From the sequence record NZ_CP102839.1: a DNA stretch of 64,000 nucleotides. The stretch is one strand, 5' to 3'. The stretch comes from a plasmid. Below are positions 1 through 64,000 of the stretch, piece by piece (within the stretch, counting starts at the first letter, position 1; every line of letters begins with the position of its first letter). The notes beneath the pieces are model-generated. The model searched no databases. It saw only the letters and a list, made by a program, of their open reading frames with translations, and was not told where the DNA came from. Both the position numbers and the translations under genes were made by a program.

Positions 1-382
1 TTTCCTTCAGTAAGGCTCGTTCAAACTGGCTGAATGCCGACATCATGTGCAGCTGCAGTTCCTGCATCGGATTGTTTGTGCCGGCGCTGAACGTCAGCTG
101 CTCTTTCAGAAAAATAAGGGTAACGCCCTGGTCACGAAGCCGGGTGGTGACAGCGCACATATCCGACATATTCCGGCAAAGGCGATCGATGGAATGAACC
201 AGAAGCGTATCACCAGGGCGTAATTGCCCCAGGAGTTCCTGTAACCCCGGGCGGTTTGTGTCCTTCGCGCTGGCATGCTCAACACAAATTTTATCAGGCT
301 GAAAACCCGCCTTTGACAATGCCTCTTCCTGACGGGCCGTATTCTGATCGGCCGAGCTTACCCTGATGTAGGCATATTGCAC
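1..382 (-). CDS. serine recombinase (resolvase/invertase), N-terminal part; runs off the window edge
   Basis: Reverse-strand translation from a GTG at 382 gives VQYAYIRVSSADQNTARQEEALSKAGF...GDTLLVHSIDRLCRN, the catalytic-Ser motif of small serine recombinases. A GGAGG RBS is present (complement of 389-395). It is not in the ORF track because it is cut by the window start. Confidence 0.7.
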   Translation of the reverse strand, partial: MQYAYIRVSSADQNTARQEEALSKAGFQPDKICVEHASAKDTNRPGLQELLGQLRPGDTLLVHSIDRLCRNMSDMCAVTTRLRDQGVTLIFLKEQLTFSAGTNNPMQELQLHMMSAFSQFERALLKE

Positions 383-518
383 GCAAAACCTCCGGAAGGT
401 CTTTAAACATCATAGAGATTTAAAGAATAATCCATAAACACTGATTTAGGGAGGTTTATAGACATTTTTTCGGGGATCTGAGAGGCATGCTGAAAACGTA
501 TACCTTTATAGACATCAG

Positions 519-1109
519 TCAGCGACGACGGCCCAGCCAGATAACTTCAGGCTCCAGTACCGGAGATGCAAGGTCGAGCCTGCTCAGTTGCCGGTTGATT
601 TTGTGGCGGTTGAACCTGACAGCATCCAGGTCGTCAGCAAAAGGGCGGATCTCGCCGACCGTTGTTTCATCATCCGCATTAACGATAGCTTCAAGAAACG
701 CCAGGGTTTTATCGAACTCATCCGCAGCTGTGGCTCCGGGCATACCATGGCCGCTTATACAAAACGGCGCTTTCAGCGTAGAGTTTTCATAAATGGCCTC
801 AACACGAATGTCATGAAGCCAGTGCTCAAAGAAATTGTATTCATAGGTAAAGCGATCGCCAGCATCAAAAGCAAAATCATCAATCACGACCCGGAACGGA
901 TTATCGACAAAACCGATGCCTCCTTCGTAGGAGATACCGTAATCTTTGCCATAAATGTGAAATTGATGGAGATGGTCGTCCCCCCAGCCCTGCACTATCT
1001 GGAAAATGAAGTGAAGCGCGGCCAGTGACGTGTCGGCAGCAATTCTCAGCCGACGCCAGACCATCGGACTGACTCCATGAACTGCTATTTTGATGACGTA
1101 GATCTTCAT
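519..1109 (-). CDS. plasmid pRiA4b ORF-3-like family protein
   Basis: 196-aa ORF MKIYVIKIAVHGVSPMVWRRLRI... matches the conserved N-terminus of pRiA4b_ORF3-type plasmid proteins. The overlapping + strand ORF 588-1028 is antisense noise. Confidence 0.5.
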   Translation of the reverse strand: MKIYVIKIAVHGVSPMVWRRLRIAADTSLAALHFIFQIVQGWGDDHLHQFHIYGKDYGISYEGGIGFVDNPFRVVIDDFAFDAGDRFTYEYNFFEHWLHDIRVEAIYENSTLKAPFCISGHGMPGATAADEFDKTLAFLEAIVNADDETTVGEIRPFADDLDAVRFNRHKINRQLSRLDLASPVLEPEVIWLGRRR

Positions 1110-1201
1110 AGTCAGCAGGTATTGTTATGAAATGATGGTGGTTATTTTAACCCCTGTAGATGGCATCATTCGATGGCTGCCCCGAGGTTTTTCATGCTCT
1201 C

Positions 1202-1735
1202 CAAATTGTCGTCTCCAGGTCATTTGGTGAGCGTGTAACCAGCTTTCAGGAAATGCAGATGGCCATCACCGGCTTTGCTGCGCGGGCAGGAGAAAAGCTG
1301 CGTCAGGAAAAGCAGCACTGTCGTGCGATCAGTGTCTTTATCCGAACCAGCCCGTTTTCACCCCGGGATGCGCCCTGTGCCAGCCAGGCGACGGAGACGC
1401 TACTGGTAGCCACTCAGGACAGCCGGGACATCATTGCCGCTGCCCAGCGTGCGCTTGCGCGCATCTGGCGTGATGGCTACCGGTACGCAAAGGCTGGTAT
1501 CATGCTGGCCGATTTTTCCGGCCGCGAGGCACAACTTAATCTGTTTGATGAATGTGCTCCCCGTCCTGACAGCGAAGCCCTGATGAATGCCGTCGATCGG
1601 ATTAACCGCGCCGGTAAGGGCCGCATTTTTTTTGCCGGCCAGGGGATCAATGTGGGGTTCGCGATGCGCAGGGAAATGCTGAGTCCGGAATACACGACAG
1701 ACTGGAACGCCTTGCCGCGTGCTTTCATGAGATAA
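1202..1735 (+). pseudogene. umuC: umuC (Y-family polymerase V) C-terminal fragment
   Basis: Translation ...VVSRSFGERVTSFQEMQMAITGFAARAGEKLRQEKQHCRAISVFIRTSPF...YRYAKAGIMLADF...QLNLFDE...MLSPEYTT aligns to UmuC residues about 245 to the end. The reading frame enters at 1202 with no N-terminal polymerase domain. The missing N-terminal half is at 57139-57876. Confidence 0.75.
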
Positions 1736-1881
1736 GCGATATCTGGATTTTATAGATGTAAAATCATATGGTTACATTATTAACGTATGGTTCTTCCCCA
1801 TTGGGCTTCAGACCTCCTGTACCGCGTTTTCCTGTTGAGACAACACCTACCCGGCGAAAACTAAAACCGGGTAGGATGTCA

Positions 1882-2163
1882 TCAGTACAGGGCAATGACA
1901 GGTTTTTTGATGCCGCAGGCGTGAGCGTAGCGGGTCAGAGTGTCGATGCTGGCTTTGGTGATGTTGTTTTCCAGGCGGGAAATAACCGGAGGTGTAACCC
2001 CCATGCGTTCAGCAACCTGCGCTTTTGTCAGGTTGTCATGTTTACGCCATTCCGCAAGTAGCTCTCTGAGCTTCTCCTTGCGTTCTTCTTCCTGCCATGC
2101 AGCGCGATATTCGTCGTCCTGCATCCACTCGTTATGCAGTTCTTTATGGCTTACCAGTTTCAT
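1882..2163 (-). CDS. higA: HigA-type antitoxin (XRE HTH)
   Basis: 93 aa containing ...LTKAQVAERMGVTPPVISRLENN..., an XRE-family HTH. It overlaps the upstream toxin gene by 20 nt. Confidence 0.7.
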   Translation of the reverse strand: MKLVSHKELHNEWMQDDEYRAAWQEEERKEKLRELLAEWRKHDNLTKAQVAERMGVTPPVISRLENNITKASIDTLTRYAHACGIKKPVIALY

Positions 2164-2474
2164 TAAGTACCTCCGCTAACCGCTTTTTGGCGAGATCGAT
2201 TTCTTTCGCTGGCGTTTTCTGTGACTTCTTGATGAAAACCCGGAGCATGATGATGGTATTGCCTTTGTGGTATACCCAGATGCCCCTGGCTATGTCCGTC
2301 CCCATCGTGCGGATCTCAAAAAGTCCATCGCCCAGGGGCTTCGTGTCCGGCTCCCGCAGTAATCGGGCATCATACTCCAGTTTGCCGATGAGACGGTCAA
2401 ACTTCACCCTGATTTTTACGGGTAATGCTGTGGCTTCTTCCCTGGCTTCCGGGTGATAAACAACGCTAAACATG
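2144..2474 (-). CDS. higB: HigB-like toxin (RelE/ParE superfamily, Gp49/DUF891 type)
   Basis: MFSVVYHPEAREEATALPVKIRVKFDRLIGKLEYDARLLREPDTKPLGDGLFEIRTMG...MLRVFIKKSQKTP. Conserved GLFELR and F-KK-QKTP motifs. The toxin-before-antitoxin order is typical of higBA. Confidence 0.6.
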
Positions 2475-2708
2475 TGACCTCCCATTTCCATTAATATTAA
2501 CCTATAGGCTAATGTTAGGCAAGGTGAAAATTAACCTGTAAGCTAATTTTTAGGGAGGGGTATGCGACCAGCTATGACACGGACCCAGCATTGACAAAAG
2601 GCTCTAAAATTGTATTTTTTAACTTTTACGTTCCTTTTTACATCAGTGCCTTAACATTTTTTCTATGTACTGAACGAAGGGATAATTTTGAGACAAGGAT
2701 ACAATTAT

Positions 2709-3350
2709 ATGAAAGTGAATTATCTGGCACCGTTATTATGTATTGGCGTGTTGGCGCTGACCGGTTGTAACGATCCAAAGAAACCCTCCGAAAGTAATTT
2801 CAAAGAAGCCGCACAGCAGTATCTGGATACTGTATACCCGGCATGTTATATCAAAGCTAATTTCCCTTACAAAACAGATGGTTTCAACATTAACAACATG
2901 CCAGAAATATTGCATGCAATGGCAGAAAAAGGGTTGTTAACTGAAACAGAATTATCGCGTAAACATATTGATGCCACATGGGGGATTAAAGAACGAGATA
3001 TAGTCGTTAACAGTTATGACCTGACGGAAGAAGGGAAAAAATACTACAAGCAAGATGCGGCTAAAAATATGCGAGGTGAGAATCTTGGTGGATTCTGCTT
3101 TGGAAAAGCAACAGTAACAGACGTCAGTAATTTCACTGAACCATCTGATGCAATGGGGCAGAAAATTTCCCGAGTGACTTTTACATATAAAGTTAGTGAT
3201 ATACCTGACTGGGCAAAATCACCTGAGATTCTGAATGCCGACCGTCAGATAAAAAAAGACGTAAACTCAGAACATGATGGTGTGAAAGTGACCAATGTTT
3301 TCCTCCTGACTAATAACGGATGGATACATCAAAAGTTATTTGGTAAATGA
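2709..3350 (+). CDS. putative lipoprotein
   Basis: MKVNYLAPLLCIGVLALTGCNDPKK gives a signal peptide plus LTGC lipobox. There is no recognisable catalytic domain. Confidence 0.5.
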   Translation: MKVNYLAPLLCIGVLALTGCNDPKKPSESNFKEAAQQYLDTVYPACYIKANFPYKTDGFNINNMPEILHAMAEKGLLTETELSRKHIDATWGIKERDIVVNSYDLTEEGKKYYKQDAAKNMRGENLGGFCFGKATVTDVSNFTEPSDAMGQKISRVTFTYKVSDIPDWAKSPEILNADRQIKKDVNSEHDGVKVTNVFLLTNNGWIHQKLFGK

Positions 3351-3489
3351 TTAACCCTAAGTGATAGGGCGTGTTTTGAGATAGTTAGCGAAGATGAGGC
3401 ACTTGCGGTTATCTGGCCGTGAGTGCCTGGACGGTACGTTCACCTCTGAAAAAACAGGCCTGCCGCTCTGACGAGGCCTGTTTTAATTC

Positions 3490-3774
3490 TCAGATATAAA
3501 CTGTCCAGAAAATGGCGATGGCAGTAAAGAAAATCGCCATTTTAAACGATGCTCTGGTTTTCCTTTCCTCCGCAGAAATCATCGCGTGGAGTGCTTCTTT
3601 TTTATCATGTATGGTTAAACTGCCAGGCAGTTCAGGCCACCTTTTCTGTAACTGCATGGTTTCCAGTTTCTTCAGTGAGGACTGATTATAAACCCCGTAC
3701 GCCCACAGCAGTAATGCCAGTCCCGGCGGCGTGAGCTTAATGAATAAATTAAAAATATCAGTTTCTTGGGTCAT
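3490..3774 (-). CDS. small membrane protein (hypothetical)
   Basis: 94-aa ORF with two hydrophobic segments. The opposite-strand ORF is not convincing. Confidence 0.3.
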   Translation of the reverse strand: MTQETDIFNLFIKLTPPGLALLLWAYGVYNQSSLKKLETMQLQKRWPELPGSLTIHDKKEALHAMISAEERKTRASFKMAIFFTAIAIFWTVYI

Positions 3775-3845
3775 CTGATTTCCTTTGTCTTCGTCAGGCA
3801 GTACAGGACTCTATAATAGAGGGATTCTGACGACGGACAACCATC

Positions 3846-4055
3846 CTACCGTGGTGCATAACCCTCTTCCGCCAGTGCTTTCATGAGCTGATTGATACCA
3901 TCCATCATCAGGTATGCCTCAATATCAGACGTTGCCAGCCGGCGGCAGTCACTGAATCCCTGCCGCTTGACCAGCTGTGCGAGCGCCTGTGCTTCCCTGT
4001 GCGTCAGCTGCAGATTCACCTCAACGGGTTTTTCATGGCGTATTTCATCATTCAT
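3846..4055 (-). CDS. hypothetical 69-aa protein, downstream partner of the RHH-HTH fusion gene
   Basis: Overlaps the upstream gene stop by 8 nt, which suggests translational coupling. Charged helical protein. Confidence 0.4.
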   Translation of the reverse strand: MNDEIRHEKPVEVNLQLTHREAQALAQLVKRQGFSDCRRLATSDIEAYLMMDGINQLMKALAEEGYAPR

Positions 4056-5106
4056 CGTCAGACTCCTGTTCTGTCGTACCGGTGTGGGTGGCGAGCCTGT
4101 AACGGGAACGTTGTTCGTCCATCCCGAAAGAGTAGCGCGTCAGCATCTCCAGGTCGTCCTTATCCATCAGACGTTGCTTCTCCTTCAGGTGCGCCATGAC
4201 CCTATTGATAATCTCCCGATCGTCCGGCCAGAAATACCCGCCGTTGCGTTCCGGATTGCGCTTACCCAGCATTTCTTCGTGCCAGATATCCTCCCACCAG
4301 ATGTTTTCCCGGCCGCAGCGTTTTGTGATCAGCAGCGGGTGACAGTCGTTCTCTTCAAATTCATACTTCAGCCGTCCCCGGGCGATATCGTAACTTTTCA
4401 CGAACACATCGTTAATGGTATAGAAAATATACAGCTGCTCGAGCATGGCGAAAAAATCGCACAGATCGTGAAAACCGGTATTGCCGACGTGTTCGCTCAG
4501 GTGGAGGTTAGTCCAGAAGATCTCCGCCTGCAGGCTGTTGCGGAACTCACGCAGGATGAGAATACTCCCCTCCGGGGAGTCTTCGCGGATGAGGCTGATC
4601 TTATAGACCGGATTGCCGGCGGCGTCTGGCGTCAGCAGGGCGCGCGCATCGTCATACGCGCTGCCGTGGCCGTTAAGGCGTCGCTGCGAACCGAACGCGA
4701 ACGGGCGTCCCTCGCCGAATTTCAGCCAGCGTGCGGAACAGCCCAGGTAAGTGGCCAGACGGTCGGCCTGCTCAAAATCCGGGACGTCGTGGCCGGAAAA
4801 CCAGTTCATCACCGCCAGTGGGTTGGCCTCACCGAGGCGCTCCGCCAGGGCGGCCGCGTCCATCGGCGGCTGGTAATTGGGGCCGGGGCGGGAGGCCGCT
4901 TCGTTGACCAGGGGTAACAGGTGCCTGAGGCGGGCGCTCAGCTCCCGGCGGTAACGATCGGCGCCGGTAAGAGCTGCTTCACGCTGCACGGACTGTGCGA
5001 TCACAAAACGGGCGTGCGCCTCGGTGCTGCGCTCCTGGCGGGCGGCTTCCTGCTCAAACTGCCTGTAGATTTCATCTGGGATGTTGCGGACGTTCAGACG
5101 CTGCAT
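4048..5106 (-). CDS. fusion protein: FitA/Arc-like ribbon-helix-helix N-terminus + XRE-like HTH + unknown 220-aa C-terminal domain
   Basis: N-terminus MQRLNVRNIPDEIYRQFEQEAARQERSTEAHARFVI resembles the FitA/VapB-type RHH antitoxin fold. The middle region ...LAVMNWFSGHDVPDFEQADRLATYLGCSARWLKFGEG looks like an HTH. The antisense 341-aa ORF 3892-4917 is R/V-rich noise. Confidence 0.55.
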   Translation of the reverse strand: MQRLNVRNIPDEIYRQFEQEAARQERSTEAHARFVIAQSVQREAALTGADRYRRELSARLRHLLPLVNEAASRPGPNYQPPMDAAALAERLGEANPLAVMNWFSGHDVPDFEQADRLATYLGCSARWLKFGEGRPFAFGSQRRLNGHGSAYDDARALLTPDAAGNPVYKISLIREDSPEGSILILREFRNSLQAEIFWTNLHLSEHVGNTGFHDLCDFFAMLEQLYIFYTINDVFVKSYDIARGRLKYEFEENDCHPLLITKRCGRENIWWEDIWHEEMLGKRNPERNGGYFWPDDREIINRVMAHLKEKQRLMDKDDLEMLTRYSFGMDEQRSRYRLATHTGTTEQESDDE

Positions 5107-5890
5107 GGCGTTCTCCTGGCTGACTGATTTTCAGTCACTATGCCTGTCAGAATGCAATGAGTCAATATGTGATCGTTTGGTGTTTTTTGGTGTCTTCATA
5201 TGGTGATCATTTTGATGTCATCTTTATCAGGGAGTGTCGTTTTGCGGTCCGTTGCGGTTTAGCGGTATTCTCCGCAGCGCCGCCACTTATCCACCGTTTC
5301 TGTGGATAACGCTATATGTAGTGGCTCCGTCAGCTGAGAACGGCACAAGATATGGTGTCCGCGCCGGCAGCCGCGCGGCCGCTCCCCTGCCTTCCTTCCC
5401 CTGTTGATTTCGCTTTTCACGGTATTTACGTTTTTTCCGCAATTGTGGCACCGGCCAAAAGGTATTTTCCGGTGGTTGCGGGCGTAAAAGTCACAGGGTG
5501 AAAAAATAAGGGGGCAAATTATCAGCCGGCCTGATGTGTGAAGCCCGGCAGGGTTATACAGGGCAGGTGAAAAGGGACAGGGAGAAGCATCATGAAGACG
5601 CCAGGCATGCTGTTTGTGCTGCAGCTGTGCGCCGGGTTCCTGACGGGCCGTGATATCAGACAGGAAGTGCGCGTGAAAAAGACGACGAGTCCATTTTGCC
5701 CTTCAGTGCCTGTTTAACCGCCTCAAATGCTTCCTGATGTTTGATATCCATCGCGTCTCCTGTTGTGTTTACGGCGGATTTAGTGTTTTAATATGCATTA
5801 AAATGTTCAAATATGAACATTTTCAGACTGTAAACACAGGCGGAATATAACAAACTAATCCACCCGTACAGAGCATGGGAGTGCGGCGAA

Positions 5891-6139
5891 TTGACCGGAT
5901 TTGACTTGATCCTTTGGCGACGGGGCCTGAACTGGACCCAGGAACGCGCCGCGGCAGAGCTCGGCATCAGCCGTACCAGCCTGGTAAAATATGAGGACGG
6001 TGAGGCTGTGCCCCGGACGATACAACTTGCCACCGCTGCACTCACGCTGAAAGCGGAATGGCCAACAATGAAGACCATGAGCAAAGACAGGCTGCTGCGG
6101 CAGCTGAAGAACGAAGTGCTGAGGCTCAGTAATGAATGA
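5891..6139 (+). CDS. XRE-family HTH transcriptional regulator
   Basis: ...LNWTQERAAAELGISRTSLVKYEDGEAVP is a classic HTH_XRE. Confidence 0.55.
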   Translation: MTGFDLILWRRGLNWTQERAAAELGISRTSLVKYEDGEAVPRTIQLATAALTLKAEWPTMKTMSKDRLLRQLKNEVLRLSNE

Positions 6140-6223
6140 GTCCATCCCTGTTATCGGCTCTTTTATCCCGTATCCGGGATCCCGGCTGCCGGCAGAAATG
6201 GTTCATCCTCAACAGGAGATTAT

Positions 6224-6709
6224 ATGAAACTAAAAGGATACGTCACCGCTCTGCCGGTGCTGCTGCTGACAGGGTGCGCTGTGCTACCCGGACAACCCAC
6301 CGATTATGGGCGCTTCTGTAACGTATCAGGCATCGCCAGCCACGGTGAAACCTACCGTGTCAGTGACAGCCAGGATTTCTGGTTAACCCCGAACGGCCGC
6401 TATCTCAGCCAGGCTGAGTACAGCAGCCCGGCAGATACGCTTCAGAAACTGACGGGTGTGGTCAGTGGTGAAGATCCTGACCAGGCGCGGAAGAAGGCTG
6501 TCAGGGTACGGGTGTTCCGAGTCGAAAGTGAGAGCGCGAGTAAAGGTGCGTGCCTGCCCGTGCGTTATGACGACAACAACGCACGGCGGAAAATGGATTC
6601 GCTGACTAACGGCCGGCGTATGAAGGTGTACAGTGAAGATGCTGGTCAGTCCGGCCAGCAGATTTACGATAACAGTCGCGGTGCCGGCTTCAGTTACAGG
6701 TTACTATGA
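6224..6709 (+). CDS. putative lipoprotein
   Basis: MKLKGYVTALPVLLLTGCAV gives a signal peptide plus lipobox. Confidence 0.5.
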   Translation: MKLKGYVTALPVLLLTGCAVLPGQPTDYGRFCNVSGIASHGETYRVSDSQDFWLTPNGRYLSQAEYSSPADTLQKLTGVVSGEDPDQARKKAVRVRVFRVESESASKGACLPVRYDDNNARRKMDSLTNGRRMKVYSEDAGQSGQQIYDNSRGAGFSYRLL

Positions 6710-6775
6710 GCCGGTTTCGGCAAAAAACACTTTAAAATTCAGCCTCCTGCCGGCTGATTACCGGATTTTAAAAAA

Positions 6776-7516
6776 TTGAACACTTTTCCCCTGCAAATTC
6801 CTCAGAATTCACGTAGCGACGCCATCGAGACCGGGCGCGTGGCATACGTCTACTTCGATTATGCCGATGCACTGGCGCTGCGGGAGATGGCCAGCCAGGC
6901 TGATTTACCCAAATACCTGCTGGCCCCGGAGGTGTCGTTATTTCTGCGATATGTGCCTGACCTGCGCCAGCAGGTCCTTTTCGACACCCTCTGGAACACG
7001 GGCGCACGCATTAATGAGGCGCTGGCGCTGACCGGCGCCAGCTTTCAGCTTGACGGTTCCCGGCCGTTTGTCCGGCTGAAGACGCTTAAACAGCGTCAGC
7101 GCGGGCGTGGGAGACCCGGGAAGGATGAGGCGGTGTTCCGTATTGTTCCTCTGACCGATCCTCAATATGTCAGAAAGGTGCGTGAGTTTCTGACCACCCT
7201 GCGTATTGGCAAACAGCAGCTGCTCTGGCCGGTGCAGAGTGATAACACGCCGCGTAACTGGATCAGGAAAGCGCTGGACCTCGCAAAACGTGACTCTGTC
7301 ACTTTTAGTATCCCCGTCACCTGCCACACGTTCCGGCACAGCTTCTGTATGCACCTGATCCAGCATGGGGTTCCTCTGAAAGTTGTGCAGGCCTACGCCG
7401 GGCATTCCCGGCTGGAAACCACTGAAACCTACACGCGCGTGTTTGCGCTCGATGTCGGGCGTCAGTATGGCGTCCGATTCAGCCTTCCTGACAGTCATTT
7501 AACACTTCCGGAATAA
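6776..7516 (+). CDS. tyrosine site-specific recombinase (plasmid resolvase/integrase family)
   Basis: C-terminal ...HTFRHSFCMHLIQHGVPLKVVQAYAGHSRLETTETYTRV carries the R-H-R-Y catalytic tetrad signature (HxxR...Y). The exact start is uncertain. Confidence 0.75.
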   Translation: MNTFPLQIPQNSRSDAIETGRVAYVYFDYADALALREMASQADLPKYLLAPEVSLFLRYVPDLRQQVLFDTLWNTGARINEALALTGASFQLDGSRPFVRLKTLKQRQRGRGRPGKDEAVFRIVPLTDPQYVRKVREFLTTLRIGKQQLLWPVQSDNTPRNWIRKALDLAKRDSVTFSIPVTCHTFRHSFCMHLIQHGVPLKVVQAYAGHSRLETTETYTRVFALDVGRQYGVRFSLPDSHLTLPE

Positions 7517-7519
7517 TCC

Positions 7520-7756
7520 TCATTCCATCCTTATATTTCCATATAAATCTAAATTAATCCTTAATGTTTCTTTATCAGGCCGTTTGCAGGACGGTCTGGC
7601 CCTCGTTTGTTGGTTTTTGTTCGTTATTTTTCTGTATTTTTCTACATTAGTGCGTCTTTTTGTCTTTACACGCAAACCCGGATACGTAATAATCCATTTG
7701 AATGTTGTATTTTTCCTGATGGATACGGTTTTTTTCTAAATAATGTGAGGTTTGAA
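7520..7756. promoter_or_regulatory. putative parC centromere/promoter region upstream of parM
   Basis: AT-rich non-coding region immediately upstream of parMR. I could not resolve clear iterons by eye. Confidence 0.3.
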
Positions 7757-8731
7757 ATGCGTATTTTTGTTGACGACGGTTCCACCAATATCAAACTGGC
7801 ATGGGTGGCAGACGGTGAAGTGAAAACGTTGATCAGTCCGAACAGCTTTAAACCAGAATGGTCCATGACGCTGCTGACTGATTCAACGGGGCCGGCTTCC
7901 GCCAACTATGAAATTGACGGGGAAAAGTACAGCTTTGACCAGCTGAGCCCTGATGCCGTGCGCACCACGGAAACCCGCTATCAGTACAGTGATGTGAATG
8001 TAGTCGCTATCCACCACGCGCTGATGCAGTCCGGCATTGAACCGCAACCGGTTGACATTGTTGTGACGCTGCCGCTGGGCGAGTATCTGGATGAGAACGA
8101 TCAGCCTGATATGGCCAAAATCGAGCGGAAAAAAGCGAACGTGAAACGCGCGGTGACCGTTCAGGGGCATGAGAGCTTTACCGTGCGTAAAGTCAGTGTG
8201 CTGCCAGAGTCGGTCCCTGCAGGCTTCAGTGTGCTGAAGGATCTGGACGATCTGGACTCCCTGCTGATTGTCGATATCGGTGGAACGACGCTGGATATCG
8301 CGCACGTTCGCAGCAAAATGTCCGGGTTCACCAAGACGCATTGCGATCCTAAAACCGGCGTATCCATCATCACCGAGGCCGTAAAACACGCACTGGATAC
8401 CAGCGTGAGTACCCGTACCAGTTCATATTTTGCCGACCGTCTGATCCAGGCGCGAAATGACGATAGTTTTCTTTCCCGTTATCTTCAGAACGCTGACCAG
8501 CGGGCCCAGGTAATGAAGGTGCTGCACGAGCGTGAAAAAGCCCTGACGCACCGCGTCACCGATTCAGTTGGCCGCTTTGCCGGCTTCACACACGTCATGG
8601 TTGTCGGGGGCGGCGCCAGCCTGGTCGCCAGCGCAGTGAAGCAGGCCACGGGGGTGAGTGACGATCGCTTCTTCGTCAGCGATAACCCGCAGTTCGATCT
8701 GGTATTGGGCATGGTGGCAATGAAGGGCTGA
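7757..8731 (+). CDS. parM: ParM/StbA actin-like plasmid segregation ATPase
   Basis: MRIFVDDGSTNIKLAWVADGE...NSF...YSFD..SPDAV.TT...QYSDVNVVA.HHAL...IERKKANV...DIGGTTLDI...HVMVVGGGA closely parallels R1 ParM. The ORF-track start at 7607 is an upstream in-frame extension. The true start is ATG 7757. Confidence 0.9.
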   Translation: MRIFVDDGSTNIKLAWVADGEVKTLISPNSFKPEWSMTLLTDSTGPASANYEIDGEKYSFDQLSPDAVRTTETRYQYSDVNVVAIHHALMQSGIEPQPVDIVVTLPLGEYLDENDQPDMAKIERKKANVKRAVTVQGHESFTVRKVSVLPESVPAGFSVLKDLDDLDSLLIVDIGGTTLDIAHVRSKMSGFTKTHCDPKTGVSIITEAVKHALDTSVSTRTSSYFADRLIQARNDDSFLSRYLQNADQRAQVMKVLHEREKALTHRVTDSVGRFAGFTHVMVVGGGASLVASAVKQATGVSDDRFFVSDNPQFDLVLGMVAMKG

Positions 8732-8733
8732 GT

Positions 8734-9177
8734 ATGACTGATAACCGTAAGTGCTCGTTTTATATCTATCCGGATCGCAATGCGGCGGACCGGGTAGCCG
8801 ACGGATTTCTTGAGAAACTGCCTCAGAAAGAGCGCGGCCGCGCGATGCGCGCCATGATGCTCTGTGGTGCCGCGCTGATGAAACAGGACGAACGCCTGCC
8901 GTTCCTGATCGCTGAATTTCTGACGGAAGGCACCTCGATGCAGGATATTCAGCGGATCATCAGCAGTACGCTGCCGCAGCAGGATACAGGAGAGATGGCG
9001 CGTCTGTTTGAGGCGTTTCTGCAGGCCACCGGCGGCGCCAGTAATACGTTACCGCCGACAGGCGGATCAAGGCCGGAAAACAGCCCTGCCGTGACTCCCG
9101 AACCGGCGGCACCGGAGGATAAGAATCTGGAAGAAACCCGTAAGAACGTCCAGCATCTGTTCCCGGATGATGACTAA
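8734..9177 (+). CDS. parR: ParR/StbB centromere-binding adaptor
   Basis: Immediately follows parM. ...PQKERGRAMRAMMLCGAALMKQDERLPFLIAEFLTEGTSMQDIQRIISS parallels R1 ParR. Confidence 0.75.
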   Translation: MTDNRKCSFYIYPDRNAADRVADGFLEKLPQKERGRAMRAMMLCGAALMKQDERLPFLIAEFLTEGTSMQDIQRIISSTLPQQDTGEMARLFEAFLQATGGASNTLPPTGGSRPENSPAVTPEPAAPEDKNLEETRKNVQHLFPDDD

Positions 9178-9281
9178 GGTGAACTTCCGCGCCATCGCTG
9201 ACAGCTCTAATGTGGAAAATGTGGTGCTGATCAGCGGTGTGCCTGCAGCAGCGGCAGACACTCTGCCGCCGGCAATTTAAC

Positions 9282-9357
9282 TTGATTATATGGCTCATTC
9301 GCCGTATTGTTAAGGCTCATTTTTCGGTAGCGCCCCGCCTGGCGAAGGAGTAAAACC
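9282..9357 (+). promoter_or_regulatory. leading-region promoter/leader cassette, degenerate copy 1
   Basis: TTGATT at 9282, then ggctcatt core, then gGTAGCGCCCCGcCTGGCGaAGGAG block ending 6 nt before ATG 9358. Confidence 0.5.
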
Positions 9358-9864
9358 ATGCAATCATTCCCCCTGTTCGTTTCCCGTGCTGTACCGGTGA
9401 TCATCAGTGACCATTGCCTGCGGCAGCAGCGCAGCTCCCTGCACCACACGTCATGCCAGATTAACCTGAGTTCAGGAAGTCACCTGCGCTCATGGCCTTT
9501 CTGCACGCTATCCAGGCGGGAAATAAGCGACCGGCAACCGGCTAAGCCCCGCGGTTACTGGTTCAGTCACTGTGGCCGGGATGTCATGTTTACGGGGCAT
9601 ATCGATGAGGCAGATCCTATGAAACAGGTCTACTACAACGAAGGCTGGAGCGGTTCGAGCAAGTATACGTTTGAAGTTTATCAGCAGGAGAACGGGAGTT
9701 ACCGGGCGCTGGTCCGCAAATGGAATGGCAAAATCAATAAGGTGCAGCAGGAAACACAGTACCTGTCTGACACGCGAGAGGGACTGAAACTCCAGGACTA
9801 TCCCCGCACGCGCCAGGTGAAAATATTTCTGAATTCTGACTTCTGGGAGAAGGGTGATGATTAA
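9358..9864 (+). CDS. hypothetical protein, first ORF of the leading-region array
   Basis: The start is fed directly by the conserved GGAG leader block. 168 aa with no recognisable domain. An internal alternative start MKQVYYNEG at 9619 has a GAGG RBS. Confidence 0.45.
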   Translation: MQSFPLFVSRAVPVIISDHCLRQQRSSLHHTSCQINLSSGSHLRSWPFCTLSRREISDRQPAKPRGYWFSHCGRDVMFTGHIDEADPMKQVYYNEGWSGSSKYTFEVYQQENGSYRALVRKWNGKINKVQQETQYLSDTREGLKLQDYPRTRQVKIFLNSDFWEKGDD

Positions 9865-10354
9865 GATGGTTAGCGTCGTTCCGCAGCCGGAAACGGTGAA
9901 GATGCTCCGGGGAAAAATGGGCATGACTGAAACCGCATTAGGGGCCGTCATGGGGTATGAACTGCGCGCCTGGCAGCGTAAGGAAGCCATCAGCGACGAC
10001 CTCAGTCAGTACAACAAGACCAGTCTTCGGCCGGGCGAATATAACATGCTGATGCTGATCGCCGGCGTGCATCCTGATTACCGCCTGAACAGGACATTCA
10101 GCCCGGATGATATGGTTAAAGAGCCTGCCACGGCCGAAGACGTTCGCCGCCTGCGTCTGGCGCTGGGGCTGAAACACGCAGAAATTGCAGCGCTGTTTGG
10201 CTATAAGCCGGCGTCATGGCAGACCAAAGAGAAGGCCGCACAGCGTGGCGTGAAGCTCAAGACCGGGGAATTCAACTTCCTGTTACTGCTGGCCGGTGAG
10301 CATCCGTCACTGCAGCTGGTTGAAAAAGTGAAACAAGATCAGCTGCCGACCTGA
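9854..10354 (+). CDS. tandem-HTH DNA-binding protein (internal duplication)
   Basis: Two homologous halves, each with an HTH-like segment ending ...LIAGVHP and ...LLAGEHP. There is no similarity to a known regulator that I can name. Confidence 0.5.
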   Translation: MMIKMVSVVPQPETVKMLRGKMGMTETALGAVMGYELRAWQRKEAISDDLSQYNKTSLRPGEYNMLMLIAGVHPDYRLNRTFSPDDMVKEPATAEDVRRLRLALGLKHAEIAALFGYKPASWQTKEKAAQRGVKLKTGEFNFLLLLAGEHPSLQLVEKVKQDQLPT

Positions 10355-10471
10355 TAAAAGCCCGTTAATTCTGGTTTTTTTATAAAATACTGTATTTACA
10401 TATAGGACAAAATGTCCTAATATATATTTGTGGCCGGGCAAGGTGCTCAGGTCCCCTACCGAGGGAAATAT

Positions 10472-10921
10472 ATGAAATTTTCAGCAGAAGAACTCAACAT
10501 TATCCGCCAGGCGGATGCCATTATTGCCAGCAAAATTACCACCACGGATTTTATTACCGGTGCAGACGCCGCGCGTTCCTTGCTGCGGTTTCGTCTTGCT
10601 GCAGAACCACGCGAATCATTCTGCGCGTTCTTTCTCAACAGTCAGAATGGCGTGATCGCCTTTGAAGAACTGTTTCAGGGAACTATCAACAGTGTCACCG
10701 TTCATCCGCGTATCGTCCTGCAACGCGCCCTGCATCATAATGCCGCCGCCGTGGTACTGGCGCATAACCATCCTTCCGCTTTCACTGAACCCAGTCAGGC
10801 TGACAAGCTGATCACCGAGCGTCTGGCGCAGGTGCTGGGGATGGTTGACGTCAAAGTCCTCGATCACCTGATTGTGGGCGGCTGCGATATTTTCTCTTTT
10901 GCTGAACATGGTCTGATTTGA
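10472..10921 (+). CDS. RadC-like JAB/MPN domain protein (UPF0758)
   Basis: ...AVVLAHNHPSAFTEPSQADKLIT... is the JAMM-like H-x-H-x7-S-x2-D motif of the RadC/YeeS family, which is common in plasmid leading regions. RBS GAGGGA before ATG 10472. Confidence 0.8.
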   Translation: MKFSAEELNIIRQADAIIASKITTTDFITGADAARSLLRFRLAAEPRESFCAFFLNSQNGVIAFEELFQGTINSVTVHPRIVLQRALHHNAAAVVLAHNHPSAFTEPSQADKLITERLAQVLGMVDVKVLDHLIVGGCDIFSFAEHGLI

Positions 10922-10965
10922 CAACCGCGGCCGCACAGTGGTGCGGCCGGCTCTGGAGGCTTGCT

Positions 10966-11232
10966 ATGGGCAATAAATATACCGTGCCACTGAACGTGGG
11001 CGCAATCCGCGAAAGCTGTTTCCGTCCCGCTGACAAATGGACCCCGCCGACGGGGGATGAACTCCGCTATTTGCTGGAAAATGTGCTCAACCTGAGTCAG
11101 GAGGGGCTTGCGCGACATGTTGGCGTTAACGGCAGAACGGTGCGCCGCTGGGTGAACGGAGAAAGCGACATCGCGTATTCCGTCTGGTGCATCCTTTGCA
11201 TCGATGCCGGCTTACCGCCGATCTGGAAATAG
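10966..11232 (+). CDS. small HTH-domain protein
   Basis: MGNKYTVPLN...LSQEGLARHVGVNGRTVRRWVNGES is an HTH. GGAGG RBS. Preceded by a GC hairpin. Confidence 0.5.
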   Translation: MGNKYTVPLNVGAIRESCFRPADKWTPPTGDELRYLLENVLNLSQEGLARHVGVNGRTVRRWVNGESDIAYSVWCILCIDAGLPPIWK

Positions 11233-11779
11233 CAGCGCAAAACACCGGCGCGAAAATGTGCTTCCTGAAGAGAAGCTGAAGGGCTTGTGCAACTGCGAAC
11301 CGCAGTACCGAACATCGGTACTGGAATCCAGTGAGGGGCTGAGCCGCTATCTGGCCGGGGCTGAAAACTGAGAAGGTGGCCGCCTCCTGCAGGGGCTGTA
11401 CGGGCATTAAACCTGTATTGCTCTGAAACGCGCTGTACGCCTCTCTGAGTGCTTCTTTAAAAAAGCTGCAACCTTCTCGCATTAATCGCTTTGACGTGTC
11501 CAGGCGCGCATTCAGCCCCATTCTGATTTGATTTCGGCCTGGTATTTGCCAGTGAGCCTACTTTAGATATCCGCAGAGCGTTTCCTTCCTGTTCATTTCA
11601 GGTCAGTTGCCGTCATTCCCTGGTGGCTCCACCGTTCCCTCAGCGGGTTCAGGCTATCGCGGGTGTCTGATGCCTGGACCTCTGCACCATGCCGGCAAAG
11701 TGCCGCCATCTGGATCTAAAAGCAATATTTACAGGGACAGGCGTCAAGGGAAAAACAAAGAAAAGTAATCATATAATGC

Positions 11780-11874
11780 TTGCTTTATATGGCTCATTAG
11801 ACGTATAATAATCACATCGAAAGGCAATGAGGCTTTTCGCGGTAGCGCCCCGACTGGCGCAGGAGTAAAAAATT
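11780..11874 (+). promoter_or_regulatory. leading-region promoter/leader cassette, copy 2
   Basis: TTGCTT at 11780, 18-nt spacer, TATAAT at 11804, hairpin (ggctcatt/aatgaggc), GTAGCGCCCCGACTGGCGCAGGAG, then ATG 11875. Confidence 0.7.
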
Positions 11875-12054
11875 ATGAGTAAAGCACTGACCCCTTCCCA
11901 GCTTAAAGCTGAACTGGACACGCAGAAAGATGCGCTGCTGAAGGCGTGCCTGTATGCCCTCAACGAAATCCCTAACCGCCGTTTAAGTGGTCCATATTCA
12001 TCCACGTATGCGCTGGCCGCGCAGGTCAGTAAACTGCTCCAGAGCTGCAAATAA
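11875..12054 (+). CDS. hypothetical 59-aa protein (below the ORF-track cutoff)
   Basis: MSKALTPSQLKAELDTQKDALLKACLYALNEIPNRRLSGPYSSTYALAAQVSKLLQSCK sits directly behind cassette copy 2. It is followed by a GC hairpin at 12063-12081. Confidence 0.45.
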   Translation: MSKALTPSQLKAELDTQKDALLKACLYALNEIPNRRLSGPYSSTYALAAQVSKLLQSCK

Positions 12055-12094
12055 TCATTGAAGGGCTGGCATTACCAGCCCTGTTCAACCCTTA

Positions 12095-12126
12095 CGGTAG
12101 CGCCCCGCATGGCGCAGGAGTCTGAA
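12095..12126 (+). promoter_or_regulatory. partial cassette, 3' leader block only
   Basis: cGGTAGCGCCCCGcaTGGCGCAGGAGtctgaa then ATG 12127. Confidence 0.5.
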
Positions 12127-12987
12127 ATGTCATCTAAAAATACTCTCCCGTCAGTCGATCTGATGTACTGCCAGCATGGCGGTGAAGTGATCCCGTCCAT
12201 TGCTATTGAGCGCATCATCTCGTTGCGGGATGAAGGTATCCGCGTCTATCTCGACGGCATAGACAAGCTGCGAAAAGCGCGCGATCTGATGCAGCAGGCC
12301 GGAGGCTGCCAGTACCTCTATGACTACGACAAAGCCGTAGAGAGCGCCATCAAATGGAGCGACACCACGCCAGATCAGGCCGAAACGGCTATTTCCCGCG
12401 TTATCGACGGAAAAATCTGGGATCGGCTGATGACGGAAACCGGTATGTATACGCTGATGAGCAACAAGCAACGTCAGGAATGGGATCGGCAGGTGGCAGG
12501 CAAAGAAATGCCGCCGATAACGCTGGATAACGTTATGAGTACGTTCCGGCACCTGAACGCAAGCAAGGCTGATACCTTCACGCAAGGGCTGATTGATATC
12601 TTTAAATCCCTGTCGTGGGATTATAAAACCAATAACCCCTGCATGTTTGGCAAGCGTATCATCATCGCGCCGTTGCTCGATGTCTGGCGCAGTGGCTGGG
12701 TGCGCTTCAGCTCAGACGGGCACACCAAAATTGACGATCTGGCGCGGCCGTTCTACGTGCTGGACGGGCGTAACGTGCCTGATTACCGCGTTTCTGACGG
12801 TGCCAGACTGGATGCCTTTTTCAGTGAAAACCAGTTCAACGGTAAGGTGTTCGAGTGTGATTACTTCAGCGTGCGATATTACAAAAAGGGCAGCGCCCAC
12901 ATTACGTTTAAACGCCCGGAGCTGGTTGAGAAGATCAATAATCTGGTTGCCAGTCACTATCCCGGAATGTTACCCCCTCGCGTGTAA
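12127..12987 (+). CDS. hypothetical 286-aa leading-region protein
   Basis: MSSKNTLPSVDLMYCQHGGEV... is fed by the leader block. It is the largest unknown ORF in the array and has no recognisable motif. The ORF-track start 12058 is an upstream extension. Confidence 0.6.
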   Translation: MSSKNTLPSVDLMYCQHGGEVIPSIAIERIISLRDEGIRVYLDGIDKLRKARDLMQQAGGCQYLYDYDKAVESAIKWSDTTPDQAETAISRVIDGKIWDRLMTETGMYTLMSNKQRQEWDRQVAGKEMPPITLDNVMSTFRHLNASKADTFTQGLIDIFKSLSWDYKTNNPCMFGKRIIIAPLLDVWRSGWVRFSSDGHTKIDDLARPFYVLDGRNVPDYRVSDGARLDAFFSENQFNGKVFECDYFSVRYYKKGSAHITFKRPELVEKINNLVASHYPGMLPPRV

Positions 12988-13082
12988 TGCAGACGGCAGG
13001 CCGCATTTGCGGCCTGAAATATAAACAGGGAAAGGAAGTATTCCCCGGCCTGAGAAAATCATGCCGGGCATGTATTTATTGC

Positions 13083-13176
13083 TTGAATAATATGGCTCAT
13101 TAGACGTATAATGATCACATCGAAAGGCAATGAGGCTTTTCGCGGTACCGCCCCGACTGGCGCAGGAGTAATAAAC
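13083..13176 (+). promoter_or_regulatory. leading-region promoter/leader cassette, copy 3
   Basis: TTGAAT 13083, 18-nt spacer, TATAAT 13107, hairpin, GTAcCGCCCCGACTGGCGCAGGAG, then ATG 13177. Confidence 0.7.
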
Positions 13177-13515
13177 ATGGCTATTCAATCCCTTCAGTTC
13201 CGTAACGGCTCCGTTTCTCTTGGTGATGTTTTTGTTTCCAGCTGGGGTTATGAGCAGACAAATACCTGTTTTTATCAGGTGATCGCCCTGCGCGGTAAGA
13301 AAACCGCTGTACTGCGCCGCATCGCTGCGCAGCAGGTGAAAGCAGACAGTGCAATGTCTGGCGAGTTAAAGCCGGTATTGAACGACTTTAAAGGCGAACC
13401 CGTGACCCGTCGCATCTGTGAAAACCATGAGCATCCGTCTGTCAGCATTGACGAGTACGAACAGGCTTATAAGACCGATCCTAACGAAAGCCATTTTTAC
13501 AGCACCTGGGGCTGA
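13177..13515 (+). CDS. hypothetical 112-aa protein
   Basis: MAIQSLQFRNGSVSLGDVFV... sits behind cassette copy 3. Confidence 0.55.
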   Translation: MAIQSLQFRNGSVSLGDVFVSSWGYEQTNTCFYQVIALRGKKTAVLRRIAAQQVKADSAMSGELKPVLNDFKGEPVTRRICENHEHPSVSIDEYEQAYKTDPNESHFYSTWG

Positions 13516-13612
13516 CCGCCTGCCACGCCCCGCAAGGGGCGTATAGTCGAAGACTTATTCAACCAAAACGTGAATACTATGCGAAATAACAAGGCGCTCA
13601 GGACGCAGATAC

Positions 13613-13843
13613 ATGGCGGAAACAGTTTATCAGGCGCGGAGGCGTTTTTACCTTCTCCGTTTTCGGCGCAGTCGTAACCCGGACACACTGGAAAAAATGT
13701 ACGAATCCATGCGGGATCGTGGACAGGTGCCGGAGGAGGACACCGCGGCTTTTGAGGCTGCCGCCGACCATCGCCGCGCAGAGCTGGCATCGGGATGCAT
13801 CTGGGATAAGATCCCGCCGCATGTCTGGCAGTATGTAAAATAA
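13613..13843 (+). CDS. hypothetical 76-aa protein
   Basis: MAETVYQARRRFYLLRF... has no cassette upstream and only a weak RBS. It is followed by a rho-independent terminator. Confidence 0.4.
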   Translation: MAETVYQARRRFYLLRFRRSRNPDTLEKMYESMRDRGQVPEEDTAAFEAAADHRRAELASGCIWDKIPPHVWQYVK

Positions 13844-13848
13844 TCACA

Positions 13849-13873
13849 GCGCCCCCACGAGGGGCGTTTTTTT
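13849..13873 (+). terminator. rho-independent terminator
   Basis: gcgcccccacgaggggcg stem followed by T7. Confidence 0.6.
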
Positions 13874-13903
13874 GCTTGCGCATATGTCTCATTAGACGTA
13901 TAA
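13870..13903 (+). promoter_or_regulatory. partial cassette, promoter half only
   Basis: TTGCTTgcgcatatgtctcattagacgTATAAT. The leader half is replaced by unrelated sequence. Confidence 0.45.
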
Positions 13904-13954
13904 TGTTTTTACTGATTCAAATCAGTACCTTCCTAAATAGCCTTACAGGTGCAT

Positions 13955-14068
13955 TATGACCTCTTCTGAAATCCTCCATAACCTCCCTCAGATTATCACG
14001 GCCGTGGCCGCCCTCATTACTGCCATTACCGGGCTGATTAAAGTCATGAAGGATAAGGGTAAGGACTG
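13955..14068 (+). CDS. putative 37-aa single-helix membrane peptide
   Basis: MTSSEILHNLPQIITAVAALITAITGLIKVMKDKGKD: hydrophobic core with a basic tail. Lies behind the partial promoter copy and is followed by a GC hairpin. Confidence 0.3.
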
Positions 14069-14104
14069 AACCGCCGCAGGGGGCGACAGCCCCCTGCATC
14101 CCTA

Positions 14105-14141
14105 ACCGGCAGCGCCCCGACTGGCGCAGGAGTAAAAAAAA
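14105..14141 (+). promoter_or_regulatory. partial cassette, 3' leader block only
   Basis: ccGGcAGCGCCCCGACTGGCGCAGGAGtaaaaaaaa then GTG 14142. Confidence 0.5.
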
Positions 14142-14378
14142 GTGACAACGCTGCATATTCAAGACATTCCCACTGATGGCGCGCCGCCTGTTTGTGCAGG
14201 CCGCTCAATCTCAGATGATGACCTTTGCGCCTCATGCCAGCATCTCGACTATCGCCCTGGGCACCTCAGCGCCTGCCTGCTGTCAGGTTGCGGGCGTGAC
14301 GACTGGCCTTCAGAACTGGATGCAAACGGCTACAGCGTTGCCTGTAGCGGCTATGAGCGTGAAAAATCGCTTGATTAA
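14142..14378 (+). CDS. hypothetical Cys-rich 78-aa protein (GTG start)
   Basis: ...CAGRSISDDDLCASCQHLDY...CLLSGCG...VACSGYE has at least 7 Cys, so it is possibly metal-binding. Confidence 0.45.
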   Translation: MTTLHIQDIPTDGAPPVCAGRSISDDDLCASCQHLDYRPGHLSACLLSGCGRDDWPSELDANGYSVACSGYEREKSLD

Positions 14379-14462
14379 CATGGCTCATTAGACGTACAAT
14401 AATTACATCGAAAGGCATCCGGTCTTTCGCGGCAGCGCCCCGTCTGGCGCAGGAGTTTTACA
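14371..14462 (+). promoter_or_regulatory. leading-region promoter/leader cassette, copy 4
   Basis: TTGATT 14371, 18-nt spacer, TACAAT 14395, hairpin, GcAGCGCCCCGtCTGGCGCAGGAG, then ATG 14463. Confidence 0.65.
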
Positions 14463-14873
14463 ATGCACGGTAACGTAAATGAAATTTGCGCAAGGCTTCT
14501 CGACAGTTTTGATCCACAGCAGCGGATCAGCCTGCTGATCTGGACTGCTGAAGATGTCCATGACTGCACCAGTGATATGAACCTCACTGACGATGAGGCC
14601 GAAGCCGTTCTGGCAGAAATCGCGGAATGCAGTTCACACAGCCGTTATGGCGTCGGAAAAGATACCGTCTGGAGCCTGGCAAAGCAGGTGCGCGAAGATG
14701 CCGCCCGCGATCGAAAAATAGAGGTCAATGCCGAGGCGCTGCAAAAAGTCGTGGCGCTGGCGGCGCAGTTTATCCGGCTGGAAGAAATCCAGTCTGGTGA
14801 AGGAGCTGCACGCCGACTTTATCCGCAGGAGTCTGAGGCGCTGGAGTGCATCACGAAGGTGATTAACGGCTAA
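14463..14873 (+). CDS. hypothetical acidic 136-aa protein
   Basis: MHGNVNEICARLLDSFDPQQ... is strongly acidic (D/E-rich), which is compatible with a DNA-mimic but unproven. Confidence 0.55.
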   Translation: MHGNVNEICARLLDSFDPQQRISLLIWTAEDVHDCTSDMNLTDDEAEAVLAEIAECSSHSRYGVGKDTVWSLAKQVREDAARDRKIEVNAEALQKVVALAAQFIRLEEIQSGEGAARRLYPQESEALECITKVING

Positions 14874-14900
14874 TTCACGCAGTAACGCAGCGAACTTTCA

Positions 14901-14934
14901 CAGTAGCGCCCCGACTGGCGCAGGAGGAAAAAAC
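14901..14934 (+). promoter_or_regulatory. partial cassette, 3' leader block only
   Basis: caGTAGCGCCCCGACTGGCGCAGGAGgaaaaaac then ATG 14935. Confidence 0.5.
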
Positions 14935-15240
14935 ATGTCCCAGAATGAAGCCTATTACGACACGCTGGCCCTGATTGAAAAGGGGCAATGGTGTTTCGGC
15001 AGTATGGACGAAGAAAACGAAGAGCGGGCAATCAAGGCCGCTAAGGCGCTGGCGCTGTTTGCGCGCCTGAATGAGCAGGACTGCGACGGACACCCGGTTT
15101 CCGAAATCATCGTTGATTTTATCGCTAACCTGATGCACCTGGGGGAAGCGATAAATTTTCGTGTGCTCGATGAGGAAAGCGCGGTGATCCCGTTGGTCAG
15201 GATCGCAGCCGTACACTTTAACGCTGAAACAACGTCATAG
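14935..15240 (+). CDS. hypothetical acidic 101-aa protein
   Basis: MSQNEAYYDTLALIEKGQWCFGSMDEENEE... sits behind the leader block. Confidence 0.55.
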   Translation: MSQNEAYYDTLALIEKGQWCFGSMDEENEERAIKAAKALALFARLNEQDCDGHPVSEIIVDFIANLMHLGEAINFRVLDEESAVIPLVRIAAVHFNAETTS

Positions 15241-15307
15241 TAATCATGTGAATCAGAAGGGGGCAGGCGTGATCCTGCCCCCAAAAATGGACAGGGGAAA
15301 GAGTTCT

Positions 15308-15343
15308 CCCGCCTGAAAATATTCAGGCAGGCGGGAATATTTT
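15308..15343 (+). terminator. rho-independent terminator
   Basis: cccgcctg...caggcggg stem followed by a T-rich run, immediately before cassette copy 5. Confidence 0.55.
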
Positions 15344-15345
15344 GC

Positions 15346-15439
15346 TTGATTAATATGGCTCATTAGACGTATAATAATCACATCGAAAGGCAATGAGGCT
15401 TTTCGCGGTAGCGCCCCGACTGGCGCAGGAGTACAGAAA
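15346..15439 (+). promoter_or_regulatory. leading-region promoter/leader cassette, copy 5
   Basis: TTGATT 15346, 18-nt spacer, TATAAT 15370, hairpin, GTAGCGCCCCGACTGGCGCAGGAG, then ATG 15440. Confidence 0.7.
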
Positions 15440-15880
15440 ATGTCTACTGAACTGAATCAACCCGCCATCACTGCACGCATTATCCCCAATAACCGCCGCA
15501 TGGCCTTTCTGCCACGCCTGTTCGGCGCCTGGTATCTCACAGGTGAGGCCGGTGTCTACAACCACGCACGTTCTCTCTGCGCCGATTATCAAGGCGGTTC
15601 CTGGGAGTTCGCCGAACTGTCTTGCGGTAGCGGCTTCATGTACCCACTGAGCGCAGAGCGCTTCACGGTATCGGTTAGCGGTAACTGGTTCGAAGGGGAA
15701 CTGTCCGCAGAAGCTACCGGTATCGTGCTGACCCTGTTCACCCTGAACCACATGATCTGGCACGCACATGATGCCGGCTATGAGCACATCTGCGACATGC
15801 TGATCACCCAGCAGGAAAAGCTCAAATTATATGCCGACCAGCACGCCGAAGCCGGTTTGATTTACCGCGCGATTGACTGA
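15440..15880 (+). CDS. ArdB/KlcA-family antirestriction protein
   Basis: ...AFLPRLFG...GEAGVY...LCADYQGGSWEFAEL..GSGFMYPL...GNWFEGELSAEATGIVLTLFTLN...LIYRAID matches the conserved KlcA/ArdB pattern (FLP..FG, LC..Y.GG.W, GF.MAP, GELSA.AAGIV.TLFAL, IYRAID). Confidence 0.8.
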   Translation: MSTELNQPAITARIIPNNRRMAFLPRLFGAWYLTGEAGVYNHARSLCADYQGGSWEFAELSCGSGFMYPLSAERFTVSVSGNWFEGELSAEATGIVLTLFTLNHMIWHAHDAGYEHICDMLITQQEKLKLYADQHAEAGLIYRAID

Positions 15881-15923
15881 AGCGGCGGCCCCCGCGAGGG
15901 GGCCAATACTGACAGGGGGAAAA

Positions 15924-16208
15924 ATGTTAACACTAACTGATATTCGCGCCAGCAATACGGTGCTGGTTACGGAATTTGACGGCGTGCGTGCTGTGCATTT
16001 CTGTCTGCATGAAAAATTAAGCGGTAGCGACAACGATCTGTGGTTTCCGCTTGCCAATGGGGCCGACCTGTTCGAGGCACTGGAAAGCATTATGTGCATC
16101 AATTTTGCCGCTGCTAACGTTGTCTCGCTGGAGTTCCTGCGGCAGAACGGGAAGTGCAAAGACTACCGGATCACCTACAACAAGGCCAAATTCAAGCCAT
16201 TATGTTAG
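15924..16208 (+). CDS. hypothetical 94-aa protein
   Basis: MLTLTDIRASNTVLVTEFDG... has a GGGGGA RBS. The ORF-track start 15873 is an upstream extension through a GC hairpin. Confidence 0.5.
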   Translation: MLTLTDIRASNTVLVTEFDGVRAVHFCLHEKLSGSDNDLWFPLANGADLFEALESIMCINFAAANVVSLEFLRQNGKCKDYRITYNKAKFKPLC

Positions 16209-16271
16209 ATATCTGACATCATTAAATGTTCATATTTGAACAAAATTAAATTAAAAAATACGTCTGATAAG

Positions 16272-16364
16272 TTGATAAAATGGCTCATTAGACGTATAAT
16301 TATTACATCGAAAGGCAGTTGAGCCTTTCGCGGTAGCGCCCCGACTGGCGACGAGGTAAAAAAA
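16272..16364 (+). promoter_or_regulatory. leading-region promoter/leader cassette, copy 6
   Basis: TTGATA 16272, 17-nt spacer, TATAAT 16295, hairpin, GTAGCGCCCCGACTGGCGacGAGG, then ATG 16365. Confidence 0.7.
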
Positions 16365-16598
16365 ATGGAACTCAATGATACTGCAAAATTACCTGACTCT
16401 GATGCACGGAAAATTAACGCCGTAGCGTCTCAGGCATACCCTCTTGGCCTCCTGCCTAATCTGAAAATTAACTTCTACTCTATTGACGCCATTCAACTTG
16501 AACTGCGTGACAACAGTGGTGATCTTATCTGGCGAGATTTCACGTTCTCCCGCGATTTTATCAACGGTTTTATGCCTTATATCAGACCAATAAATTAG
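16365..16598 (+). CDS. hypothetical 77-aa protein
   Basis: MELNDTAKLPDSDARKINAV... sits behind cassette copy 6. Confidence 0.5.
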   Translation: MELNDTAKLPDSDARKINAVASQAYPLGLLPNLKINFYSIDAIQLELRDNSGDLIWRDFTFSRDFINGFMPYIRPIN

Positions 16599-16651
16599 CA
16601 CTGAATATCGACGGGAGCGGGGGAGAAACTCCCCCGGAAGGAGATTAAGAA

Positions 16652-16972
16652 ATGGTATTAACCGGTATTGAAACAGTAAAGGTAGCGGTGATCTGTACAG
16701 GCCACGTCAGCCATCAAGATTCAGAGATTATCCCTGAGTTTCTCTGGAACAACTGGAAAGAATCCGGAGAGTTCTGGATAAGCAGTACTGCTCACGGTTG
16801 GTTATTTCGGTTGTGTGCTCTGCCCGATGAATGGGAGGAGCGTCTGAAAAATTTTGGAGTAAGTGATGGCTGCATATCAAATCTTAGAGTGCTGGAATGT
16901 GAAGGATATGACTGGGTTCATTTCCAGGCTGATGCACCCATCGTGGAGGAGCTTCAGCACTGGGACTGGTAA
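16652..16972 (+). CDS. hypothetical 106-aa protein
   Basis: MVLTGIETVKVAVICTGHVSHQDSEIIPEF... has a GGAGA RBS preceded by a gggagcgggggagaaactcccccgg hairpin. Confidence 0.5.
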   Translation: MVLTGIETVKVAVICTGHVSHQDSEIIPEFLWNNWKESGEFWISSTAHGWLFRLCALPDEWEERLKNFGVSDGCISNLRVLECEGYDWVHFQADAPIVEELQHWDW

Positions 16973-17074
16973 AAATCTGGAACACTAAAGGGGGTTTAAA
17001 AAGCAGAGAAAAAAAGGGAGCCGGATTGCGAGAACAATCCGGCAGGTTGACAAAAGAAAATGTGAGGTTTGCTT

Positions 17075-17206
17075 ATGTCATTATCCATTCTACAGCTTGC
17101 CGAGGATCTTGCAAAGGGTAAGCGAATGAGAGTACCACCGATGAACGGACCGGAGTGGCGACACTTCTGTTTCTGGCTTGAATATTACATGGGATACAGT
17201 ATGTAA
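17075..17206 (+). CDS. putative 43-aa ORF
   Basis: MSLSILQLAEDLAKGKRMRVPPMNGPEWRHFCFWLEYYMGYSM is followed 10 nt later by a + strand terminator. It competes with the antisense ORF 17073-17267, and the terminator polarity favours the + strand. Confidence 0.3.
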   Translation: MSLSILQLAEDLAKGKRMRVPPMNGPEWRHFCFWLEYYMGYSM

Positions 17207-17215
17207 AGTAACGAA

Positions 17216-17243
17216 CGGCGCTCATGGAAGCGCCGTTTTTTTT
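17216..17243 (+). terminator. rho-independent terminator closing the leading-region array
   Basis: ggcgctcatggaagcgcc stem followed by T8. Confidence 0.65.
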
Positions 17244-17263
17244 AACTTTCAGCAGGGGGAATT

Positions 17264-17605
17264 TCACGCCTGGACTGGCGTTTTATCATCAGTAGATGAA
17301 GAGACCCGCTTTCTCTGACGTGTTCTTTTTCCTTCAGTAATCTCTTTTAAATCTTTAAGCGTCACGTCATGAAAACCAAAGTTTTTAAGGTGCTCAAGGA
17401 TTTCGCTGAGTGTGTATCCCTTGTTTTTAATCAGCGTCTCAATATCACTTTTCAGGGAATCAAGTACATCTCGTTTCTGTAATCTTTCTTGCGTCACATC
17501 TGGGAGTTCAGCCAGCTGACCTCGAATAGATTCGATGTCTGTTGTGCTGTACAGCTTCGATTTTTTGGCAACCATTCTGGAATCCTCCACCGGAAAATTT
17601 TTCAT
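17264..17605 (-). CDS. hypothetical Lys-rich protein adjacent to oriT
   Basis: MKNFPVEDSRMVAKKSKLYSTTDIESIRGQLAELPD... has a basic C-terminus. The ORF-track start 17683 is an upstream extension. Confidence 0.4.
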   Translation of the reverse strand: MKNFPVEDSRMVAKKSKLYSTTDIESIRGQLAELPDVTQERLQKRDVLDSLKSDIETLIKNKGYTLSEILEHLKNFGFHDVTLKDLKEITEGKRTRQRKRVSSSTDDKTPVQA

Positions 17606-17689
17606 TGTATCTACCGAAAAAATCATTACAAGCAGAGCAGAATTTTCTGCGTAAAAATTTGGATAACCAGCTCCGGAAATCATAATCCC

Positions 17690-17972
17690 TTAGCGTTAGA
17701 GGAAGCGTAGCCTATCCCGTTCTCTGTGAAACACAGGCGATGATGTGCCTTGCATGAATATCAATATACCTGAACTAGCGCAGCGTACTCCCTTTGTCAT
17801 CTGGCATACAGGTTGCAAATTTGCTAAACTCATTCGCGAAGTTCAAAAGCGGGACAGGATATGTTTTGTATTACCGCCACCACGGTGGCAGCAATCCAAA
17901 ACTCCTGGTCAGGGCGAAGCCCCGACACCCCAGACTGTGCTAACTGTTGGACTGAAAGGAAGATTTAGCGTC
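17690..17972. promoter_or_regulatory. putative oriT / nikA promoter region
   Basis: Non-coding region immediately upstream of nikA, where oriT lies in R64-type systems. Contains the palindrome gccaccacggtggc around 17870-17885. The nick site is not identifiable by eye. Confidence 0.3.
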
Positions 17973-18284
17973 ATGAGTAAGAGTGAGCGACGTAACAGAA
18001 CAGCCACTCTTCCGCCGGTAAGGTGCCTTCCGGAAGAGCGGGATGAGATACGTCAAAAGGCGGAGGATGCGGGTCTCAGCATAGGTGCATTTATGCTTAG
18101 GGCTGCGTTAGGAAGGAAGATTGCTCCGCAGACAGATCACAAGCTCATTAACGAACTCTCACGTCTTGGCGGTTTACAGAAGCATCTCTTTAAAGAAGGG
18201 AACGGGGTCGGCAGTAAGGAGTACGCAGAGATACTGCAGGCCATCAAGGCAGCCATTTTCAGGATAGAGCAAAAGAACGACTAA
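17973..18284 (+). CDS. nikA: NikA-like ribbon-helix-helix relaxosome accessory protein
   Basis: MSKSERRNRTATLPPVRCLPEERDEIRQKAEDAGLSIGAFMLRAALGRKI..TDHKLINELSRLGGLQKHLF..G...GSKEYAEILQAI parallels R64 NikA (RHH core, TD...L.EL.RLG..QKHLF, KEYAE). The ORF-track start 17745 is an upstream extension. AAGGAAG RBS. Confidence 0.75.
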   Translation: MSKSERRNRTATLPPVRCLPEERDEIRQKAEDAGLSIGAFMLRAALGRKIAPQTDHKLINELSRLGGLQKHLFKEGNGVGSKEYAEILQAIKAAIFRIEQKND

Positions 18285-18286
18285 AT

Positions 18287-20215
18287 ATGAACGCCATCAT
18301 TCCACCCAAACGTCGCGACAGAAAGTCCAGCTTTGTTCAGCTGGTCGCGTATGTTTCCGTGCGTGATGATGTTCCGTTAAAAGACGAGCTGAAAGAAGAC
18401 GAGCGTTTCCAGCGTCCGTCGCGTTCCCGCCAGGCCATTTTTGATCGCCTTGTTGACTACATGAACCGTAGTGAAGGAACGATCATTGAACAGATTTCTG
18501 ATATGACTCCTGAAGGTGATATACGCTGTTCTGTTGACGGTGTTATCTGCCAGCATAACCTGATGTCAGTTGAAACAGCTGCAATGGAGATGAACAGCAT
18601 TGCCATGCAGAACACGCATGTTAAGGACGCGGTTTATCACTATATCCTGAGCTGGCAGGAAGATGAAAATCCATCTGACGATCAGGTTTTTGACAGTGTT
18701 AAACACTCACTCAAACGCCTGGGTATGGAAGAGCACCAGTACGTAGCGGCGATTCACCGTGACACGGATAATCTGCATGTTCATATTGCTGCTAACCGCG
18801 TTCACCCGGTTTCTTATCGCGCGGCTAATGTCTGGAATGACGCGGATAAACTTCAGCGTACCTGCCGGGAACTGGAACTGAAGCACGGATTTAAAGTGGA
18901 TAACGGAAGCTGGGTTCGTGATGCTGACAACAACATTGTGCGGGCCAGAAAAGGGTATCGCAATGCACCACGTTCAGCGCGACAGCTTGAACACTTCTCT
19001 GATAAAGAGTCCCTTCATCATTTTGCAGTCCAGCATGTTCGTAAGCCTGTTAATGCCATGTTCCGTGAGAAGAACGCGTCATGGGAAAAACTGCATCAGG
19101 TCATGAATGATGCTGGTTTAATGTTAGAGACTTCCGGCAAAGGGCTGATCGTGCGTGATGTGTGTGGCGACGAGAAACTGGCCGTTAAATCATCGCGGGT
19201 TCACCCTGGTATGACGCTTTCCCGTCTTGAGCCTGCGCTGGGAACCTTTGTTCCCTCACCACGTTCTGCGGAAATGGTTAAGCAAAGTGTTCAGACGTCT
19301 TACAGTGACAAACTGCATGTCCGCGATCGTGGTGCCCGTGCGGAGCGCCGGCAGGCACGCGCTGACGCCCGTATCGATTTGCGCGAACGCTACGAGAAGT
19401 ACCGCAACGCCTGGAAAAAACCTGACCTTCATGCCGCTGAACGATTCCGGGCTGTGTCCGCTGCATTTAAAGAACAGAAGACCCATATCCGGGATAACGA
19501 GAAAGACGCGCATATGCGTAAGCTCATGTACCACATCGTGGAGTTTGAACGTGAGAAGTCGATGGCAGCGCTGCGTATTGCACTGAAGGCAGAACGCCAG
19601 AAGTTGTATGACGAGGGCATGATGCGGCCGCTGACCTACCGTGCCTGGACCGAACAACAGGCGCTTCACGGCGATCAGGCTGCGCTCAGTCAGTTGCGTG
19701 GCTGGTCTTACCGACAGAATCGTAAAAACCGGACACCGCAGGCCTCTGACAATATTATTTACTGTGCACCTGCAGATGACACCTCGTTGCTCAAAGCAGA
19801 TGGTTACGAGGCCCGCCTGCATCGTGACGGCGCGGTTGTCTATTCCCGCCAGGGGCAGGATGCCATCATTGATCGGGGAGACCGCGTTGAAGTCATTAAT
19901 CCGTATGATGACGGTGACCTCAACACGCGCATTGCCGTTGACATGGTGGCCTGGAAATCAGGCGAGCGTGTCGAATTCAGCCGGGATGGCAGTTTCGCTT
20001 ATGCTGCCGGCGATGCGGTGGCTGCACACAACCTGCATCATCGTGACAGTATCATCGTGCCGAGTGACCGGGAACAATACGACTATACGCGGGAGAAGTT
20101 TAACCAGCTGAAAGGCCGGTATACGGACAGTGAACGGGAAGCACTTCGTCAGCAATATGACGATCGTTATTACGACGATGTTCGCCACAATGACGACAGT
20201 AGTTATAAGCCATAA
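18287..20215 (+). CDS. nikB: MOBP-family relaxase (NikB-like)
   Basis: ...AIHRDTDNLHVHIAANRVHP... is the 3-His HxDxDNxHxH relaxase motif. It sits directly after nikA. 642 aa, shorter than R64 NikB at roughly 900 aa. Confidence 0.8.
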   Translation: MNAIIPPKRRDRKSSFVQLVAYVSVRDDVPLKDELKEDERFQRPSRSRQAIFDRLVDYMNRSEGTIIEQISDMTPEGDIRCSVDGVICQHNLMSVETAAMEMNSIAMQNTHVKDAVYHYILSWQEDENPSDDQVFDSVKHSLKRLGMEEHQYVAAIHRDTDNLHVHIAANRVHPVSYRAANVWNDADKLQRTCRELELKHGFKVDNGSWVRDADNNIVRARKGYRNAPRSARQLEHFSDKESLHHFAVQHVRKPVNAMFREKNASWEKLHQVMNDAGLMLETSGKGLIVRDVCGDEKLAVKSSRVHPGMTLSRLEPALGTFVPSPRSAEMVKQSVQTSYSDKLHVRDRGARAERRQARADARIDLRERYEKYRNAWKKPDLHAAERFRAVSAAFKEQKTHIRDNEKDAHMRKLMYHIVEFEREKSMAALRIALKAERQKLYDEGMMRPLTYRAWTEQQALHGDQAALSQLRGWSYRQNRKNRTPQASDNIIYCAPADDTSLLKADGYEARLHRDGAVVYSRQGQDAIIDRGDRVEVINPYDDGDLNTRIAVDMVAWKSGERVEFSRDGSFAYAAGDAVAAHNLHHRDSIIVPSDREQYDYTREKFNQLKGRYTDSEREALRQQYDDRYYDDVRHNDDSSYKP

Positions 20216-20496
20216 AAACCGCTTCGGTGCAGCATTAAAACGACAGAGCATCTGAGGGGATGTCAGGGTATTTGACTTTGCTGTCGCAGGCGGATCTGAA
20301 GGGAATTTCCCCCTGTCCCCACAAGCGTACGCTGATGGCCAGACAGGGAGTGCCAGGAAAAGTTATAATTGTCGCTGAAAGTAATGACCATCCGCCATTC
20401 TTTATGGGGGCGGGTAGGATCGTTGCCTTACACTAAACTGCCCCCCCCAGGAAAATCATTTACGGATACAATGCTGGCCTTGATTTTGTGTCCGAA

Positions 20497-22191
20497 CTAT
20501 TTATCTGAATATATTTTCTCGATACTTTTTCGTATATCATTAAGCCTGACTGGTTTTGTAAGAAGCTCAACCCCATCAACTGGACTCTCGCTGGAGTAAG
20601 CGCTGATGAAAATAAATGGCGTTTGTGTGTTGGGACCTGAGCCTGTTTTTACTGCCATATAAAGCTCGTCGCCATTCATGATTGGCATTTGCAGGTCACT
20701 AAGCACAAGATCGTATGGTTTACGTCGCAACTTCTCCAGCGCCCTTTCCGGAGATGAGGTATATTCTACTTGAAATATACCCTGTAAAATTGATGCGAGC
20801 GACTCACAAACCAACTCATCATCATCAATTATCAATATGCTGAGGTCGTTAGCCGTAAAACCTTCATTTCGAATAACATCGGAAATAGCCAATTCTTCTT
20901 TAGTCGATTTTTTTACAGGCAGCGTTATTCTGAATAGACTTCCAAGCCCTAACTCACTTTTGACACTTATACGTCCATTCATTGTTTTGACAACCCCCAT
21001 AACAATGGCAAGCCCCATACCAAATCCGGGGACTTTTACTCCATCAGCTACTCGTATGAAAGGGAGGAATATCGATTTTAGTTTATCCTTTGGGATGCCT
21101 CTTCCTGTATCTTCAACCTCTATGACAAGTGTTCTATCACCTTCTAAAAAAGCATTTATAGTTATGTGACCTTTGTCGGTGTACTTTATGGCATTAGTTA
21201 CTAAGTTTTCTGTGATCTGTGCAATCCTGAAAGGGTCGCTTATTATATGACTATCGCTAATATTGCCTATTCTAATATCAATAGAATGTTTATTGGAAAT
21301 TGATTCACATTCGCTAACTGTATCTTTTATAAGTTTGGCAAGATTGAATGATATGTTGTTTACCACTATATTTCCATTGTCAACCTTAGCGAACTCTGCC
21401 AGGTCTTTCATCTGGTTTTCCATCCTCTTCGCGGCATTCTCCAGTCTTTCAATATGTTTTGAATCCAATTCTGAGTTTTTTAAGGATATTATTTCAATTG
21501 AAGATGTGATTGCCTGTAGAGACGTTTTTAATTCATGGCCTAATGCACCCAAAAAAGCATTTTTATTATTAAATGCAGCTTTTTCAGCTTCTAATAATTT
21601 ATTGGTTTTATATAGCTGAAAAGCTACTATGATAAACATAGCAAAGATTAAAACTGTTACGATTGCCAGCAAAATAATAAGGCTTTGCCTTTTTTCTTTA
21701 AAATCCTCAAGGGCTTTTGTTCTTTGATTGACCTCCGCATGGTCTGCTATATTGTTCAATGATTTTGAGTCTGGCTCGATTTTATTGACTAACTCAATAA
21801 CTTTTTCAATGTTTGGGTTAGGGGTGTTTATATACGAGTCTACCGCTTTTATTTTGTAATAAATAGAATCAATAATCTGCTTGTACCCCTCTTGATTATA
21901 TAAAGGCTCTGTCGACTCACTCCTTGCTCTAATAACATGAATGCGGGAATAAAGGATATCTAGCTTTAATCGGATTTTATCCATATCTTTGTCTTCGCTC
22001 TTAACAAGAGAGTAAAACTCAGACAATTGGATTGAAAACTTTGCAATAGCCCATGCATAGTTTTCCTGAGTGCCGCTTATGGCATAAAAAGACTTGTCAG
22101 ACAACATAGAATCGTATCTAACTATTGTCGATACAACAAAAGTTAATGTAACTGCCATTCCAGACAAAAGAATAAGGAATTTCTTTTTCAT
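20497..22191 (-). CDS. hybrid sensor histidine kinase (2 TM + periplasmic sensor, HisKA-HATPase-REC)
   Basis: H-box LGALGHELKTSLQAI, N-box LVTNAIKYT, G-boxes DTGRGIP and GFGMGLA, and a C-terminal receiver ILIIDDDELV...LVLSDLQMP. Two hydrophobic segments flank a roughly 150-aa periplasmic region. Local GC is about 30%. Confidence 0.8.
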   Translation of the reverse strand: MKKKFLILLSGMAVTLTFVVSTIVRYDSMLSDKSFYAISGTQENYAWAIAKFSIQLSEFYSLVKSEDKDMDKIRLKLDILYSRIHVIRARSESTEPLYNQEGYKQIIDSIYYKIKAVDSYINTPNPNIEKVIELVNKIEPDSKSLNNIADHAEVNQRTKALEDFKEKRQSLIILLAIVTVLIFAMFIIVAFQLYKTNKLLEAEKAAFNNKNAFLGALGHELKTSLQAITSSIEIISLKNSELDSKHIERLENAAKRMENQMKDLAEFAKVDNGNIVVNNISFNLAKLIKDTVSECESISNKHSIDIRIGNISDSHIISDPFRIAQITENLVTNAIKYTDKGHITINAFLEGDRTLVIEVEDTGRGIPKDKLKSIFLPFIRVADGVKVPGFGMGLAIVMGVVKTMNGRISVKSELGLGSLFRITLPVKKSTKEELAISDVIRNEGFTANDLSILIIDDDELVCESLASILQGIFQVEYTSSPERALEKLRRKPYDLVLSDLQMPIMNGDELYMAVKTGSGPNTQTPFIFISAYSSESPVDGVELLTKPVRLNDIRKSIEKIYSDK

Positions 22192-22694
22192 TTTAGCACC
22201 GTAATTTTGTTAACCTGCCAAATGAATCTTGATAAATACAATGGGTTGTTTATCTCACTAGCGTGCTCATCGAGTGGGTATATAACGAAGTAAGGACCAA
22301 AATTTCTTACTTTAAGTTTTTTACCATTCATTTTGTAAGCAAAAATGATGTTGTAATTTTCAACATCTGAGACAGGGATATCTATTGAGTAATCATTTAG
22401 TGCGATCATTCTTAATGTTCTCCCTTGAGCACCGACTAACTTTAATATGTCTTTAACTCTAACACCCTCAAAATCTACTTTAGTTTTTGGTTTCGTCCAC
22501 GGTGTCGTTGTCTTTATGTGTGCCATTGGCATTTTAATAAAGTCATTGAATGTGAGTGTGTATCCAATGTCATTGTTTTTATGGCTAATCATTCCGTCAA
22601 TATTTATATCTTCAGTCGCAGCCATTGTTTGAGAGGTCACAAACAAAATCGTGGCGAAAAATGAAAGTTGAAACTTATGCATAAAATTCCTCAA
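22188..22694 (-). CDS. secreted periplasmic protein of unknown function
   Basis: MRNFMHKFQLSFFATILFVTSQTMAATED is a signal peptide. The stop overlaps the kinase start (ATGA), so the two are translationally coupled. Confidence 0.5.
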   Translation of the reverse strand: MRNFMHKFQLSFFATILFVTSQTMAATEDINIDGMISHKNNDIGYTLTFNDFIKMPMAHIKTTTPWTKPKTKVDFEGVRVKDILKLVGAQGRTLRMIALNDYSIDIPVSDVENYNIIFAYKMNGKKLKVRNFGPYFVIYPLDEHASEINNPLYLSRFIWQVNKITVLK

Positions 22695-23661
22695 ATTCTT
22701 TATTTAATACTTCCAGCATATAATCATCTTCGCTGCAATGAACACCTGCGGTATGGTTATTTCCGATATAAATTGATTCACATTTAGTATAGTAAAGACT
22801 ACGCAACTCAGGTTTGACGGTGGTAAATATACACCTTGTGGGTATATTAAAGCCTGCTCCTAAATGAAGCGCAGAAGAATCGCAGGTATACAAAAAACAT
22901 GCATGTTTTATGATTCCTGCGAAAGATAACGTATCACTGGATATGTTGCTTATATTAAAGAAATTAGGGTGATCTACGTCATTGAAACCTAATACTTTAA
23001 CGCCGAACTCGTGGCTCAATTCTTCAACAATTTCAACATGAAATCGTGAGGGGATGCTTCTTATCTTTGTACTCGCGTTAGGACAAAACAGTATATACTC
23101 CCCCAGATCAAAATCTGGTACATCTGTGTTTAAAAGCCAGGAGTTATTTTTGATGTTATCATTAATGCTTTTGGGGTTGATTCCAAGATTAGTTAGAAAA
23201 AAATCATGCATCTCGATGCTATCAAAATCTTCCCAATAAAGCTGATTTCCCATATCTATATTAACGTCTGTATGGTTGATTTTAGAGATGTCGAAAGGTA
23301 AGTATAATAACTTATCAATAATGCCTGATGCCATGTGATAAATTTGTTCGACATAGTCCTGGCAATGCTCCGGCCTAATCAATGTTATATGAATATCCGG
23401 ATTTATAGATTTAATTGCATGTAGAGCAGAGATTCCAATGATTGAATCTCCAAGGGTTACCCCTAATCCATTAATTATGGTGACTTTTTTTATTTTTTTA
23501 TAATCAACCTTAACCTTGTTTAATGCATTGTTATATACTGTTTTATATGCCAATGGTGCAAGATCACCAACAGGCTTTTTTTTATTCACTCCATAGGGAG
23601 ACACGATGTATCTCCCATTCAACAGAAGACTACCTGTATATTCTAATAAGCATCTGTTCAT
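22675..23661 (-). CDS. glycosyltransferase family 9 (heptosyltransferase-like)
   Basis: ...IINGLGVTLGDSIIGISALHAIK... and ...CDSSALHLGAGFNIPT... resemble the GT9 ADP-heptose:LPS heptosyltransferase signatures. Confidence 0.6.
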   Translation of the reverse strand: MNRCLLEYTGSLLLNGRYIVSPYGVNKKKPVGDLAPLAYKTVYNNALNKVKVDYKKIKKVTIINGLGVTLGDSIIGISALHAIKSINPDIHITLIRPEHCQDYVEQIYHMASGIIDKLLYLPFDISKINHTDVNIDMGNQLYWEDFDSIEMHDFFLTNLGINPKSINDNIKNNSWLLNTDVPDFDLGEYILFCPNASTKIRSIPSRFHVEIVEELSHEFGVKVLGFNDVDHPNFFNISNISSDTLSFAGIIKHACFLYTCDSSALHLGAGFNIPTRCIFTTVKPELRSLYYTKCESIYIGNNHTAGVHCSEDDYMLEVLNKEFEEFYA

Positions 23662-23663
23662 GG

Positions 23664-24509
23664 CTATTTGTTTGGAAAAAACTTATCTACATTTGATTTT
23701 ATAACGAAAGATTTTATAGGCTTTTCATAGGGGCCAATAATATCAAGTTCGTTAATAGCTCTTGAGATCTCGCTATCAACTGCCCCGGATAACTGTCCTG
23801 TTAAAACCATAACCATCGCATGCTTATTTCCTGATGATCTGATTTTTTTAATTGTATTGAAAACGGTTTTATTATCTACAATCCAATCTAATATGTATGC
23901 ATCGAACGGGGTTTGTTCGATAGCATCATCTAATTCATCTATACTATAGAATTCCTTTATTGTGTATCTATCCCCTTCAAGAAGAGATGATAGGCTCTGA
24001 ACGATATTTTTATCGTCATCAAGCACAGCAATTCTATGCTTTTCTTTGTCTATTTTTTTGGGAATAATTTCGATTAAATCAATATTCATTTTTGATTCAA
24101 ATAGCACATCATCACGGATACTGCTTGTTTTAACAACATGCCACACATCATTTATTTTTAATGCAGAGTAATTTGTCGGTTCCGATGGGTTTTCAGAAAT
24201 ATAGATCTTACAGGGCTCATTCAATTCCCCATCGCTCCAAACTGCCTCATGAACTTCAACATCCTTATTAGATTGTTCCTGATAGTAAAGTCGAAAAAAA
24301 TCATCCAGCCTCATACCAACGGAATGCACAACTTCAAGCAGCTGCTGAACTCGCCATTCACTTCCTCCTGCCAATTTTTTAGTGGCCGCAGTAGAAGACA
24401 TCTCAAGGACATGCCCCACATGCATTGAATGTTTCTTCTCCGGTACGCCACCACTCGTTAGAACTTTTGCAACCAGATCTCCGACCCAGTTTGTGTTGTT
24501 ATTCATCAC
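23664..24509 (-). CDS. atypical response regulator: N-terminal HTH + C-terminal receiver domain
   Basis: N-terminus ...HVGHVLEMSSTAATKKLAGGSEWRVQQL looks like an HTH. C-terminus RIAVLDDDKNIV...AYILDW...MVLTG looks like a REC domain. The domain order is inverted relative to classical OmpR/NarL-type regulators. Confidence 0.55.
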   Translation of the reverse strand: MMNNNTNWVGDLVAKVLTSGGVPEKKHSMHVGHVLEMSSTAATKKLAGGSEWRVQQLLEVVHSVGMRLDDFFRLYYQEQSNKDVEVHEAVWSDGELNEPCKIYISENPSEPTNYSALKINDVWHVVKTSSIRDDVLFESKMNIDLIEIIPKKIDKEKHRIAVLDDDKNIVQSLSSLLEGDRYTIKEFYSIDELDDAIEQTPFDAYILDWIVDNKTVFNTIKKIRSSGNKHAMVMVLTGQLSGAVDSEISRAINELDIIGPYEKPIKSFVIKSNVDKFFPNK

Positions 24510-25115
24510 TTTTCACCTCTTGTTTGGAGCGTCACGCATAAAGTAACTACAGGTATAAGGCAGAGGCATTTTATCAGTAAAAACAATCTTTTCCGATAAC
24601 TTTACTCCTAAAGGTTTTAACCTGAGGTTGTGAATTAGCTGTTTATCTCAACCACAGGTTGACATGTACAGATGGTTCTATAACATATGCGTTAGAGTTA
24701 CACATATGCACAACCTGGGGTTGGTTTGTTGCTGTGGCTATAAAACAGCGCCTGGGAAGGGGTGAGCTCGAAGTTCAAAAAGGGATGTAAGTCAGTAGCT
24801 ATTACGCCGTGGCTTGCCCATCACTTTTTTGTATACGCAACAATGTTGGTTTTTTTAAATTGCTCTTTAACAATGTGTAAAATCGAATTGATACAGAGTT
24901 CCTATTTAGACCCCTACGCAAAAATGCGACGTATCAAGCGGGACGATCTGTCGCTTGAGAAGGTTACCTCTGCGAAAGCAGACGTGGAACGGGCAACACT
25001 GATACGGTAAACGAAGTATCTAGCGTAATTATAAAGTATTGATTAAAGCCCACTGAAGAGTGGGCTTTGCTTAATCACTTTTATATGCCTTCCGGCAAAA
25101 GCAAGAGGAGAAATA

Positions 25116-25343
25116 ATGGCAATTAATGCGCCGCCTGAAAAAAGAAAAAACCGTACATCAGATAATGTCATTTACATTGGTGCTGAACGTAAAGATAGAA
25201 TAGATCAAATGACTATTGAGATTTCTTACAGTACCAAGAAGAAAGTCTCTACAGCTCGTTTTTTCCAATTTTTAATTGATCATTATGGAGAAAATGCAAA
25301 GAATGAATTTATTGAAGCGATAATAAAGTCGGATGATTCCTGA
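25116..25343 (+). CDS. hypothetical 75-aa protein (AT-rich)
   Basis: Strong RBS AGGAGAAATAATG. MAINAPPEKRKNRTSDNVIYI... A small DNA-binding or RHH-like role is possible. Confidence 0.4.
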   Translation: MAINAPPEKRKNRTSDNVIYIGAERKDRIDQMTIEISYSTKKKVSTARFFQFLIDHYGENAKNEFIEAIIKSDDS

Positions 25344-25456
25344 CCTTATCTAAGTTTCCGTCTAGCACCTTTCCTGACGTATCTATGTATATTACTTTGT
25401 TTTCTATCAAGTTAAGTGTTTCTGTCTAATACCCCCGTTTCATCGGAGCCATCATT

Positions 25457-26062
25457 ATGAAACATCTACTTCCAGGGCTGCTTATCCCCGCAGTTCTGGC
25501 TGGCTGTGTCTCACACTCAGCCAGCACTGACGCCCCTGCCAGCATATACATCGATGGTCTAATCGCAGACAGCGCTCAGACTATCAGCCAGGCCCAGACA
25601 GGCCTTCACCAGACAGGACCGAATCCGGCCCGACCGGTATCCCCTACTGCACTGATTAAACCGTTACCACCTTCAACGCCTGTCAGACCAGGAGTGATCG
25701 AACCTTACCGAAGCCCGTCCCTTCCGGTATCGCAAAACGTTCAGCTGCCGGCACTGAGCCATGTTTCCTACAACGGGCGCCCGGGACCTTTATCATTCCC
25801 GCAACGCGCTGGTTACGCCCGGAACATTACCGTTCAGGATGCCGCACAACGCATCATTCCTGTCGGCTGGTCAGTCAACTGGTCCCCGGGTCTGGAAAAA
25901 GTGCGCCGGCAACGGGTGAACCTGTCTCTTAACGATCAGTGGCCGCGCGTACTCAATAATCTGGTCTCGGCGAAGTCGCTCTACGCGACGGTTGAATGGG
26001 GACAGTCACGAATCACGATAACCTCATACAGCCCCCGACCTCGTCTCTTCAGCCATCAGTAA
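25457..26062 (+). CDS. lipoprotein, first gene of the type IV secretion block
   Basis: MKHLLPGLLIPAVLAGCVSH gives a signal peptide plus lipobox. Confidence 0.5.
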   Translation: MKHLLPGLLIPAVLAGCVSHSASTDAPASIYIDGLIADSAQTISQAQTGLHQTGPNPARPVSPTALIKPLPPSTPVRPGVIEPYRSPSLPVSQNVQLPALSHVSYNGRPGPLSFPQRAGYARNITVQDAAQRIIPVGWSVNWSPGLEKVRRQRVNLSLNDQWPRVLNNLVSAKSLYATVEWGQSRITITSYSPRPRLFSHQ

Positions 26063-26074
26063 CGGGAGGGGTCC

Positions 26075-26554
26075 ATGAAACTGCCGGCAATTTTTCTTTG
26101 CTCCCTGCTTTTTCTGCCCCAGGCGCAGGCCTACTGTTTTAACTATGCCGCATCGAAGTACAACCAGAACCCGCTCGTCGTTGAATCCATCGCAATCTGG
26201 GAAAGCAGCCTCCGCCCTGACGCTGTCGGCCGTAACTACGATAAAGCCGGCAGGCTGCTCAGCTCTGATTATTGCCTCATGCAAATCAATACGGCGAACG
26301 TCCGGGCGCTGGTATCGATGGGTGTCATTTCTTCTGCTGACGATCTGTTAAAAGACCCGTGCTTATGTGTTCAGGCCGGCGCCTGGGTGCTTGCAAAACA
26401 CCTGAAAAAATGTGGTAACACCTGGCGTTGTCTCGGCTCCTATAACGCCGGTTTCTCAGATGACCCGAAACAGGAAATAAAACGTCAGAACTACGCCGCA
26501 GAAATCCGCTCCATCTACGAACGCCTGTACGCCAGGCAGCACCGTGCCAGTTAA
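26075..26554 (+). CDS. lytic transglycosylase (SLT domain)
   Basis: ...IAIWESSLRPDAV...SDYCLMQINTANV... shows the SLT catalytic ES and LMQIN signatures. Has a signal peptide. Confidence 0.8.
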   Translation: MKLPAIFLCSLLFLPQAQAYCFNYAASKYNQNPLVVESIAIWESSLRPDAVGRNYDKAGRLLSSDYCLMQINTANVRALVSMGVISSADDLLKDPCLCVQAGAWVLAKHLKKCGNTWRCLGSYNAGFSDDPKQEIKRQNYAAEIRSIYERLYARQHRAS

Positions 26555-26576
26555 ACCGCACAGACTGAGGTTCCCC

Positions 26577-37039: not shown

Positions 37040-37573
37040 ATGGTTGATGCCCTGACGGCACTGGTCAACCTGGCCAGTGCGATCCACACCAGTGGTAACC
37101 GGTTCATCTTCGCCCTGGCTGTTGTGCTTGGCATTTATGGGGTGATGTTCGCACTGACCAAAGAGGCCCGACTGGCCCGCCAAGTGCCGGGCCACAACGG
37201 TACGGGAAAAATCATCGGCGTCGTCATTCTCGGCGGCATGCTGGTAGGGCTGTCCCAGATAATCAATGCCGGGGCCGCCCAGCTCGGCTGGTCTGATGTC
37301 ACCTTTGATGAGGTCTCGTATGTTTCCACCGACACCTTTGGTCAGGGTGCCGATGCGGCCAATGCCCTGTTGACGCTTCTCCAGACGCTGGGTATAGCCT
37401 ATGCACTGTCCGGCACACAGCGCATTAAACGTTCACTGAAAGACGGCCACACCGGTCTGTCAGCCGGTGAAGATGTGGGAACCGGCGCCGTGAAATTCAT
37501 TACCGGGGTGTTTCTTATCTGCGCCCCGACACTGCTCGATGCTATCCAGACCAGCCTCGGTCTGTCTCTCTAG
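37040..37573 (+). CDS. TraQ-like polytopic membrane protein
   Basis: 177 aa and hydrophobic. Confidence 0.45.
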   Translation: MVDALTALVNLASAIHTSGNRFIFALAVVLGIYGVMFALTKEARLARQVPGHNGTGKIIGVVILGGMLVGLSQIINAGAAQLGWSDVTFDEVSYVSTDTFGQGADAANALLTLLQTLGIAYALSGTQRIKRSLKDGHTGLSAGEDVGTGAVKFITGVFLICAPTLLDAIQTSLGLSL

Positions 37574-37628
37574 TCTGTCCTCCGCTCTCGCGGAACATTT
37601 AAACCAAAACTACCTGTAAGGAGACGTT

Positions 37629-38030
37629 ATGTCTGCAATCTTCGATCGTGTCTTAAAAGCTTCCATCACTGCACATGAGCTGCGCCATTCCATGAAACGT
37701 AAATTCACTGCCGGTATGGCAAGCCTGGTGGCGTTAACCCCGCTCAGCGCGCTGGCTGACGGTACCCTGACCGACATGGTTGATGAGGGTGCGAGCGGGA
37801 TGAGCGATGTGGAAAAAGACGCGCTGGTTTTCGCCGAAGGGGTCGGTGTACTGATCGTGTTTGCGACCATCATTGCCATGAAGAACAAGGAGAAAAGTCC
37901 GCACATCACCACCAAAGGCATCATTATCGGCTGGGTTGTCGGGATCTTCCTCATCGGGCTGGGTGAAATCGTTCGCCGTTCGCAGAGCCAGGTGGGCCTG
38001 ACCGAAGTCACCGTCGGTTCCGGTAGCTAA
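37629..38030 (+). CDS. TraR-like small membrane protein (IcmD-like)
   Basis: 133 aa with a signal/TM segment plus two further TM segments. Confidence 0.45.
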   Translation: MSAIFDRVLKASITAHELRHSMKRKFTAGMASLVALTPLSALADGTLTDMVDEGASGMSDVEKDALVFAEGVGVLIVFATIIAMKNKEKSPHITTKGIIIGWVVGIFLIGLGEIVRRSQSQVGLTEVTVGSGS

Positions 38031-38073
38031 TCATCACAACGGGCAGCCTTCGTGCTGCCCTCCGGAGGTCTCA

Positions 38074-38637
38074 GTGACACAAAAAGGTGTTGATGATGTC
38101 GCCTGGCTGGATGTCAGCGGTGATGACACGCCGCCCTCACCGGTTCAGGTAAATGCTGAATGTTGCTCACGGTGCCGGTGGCCCGCCCGGCGGCTTTTCC
38201 GGCTCCGTGAAGCAGAGAACGACGCGGTTTGTGCAGTCTGCTGGATAAGCCACAACCTGGACACGGCCTCAGCACACCAGGGCGACCTGTGCTGGTTACC
38301 GGGGCTTCATGCCGCCGACGTCGTGAACCTGCAACGGATCGCCTGTATCGCGACCATCGCCGGCAACAGTCACGCGAAAAAACAGGGGCAGCGGGTACTT
38401 CTATGGATGCGCCGCCACAAACGGGAAACCGAACGCGCCTGGGATACGTCCCGCCCGGCTGAATTTGCGGCAGTGATGTCACGCTTACACCCGGACGACC
38501 GGCGGGCATTCCGTCAGCGACTGGCAGGCTGTCATCTGGTCCTGCCGGCCACCGTGTTCAGCGATCTCACATTGCTGCTGCCTGCCGGCATGGACGCGGA
38601 CACCCTGCTGAACACTCTCACACTCCCCAGGCTGTAG
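38074..38637 (+). CDS. Cys-rich protein (IcmJ/DotN-like?)
   Basis: CCSRCRWP...CAVCW cysteine cluster in a roughly 190-aa protein lying before the DotO-like ATPase. Confidence 0.35.
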   Translation: MTQKGVDDVAWLDVSGDDTPPSPVQVNAECCSRCRWPARRLFRLREAENDAVCAVCWISHNLDTASAHQGDLCWLPGLHAADVVNLQRIACIATIAGNSHAKKQGQRVLLWMRRHKRETERAWDTSRPAEFAAVMSRLHPDDRRAFRQRLAGCHLVLPATVFSDLTLLLPAGMDADTLLNTLTLPRL

Positions 38638-38646
38638 GAGCTATAC

Positions 38647-41600
38647 ATGTCATTAATGAATGCGGTTGAAGATTTCATCACCTCGGTCAGCCGGCACACG
38701 GTTTCGAATGCCATGCCGGACTACTGCGACCTGCGGACCATCGTCAATCTGACGGAGTCAGATCGCAACTTCTATCCGGATATGCAGGTCCCCTTTATCG
38801 CCGTTACCGACGCCGGCCATTATGCCTCTACCTTTGAGGTACAGGGTGGCTTCTGTGAAATGGACGAGGACGCCCCCGCCAGTCAGAAATTCAGTTTTGA
38901 CGGGTTTATCAATAAAGTGGCTACGGCAATGGCCACGGATTTTAAATCGACGGGCCACAAAATCTCGATGGTGATGGAGAATGACCCCAACCAGGGCAAG
39001 GCGGAACTGAAGCGCCTGCTGGCACACCAGTACCGCTCCATTGCCCGCACCGGTGTGGGCATGGCGGACATTCTGGATGAAAAGATCGCCAAAATTTCCC
39101 CGTGGGTCAGCCGTGAACGCGTCTGGCTGACCTGCTGGACGGGGCGAGAAACCCTTTCGCCTCAGGAGCTGAAAGGCGACATGCGTCGGATCAGCGGACT
39201 CGTCAGTAAAGCGCCCGGCACGCAGTTTGGCCAGGTCCCCGCGTTCTCCGAACTGACAGGGCTGAAAATTCGCCATGACGCCTTTCTCAACACGATAAAA
39301 ACCGCCCTTTTTGACGGGGGGGATGGTCAGCTTATCGACCTGATGGATGTCCATCAGCTCGGTCGGGAAATTCGCCGCCAGGTGGACAGAAAGGGCACCG
39401 ATGAAACTTACCGGCCGGTACTGGCGTCCGATCGCGTCAGGCCTCACGGAAAACGTAACCGGGAAGACGCTTCACCGCTCTTCGCCCCCTGGCTGAACTA
39501 CCAGCTCATGGGCGTGGATGCCGACGCCGAAAACAACTTCATTAACATTAACGGCATGTGGCACGCCACGCTCTCCGTGTCGATGGGCCCGCAGCAGCTA
39601 TTAACCTTCGCCCAGCTGAAAGCCCGCATCCCCCGCTCCGTGCCGTACCGTATTCGCATGGACGTCATGCCGGGAGGACTGAAGAGTCTGTCGTGGAAAG
39701 GCACCCTGCTCACGTATACCGCTTATATCCCGCCACTGCGCCCCATCTGGGAAGCGGTGGAAGAACTGAAGAAGCGCGACAGTCACGATCCGGTCTGTGT
39801 GATGACGATAGTGGCTTCAACCTGGGGAGAAACGAAGGAAGAGGCAACGCTGAACCTCACCCTGCTGACCAAAGCGTTTCAGGGCTGGGGCGTCTGTGAG
39901 GTGACCAGTACGTTTGGTAATCCCTACCGTGCCTGGGCGTCAACGTTACTGGCGGCCCGGACCGGTGGTGGTCCACACAACCTGTATCCACCGCTGAAAG
40001 ATGCGCTCAGCCTGCTGCCGTTAAGCCGGCCCGCGTCAGCCTGGTCCGATGATGCCTCGATTGTTTTCCCGACCCCTGACGGCAAAATCATTCCGGTGGG
40101 GCTGGCGTCAGCTAAGCAGAATAAGCACACCGAGGTGATTGTCGGTGAACCCGGTTCGGGTAAGTCGCTCATCATGAACATGCTCAGCAATGCTATTGTG
40201 TGCAACGCCCAGCAAAAACTGCCCTTTATCGCGGTTGTCGATAAGGGCTACAGCGCCCAGGGACAAATCCAGCTTATCCGGGACAGCCTGCCCCCGGAAC
40301 GCAAGGATGAAGCCATCGGCTGGGCACTGCGCAATCACAGCGATCACTGCCGCAATATGTTTGACATCCAGCTGGGTGCCCGTTACCCCATCGCCCCGGA
40401 ACTAACCTGGATGAAAAGCATGCTGACCGCGATGTGTATTGACTCCAACACCGGTCTGCCGCCTAACTCCCGCGATATCGACGTCCTGCTGGAGCGGGTG
40501 ATTACGATGGCCTATCGCGATAAGGATGAAACCAGCCCCAATAAGTTTTCAGACGGCGCATCGCCGGAGATCACCCGGGCGTTAAAAGCGTCCGGCCTCT
40601 GGACCCGGTATGACGAGGAATGGTGGGACGACTGTCCCTGGTATGACGTCCGCGACATGCTGTTCAGCGCCGGCTACGTGAAAGAGGCCCAGCTGGCACA
40701 GTTCCTCGCCGTACCGGAACTCTCCGACATGAGCGAGTACATCAACAGCCCGGAGATCAAAGCGAGCTTCGGCAACGTCTGTCGTGATAACTCCCAGGAG
40801 CTGCTGACAGAGTATGTCGCCCGCGTGATCGGCCAGGCTTGTAACACTTATAAAATGCTGGCCGGCCGGACCCGGTTCATTATTAACCCGGCCACCCGCA
40901 TTATTGCCATCGACCTGAATAATGTCGTCGGGGATAAAAGTGCCGAAGGGCAGTTGCGTACTGGCATCATGTACCTCTTCGCCGGCCAGGTGAGCGGCGG
41001 AGACTTCATCCTGCCGCAGTACCGTAAAGAGCTGATGGCCGCGGTACCGGAGATGTACCGGCCGATGCACATGGAAAAACTGGATCAGCTTGACCAGGAA
41101 GTGAAGTCGAAATACTACGACGAACTCCACAACGCTTCGGACGTGCCGTTCATCTTCCCGATGCTGGAAACGCAGGACCGTGAACAGCGTAAATTTGGTA
41201 TCCGTACCGTGTTGTGCTCACAGTACCTGACCGACTTCCCTGACACGATCCTGAAATCGGCCAACTCGGTGTATCTCATGCACTGCCGCCCCGAAGATGA
41301 GCGGGCGCTTGTCGATCACTTCCAGGTACCGGAAGTCACCATCCGGAAGTTCATGCAAATACCGAAAGGCCCGGCCGCTGATGGCAGCGGGACGAGCTTT
41401 CTTGCCGTATTCCGCACGAAAGCCGGTCGCATCGCCCACATTCTGAAAAACACCGCGGGCCCGAAAGAACTCTGGGCGCTGAGTTCATCGCCGGGCGACA
41501 CCGCCCTTCGGGATTATCTGTATGAGGAACTGGATGGCGCCACCGCGCGCGACATTCTGGCGGAAAACTTTGAGCACGGTTCGGCTCAGCGTGTCATTGA

Positions 41601-41694
41601 ATTCCGTCGCAAGAAGGCCGGCGAACAGGACGCCGGGAACGTCACCCGCCATCTCGCCCGGGAAATTATCGAAAAACGCGGTTACCGCCTCTGA
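38647..41694 (+). CDS. traU: DotO/IcmB/TraU-like VirB4-family ATPase
   Basis: 1015 aa. Walker A VIVGEPGSGKS. Length matches R64 TraU. Confidence 0.85.
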   Translation: MSLMNAVEDFITSVSRHTVSNAMPDYCDLRTIVNLTESDRNFYPDMQVPFIAVTDAGHYASTFEVQGGFCEMDEDAPASQKFSFDGFINKVATAMATDFKSTGHKISMVMENDPNQGKAELKRLLAHQYRSIARTGVGMADILDEKIAKISPWVSRERVWLTCWTGRETLSPQELKGDMRRISGLVSKAPGTQFGQVPAFSELTGLKIRHDAFLNTIKTALFDGGDGQLIDLMDVHQLGREIRRQVDRKGTDETYRPVLASDRVRPHGKRNREDASPLFAPWLNYQLMGVDADAENNFININGMWHATLSVSMGPQQLLTFAQLKARIPRSVPYRIRMDVMPGGLKSLSWKGTLLTYTAYIPPLRPIWEAVEELKKRDSHDPVCVMTIVASTWGETKEEATLNLTLLTKAFQGWGVCEVTSTFGNPYRAWASTLLAARTGGGPHNLYPPLKDALSLLPLSRPASAWSDDASIVFPTPDGKIIPVGLASAKQNKHTEVIVGEPGSGKSLIMNMLSNAIVCNAQQKLPFIAVVDKGYSAQGQIQLIRDSLPPERKDEAIGWALRNHSDHCRNMFDIQLGARYPIAPELTWMKSMLTAMCIDSNTGLPPNSRDIDVLLERVITMAYRDKDETSPNKFSDGASPEITRALKASGLWTRYDEEWWDDCPWYDVRDMLFSAGYVKEAQLAQFLAVPELSDMSEYINSPEIKASFGNVCRDNSQELLTEYVARVIGQACNTYKMLAGRTRFIINPATRIIAIDLNNVVGDKSAEGQLRTGIMYLFAGQVSGGDFILPQYRKELMAAVPEMYRPMHMEKLDQLDQEVKSKYYDELHNASDVPFIFPMLETQDREQRKFGIRTVLCSQYLTDFPDTILKSANSVYLMHCRPEDERALVDHFQVPEVTIRKFMQIPKGPAADGSGTSFLAVFRTKAGRIAHILKNTAGPKELWALSSSPGDTALRDYLYEELDGATARDILAENFEHGSAQRVIEFRRKKAGEQDAGNVTRHLAREIIEKRGYRL

Positions 41695-41703
41695 GGTGAA
41701 TCC

Positions 41704-42900
41704 ATGAAACGAAAACTTTTAGCCGCCGCATTGTCCATCGCATGCGGACAGGCTCTTGCTGCCTACCCGGTTAGCGTTGTTTCCAGTGTGCCGATCACAA
41801 GCCAGGTTGTGCCCCATCTGACAACGATGCAAACCACGCTGGCAGAAATCCTGACCACCAACACGGAAATCGGCAGCGCCATTACCCAGGCGAGCGATAA
41901 AAACACGGCGACCCTGACAGAAGGCTTCCAGGCACAACGTCAGGCGGACAATTTCGGCCGTGAAACCGAACGTCTGGAAAAGGCACGCGCCAGCTTTAGC
42001 GTGCCGGACAGCATCTGCAGCGAATCGGCGTCCGGCGTGGCGCATCAGGTTCATAATACTGCCCGGGCCACCGCGTCCTCTCTGGCGTCAGGAAGCGGGA
42101 TCAGCAACTCGGCCATTCAGAAAGCCGTGGCTTCCGCGCCGGTTCTCCCCGCGCAGGATGATTACCGCAGCGCCGCCATTCACGCGAATTACTGCACCAG
42201 TGCCGAATACGCGGTGTATGGCGGCACCGCGCTGTGCCAGTCGGTGTCCTCCGACATGCCTGGCGGTGACATCCAGGTCCAGTCGCTCTATGACGGTGCC
42301 GGCGCCGCGGGTAAAGAGCCGGAACTCACCTTCAGTGATGACCAGATCGATGCCGGGATGGCGTACATGCGGAACAGCGCGAAACACAGTCCCGGGCGCA
42401 CGCTCGGCAAGGGAGAAATCAAGAATGAAACCGGCTGGCAGTACCAGGGCCTGCTGACGCAGTACAAGGCGATTCAGAGTGCCGCCCAGCAACCGCAGTT
42501 ATCGATGATTGCGGACAGTAAACCCAACAGCAGCACGACCACCGCGCTGAAAGAAGCGCTGGAAAATGCATCCGCCAGGTCGTATTTCGATGACACCGCG
42601 TCAGATCTGGCCAAAAGTAACTACCAGATGTCAGCCCGCGAGTTTGAAAGTTTCGAAGTCGGCCGCCGGTATGCCAATACCGATTACCAGGAAGACCTGC
42701 AGGCAATGGATGGCGATAACCTGATGCGCGAACTGATCCGGGTACAGTCACTGTCAAATTATCTGCAGCTCGGCATTAAGAACCAGCTCAGGGAAAGCAA
42801 CATTATCGCCGGCCAGCAACTCGCCCTGGCGGCTGACCGGGAATATCGCCCGCAGCTGCAGGCACTGATGCAGGAAATCAGCGGAGGCGTCGCCAAATGA
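41704..42900 (+). CDS. lipoprotein (TraW-like)
   Basis: MKRKLLAAALSIACGQALA lipobox. 398 aa. Confidence 0.5.
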   Translation: MKRKLLAAALSIACGQALAAYPVSVVSSVPITSQVVPHLTTMQTTLAEILTTNTEIGSAITQASDKNTATLTEGFQAQRQADNFGRETERLEKARASFSVPDSICSESASGVAHQVHNTARATASSLASGSGISNSAIQKAVASAPVLPAQDDYRSAAIHANYCTSAEYAVYGGTALCQSVSSDMPGGDIQVQSLYDGAGAAGKEPELTFSDDQIDAGMAYMRNSAKHSPGRTLGKGEIKNETGWQYQGLLTQYKAIQSAAQQPQLSMIADSKPNSSTTTALKEALENASARSYFDDTASDLAKSNYQMSAREFESFEVGRRYANTDYQEDLQAMDGDNLMRELIRVQSLSNYLQLGIKNQLRESNIIAGQQLALAADREYRPQLQALMQEISGGVAK

Positions 42901-43478
42901 CACACAATGCCCATGATGACCAGACCGAAGCGGCCGGACAGGCGCCGCGTTCAACGGCAGTAAAAAGGGCCCGCAAGGCCCTTTCCTTGTCGGTCTCGAT
43001 TTTTACGCCCATTAACGACATGCGCCGTATGGGGTCGGACGTCAGCCAGTCCGTGAAGACCAGTATCTCCCGGCTGAAGGCCTTCCGGCGTCAGGCGCGC
43101 GAGGAAAAACGCGAGAAGCTGACATTTGAACAGGCTGTCCAGGCCAGTGGCTACAGTCTGCCGCAGCTGCTGTGGAAGTATCGTTTTCTCAAGCGACTGT
43201 GGTGGGTGGTCGCCGGACTGTTCCTGGTCCTGACGCCCGTACTGATGAGTATGATATTGCTGACGGCGTCCACCCTGCCCCCGATGACGTTCTGGCGGGC
43301 GATTATTTTTGTGGTGATCTTCGCTGCGCTGGCCAGTCTGGCGGCACTGAAAGTGGTGATATGTCAGTACCGCCTCTGGCAGCTGCAGCAACGCCGCGTC
43401 AGTGACGAAGAAGGCGGACGCTTCAGCGATTTCCTCCACCACGCACACTGGATCAAAGACGCCCTGAACCCTGTCTGA
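42897..43478 (+). CDS. membrane protein (TraX-like)
   Basis: 193 aa with two TM segments. Overlaps the previous stop. Confidence 0.4.
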   Translation: MTHNAHDDQTEAAGQAPRSTAVKRARKALSLSVSIFTPINDMRRMGSDVSQSVKTSISRLKAFRRQAREEKREKLTFEQAVQASGYSLPQLLWKYRFLKRLWWVVAGLFLVLTPVLMSMILLTASTLPPMTFWRAIIFVVIFAALASLAALKVVICQYRLWQLQQRRVSDEEGGRFSDFLHHAHWIKDALNPV

Positions 43479-43519
43479 ACGGGTCCCTCTGTTCTTACTC
43501 ATTTACGCGCAGGCTTTCT

Positions 43520-45664
43520 ATGAAACTATTTAAGCAGCCCCTGCAGGGTCTGTTGCTGCTGCTCATCTCGTTGCCGGCCCTGGCCGATGACGTGACGTAC
43601 AGCACCATTCGTGACGCTGCTGAAAATTCAAGTGACCTCTCCCGCCAGGCGTTGGTTACCATCTTTGGCGACGTGGTGACGTCGCCCTTTACTTCAACGG
43701 ATACCACCGTCATCGGTTCCCTGTTCGGCATCCTGAACGGCGTTATCTGTGCCATTGCTCTGTTCTGGTTTCTGACTGTCACCCTCAAAAGCATTGTCAA
43801 AGCGGGTAATGCCGGCAAAGTCTTCGGCAGTACGCGCACCGCGATGGCGCCCCTCATGTCCTTTGTCGGGTTCATCACTCTGGTACCGACAACGAGCGGC
43901 TGGTCGCTTTCGCAGCTGGTCATGCTCTGGGCGGCCTCCATCATGGGGGTGGGCGGCGCCAACCTGCTGACAAACAAAGCTGTGGATATGATGGATGACG
44001 GGTATTCACTGGTCACGCAACCCGTCGCCAGCTCGACGCGGGATGCAGCCCAGCAGATTTTTGAGATGAACCTGTGCAAGTATGCCATCAACGAACAGCT
44101 CAGCGGCTTCTACGACGATGCCGGCTCGGCGAGCACGTCAGAGATGAGCACCTCCGGCAGTGACGGCAGTTATGAAACCAGCAACGGCAGCGCCTATTGT
44201 GGGACCGCGAAAATCCCCACGACCACGCGCAGCAGCAGCTGGTCGGTCTTGTTTGATTCCGATGTGGATACTGACGCCATCGTCAGCGCACAGAAGTCCG
44301 CACTGGATACCATGCAGACGACCCTCGACAGCGCCGCACAGACGTTTGTCAGTACCTATATCAGCAAACGTGATGATGACTCCGGTACGCTGACCGATGC
44401 CGAAACCACCATCCAGAATGCAGCAACCGCCTATGAGAACACCATTAACTCCGCGCTCAATCAGATTGACTATGAAGACACCCTGCAGAGCAGTCTGACC
44501 AGCAACATGAAAACCTACGGCTGGATCGCCCTGGGTGCCTGGTATCAGACGTTTGCGACCGCGAACGCCAAGACCTCCGACGTAGGTAAATCAGCACCGA
44601 CCGTCAGCGGGCCGACAGGACTGGGGGAAATGGGCAACACCGACCTCTACCAGCAGGTGTTCGCTGCCTACAACGCCCAGCTGCAGAACAGCAGCTACAC
44701 TGCAGCACTCGGCACCCAGACCAGCAAGAAAGACATCGAAACGGGGCGGGCAAAAGATCCGAAATCGGTGTTCGTCGGGCTGTTTAACAGCCCGATGCAA
44801 AAATTGACCAACTATATTGCGACGAAAAATATCGGACAAACCGATAACAGCAGTGAACAGGTTAATCCATTGCTTAAGATGAAAGCCATCGGGGACTACA
44901 CCCTAGACACGGTCGGCACGGCCCTGACGGCCTATGTGACCATTCAGGGGTCGATTGCATGGAGCGGTAATAATATCGTGGGACGAATCACGAACGGACT
45001 GACCGGCTGGAAAGCTACAGTCGCGGCGGTGGTGCAGGCGCTGTCCCCTCCGTTCTACTTCCTGCTGCTGATCCTGTTCTCGGCGGGCTTCAGCCTGTCT
45101 GTGTTGCTGCCGGCGATCCCGTTCATCTACTGGATGACCGGCGTTCTGAACTGGTCCGTCAGCGTGCTGGTTGGCTGTGCCGCCGGCCCGATGTGGTCCG
45201 CCACGCACCTGGGCACCGAAGAGGATCGGGGAAGCCGCGCGGCCTACGGCTATGTCTTTCTTATCGACATGATGCTGCGCCCCAGCCTGATGGTGCTGGC
45301 CTTCTTTTTTGCCTCTGTAGCTATCGTGGCGGCCGGTACGATCCTGAACCTGCTGTTTGCCTCGGCACTGGCCAACGCACAGATTGACTCCTGGACCGGC
45401 CTGTTTACCGCCGTCGGTTGGCTGCTTATCTATGCCAGGATTTGCACCACCGTGGCCACCAAGGTGTTCTCGATGCTGGTCGTCATTCCGGATTACGTCA
45501 TCGGCTTCCTGGGCGGGCGTGAAGGGGCCTCACTGTTCAGCGGCCTGAGCGATTCGGTCTCGAATATCTTTGCCGGCGTCGGGCGTACGGTTAACCCTGG
45601 CCGTATCCCGGGAATGGATGCTAAAGAGCGTACTCCCGGGGACAAAAATGGATTTAAGGGGTGA
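43520..45664 (+). CDS. traY: DotA/TraY-like polytopic inner-membrane protein
   Basis: 714 aa. Signal peptide, a large Ser/Thr-rich periplasmic domain and multiple C-terminal TM segments. Confidence 0.55.
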   Translation: MKLFKQPLQGLLLLLISLPALADDVTYSTIRDAAENSSDLSRQALVTIFGDVVTSPFTSTDTTVIGSLFGILNGVICAIALFWFLTVTLKSIVKAGNAGKVFGSTRTAMAPLMSFVGFITLVPTTSGWSLSQLVMLWAASIMGVGGANLLTNKAVDMMDDGYSLVTQPVASSTRDAAQQIFEMNLCKYAINEQLSGFYDDAGSASTSEMSTSGSDGSYETSNGSAYCGTAKIPTTTRSSSWSVLFDSDVDTDAIVSAQKSALDTMQTTLDSAAQTFVSTYISKRDDDSGTLTDAETTIQNAATAYENTINSALNQIDYEDTLQSSLTSNMKTYGWIALGAWYQTFATANAKTSDVGKSAPTVSGPTGLGEMGNTDLYQQVFAAYNAQLQNSSYTAALGTQTSKKDIETGRAKDPKSVFVGLFNSPMQKLTNYIATKNIGQTDNSSEQVNPLLKMKAIGDYTLDTVGTALTAYVTIQGSIAWSGNNIVGRITNGLTGWKATVAAVVQALSPPFYFLLLILFSAGFSLSVLLPAIPFIYWMTGVLNWSVSVLVGCAAGPMWSATHLGTEEDRGSRAAYGYVFLIDMMLRPSLMVLAFFFASVAIVAAGTILNLLFASALANAQIDSWTGLFTAVGWLLIYARICTTVATKVFSMLVVIPDYVIGFLGGREGASLFSGLSDSVSNIFAGVGRTVNPGRIPGMDAKERTPGDKNGFKG

Positions 45665-45729
45665 GAAACTTACTCAGGATCAACAGGTTATGATATAATT
45701 TAACCATGAATTAACAATGAGGACTGCTT

Positions 45730-46353
45730 ATGGCAAGCCAGCGGGAACGTACCGGCATGGAGACCTTCGTGTCACTGTTAAAATTCTGGGCCGCGATGAT
45801 TTATCTCCCGATATGCCTGTTTTTTGCCTTCTTCCACACGATTTCTTCAGAAGATGGTGATGGGGAAATAGCGCTAATATTTTGGGCTCTTTTTGTCGCA
45901 CCGTTCATCATTCGGCAGTTTACCCTGCAAAAACGCCGCCGCGCCCTGAACAGCGTGGTGGAGGCCGTCAGTGGTGAGGAGTTTATGCCGCAGAAAGGGA
46001 ACGTCATCATCTCGGGCAACCGGACCTATCTGGGTGTGGATGCCATCCGGGGAACCCTGCTCTACGTCAGTATGCGCCGCAAGGGAGAATACGATGTGAT
46101 GGGGATGGACATGTCCAGCTGGACGCGGGTGGCGTATAAGGGCGATGTCATCACCCTCAAAACCAAAAACCCGGAACTCCCCAGCGTCAGCGTCGATGCA
46201 CCGGGCGGTGAGAAATATTCTGCCGCGCTGTATGACGTCATCTGTGCGATGGAGCACCGGCAGTATGCCGACCTGCAGTTCCCTCAGAAGGCCCATGAGC
46301 GTGCCCGTACCGCCCGCAAAGAGACCGGTCTGACGGTGTTCAGCTACACCTGA
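45730..46353 (+). CDS. putative entry-exclusion protein (ExcA-like position)
   Basis: 207 aa with two N-terminal TM segments. Lies between traY and trbA, as excA does in R64. Confidence 0.4.
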   Translation: MASQRERTGMETFVSLLKFWAAMIYLPICLFFAFFHTISSEDGDGEIALIFWALFVAPFIIRQFTLQKRRRALNSVVEAVSGEEFMPQKGNVIISGNRTYLGVDAIRGTLLYVSMRRKGEYDVMGMDMSSWTRVAYKGDVITLKTKNPELPSVSVDAPGGEKYSAALYDVICAMEHRQYADLQFPQKAHERARTARKETGLTVFSYT

Positions 46354-46454
46354 TACCCCGTCGCGTTAACGTCCCCTCTGCCATACCGCCCCCGGTTCCC
46401 GGGGGCTTTCAGTTTCTGCATCTCTGATCCGCTTATCGTGTTAATGAGGTCCCT

Positions 46455-47774
46455 ATGTCTCAGAACCGTCAGGCCACTTCCGGCCATGATGACGCCTACG
46501 GCTTTCTGCTGATCCCTGCCGCCCTCGTGATTATCTGCTGGCTGTGGTTCAGTAAATTTGTATGGGTATCGTGCCTGCTGCTCTACTGGCTCTGGGGGAT
46601 GGTCGATTTTCAGCGTATCCATCCCTGGGTCGCGGAAAAAATCAACCTGCTGGCCCGTACCGGCAATCACGCCCAGTCTATCTCCTGGCATGACTGGTTC
46701 GCCGTGATGAATGAAACGTCCGGCATCCTGCTGATTTTTCTTCTCCCCATCGCCATCAGTGCGCTGGTCGGCATCAAAAACCATCCGTCCCGGCCCATGA
46801 AGAGCAAGCGTATCGTCAATATCCACACGCTGCCGCAGATCATGAGCAAATGGTCGCCGGCCATTGTGCCGGTGCTGGCAGAAAGCCGGTCGCCGGACCT
46901 GTTAATGAACGATGACGGCCCGGAACGCCGCTGGGCGGAAAAACCGGAAGAGTTCGCCGCCAGGCATGGTCTTATCGCCTCGCGCATACTGGACCGGGAA
47001 AAAGCCCGTGACGTTTTTATCTCTCAGCTGGGTACACGGTTGTCTGCCTCTCCGGACACATTGCAGGATTATGAGAAAGCCCTGTTTGCCGTGTTCGGCC
47101 TGCAGGTGTTGATGAATGACCGTAAGGCTGCCAAAAAACTGCTGGATGATCTGAACCGCAGCTGCCTCCCGCGCAACCGTAAAGAACGTAAGCGCACGAA
47201 AAATCTGTACCGTCCTGATTTTTCCCGAGCAGAAAAAGCCTTTCTGACGGTCTGGCAGGCGGAGGGGATGAAAGAAATCCATGCCACACACCAGTACGTC
47301 AGAACGGCTCTCAGCGGCCTGCTGGGCCACGATATTCGCCTACCGCCGTCACAGTATCTCTGGCTGAAGCCCATCGATCGCACGCTCTGGTATGCCCTGC
47401 ACGGTGCCGATACCGCCAGCGTGTTTGTGGAGGGGGCAGGCGTCATTGCTCAGACGCGTTTTGAAATCGTGGTACGAAAAGAGAAGCTGCCATTGCAGAT
47501 CGATTATGTCGAATCCGCCATCGACGGGCTGCAGTACGAGCTGGAAGGGCTGGGTCTGGTGCATGAGCGACGCGTGAAAAAAACCGAACGCCGGAAGAAA
47601 GCACCTGACTGGTTACCCCCGACGCTCAGCCAGGACAGCTTTACTGACCTCCAGGGCGATGAACCGGAACCTGCAGAAGCAGAACAGCCTGAAGATAATG
47701 CTGCTGCAGCGGAGGCGCATCCCGACCAGGACGCCGGGAGACACACCGGGCCGTCCACTCCCCCCCCTCACTGA
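46455..47774 (+). CDS. trbA: TrbA/DotM-like inner-membrane protein
   Basis: 439 aa. N-terminal TM hairpin. Lies upstream of trbB/trbC. Confidence 0.5.
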   Translation: MSQNRQATSGHDDAYGFLLIPAALVIICWLWFSKFVWVSCLLLYWLWGMVDFQRIHPWVAEKINLLARTGNHAQSISWHDWFAVMNETSGILLIFLLPIAISALVGIKNHPSRPMKSKRIVNIHTLPQIMSKWSPAIVPVLAESRSPDLLMNDDGPERRWAEKPEEFAARHGLIASRILDREKARDVFISQLGTRLSASPDTLQDYEKALFAVFGLQVLMNDRKAAKKLLDDLNRSCLPRNRKERKRTKNLYRPDFSRAEKAFLTVWQAEGMKEIHATHQYVRTALSGLLGHDIRLPPSQYLWLKPIDRTLWYALHGADTASVFVEGAGVIAQTRFEIVVRKEKLPLQIDYVESAIDGLQYELEGLGLVHERRVKKTERRKKAPDWLPPTLSQDSFTDLQGDEPEPAEAEQPEDNAAAAEAHPDQDAGRHTGPSTPPPH

Positions 47775-47821
47775 TACCGCCTCAGCTGCCGTATCGACCG
47801 TTACCACACCTCACGTATCAC

Positions 47822-48976
47822 ATGACGCCGCAGCCTGTGAGGCGACGGACGACGATGAACCTGCTTTTATATAAGGCCCCAACGATGATGACTCCGACAT
47901 TTAATGCCCGTATCTCCGGTAATCACCTGATTGCTTCACTGAATGACGACACACCGATTTTTTCCCTCAATGTGAGTGAGGACCCGAGTTTCTGGATCGA
48001 AGGGGGCACGCTGATGGTCAGCCTGAATACCGACAGTAGCCATCCGGTATACCGGGCGCTGGACTACAAAGAGGCAGAACAACTGCTGTCTGTCATTACA
48101 CGGGTACTCAGCGATCGTAAGCCGAAAATAAAGTGGAAGAAAACCCTCCTGCCCGCGGCTGCGCTGCTGGTTAGCTGTTTTGCCGTCTGGCGTTTTGCGC
48201 CTGCAACACCCTCAGCGGGCATGCCGCCGTTCGGACAGGAAGAGCCCCGGAATGCCTCGGAGGAAACAGCCGCAGCGCGCTTCCAGGGACTACCGGAGCT
48301 GCGCAACCCTGCGCCGGGTAATCCCTATTTTGGCAACCACACAACACCGAATGCCGACAATGGCCAGCCGATGCCGACAGCTTCCCCTGTCCGGCCCTCA
48401 GCAACCCGGCCGGTTTCCGTGGCCAGTCAGGAAACGCTGAGCCCACACATTATGCAGAACCTGCAGAAAGCAGCAGGCCGCGGCTATTTCACCGTCCCCC
48501 TGTCTTCCGGACACGAACGGACACTGTACGTTTTTGCCGATCCGGAGTGCCCTAACTGCAAAAACTGGGAGCCGGTCGTCGAAGCATTAGGTAATGAATA
48601 CAACGTGGTGGTCTTCCCCGTCTCTGCGATTGGTAAAGAGAAATCTGTCCGGAAAATCCAGTCTGTCCTGTATCTGGAGACGGCGCACCGCGCTGCGGCC
48701 TGGAAGAAACTGTTTTCGGTTGACGAGGGCATGCTCACCATTGGCAAAAAGAAAACCGGTGACGATCAAAAAGAAGCCCCGGTACAACCCGATTATAAAC
48801 GCTGGAAAATCGCCGGCGAGGCGCTGGCCATTAACGATGTCGCGTTCAGGCAATACCGTATCCCCGGCACGCCCTGGGTCATTGCCGACGACGGCCGCCA
48901 TGTACCGCAGTCAACGATGAAAGATCCGGCCACCCTGCGCGCCTTCATGACAGAGCACAGCAACGCGGAGAACTGA
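47822..48976 (+). CDS. trbB: TrbB thioredoxin-fold disulfide isomerase
   Basis: ...YVFADPECPNCKNWE... is a CxxC motif in a DsbC/G-like context. Confidence 0.6.
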   Translation: MTPQPVRRRTTMNLLLYKAPTMMTPTFNARISGNHLIASLNDDTPIFSLNVSEDPSFWIEGGTLMVSLNTDSSHPVYRALDYKEAEQLLSVITRVLSDRKPKIKWKKTLLPAAALLVSCFAVWRFAPATPSAGMPPFGQEEPRNASEETAAARFQGLPELRNPAPGNPYFGNHTTPNADNGQPMPTASPVRPSATRPVSVASQETLSPHIMQNLQKAAGRGYFTVPLSSGHERTLYVFADPECPNCKNWEPVVEALGNEYNVVVFPVSAIGKEKSVRKIQSVLYLETAHRAAAWKKLFSVDEGMLTIGKKKTGDDQKEAPVQPDYKRWKIAGEALAINDVAFRQYRIPGTPWVIADDGRHVPQSTMKDPATLRAFMTEHSNAEN

Positions 48977-48977
48977 T

Positions 48978-51170
48978 ATGCAACAGAAGCAGAAACCGGT
49001 CGATGCCGCCCGGCTGCAGCGTCAGGTACATCAGAGCATGGTCGAAGAGATGGCGTATCGCACCGGCCCCCTGCTGCTCGCCATTATCGCCATATTTGGT
49101 GCGGCAATAGTCTGGCCTGTCCTTCTGTGGGCGGCCATTCCGGTCATGCTGGTCTGGGTCCCGATGTTCATGCTGAATGAATTCCGAATGCCGGCGAGGA
49201 TGCCAATGGACATGGACAGGCTGGATCCGTCAACGGAAACCATGCGACCCGGCAAACTGCTGGGCTTTCTGCCCGTCACTAAGCTTAACCGGCATATGGA
49301 AAAGGCGGCGGGCGTGTTCTATACCGGATACGAACGCACGCTCGATGGCGGCCGTGAGATATGGCTGCGCATGGATGACCTGACGCGCCATCTCATTCTT
49401 ATGGCCACCACCGGTGCCGGCAAAACCGAGATGTTGCTTGGTTTTGTGTTAAATGCACTGTGTTGGGCGAAAGGGCTGATCTTCTCTGACGGTAAGGCCC
49501 AGAATGACGTCTGGTTTGCTGTCGCCTCCCTGTCCCGCCGCTTTGGCCGTGAAGACGATCTGCGGTTGCTGAACTACATCACCGGCGGCCAGAGCCGCTC
49601 TCAGCGCCTGCTGGAGAATGACAAATCACGCCAGCAGTCCAATAACACGAACCCGTTTGCGCTGGCCCAGGAAACCTACATCACGCAGCTGATGGATTCC
49701 ATGATGCCGGAAGCCGGCAACGACCGTACCTGGCAGGAGAAAGCCAAGGGGATGAACCAGGTCCTGACAAAGGCCCTGATTTACAAAAGCCGCAAGGAAC
49801 AAAAGGTGATGTCGCAGCGGCTGATCCAGGAGTACCTCTCCCTGGATAAGTTCGCGGAGCTCTATCTGCAGGCTGAAGCTGAGGAATGGCACGAAGAAAT
49901 TCGAACCGGGCTGCGTAATTATCTCTCAACCAGCGTGCCGGGCTTTGATATGAGCCTGATCACCAAGCCATCAGAGTGGTCGCAGGAGGCGCGTAACCAG
50001 CATGGTTATCTGACGAGCCAGTACAACCGTATGCTGTCACTCTTCAGCGATACCTATGGCCACGTGTTTTCATCCGGCGCCGGCGATATTGACCTGCGGG
50101 ATGTGGTCCACAATGACCGTATTCTCGTCATCCTTATCCCGGCACTGGAGCTCTCCGCGTCAGAAGCGCTCACGTTGGGGCGGCTGACAACCTCCCAGCT
50201 GGCGATGATCCTGAGCCAGGACCTGGGCGAAAGGATGGAGGGGAAAGCGGAAGACATACTGGTTATCAAAAAATTCAGGGACCGCTTTCCCTTTTTATGG
50301 CTGGCAGATGAGGTCGGTTCGTACTACTCCGATACCATCGGTCAGCTGGCCACCCAGGTCCGCTCCCTCGGCTATGCGCTCGTTCTGGCAGGTCAGGACC
50401 TGCAGAAGCTCAAAACGGCCGTGGGGGATAAGCTCTGGACGCTGCTCGGCAACATGTTCACCCGCATCTTCGGGACCATCATCGATCCAACTGAAACCGC
50501 AGAGTTCGCCGCGAAATCAGCCGGGATGGAATACCAGGCCATTCAGGACAGTATGGAATACCGCGCCGGCGCGATCGGGGGGAGCTATGCCGATACCGGG
50601 CGCGTTACGGTCCAGGAGAAACCGAAACTGCCCTTTGATGAACTGCAGGCTTTAAACCAGGGGGAGCAGGCCACGGTCTTCAAAGGGGCCGTCATCCGGA
50701 ACAACGCCCTGTACATCGCGGATGACGACAAAATCACCGACAAGGACGTCCGCATCAACCGGTTTGTTGAGGTGGAATGGCCAACGTATGACAGCCTGTC
50801 TCACCTGCTGCCGGCAAAAGTCCGCCGTGACCGCCCTCGTCCGGCCAGTATCAACCGCATTATGGCCATCGTGAAAAATGACAAGATCAGGCACGCCCCT
50901 GACAGCATGATCATTCAGGATGGCGTGCTGTATGCCATTGCAGATGAGGCCATGTATTTCGACGAAGTCGCACCCACGCCCCCCAATACAGTCCAGCGCG
51001 CGACGCAGCTGCTCAGCCTCGCCGCCGCTGTACTGACCGAGACCAGAGGCCGTTACCGCGTCGAATACCCGGAGCCGGAAAAACTGTCCGTCAAAAAGGA
51101 TGAGCTGGAAAAATACCAGCACATTCACCAGTCGGCCGTCACTCAACAGGCTGACGGTTTCTCTTACTGA
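48978..51170 (+). CDS. trbC: TrbC/DotL type IV coupling protein
   Basis: Two N-terminal TM segments, Walker A LILMATTGAGKTE. 730 aa. Confidence 0.8.
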   Translation: MQQKQKPVDAARLQRQVHQSMVEEMAYRTGPLLLAIIAIFGAAIVWPVLLWAAIPVMLVWVPMFMLNEFRMPARMPMDMDRLDPSTETMRPGKLLGFLPVTKLNRHMEKAAGVFYTGYERTLDGGREIWLRMDDLTRHLILMATTGAGKTEMLLGFVLNALCWAKGLIFSDGKAQNDVWFAVASLSRRFGREDDLRLLNYITGGQSRSQRLLENDKSRQQSNNTNPFALAQETYITQLMDSMMPEAGNDRTWQEKAKGMNQVLTKALIYKSRKEQKVMSQRLIQEYLSLDKFAELYLQAEAEEWHEEIRTGLRNYLSTSVPGFDMSLITKPSEWSQEARNQHGYLTSQYNRMLSLFSDTYGHVFSSGAGDIDLRDVVHNDRILVILIPALELSASEALTLGRLTTSQLAMILSQDLGERMEGKAEDILVIKKFRDRFPFLWLADEVGSYYSDTIGQLATQVRSLGYALVLAGQDLQKLKTAVGDKLWTLLGNMFTRIFGTIIDPTETAEFAAKSAGMEYQAIQDSMEYRAGAIGGSYADTGRVTVQEKPKLPFDELQALNQGEQATVFKGAVIRNNALYIADDDKITDKDVRINRFVEVEWPTYDSLSHLLPAKVRRDRPRPASINRIMAIVKNDKIRHAPDSMIIQDGVLYAIADEAMYFDEVAPTPPNTVQRATQLLSLAAAVLTETRGRYRVEYPEPEKLSVKKDELEKYQHIHQSAVTQQADGFSY

Positions 51171-51215
51171 TCTTCGGCCGCCTGCCCGGGTGGCCACGTT
51201 CTCAAAGGTATATCC

Positions 51216-51749
51216 ATGTTTAAAAAAATACTGGTAGCAGCCGTGATGGCCACCACACTCTCTTCGTCCCTGTCAGCTATCGCCGCCCCTTCCGTGCAGG
51301 TCGGTTTCAGTCCGGAAGGGACCGCACAGGAACTGGTACTGAAGACCATTAACAATGCACAAAGCTCTGTGCGTATGTTGGGATATAACCTTACGGCTGC
51401 GGATATTGCGAAAGCACTGGCGTCCGCCAGTCGGCGTGGTGTGGACGTTAAAGTCATCCTGGATAAGAGAGAAAACCAGAACAAATATTCGAAAGCCGCA
51501 CTCAATATACTGGTGAATGCCGGCGTGAAAGTCCGTCTGACGGATGCCTATAAAATCCACCATGACAAAGTCATCATCATCGACCAGAACACGGTTGAAA
51601 CCGGCTCGTTCAACTTCACCAAAGCAGCGGAATATACGAATTCAGAAAATGCACTGGTTCTGAATGATATGCCACAGGTGGCCAGCGTCTATCTGGAACA
51701 CTGGAAGTCCCGCTGGGACACAGGACGTGACTGGAAATCGACGTATTAA
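51216..51749 (+). CDS. nuc: phospholipase-D-family endonuclease (Nuc)
   Basis: Signal peptide plus the ...KIHHDKVIIID... HxK(x)4D motif. Confidence 0.8.
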   Translation: MFKKILVAAVMATTLSSSLSAIAAPSVQVGFSPEGTAQELVLKTINNAQSSVRMLGYNLTAADIAKALASASRRGVDVKVILDKRENQNKYSKAALNILVNAGVKVRLTDAYKIHHDKVIIIDQNTVETGSFNFTKAAEYTNSENALVLNDMPQVASVYLEHWKSRWDTGRDWKSTY

Positions 51750-51760
51750 CAAAGGCAGTT

Positions 51761-52012
51761 ATGTCTGAAAACACACAAAGAAAAAATCCCTGCCGTCATA
51801 ACGATGTGCAAATCAGGACGCGCGAGTTTGCGCTCATGCTGGGAGTACCAGAGCATGAACTCGGTGTCGCCGCATCCACCACTAATATATTTCGCGGAAT
51901 ACCATTACCGGCGCCGGTAAGTCAGTTAAAGGGAAAGACAAGGCAGTTCTGGCTGTCTGACTGTCTGGATTTTGCCGAACAGTTAAAAGGAACATCCGCA
52001 GAAAATAAATAA
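51761..52012 (+). CDS. hypothetical 83-aa protein
   Basis: ORF followed by a terminator. Confidence 0.3.
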   Translation: MSENTQRKNPCRHNDVQIRTREFALMLGVPEHELGVAASTTNIFRGIPLPAPVSQLKGKTRQFWLSDCLDFAEQLKGTSAENK

Positions 52013-52017
52013 GCTTA

Positions 52018-52048
52018 GGCCGTCTGATTATTCAGGCGGCCTTTTTTT
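52018..52048 (+). terminator. rho-independent terminator
   Basis: ggccgtctga...tcaggcggcc stem followed by T7. Confidence 0.6.
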
Positions 52049-52517
52049 ATGGCTTGATAGTGTTACAACACACAGTGCTGCTATCGGCAGCGTGGTACAC
52101 TGACTTGCCTATAGAAACAGGGACTTCAATACGATCTTGAATGCGTTCAGGACTTAGCACTGCAGATTTTTTTGTGAGAAATCATATATATGCGATTATG
52201 TCATATATTGCATATATGCGTGGTTTTATTGTGAGCGATCATTCACGGATCTCCTTTTATAAATTGATCCTTGCTACGCAACATGGTAGTTTACAACGGT
52301 TTGTAGGAATTACTTGGGTGGGACGTTCCCGGAATAGCGTCCAAAGGGAAGGGGTGATGAATTTACGGCCCCTGAATGCAAAAACCCCCTGAAATCTGCT
52401 ATCAACTTGGCGGTGGATTCAGAAATCAGGGGGTCCAAAAGCAGGCGCTGGCCTGTGAAGGATTATAGCAAATGCAGATTCTAACACAACCCCCACTCGC
52501 CATAAGTTCGGGCGGGT

Positions 52518-53213
52518 GTGACTGAAACAAGTCTCCATCTTAAAACCCGGCCTACGGGCATACCCAATCAGACCCCTTGCTATAACGTGGCTTCGCGCCG
52601 CCGCCGCCGGTTCCTGAACCGGTTGATCCGGTCACTGGCCACGCCTGCGGGGCGTCTGAAAATCACAGCAGAACTGCGCCGCCGCATCCGGTATAACAAG
52701 TATTGGGTCAATGAGGCAAACCGGTTCGGACTGGAAACGCTGTGTGAACTGTTGCTGGCCATCCTTGACGATCTTGATTTTAGAGACTGGCAAACCAGAC
52801 ACAACCTGGAAACGCTGGCCGAACGTGCCGGCTTGGCCACGCGCAGTCAATCCGGCCATGTGTCGATCTCCCGTGCCAGCCGGGGCTGTGACCGCTTGGT
52901 CTGGCTCAACGCTATCATTACAGAAAAAGCCCCCTTCAATCCTTATGACGCCCGCTGTGCCTGTAAGCACATCGAGGTCACAGAAGATTTCTTTGCCATT
53001 CTCGGCGTTCCGCTCAAGCAGGTTTACCGGGAGCGCGCACGGCTGCTGAACGTCGATCAGAATGAAGTCATCCACTCTGGTGATCAGCGGTTAATTGCGA
53101 TCAAGGTTGAAAACTGGATGCGTAAGGCCGCTGCCGGGTTAGCCAGGATGAAATCAAAGCGTGACGCCGCACGCCAGCTAAAACAAGCCTACTACGCTCT
53201 TACACCCGCCTGA
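52518..53213 (+). CDS. repA: RepA replication initiator (IncFII/IncI RepA family), GTG start
   Basis: ...ETLAERAGLATRSQSGHVSISRASRGCDRLVWLNAIITEKAPFNPYDARCACKHIEVTEDFFAILGV parallels the IncFII RepA1 core ...TLAIECGLATESAAGKLSITRATRALTFLSELGLI... At 231 aa it is shorter than typical RepA1/RepZ. Confidence 0.6.
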   Translation: MTETSLHLKTRPTGIPNQTPCYNVASRRRRRFLNRLIRSLATPAGRLKITAELRRRIRYNKYWVNEANRFGLETLCELLLAILDDLDFRDWQTRHNLETLAERAGLATRSQSGHVSISRASRGCDRLVWLNAIITEKAPFNPYDARCACKHIEVTEDFFAILGVPLKQVYRERARLLNVDQNEVIHSGDQRLIAIKVENWMRKAAAGLARMKSKRDAARQLKQAYYALTPA

Positions 53214-53419
53214 TTGTTCACGCGAACAACCGCCTTAACTGGCGGGAACTCTGCACGTCTGCAATAAAACCCAGTACAAAAAAACACCATCCAACGGAAA
53301 CTATTGCCAGCTACCAGGTGAATTTCCCTGCCGGCAGTAACCGGTTTGGCCACATTTGTGTTGCGATGGCCGATAACTGCTGTATACCTTGTGGGTAAGT
53401 TACAGTGAAGTGCAAACGG

Positions 53420-53520
53420 TTCGGTGCAATTACTCTTTTGGTTTATCTTTTAATTACTTACGTAATATAAAAGATAAAACCAAATAAAAAGACATTACTG
53501 TTATTCCCTTTGAAAAGTGA
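53420..53520. promoter_or_regulatory. putative oriV AT-rich element with a near-perfect palindrome
   Basis: ttttggtttatctttta...taaaagataaaaccaaa inverted repeat in a roughly 100-bp AT-rich stretch about 200 bp downstream of repA. Confidence 0.35.
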
Positions 53521-54119
53521 ATAACCAGAACCAATCGGCGCAAGCGCCTCATAAGTAGCACCCCACGCTCACGCGCGGGGCAAGTGGCTCAGAGCTGAGA
53601 TCTGCCAGCAGGAAGCGAACCCACCACTGAAAAGCGCCGCCGCCCCCGGCCACAGGCCGGGGAACACCATCGCTTTTAATGATGGATGTTGTAACTAGAT
53701 TCCTGGACCGCTGTAAGTTCGACTGCGGTAAGCCAGGAATACACGCTCGTAAGCGGCCCTGACGGCCCGCTAACGCGGAGATACGCCCCGACTGCGGCTT
53801 CGCCTTGTCGTGACCACTCCGACCGCGCACAGAAGCCTCTATGCCGTATTTAGCGGGTATGGCTTAACAGGGCGAGGGATGGGATAGGTAGAACCTTTCA
53901 AAACGGTAACCGGCTTCGCCGGGCGACGGCGCCACTAACCGACTGAGCCCTGCTTAAATTCATCTGGCGCCTCCATGCCGCAAAGCGGCATTCAGAAGAC
54001 TGGCTGCGCACTGCTCGCCAGTCCGGGCCTGATGTTCAATCCGGGGTCAACGGTTCCGGATAAGACCCGCTTCCGGTTAAGATATATTCATTCCCCTGAA
54101 CAAAGGAAAAAAGCCCGCG

Positions 54120-54734
54120 GTGAATCAGTCAGGAAAATCGGCCCATCTGGCGTGGTGTGCCCTGGTGGCGCTGGCCTTAGCCAGGCAGAACGGTGACGTG
54201 GTGTCACCGGCACAGGAAAATCTCTTTCTCACCCGCTGGCTGGCGACCGCGCTGAGACAACGTCGTTTTTCGCGCGATGTCGCTTCCGACATTGAGTGGC
54301 TGCTTAAACAGGGCCGTCAGCTGGGCGTCAATGCGCAGCTGGCCAGTAAGCTGAATTACCTGTGGCATTCCTGTACCGGCGAGTTGTCTGAGCAAAATGA
54401 TCTGTTCCGGCTGAACCATGCGCTGGAGGCAGCGAAGGCTATGAACTGGAATTACCGTGTGTTAAGCGACCGGGAATGGTCCGGCCGGAATGCCGTAACC
54501 CTGAATGCCGGCGTGAACGGCATTTATCTTTCACGCTCCAGTCTCGATGCCGCATTTGACGACGACGGCCGACAGATAAATCCTTTGTTGGTGCGTCTGA
54601 CAGGGAATGTACCGGGACTGGTGACGCTGTTTATCCGCAGTGACTGGCAGGTGCAGCCTGAAGGTGATGCCTCCCTGACTTATCTGCACCGATTGTTGGC
54701 CCGATCGGCTAAGCCGCGCGACAGCGCACCTTAG
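54120..54734 (+). CDS. hypothetical protein
   Basis: 204 aa with no recognisable motif. Confidence 0.35.
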   Translation: MNQSGKSAHLAWCALVALALARQNGDVVSPAQENLFLTRWLATALRQRRFSRDVASDIEWLLKQGRQLGVNAQLASKLNYLWHSCTGELSEQNDLFRLNHALEAAKAMNWNYRVLSDREWSGRNAVTLNAGVNGIYLSRSSLDAAFDDDGRQINPLLVRLTGNVPGLVTLFIRSDWQVQPEGDASLTYLHRLLARSAKPRDSAP

Positions 54735-54766
54735 CCCCACCTTCCCCCTTCGCTAAAACTGTATAT

Positions 54767-54784
54767 ACTGTTTATATGTACAGT
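54767..54784 (+). promoter_or_regulatory. LexA (SOS) box
   Basis: aCTGTttatatgtACAGt fits CTGT-N8-ACAG. It lies where the umuDC operator should be, but it is separated from umuD by the intron. Confidence 0.6.
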
Positions 54785-56705
54785 GTGCGCCGGGAGACCG
54801 GTTAGAGATCAAGGGGTGAAAGTCCCCGACCATTGAAGGACCAGCAATCCACAAGGTCCCCGAGTCATGCGTTGCATACCGCGAGGTATGGGGCGAAGCG
54901 TTGACAGGGGTGTTGACAGGCCAGCCATTGAGCCACGAAATGTATATTAAATTACCGGGTGCCGACGTTGTACTGTTAACGGAAGGCAACATCATAGGGT
55001 GCGATACTGCGAGTGCCACATGGACCCGGCGGGGTCTGAGACCCTGGCATGTCAATACGATCTCTACGCGGGAACCGGGAGATCTCCCCTCTGACCATCT
55101 GCCAGTGTCGGAGATGGCCCGCACCGGGAAGACGAGGAGTCATAGCCGGTGATGTACGGAGAGGAGAAGTCGGACTCGCTCATAGTAGCGGCGAAGCAGG
55201 CGAACAACCCGAAAGGAGCGGAGTCAGTGGAGCGAAGGAGCGGGGCCAAGGGGAACGCGGAACAGCCACACATGCGCCGGACACAGAGCCGGGAAAGCAT
55301 GTCACAGAGGCTGTCACGCGTGCGGGAAGCTGCGAAGCAGCGGAAGAAAGAACGGTTTACAGCATTGTTCCACCTGCTGACAGTCGAAGCACTGGAAGCC
55401 GCATTCCTCTCCCTGAGCAGGAAAGCGGCCGCCGGAGTGGATGGCATCAGGTGGATGGACTACGCCGGAAACATGAAGAACAACATAACAGATCTGCACC
55501 GGAGGCTACATCAGGGCAGCTACAGGGCGCAGCCCGGCAGGCGTCACTACATCCCAAAAGCGGATGGAAAACAACGCCCGCTCGGCATCGCCTCGCTGGA
55601 GGACAAGATCGTCCAGTATGCGCTGGTGAAAATCCTGAACGCAGTCTATGAAAACGACTTTATGGGGTTCTCATACGGGTTCAGACCCGGGCGAAGCCAG
55701 CACGATGCACTGGACGCACTGGCCACAGGGCTGGTACGCACTAACGTAAACTGGGTACTGGATGCCGACATCAGTCAGTTCTTCGACAGGGTGAGCCACG
55801 AATGGCTGATCAGGTTCACAGAGCATCGGATCGGCGACCGGAGGGTAATCAGGCTCATACGTAAGTGGCTCACAGCCGGGACGTCGGAGGAGGGTCAATG
55901 GCGAGCAACGGAGGAAGGCACCCCACAGGGTGCGGTCATCTCACCGCTGCTGGCAAACATATACCTCCACTACGTCTTCGATCTGTGGGCGCATCAGTGG
56001 CGACGTCGCTATGCCACAGGCAATGTGGTAATGGTCAGATACGCCGATGACATCGTCATCGGGTTCGACAAACGATACGATGCCCGGCGCTTCCGTATAG
56101 CCATGCAGCGCAGACTGAGGGAGTTCGGACTCACGGTTCACCCGGAGAAAACCCGTCTGATGGAGTTCGGCCGCTTCGCTGCCGAAAACCGTGCCATCAG
56201 GGGAAAAGGCAAACCAGAAACGTTCAACTTCCTCGGGTTCACGCACATCAGCGGGAAAGATCGCAACGGCAGGTTCATGCTGATACGAAAGACCCGCCGG
56301 GATCGGATGACGGCAACTCTGAAAGCCATCAAAGACGGTCTGCGAAGGCGCTGGCATTACTCAATCCCCGAACAGGGAAAATGGCTCAGGAGAGTGGTTC
56401 AGGGATACCTGAACTATCACTCGGTACCGGGCAACTTCCCCACCATGCAGAAGTTCAGGACACACGTAACAAACCTCTGGCGCCGGGCGCTCAGGCGCAG
56501 GAGCCAGAAGGATGATACGACCTGGACGAAAGCAAACAAACTGGCAGCCGCATGGCTACCAAGGGTTCGGGTTCTTCATCCATGGCCTGTGGAGCGGTTC
56601 ACCGCCAGACACCCGAGGCAGGAGCCCGGTGCGTAAATCGCGCACGCCGGGATCTGTGCGGGGGGTATCCGGTAACGGGTATCCCTACCGCGACAAAGAG
56701 GAGGG
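54785..56705 (+). mobile_element. bacterial group II intron with an intron-encoded RT/maturase
   Basis: 5' end GTGCGCCGGGAGACCGGUUAGAG... (GUGCG consensus). It encodes an RT/maturase. A domain-V-like hairpin with a GUAA tetraloop (gggtatccgGTAAcgggtatccc) lies at 56650-56675. The exact 3' boundary was not determined. Confidence 0.7.
55149..56636 (+). CDS. group II intron reverse transcriptase/maturase
   Basis: RT blocks including ...VRYADDIVIGF... (YADD) plus a maturase X domain. 495 aa. Confidence 0.9.
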   Translation: MMYGEEKSDSLIVAAKQANNPKGAESVERRSGAKGNAEQPHMRRTQSRESMSQRLSRVREAAKQRKKERFTALFHLLTVEALEAAFLSLSRKAAAGVDGIRWMDYAGNMKNNITDLHRRLHQGSYRAQPGRRHYIPKADGKQRPLGIASLEDKIVQYALVKILNAVYENDFMGFSYGFRPGRSQHDALDALATGLVRTNVNWVLDADISQFFDRVSHEWLIRFTEHRIGDRRVIRLIRKWLTAGTSEEGQWRATEEGTPQGAVISPLLANIYLHYVFDLWAHQWRRRYATGNVVMVRYADDIVIGFDKRYDARRFRIAMQRRLREFGLTVHPEKTRLMEFGRFAAENRAIRGKGKPETFNFLGFTHISGKDRNGRFMLIRKTRRDRMTATLKAIKDGLRRRWHYSIPEQGKWLRRVVQGYLNYHSVPGNFPTMQKFRTHVTNLWRRALRRRSQKDDTTWTKANKLAAAWLPRVRVLHPWPVERFTARHPRQEPGA

Positions 56706-56713
56706 TGTATGAC

Positions 56714-57139
56714 ATGCTTACTATCATTGAGCCCCGACCCGACACGCTGCTGCCGGGCCGGCCGATCTATACAGAACGCATTCCTGCAGGTTTTCCATCT
56801 CCTGCAGCTGGATATGAAAAGCAGGATCTGAACCTGCATGAATATTGCGTCAGACATCCCTCTGCAACCTATTTTCTGCGTGTGGAAGGCAACAGCATGG
56901 AAGACGCCCGGATTCACGATGGCGACGTACTGGTTGTCGATCGCGCCCTGGAGCCTGAGCACGGCAGTATTGTGATTGCCGCCGTGGACAATGAATTTAC
57001 CGTGAAGCGACTGCTGCTGCACCCCCGCCCCTGCCTGATGCCAATGAATCCTGCCTACAGCCCGCTCTATTTCGATCCTGACAGTGACACCGTGCAGCTG
57101 TGGGGCGTTGTCAGCCATTCTGTGATGAGACATCTGTAG
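56714..57139 (+). CDS. umuD: UmuD (LexA-like self-cleaving protease subunit of Pol V)
   Basis: MLTIIEPRPD...FPSPAAGYEKQDLNLHEY...FLRVEGNSMEDARIHDGDVLVVDR has the Ser-Lys dyad context and a C-G cleavage-site region. The ORF-track start 56552 lies inside the intron. Confidence 0.85.
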   Translation: MLTIIEPRPDTLLPGRPIYTERIPAGFPSPAAGYEKQDLNLHEYCVRHPSATYFLRVEGNSMEDARIHDGDVLVVDRALEPEHGSIVIAAVDNEFTVKRLLLHPRPCLMPMNPAYSPLYFDPDSDTVQLWGVVSHSVMRHL

Positions 57140-57876
57140 TGTTTGCCCTCATTGATGTAAACGGCATGTATGCCGCCTGTGAGAGTGCCTTCCGGCCTGA
57201 CCTGGCCAGCCGTGCGGTATGTTGCCTCAGCAACAACGACGGGGCGATCGTGGCCCGGAACCGGCTTGCAAAACTGGCAGGACTGAAAATGGGGGAACCC
57301 TATTTCAAAGCGAGGCCGCTTATTGAAGCGCATAACGTGGCCGTATTCAGTTCAAACTACACCCTGTATGCCTCCATGTCAGCGCGTTTTGCGGCGGTAG
57401 TGGAATCGCTGTCTTCCCGTGTGGAGCAGTATTCAATTGACGAACTCTTTGTGGACTGTCGTGGGATGGAAACGGCAATGAACCTGGAGGCATTCGGGCA
57501 TCAGCTGCGGCGTGAAGTGCAACGTCATACGACGCTGACCTGTGGAGTGGGCGTCAGTTTTACCAAAACGCTGGCAAAACTGTGTAATCACGCCGCCAAG
57601 ACCTGGCCAGCCACCAGGGGCGTGGTTGCCCTGACTGACGAGCGCAGACTGCATAAACTGATGGCCATTCTGCCTGCGGCCGAAGTCTGGGGAGTGGGAA
57701 GGCGCATATCAGCGCGGCTTGAAACGATGGGGATCAGAACGGCGCTGGATCTGATGCGGGCTGATACCCGGTTTATCCGGAGTAATTTCAGTGTGACGCT
57801 GGAAAGAACGGTGCGGGAGTTACGTGGCGAAATCTGCTTTGGCCTCGATGAAAACCCGGCAACCAAACAGCAAATT
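57139..57876 (+). pseudogene. umuC: umuC N-terminal fragment, truncated by a Tn1721-like inverted repeat
   Basis: The GTG overlaps the umuD stop (TAGTG). VFALIDVNGMYAACESAFRPDL...SNNDGAIVARN... aligns to UmuC residues 1 to about 245. The frame continues into the IR and stops after a nonsense tail. Confidence 0.75.
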
Positions 57877-57914
57877 GGGGGAACCGCAGAATTCGGAAAA
57901 AATCGTACGCTAAG
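57877..57914 (+). repeat. Tn1721/Tn501-group 38-bp terminal inverted repeat
   Basis: GGGGgAACCGCAGAATTCGGAAAAAATCGTACGCTAAG is near-identical to the Tn1721 IR (GGGGAGCCCGCAGAATTCGGAAAAAATCGTACGCTAAG, from memory). Confidence 0.6.
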
Positions 57915-58065
57915 CTAACGGTGTTCTCGTGACAGCTCTTTGACTAGGCTTTCTAAGGCCATTCTGATAGCCCTGACTTCCTGAAAAGCCATGGCTAAAA
58001 TTTGTGCGGCTAAAAGGGATAACCGATGGTAAAGTAAGTTATCCCTGTCGAGATACTGAAAAGCG

Positions 58066-59583
58066 TTATCCTCGTTTTTCCCAAAACTGTTTTGCCAGTT
58101 CGCTCAGAGCGCTAGTTAACTGAGCGACAGATTTCGCACTTTGCAAATTATTCTGCCCGGTCTGTACATTGGTATCAGCAGCATCGCGTATATTGATAAT
58201 ACTGCGGTTTATGTCTTCACTTACTGCTCCCTGCTGCTCGACCGCAGTCGCTATTTGCGCGTTCATGTCGGTAATTTCGTTAACGCGTTGGCCAATTCCA
58301 TCAAGAGCTGTAGCTGCTTCCTCTGCGTGAGCTACACTCGTGTGCGCTTGCCGACTACTTTGCTCCATGACTGTAACAGCGGATTGCGCTCGCTCTTGTA
58401 GAGCGCTGATCATGCTTTGAATATCCGTTGTCGATTGCTGTGTGCGAGCAGCAAGACTGCGAACCTCATCGGCGACAACAGCAAAACCACGCCCCTGCTC
58501 ACCAGCACGCGCGGCCTCAATTGCTGCGTTGAGTGCCAACAAATTCGTTTGCTCGGCGATCCCTCGTATAACGTCAAGAACTTTTGATATCTCGTTACTT
58601 TGACCTTCAAGCTCATGAATAACCTGAGTGGCTTGCCTAATTTCACCTTCAAGGGCAGTGATTGACTGGCTTGTGTGGGCTACCAGACGCTGGCCAGATG
58701 CCGTCTCAGTGTCTGCTCTTCCGGCCGCATCTGCAGCATGCTGTGCATTGCTCGCAACCTCTTGAATGCTTGCCACCATTTGGTTTACTGCCGTTGCTAT
58801 TTGATCTGTCTCTGCCTGCTGCTCAACTGTAAGTACATTGCTTGACTCAATATCCTTTAGTAGGCCTCGGGTGTGTTCGCTAAGCCGATTTGATGCATCA
58901 CCTATGCGACCTACTATGGCGCCTGTTTCAGCTTGCATCATTCGTAAAGCAAACTCTATTTGGCCAAACTCATCGGTGCGCCCAGTGTAGAGGGATTGAC
59001 TTAATGGGTTATTGGAAATATTCCTGGCTCTTTCAACCAGTCTTCCAAGAGGAGAGAGAATAGCCAAAACACTAACAGAGCTTAAGCTTCCTGACATTAA
59101 AGTGGCTAACAATAAGCTGCTTATTGATGTATCAGTAAGCATGCCGGCAGCCATTGCGCTTGATATAATACTACCCCATATGAGCAAGAGTATTTTCACG
59201 GAAAAGCTAGCAGCCAATTTCGGCCTCGCGGCCTTCCCGCTTCTCAATTGAGCATATAATTTTTCCGCAGCCAAAACCTGCTCAGGTTCAGGCTTGGTCC
59301 TTACAGACTGGTATTCAACAATCGAACCATTCTTAGCTATTGGCGTTACATAAGCACTTACCCAATAGTGGTCGCCATTTTTACAGCGATTTTTTACTAG
59401 CCCCATCCATGAGCGGCCAGATTTTAATGTACTCCACATATGCTCAAATGCAGCAGGCGGCATATCTGGGTGTCTTACGATGTTGTGAGGCTGGCCTAAT
59501 AGTTCTTCCTCAGTGAAACCACTGATTTTAATGAAGTCAGGATTAACGTACGTGATATGGCTTTGAGGGGAGGTAGTCGAAAG
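58066..59583 (-). pseudogene. methyl-accepting chemotaxis protein remnant (PAS + HAMP + MCP signalling domain), Tn1721 orfI/mcp-like, 5'-truncated by IS26
   Basis: The MCP highly conserved domain ...[35 protein letters not shown]... and a PAS-like N-terminal region. The 702-aa ORF in the track is an artefactual fusion with the antisense ORF inside IS26. Confidence 0.7.
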
Positions 59584-60403
59584 GGCACTGTTGCAAATAG
59601 TCGGTGGTGATAAACTTATCATCCCCTTTTGCTGATGGAGCTGCACATGAACCCATTCAAAGGCCGGCATTTTCAGCGTGACATCATTCTGTGGGCCGTA
59701 CGCTGGTACTGCAAATACGGCATCAGTTACCGTGAGCTGCAGGAGATGCTGGCTGAACGCGGAGTGAATGTCGATCACTCCACGATTTACCGCTGGGTTC
59801 AGCGTTATGCGCCTGAAATGGAAAAACGGCTGCGCTGGTACTGGCGTAACCCTTCCGATCTTTGCCCGTGGCACATGGATGAAACCTACGTGAAGGTCAA
59901 TGGCCGCTGGGCGTATCTGTACCGGGCCGTCGACAGCCGGGGCCGCACTGTCGATTTTTATCTCTCCTCCCGTCGTAACAGCAAAGCTGCATACCGGTTT
60001 CTGGGTAAAATCCTCAACAACGTGAAGAAGTGGCAGATCCCGCGATTCATCAACACGGATAAAGCGCCCGCCTATGGTCGCGCGCTTGCTCTGCTCAAAC
60101 GCGAAGGCCGGTGCCCGTCTGACGTTGAACACCGACAGATTAAGTACCGGAACAACGTGATTGAATGCGATCATGGCAAACTGAAACGGATAATCGGCGC
60201 CACGCTGGGATTTAAATCCATGAAGACGGCTTACGCCACCATCAAAGGTATTGAGGTGATGCGTGCACTACGCAAAGGCCAGGCCTCAGCATTTTATTAT
60301 GGTGATCCCCTGGGCGAAATGCGCCTGGTAAGCAGAGTTTTTGAAATGTAAGGCCTTTGAATAAGACAAAAGGCTGCCTCATCGCTAACTTTGCAACAGT
60401 GCC
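59584..60403 (+). mobile_element. IS26 (IS6 family), copy 1
   Basis: 820 bp bounded by the 14-bp IRs GGCACTGTTGCAAA and TTTGCAACAGTGCC. It is identical in sequence to copy 2. Confidence 0.95.
59629..60351 (+). CDS. tnpA: IS26 transposase Tnp26
   Basis: [54 protein letters not shown]... (240 aa including the leader as called). Confidence 0.95.
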
Positions 60404-60909
60404 CCAACTGTCATTTCAGGATCAGCAAGTAAGATTCTAATTTGTTTAACATCTTCTTCAGAAAGTGACGGTTTTCTCCCTCCCACACGGCCCCTTGCGC
60501 GTGCAGCTGCAAGGCCTGAGCGCGTTCTTTCAATATTGCGGTTGCGTTCAAAGCTAGAGAATATCGCCATCAGATGAGTATAGATTTCCCCTATAACTGG
60601 CGCATTTGTGTCTATTCTGTCCTTGATGGCTATGAAAGTTATTCCGCGTTTCTTCAGGTCGTCGAGTAAAGTAATGACTTGACCCAATGAACCGCCGAGC
60701 CGATCTAGTGCCCAAACTACTAGGGTATCTCCCTCGCGCAATGCTTTCAGGCAGTTCTCCAGTTCCGGCGCACCTTTTTTGTCGCGCTTTGGGCCGCTAC
60801 GTGAGGTCTGATCCTGATAGATTTGCTCACATCCAGCTTTTGTTAGTTCGTCAACCTGGTGCGCCACATCCTGAAGATGCGTAGATTTACGTGCATAGCC
60901 GATTTTCAT
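60385..60909 (-). CDS. serine resolvase, 3'-truncated by IS26 (the last codons and the stop are IS26-derived)
   Basis: MKIGYARKSTHLQDVAHQVDE...GDTLVVWALDRLGGS... is a serine recombinase catalytic domain. The C-terminal HTH is cut at the IS26 IR. Confidence 0.65.
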   Translation of the reverse strand: MKIGYARKSTHLQDVAHQVDELTKAGCEQIYQDQTSRSGPKRDKKGAPELENCLKALREGDTLVVWALDRLGGSLGQVITLLDDLKKRGITFIAIKDRIDTNAPVIGEIYTHLMAIFSSFERNRNIERTRSGLAAARARGRVGGRKPSLSEEDVKQIRILLADPEMTVGALLQS

Positions 60910-61099
60910 TCTTTTCTCGCTAATTAGTTATGGGGTTATTGTTATGTTGATACAGTAACGAGTTTTGTTACATGAGGGGAGTCATTTTTCGGGAGAAGTC
61001 AGGACTTTTCAAGACTGTCACAAAAACCATCGTTTTTGATACATTAATTTAACCAATAGGTTGCAGATCAAATCGCCTGTAACAGCCTTTCTGGCTGTT

Positions 61100-61124
61100 T
61101 GTCGTTTTCAGAAGACGGCTGCAC
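61100..61124 (+). repeat. class 1 integron IRi (25-bp inverted repeat)
   Basis: TGTCGTTTTCAGAAGACGGCTGCAC at the intI1-distal end of the 5'-CS. Confidence 0.6.
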
Positions 61125-61301
61125 TGAACGTCAGAAGCCGACTGCACTATAGCAGCGGAGGGGTTGGATCCATCAGGCAACGACGGGCTGCTGCCGGCCA
61201 TCAGCGGACGCAGGGAGGACTTTCCGCAACCGGCCGTTCGATGCGGCACCGATGGCCTTCGCGCAGGGGTAGTGAATCCGCCAGGATTGACTTGCGCTGC
61301 C

Positions 61302-62315
61302 CTACCTCTCACTAGTGAGGGGCGGCAGCGCATCAAGCGGTGAGCGCACTCCGGCACCGCCAACTTTCAGCACATGCGTGTAAATCATCGTCGTAGAGAC
61401 GTCGGAATGGCCGAGCAGATCCTGCACGGTTCGAATGTCGTAACCGCTGCGGAGCAAGGCCGTCGCGAACGAGTGGCGGAGGGTGTGCGGTGTGGCGGGC
61501 TTCGTGATGCCTGCTTGTTCTACGGCACGTTTGAAGGCGCGCTGAAAGGTCTGGTCATACATGTGATGGCGACGCACGACACCGCTCCGTGGATCGGTCG
61601 AATGCGTGTGCTGCGCAAAAACCCAGAACCACGGCCAGGAATGCCCGGCGCGCGGATACTTCCGCTCAAGGGCGTCGGGAAGCGCAACGCCGCTGCGGCC
61701 CTCGGCCTGGTCCTTCAGCCACCATGCCCGTGCACGCGACAGCTGCTCGCGCAGGCTGGGTGCCAAGCTCTCGGGTAACATCAAGGCCCGATCCTTGGAG
61801 CCCTTGCCCTCCCGCACGATGATCGTGCCGTGATCGAAATCCAGATCCTTGACCCGCAGTTGCAAACCCTCACTGATCCGCATGCCCGTTCCATACAGAA
61901 GCTGGGCGAACAAACGATGCTCGCCTTCCAGAAAACCGAGGATGCGAACCACTTCATCCGGGGTCAGCACCACCGGCAAGCGCCGCGACGGCCGAGGTCT
62001 TCCGATCTCCTGAAGCCAGGGCAGATCCGTGCACAGCACCTTGCCGTAGAAGAACAGCAAGGCCGCCAATGCCTGACGATGCGTGGAGACCGAAACCTTG
62101 CGCTCGTTCGCCAGCCAGGACAGAAATGCCTCGACTTCGCTGCTGCCCAAGGTTGCCGGGTGACGCACACCGTGGAAACGGATGAAGGCACGAACCCAGT
62201 GGACATAAGCCTGTTCGGTTCGTAAACTGTAATGCAAGTAGCGTATGCGCTCACGCAACTGGTCCAGAACCTTGACCGAACGCAGCGGTGGTAACGGCGC
62301 AGTGGCGGTTTTCAT
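61302..62315 (-). CDS. intI1: class 1 integron integrase IntI1
   Basis: 337-aa [53 protein letters not shown]... is the canonical IntI1. Confidence 0.95.
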
Positions 62316-62461
62316 GGCTTGTTATGACTGTTTTTTTGTACAGTCTATGCCTCGGGCATCCAAGCAGCAAGCGCGTTACGCCGTGGGTCGATGTTTGATG
62401 TTATGGAGCAGCAACGATGTTACGCAGCAGGGCAGTCGCCCTAAAACAAAGTTAACCCAGG
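62316..62461 (+). promoter_or_regulatory. attI1 / cassette-expression region of the 5'-CS
   Basis: Sequence between the intI1 start and the first cassette. The Pc promoter lies within the intI1 5' end. Confidence 0.45.
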
Positions 62462-62944
62462 ATGAGAACCTTGAAAGTATCATTGATGGCTGCGAAAGCG
62501 AAAAACGGCGTGATTGGTTGCGGTCCAGACATACCCTGGTCCGCGAAAGGGGAGCAGCTACTTTTTAAAGCATTGACCTACAATCAGTGGCTTCTGGTGG
62601 GTCGCAAGACGTTTGAATCTATGGGCGCACTCCCCAATAGGAAATACGCGGTCGTTACCCGCTCAGGTTGGACATCAAATGATGACAATGTAGTTGTATT
62701 TCAGTCAATCGAAGAGGCCATGGACAGGCTAGCTGAATTCACCGGTCACGTTATAGTGTCTGGTGGCGGAGAAATTTACCGAGAAACATTACCCATGGCC
62801 TCTACGCTCCACTTATCGACGATCGACATCGAGCCAGAGGGGGATGTTTTCTTCCCGAGTATTCCAAATACCTTCGAAGTTGTTTTTGAGCAACACTTTA
62901 CTTCAAACATTAACTATTGCTATCAAATTTGGAAAAAGGGTTAA
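62462..62944 (+). CDS. dfrA14: trimethoprim-resistant dihydrofolate reductase cassette (dfrA5/dfrA14 group)
   Basis: ...[64 protein letters not shown]...[12 protein letters not shown] likely TTG start at 62471 would give 157 aa. Choosing between dfrA5 and dfrA14 requires a database comparison. Confidence 0.85.
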
Positions 62945-63034
62945 CAAAGCTATGCAATCGACGGCAAAAAGCTTCGTTCGCTTCGCGCACTACGCCTTTT
63001 CCGCGATTGATAGCGACGTTATGTGAATATTGAA
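62945..63034 (+). other. probable attC (59-be) of the dfrA cassette
   Basis: Begins GTTAACAAAGC immediately after the stop codon. It is imperfectly palindromic, and the distal end is not confidently placed. Confidence 0.35.
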
Positions 63035-63127
63035 ATGAGCATTCCAAAGAAAGGAAGTAGAAAAATTATCGTGGGCGAAAATGAGTTTTTGTGGCTCATT
63101 AGGTCAAAACTCACATATTCGCAGGAC
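63035..63127 (+). pseudogene. 5' fragment of an ORF (MSIPKKGSRKIIVGENEFLWLIRSKL...) cut by IS26
   Basis: The reading frame runs into the IS26 left IR at 63128. It may correspond to the mobC-like remnant seen in dfrA14-IS26 contexts, which I cannot confirm. Confidence 0.3.
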
Positions 63128-63947
63128 GGCACTGTTGCAAATAGTCGGTGGTGATAAACTTATCATCCCCTTTTGCTGATGGAGCTGCACATGAACCCAT
63201 TCAAAGGCCGGCATTTTCAGCGTGACATCATTCTGTGGGCCGTACGCTGGTACTGCAAATACGGCATCAGTTACCGTGAGCTGCAGGAGATGCTGGCTGA
63301 ACGCGGAGTGAATGTCGATCACTCCACGATTTACCGCTGGGTTCAGCGTTATGCGCCTGAAATGGAAAAACGGCTGCGCTGGTACTGGCGTAACCCTTCC
63401 GATCTTTGCCCGTGGCACATGGATGAAACCTACGTGAAGGTCAATGGCCGCTGGGCGTATCTGTACCGGGCCGTCGACAGCCGGGGCCGCACTGTCGATT
63501 TTTATCTCTCCTCCCGTCGTAACAGCAAAGCTGCATACCGGTTTCTGGGTAAAATCCTCAACAACGTGAAGAAGTGGCAGATCCCGCGATTCATCAACAC
63601 GGATAAAGCGCCCGCCTATGGTCGCGCGCTTGCTCTGCTCAAACGCGAAGGCCGGTGCCCGTCTGACGTTGAACACCGACAGATTAAGTACCGGAACAAC
63701 GTGATTGAATGCGATCATGGCAAACTGAAACGGATAATCGGCGCCACGCTGGGATTTAAATCCATGAAGACGGCTTACGCCACCATCAAAGGTATTGAGG
63801 TGATGCGTGCACTACGCAAAGGCCAGGCCTCAGCATTTTATTATGGTGATCCCCTGGGCGAAATGCGCCTGGTAAGCAGAGTTTTTGAAATGTAAGGCCT
63901 TTGAATAAGACAAAAGGCTGCCTCATCGCTAACTTTGCAACAGTGCC
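63128..63947 (+). mobile_element. IS26, copy 2 (direct orientation relative to copy 1)
   Basis: Same 14-bp IRs and an identical internal sequence. Confidence 0.95.
63173..63895 (+). CDS. tnpA: IS26 transposase Tnp26
   Basis: Protein identical to the copy at 59629-60351. Confidence 0.95.
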   Translation: MLMELHMNPFKGRHFQRDIILWAVRWYCKYGISYRELQEMLAERGVNVDHSTIYRWVQRYAPEMEKRLRWYWRNPSDLCPWHMDETYVKVNGRWAYLYRAVDSRGRTVDFYLSSRRNSKAAYRFLGKILNNVKKWQIPRFINTDKAPAYGRALALLKREGRCPSDVEHRQIKYRNNVIECDHGKLKRIIGATLGFKSMKTAYATIKGIEVMRALRKGQASAFYYGDPLGEMRLVSRVFEM

Positions 63948-64000
63948 AGCTGCGGGCCGCTCCCGCCGCGAAGGACGTGCTCGACGCCATCGAGGTGCTG

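Follow-up and report, generated by a model that had tools for sequence, protein, structure and literature searches.

The group II intron that lies upstream of umuD on this plasmid is very likely an active copy of Kl.pn.I5, a mobile intron that has no endonuclease (En) domain and naturally homes to the LexA operator. It stands directly behind the ...ACAGT of dozens of differing LexA boxes, so that operator position 19 lies on one side of it and position 20 on the other, and either strand of the palindrome can carry it. In other words, the arrangement at umuD is one instance of a widely repeated pattern. The analysis centres on a window of 64,000 nucleotides of plasmid DNA (NZ_CP102839.1) and extends to copies of the same intron in other plasmids, chromosomes, phages and metagenomes.

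The intron occupies positions 54785–56694 on the + strand, which is also the umuD strand; it is complete, 1910 nt long, and runs from 5' GUGCG to 3' AC. To locate empty sites, we joined 250 nt from each intron flank into one query and required at least 80% query cover in one piece. The intron-less allele was recovered in at least 87 plasmids, and among the 40 matches listed the query is full length at 100% identity in all. Because the empty alleles carry both exons contiguously, the intron ends are fixed to the base: GTGCG at 54785 and ...CCGCGAC at 56694, 19 nt 5' of the umuD ATG, in agreement with the GUGYG...AY boundaries of mobile group II introns (GUGCG, ...GAC). LexA operators of Gammaproteobacteria have the consensus TACTGTATATATATACAGTA, in which an AT-rich spacer separates the arms of a CTGT-N8-ACAG palindrome. 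The sequence of the empty allele, TACTGTTTATATGTACAGT|A, is a perfect LexA box of 20 nt (TACTGTTTATATGTACAGTA) with this palindrome in a promoter position, 19 nt upstream of the umuD ATG. Operator positions 1–19 (TACTGTTTATATGTACAGT, 54766–54784) now form the last 19 nt of the 5' exon. Position 20 is A56695, a candidate IBS3 or delta' base, at the start of a 3' exon (56695–56713, +) made up of the native leader of umuD, which adjoins the box directly in empty alleles and carries the Shine-Dalgarno sequence GGAGG at 56700–56704. The occupied operator keeps 19 of 20 positions (A20 becomes G) with its CTGT-N8-ACAG core intact beside the intron, and with this much retained LexA should still repress the promoter.

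These comparisons bear on an earlier, sequence-only reading of the same DNA. Its placement of the box end at 54784, the GUGCG intron start at 54785 and the umuD start at 56714 agrees with what is present, and its 1.9-kb intron with an RT/maturase in umuD orientation is confirmed by the profile matches described below. It had put the intron 1 nt downstream of the box, however, and the empty allele (TACTGTTTATATGTACAGT|A) shows the insertion to be inside the 20-nt operator. It had also raised the possibility that promoter and box belong to the intron, and had proposed a comparison with intron-less umuDC promoters; the plasmids with the empty allele provide that comparison and retain both promoter and box, which thus lie outside the intron. 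The notion that the LexA box is itself part of the mobile element can be dismissed, as empty alleles keep the full box and the box sequence varies between sites. In Rfam, the D1–D4 core matches RF02005 (group-II-D1D4-6) at 54819–55044 on the + strand over the full-length model, scoring 186.6 bits where the gathering score is 49, with E = 1e-54. A scan for domains V and VI, which the earlier reading had proposed for fixing the boundaries, gave no match to the model RF00029 on this intron even at E<=1, and the 3' end was set from the empty sites instead.

Candidates for domains V and VI were recognized by folding and by reading the sequence by hand. The domain V candidate (56622–56654, +) has an AGC triad at 56623–56625 and an AC bulge at 56644–56645; its loop is of 5 nt and not a GNRA tetraloop, and a G-A lies under the triad where G-U is usual. 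In the domain VI candidate (56658–56694, +) the loop is GUAA and A56687 is bulged; this A lies 7 nt before the 3' splice site, where a branch point is expected 7–8 nt from the 3' end. The fold of 56616–56694 has a free energy of -44 kcal/mol (z = -3.7). The intron-encoded protein (IEP), an RT/maturase of 495 aa, is encoded by a domain IV reading frame at 55149–56636 on the + strand, and its stop codon falls in the domain V loop. TIGR04416 covers residues 81–451 of the 495 with 376 bits (cut-off 300), and Pfam adds RVT_1. No HNH endonuclease domain was found in the IEP: Pfam gives RVT_1 only, and the NCBIfam match extends no further than residue 451 of 495. Among solved structures the nearest are RTs of group II introns, headed by GsI-IIC (E = 8e-43) and including LtrA (E = 8e-36); the comparison with solved structures and a paper on RT classification yield no intron class.

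By its sequence, the element is the known mobile group II intron Kl.pn.I5, also called Se.ma.I1. Kl.pn.I5 is listed in the Zimmerly database, with its reference copy in the Klebsiella pneumoniae plasmid pK245. The IEP accession, WP_004178082.1, is common to pK245 (NC_010886) and plasmid L004; the latter is 100% identical to window positions 54600–56900, and identity with the pK245 copy rests on the IEP accession. The pK245 copy lies antisense to an IncR umuDC, whereas the copy described here lies on an IncFII-type plasmid, sense to umuD. Leclercq and Cordaux (2012) derived a homing consensus from -25 to +10 from three Kl.pn.I5 copies and noted plasmid-to-chromosome retrohoming (PMC3522654); neither "umuD" nor "palindrom" occurs in that article. 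Literature searches on Kl.pn.I5 and Se.ma.I1 returned annotation-level mentions only, and those on group II introns with LexA, SOS box or umuD returned no case of LexA-operator homing.

Looking across all sites, 142 junction records from plasmids, chromosomes, phages and metagenomes, many of them on short metagenome or draft contigs, reduce to 69 distinct flanks and 50 distinct 19-mers. CTG-N10-CAGT stands directly before the intron in 59 of these 69 flanks, which are not all phylogenetically independent, and in 132 of the 142 records. Since the chance expectation is ~6e-5 per site, placement at a LexA box is far from chance. Of the ten flanks that lack the exact motif, most either miss it by a single base or are boxes disrupted by an IS, and some four seem to be genuinely ectopic. 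Among species-representative genomes, all 18 readable junctions fall at the same operator position. The occupied boxes are those of umuDC (among them the chromosomal operon of E. coli, whose box is a classical LexA site), mucAB of pOXA-48, impC-like genes, sbmC, cho, a dinI-like gene and, in a ColE1-type plasmid, the cloacin promoter, again at the same operator position. The UmuD, SbmC and Cho proteins encoded next to the boxes all score above NCBIfam cut-offs; a DinI-like protein is encoded beside a box as well. Intact boxes are found in the IncN-like (TACTGTATATGCATACAGT|A) and IncR (TACTGGTTATACATACAGT|A) empty alleles. The intron occurs in either orientation relative to the regulated gene, which is on the opposite strand in about half of the classified flanks, and an antisense copy interrupts what is likely to be the -10 element of its host operon.

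The position profile over the 69 flanks is that of the LexA consensus: T at -12 in all 69 and at -10 in 68, only A or G at -11, and ACAGT at -5 to -1 conserved in 64–68 flanks per position. Among 25 distinct 3' exons, 22 begin with A and the other 3 with G. Copies at different sites are 99–100% identical, and the copy in this window is 100% identical to those in pOXA-48-like plasmids. Together with insertions that arose during a hospital outbreak, one 24 nt upstream of sbmC and one beside umuD (PMC8269217, Table S2), identical copies at many sites suggest, indirectly, that the intron self-splices and is retromobile. The words LexA, SOS and sbmC do not occur in the article PMC8269217.

The intron is carried by 4,274 of the 72,556 plasmids in PLSDB (~6%), pOXA-48-type and IncR carbapenemase plasmids included, and ~4% of complete E. 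coli genomes have it. Descent of all copies from one ancestral insertion by way of plasmid transfer can be set aside, given 50 distinct 19-nt boxes in unrelated contexts that include chromosomal umuDC, sbmC and cho. We also considered as the ancestral target a box shared by two divergent umuDC operons, seen in plasmid L003. This candidate fails for lack of an empty site: the flank combinations of L003 and L001 gave 0 records at >=80% coverage, and each of these flanks does have a true empty site with its own cognate partner.

Complementarity and covariation suggest that the intron RNA reads the operator by base pairing. IBS1 (ACAGT, 54780–54784, +; positions -5 to -1) is the right operator arm and would pair with EBS1 (ACUGU, 54972–54976, in the element annotated at 54971–54976, +), which occupies a D1 hairpin loop in the Rfam consensus. 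IBS2 (TTATATGT, 54772–54779, +), the AT-rich spacer at -13 to -6, would pair with an EBS2 candidate (AUGUAUAU, 54940–54947, +) in a D1 internal loop that is unpaired in the Rfam consensus structure; here seven of eight positions can pair, two of them as G-U. U54971, just 5' of EBS1, could pair with the A or G at +1 of the 3' exon. All five IBS1–EBS1 pairs can form in 61 of the 69 sites, at least six of the eight IBS2–EBS2 pairs in 65, and the EBS2 candidate, complementary to -13 to -6, is identical in 82 of 92 copies. Of the two strands of each palindrome, the one that the intron uses has the better pairing in 41 sites and the poorer in 4; in 14 the strands are equal. The EBS loops also covary with the 5' exon in two related introns of S. 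fredii. Across the three introns EBS1 loop and 5' exon end read ACUGU/ACAGU, CUCAU/GUGAG and CCCCG/CGGGG, and where the EBS2-homologous loop of an S. fredii relative is GUGAU, its 5' exon has AUCAC. Natural LexA boxes have a TATA-rich spacer in common in any case, and some of the complementarity seen at IBS2 could stem from this LexA consensus and not from a requirement of the intron; spacer positions -13, -9, -8 and -6 tolerate mismatches. The left operator arm is conserved though it lies outside the EBS footprint.

By analogy with RmInt1 of Sinorhizobium meliloti, the left arm (ACTGT, -18 to -14) would be read by the IEP and, since the IEP has no endonuclease, cDNA synthesis would be primed at replication forks by a nascent strand. 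RmInt1 likewise has an IEP without an En domain and a target read by EBS1, EBS2 and the base at +1. Sinorhizobium and Rhizobium plasmid introns share 65–67% DNA identity and the Rfam subgroup with the intron studied here, a similarity that is suggestive of an RmInt1-like intron, of class D (IIB3). RmInt1 is described as reverse-splicing mainly into the single-stranded lagging-strand template at replication forks (PMC8914252), and PMC5010178 and PMC6698660 likewise deal with the mechanism of En-less introns. The two differ in what they enter: the RmInt1 target is the insertion sequence ISRm2011-2, whereas that of Kl.pn.I5 is a transcription-factor operator repeated across a regulon. Ll.LtrB and EcI5, the introns used as targetrons, also combine EBS/IBS pairing with IEP contacts in the distal 5' exon, and LtrA is homologous to the IEP. 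In contrast to it, their IEPs have DNA-binding and En domains and cut the bottom strand, and their natural sites lie within genes (the ltrB relaxase gene; a pO157 gene).

At the locus itself, umuD (141 aa; 56714–57139, +) matches Peptidase_S24 (E = 4e-27) and is annotated as umuD in identical plasmids. It is followed by a truncated umuC of 259 aa (57139–57918, +), of which only the IMS N-terminal domain matches. Full-length UmuC has ~421 aa. The 259-aa form is present in intron-bearing and intron-less plasmids alike (L007 is intron-less), and a full-length umuC is found in L003; with umuC truncated, the mutagenesis operon here was already defective. A strict sigma-70 scan of the + strand of 54500–57000 found no promoter-like site. 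Relaxed consensus scoring gives a candidate -10 hexamer, TATACT (54764–54769, +), which overlaps the first four operator bases, with a weak -35 (TTCCCC, 54742–54747) and a predicted umuD transcription start at ~54775–54777. From such a start the transcript would hold only 8–10 nt of 5' exon, that is, IBS1 and part of IBS2. Neither a + strand terminator-like site nor an internal outward promoter was detected in 54500–57000, so umuD would be transcribed only by read-through of the intron. To this extent the sequence-only reading, in which the umuDC transcript has to cross the intron, holds. Its further suggestion of splicing-dependent expression does not follow: because the intron sits in the 5' UTR, the umuD reading frame and Shine-Dalgarno sequence are intact in unspliced RNA, and umuD translation is, as judged from this arrangement, independent of splicing. 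Nor does the juxtaposition look like a regulatory coincidence of this operon, given that the LexA box is very likely the intron's homing site and that about half of the classified flanks have the regulated gene on the opposite strand.

Could the insertion nonetheless be a one-off event in the umuDC leader, with LexA controlling intron transcription, umuDC requiring splicing, and mobilisation specific to DNA damage through the SOS transcript? The sense orientation, the intact operator core and the position of promoter and box outside the intron argue for this, as does the uninterrupted + strand, and SOS-coupled expression of this copy is possible. The box on the cloacin plasmid is preceded by a strong TTGACA promoter, and the copy there would be transcribed with its full 5' exon under LexA control. 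Counter to this, the same intron occupies dozens of other LexA boxes. Coupling to the host transcript cannot be the general logic, because about half of the regulated genes lie on the opposite strand and their SOS promoter points away from the intron. Locally, the best promoter leaves too little 5' exon for more than IBS1 and part of IBS2, umuD can be read without splicing, umuC is truncated, and intron RNA could equally plausibly come from read-through of the upstream DUF2913 gene. We consider this explanation rather doubtful. On the preferred reading of homing to the operator, the intron here entered the strand that places it sense to umuD, with the LexA box on one side and the ribosome-binding site of umuD on the other, in a plasmid of IncFII type; splicing would restore the native umuD leader exactly. 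A promoter-proximal 5' exon of probably only 8–10 nt and a umuC that is truncated in any case make this copy look like a recent and nearly neutral homing event, and not like an evolved regulatory device.

Two further readings concern what the intron recognizes. The operator may be seen as a hairpin or cruciform in single-stranded DNA, in the manner of class C (IIC) introns, the left arm then mattering through its pairing with the right arm. IIC introns, such as the IIC-attC intron Kl.pn.I3, are also En-less, target a repeated structured non-coding motif (terminators, attC), have many intergenic sites and are common on resistance plasmids. The palindromic target, the conservation of the left arm beyond the EBS footprint, an IEP that probably uses single-stranded fork DNA and a best-scoring solved homologue from a IIC intron (GsI-IIC) all fit this reading. 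Yet IIC introns lack EBS2 and read a DNA stem-loop upstream of IBS1, whereas here the target is a protein-binding operator whose spacer and right arm are complementary to intron loops that include a supported EBS2 candidate, and IBS1 would be inside the stem instead of following it. Moreover, the arms show no compensatory changes: a deviation in one, such as the G at -14 found in 7 of the 50 distinct boxes, never has a counterpart in the other. The intron also shares Rfam subgroup D1D4-6 with rhizobial introns. Recognition of a hairpin is, in our estimate, quite improbable. Less probable still, to the point of being very hard to sustain, is survivorship in place of targeting, with broad insertion wherever ...TATNNNNACAGT occurs and persistence only of harmless intergenic copies at LexA boxes on successful plasmids. 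A few ectopic sites (L058, L095, L100) do share only the right half of the motif, and most copies belong to a handful of epidemic plasmid backbones. The right-half motif alone, however, would place the left-arm CTG at the exact spacing in ~1/64 of flanks, against the 59 of 69 observed; both insertions caught arising in the outbreak were at SOS genes; and antisense insertions, which split the likely -10 of the host operon, are not obviously harmless.

Homing to LexA operators raises a more tentative idea, which we regard as conceivable though doubtful: that Kl.pn.I5 is a specialist of the SOS regulon and that DNA damage gates its mobility by way of the target. LexA bound to operators would mask them in undamaged cells. 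LexA cleavage would expose them while stalled forks supply single-stranded DNA and primers, and copies transcribed with their whole 5' exon from a LexA-controlled promoter, as at the cloacin gene, would be induced simultaneously. If so, homing would come in bursts under antibiotic or UV stress, antisense insertions would part -10 from -35 and silence plasmid mutagenesis operons, and identical copies at LexA boxes would serve as portable homology that fuses or reshuffles resistance plasmids. The pK245-type and pX39-1-type flank combinations, for which there is no empty site, fit such reshuffling.

Single genes, insertion sequences, terminators and attC sites are the homing sites known for group II introns. 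With a transcription-factor operator a new class of target would join them, present in dozens of copies per genome and also on many plasmids and phages. New copies would be predicted at SOS promoters, including those of umuDC, sbmC, cho and colicin genes, and plasmid mutagenesis operons are often disrupted or at least parted from their promoters. LexA-box homing would offer a simple explanation for mosaic junctions between resistance plasmids, and it raises the possibility that the spread of a retroelement is linked to the DNA-damage response, antibiotic-triggered responses among them. A natural En-less intron with a short, defined and abundant target may also serve gene targeting.

Other mobile functions are tied to the SOS response through a LexA box, among them the intI1 integrase promoter and the induction of colicins and prophages. 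There LexA controls a gene of the element, whereas for Kl.pn.I5 the box is the DNA target and lies outside the element. As a separate observation, the window holds a LexA box of this kind, in the intI1 promoter at 62326–62344.

Plasmids that lack Kl.pn.I5 define its ends. The intron follows directly on the LexA-box part TACTGTTTATATGTACAGT (54766-54784), begins with GTGCG at 54785 and carries an RT/maturase, with umuD (Peptidase_S24 domain) starting at 56714, all as a sequence-only reading had it and now backed by database matches. The D1-D4 core (54819-55044) gives a full-length match to the group II family RF02005 of Rfam (186.6 bits, E = 1e-54), and the 495-aa intron-encoded protein (IEP; 55149..56636) scores 376 bits against TIGR04416, group II RT/maturase (cut-off 300), with RVT_1 as its only Pfam domain. 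When the 250 nt of either flank (54535-54784 and 56695-56944) were joined and compared with the plasmid collection, they were found in one piece in at least 87 records (at least 80% of the query covered), and all 40 matches listed were full-length at 100% identity. In pMR0617tem, for example, DUF2913 is followed by the box and umuD without interruption. Given these intact flanks in intron-less plasmids, the intron spans 1910 nt, 54785..56694. Without it, the allele reads TACTGTTTATATGTACAGT/AAAGAGGAGGGTGTATGACATG (here and below, the slash marks the insertion point). Thus, the insertion lies not 1 nt downstream of the LexA box, as first read, but between positions 19 and 20, within a perfect 20-nt operator.

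Comparison with intron-less relatives, proposed in the same reading, therefore fixed both ends. The Rfam scan for domains V and VI proposed alongside it did not, as model RF00029 had no match to Kl.pn.I5 even at E<=1, probably because domain V is atypical. The predicted fold of 56616-56694 (-44 kcal/mol, z = -3.7) contains a domain V-like hairpin, in which an AGC triad and an AC bulge can be recognised, and a domain VI hairpin whose bulged A (56687) lies 7 nt ahead of the ...GAC end. Domain V (56622-56654) has G-A, not G-U, beneath the triad, and a 5-nt loop, not a GNRA tetraloop; the IEP stop codon lies inside this loop.

Junction sequences from many hosts indicate that the LexA operator is the homing site of Kl.pn.I5. 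Among 72,556 plasmid records, 4,274 contain the intron, mainly from Klebsiella, and 3,426 of these have it at 99% identity or more. It is also present in four phage records and in 219 of the 5,426 complete E. coli genomes, at 45 sites on chromosomes and 230 on plasmids. Beyond the intron, most matches extend no more than about 20 nt on the left and 13 nt on the right, so that its copies sit in differing contexts. Occupied boxes include those of IncN-like plasmids (TACTGTATATACATACAGT/A, antisense to an impC-like, S24 peptidase operon), IncR plasmids (TACTGGTTATACATACAGT/A, antisense to umuDC), pOXA-48 (AACTGTTTATACATACAGT/A, antisense to a mucAB-like operon), the E. coli chromosomal umuDC (TACTGTATATAAAAACAGT/A, sense) and a ColE1-type plasmid (TACTGTGTATATATACAGT/A, sense to the cloacin gene). 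An empty counterpart with an intact 20-nt box was verified for the IncN-like box and another for the IncR box.

For a broader survey, a 28-nt piece of the intron 5' region was scanned in species-representative genomes and metagenome contigs, and the earlier loci were added, yielding 142 usable 5' junctions with 69 distinct flanks (-25..-1; negative positions are upstream of the insertion point) and 50 distinct 19-mers. CTG-N10-CAGT, expected by chance at about 6e-5 per site, abuts the intron in 59 of the 69 flanks, in 132 of the 142 records and at 18 of 18 readable junctions in species-representative genomes. The ten exceptional flanks are mostly boxes that miss the motif by a single base or have lost their left half to an IS end; about four appear to be genuinely ectopic. 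Taken together, the 69 flanks reproduce the LexA consensus: A-18, C-17, T-16, G-15 and T-14 each occur in 53-66, T-12 in all 69, T-10 in 68, A-7 in 64 and ACAGT at -5..-1 in 64-68, and -11 is A or G only. Of 25 distinct 3' exons, 22 start with A and the other 3 with G. Genes adjacent to the boxes encode UmuD, SbmC and Cho, all over NCBIfam cut-offs, and further neighbours encode a DinI-like protein, ImpC-like small proteins and cloacin.

The intron RNA appears to read the operator by base pairing. The Rfam consensus structure leaves two D1 segments unpaired, an internal loop with AUGUAUAU (54940-54947; EBS2 candidate) and a hairpin loop with U-ACUGU (54971-54976; EBS1 = ACUGU). ACUGU forms 5/5 pairs with the right arm ACAGU (-5..-1) at 61 of 69 sites, AUGUAUAU forms at least 6/8 pairs with -13..-6 at 65 of 69, and the U preceding ACUGU is able to pair with A or G at +1. 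The variation seen (A/G at -11, A/G at -9, T/C at -8, A/G at -7) is the range that wobble pairing permits. Of the two strands that each palindromic box offers, the one used is the better pairing partner in 41 boxes and the poorer one in 4; in 14 the two are equal. The loops are identical in nearly all copies, 92% variants included. Two relatives of the same Rfam subgroup on a Sinorhizobium fredii plasmid have the hairpin loops CUCAU and CCCCG, with respective 5'-exon ends GUGAG and CGGGG, and in one of them the internal loop GUGAU faces exon AUCAC; this covariation of loops with 5' exons supports both the EBS1 and EBS2 assignments. The two introns lie in tandem on that plasmid (pSF25509a, 1679-5500). 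The RT ORF of the first is broken; the second intron is intact and, in contrast to Kl.pn.I5, is recognised by RF00029.

The left operator arm falls outside the EBS pairing footprint. Recognition of the operator as a DNA hairpin, in the style of class C introns, would involve both arms, but we find no compensatory changes between them; this model is thus without support, and we consider it very unlikely. By default, the left arm would be contacted by the IEP, as happens in other introns with the distal part of the 5' exon. No endonuclease domain is present in the IEP (Pfam: RVT_1 only). By analogy with RmInt1 (PMC8914252, PMC5010178), Kl.pn.I5 may reverse splice at replication forks into DNA that is single-stranded there, a nascent strand serving as primer. 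A more speculative suggestion, which we regard as rather doubtful, is that LexA occupancy gates homing, such that DNA damage would unmask targets and induce some donor copies.

In the window, the intron is in sense orientation to umuD, as first noted, and the occupied operator still matches 19 of 20 positions (position 20 A to G). The empty alleles keep promoter and operator, placing both outside the intron, so the arrangement named as refuting the first reading, with both inside it, does not occur. Scans of 54500-57000, with strict sigma-70 scoring for promoters, gave no promoter-like or terminator-like site on the + strand, so umuD transcription must cross the intron, as had been proposed; splicing would restore the native leader. 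Under relaxed consensus scoring the best promoter candidate is TATACT (54764-54769, weak -35), with a predicted start at about 54775-54777; the TA+TACT arrangement is also present at the IncN-like and IncR boxes. Such a start would leave a 5' exon of 8-10 nt, comprising IBS1 and part of IBS2, and transcription is not expected to begin much further downstream, because the Shine-Dalgarno sequence is only 6-10 nt past the box. Alternatively, transcripts reading through from DUF2913 upstream could supply intron RNA whose 5' exon is complete.

The suggested dependence of umuDC expression on splicing fares less well than the observation behind it, which holds with corrected boundaries. Sense orientation, read-through and the 19/20 operator agree with the regulatory reading, but since the intron lies within the 5' UTR, umuD translation should in principle be independent of splicing. 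Moreover, umuC is cut to 259 aa in occupied and empty plasmids of this backbone alike, so the locus yields no polymerase V in either state. This truncation is older than or independent of the intron, as it is shared with intron-less relatives (L007). The remnant umuC' (57139-57918) is followed, in the region 58066-60351, by a - strand ORF fragment like a methyl-accepting chemotaxis protein and by IS26 (59629..60351). The window copy has the same length (1910 nt) as copies in pOXA-48-like plasmids and is 100% identical to them, which suggests a recent homing event. At antisense sites, insertion splits the likely -10 of the host operon (TAT/ACT) and shifts the upstream promoter DNA by 1.9 kb, and these operons are probably silenced.

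Kl.pn.I5 itself is already known, also as Se.ma.I1 (PMC6764390). The ltrA of its reference host pK245 has the accession WP_004178082.1, as does that of p426-tetA, a plasmid with 100% identity to window 54600-56900. Leclercq & Cordaux (2012) used three copies to work out a consensus for homing and described retrohoming from plasmid to chromosome (PMC3522654); neither "umuD" nor "palindrome" occurs in that text. An outbreak study recorded two new insertions, 24 nt upstream of sbmC and next to umuD (PMC8269217 Table S2), with no mention of LexA or SOS. The openly available full-text literature searched holds no description of LexA-operator homing by a group II intron. A repressor operator that recurs throughout a regulon and is entered in either orientation thus appears to be a target class undescribed in that literature.

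Some copies depart from the common form. At 16 of 142 junctions the intron begins with GTTCG, GTTCA or ATTCA, not GTGCG (L009, L015, L027 and 11 metagenome loci, mostly at the IncR umuDC box); such copies are probably splicing-dead and immobilised. For some flank combinations of L001 (OW849352), L156 (pK245) and L003 (pX39-1), with IncR umuDC on the left and IncN-like or IncFII-like DNA on the right, PLSDB contains no empty site. Intron copies at different LexA boxes seem to recombine, joining plasmid backbones; in metagenome contigs, the same mosaic pattern could be assembly chimera. In L082 and L088, the LexA box that holds the intron is interrupted at its middle, where an IS end (...GGAAGACCC) with a transposase-like ORF on its left adjoins ATAT; here a second mobile element has entered the AT-rich operator centre. 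Short contigs with the enterobacterial intron and SOS-gene flanks (L016-L020, L022, L028-L030, L032-L034) come from assemblies labelled Nocardiopsis, Leucobacter, Brevibacterium, Streptomyces, Actinomadura, Kitasatospora, Microbacterium, Pedobacter, Flammeovirga, Ramlibacter and others, and are most likely contamination.

The window holds a second LexA-like box without an intron (GACTGTTTTTTTGTACAGT/C, 62326-62344), between intI1 (61302..62315, - strand) and attI (62405-62477; Rfam AAC_AAD_leader) of a class 1 integron. It departs from near-invariant target positions on both strands (+ strand, -11 and +1; - strand, -12 and -10), which fits its being empty. About 1.6 kb upstream of the DUF2913-umuD module is the plasmid replication control region, with a PK-repBA pseudoknot (52383-52507; Rfam, 94 bits) and, directly 3', a 231-aa RepA-like ORF (52518-53213).
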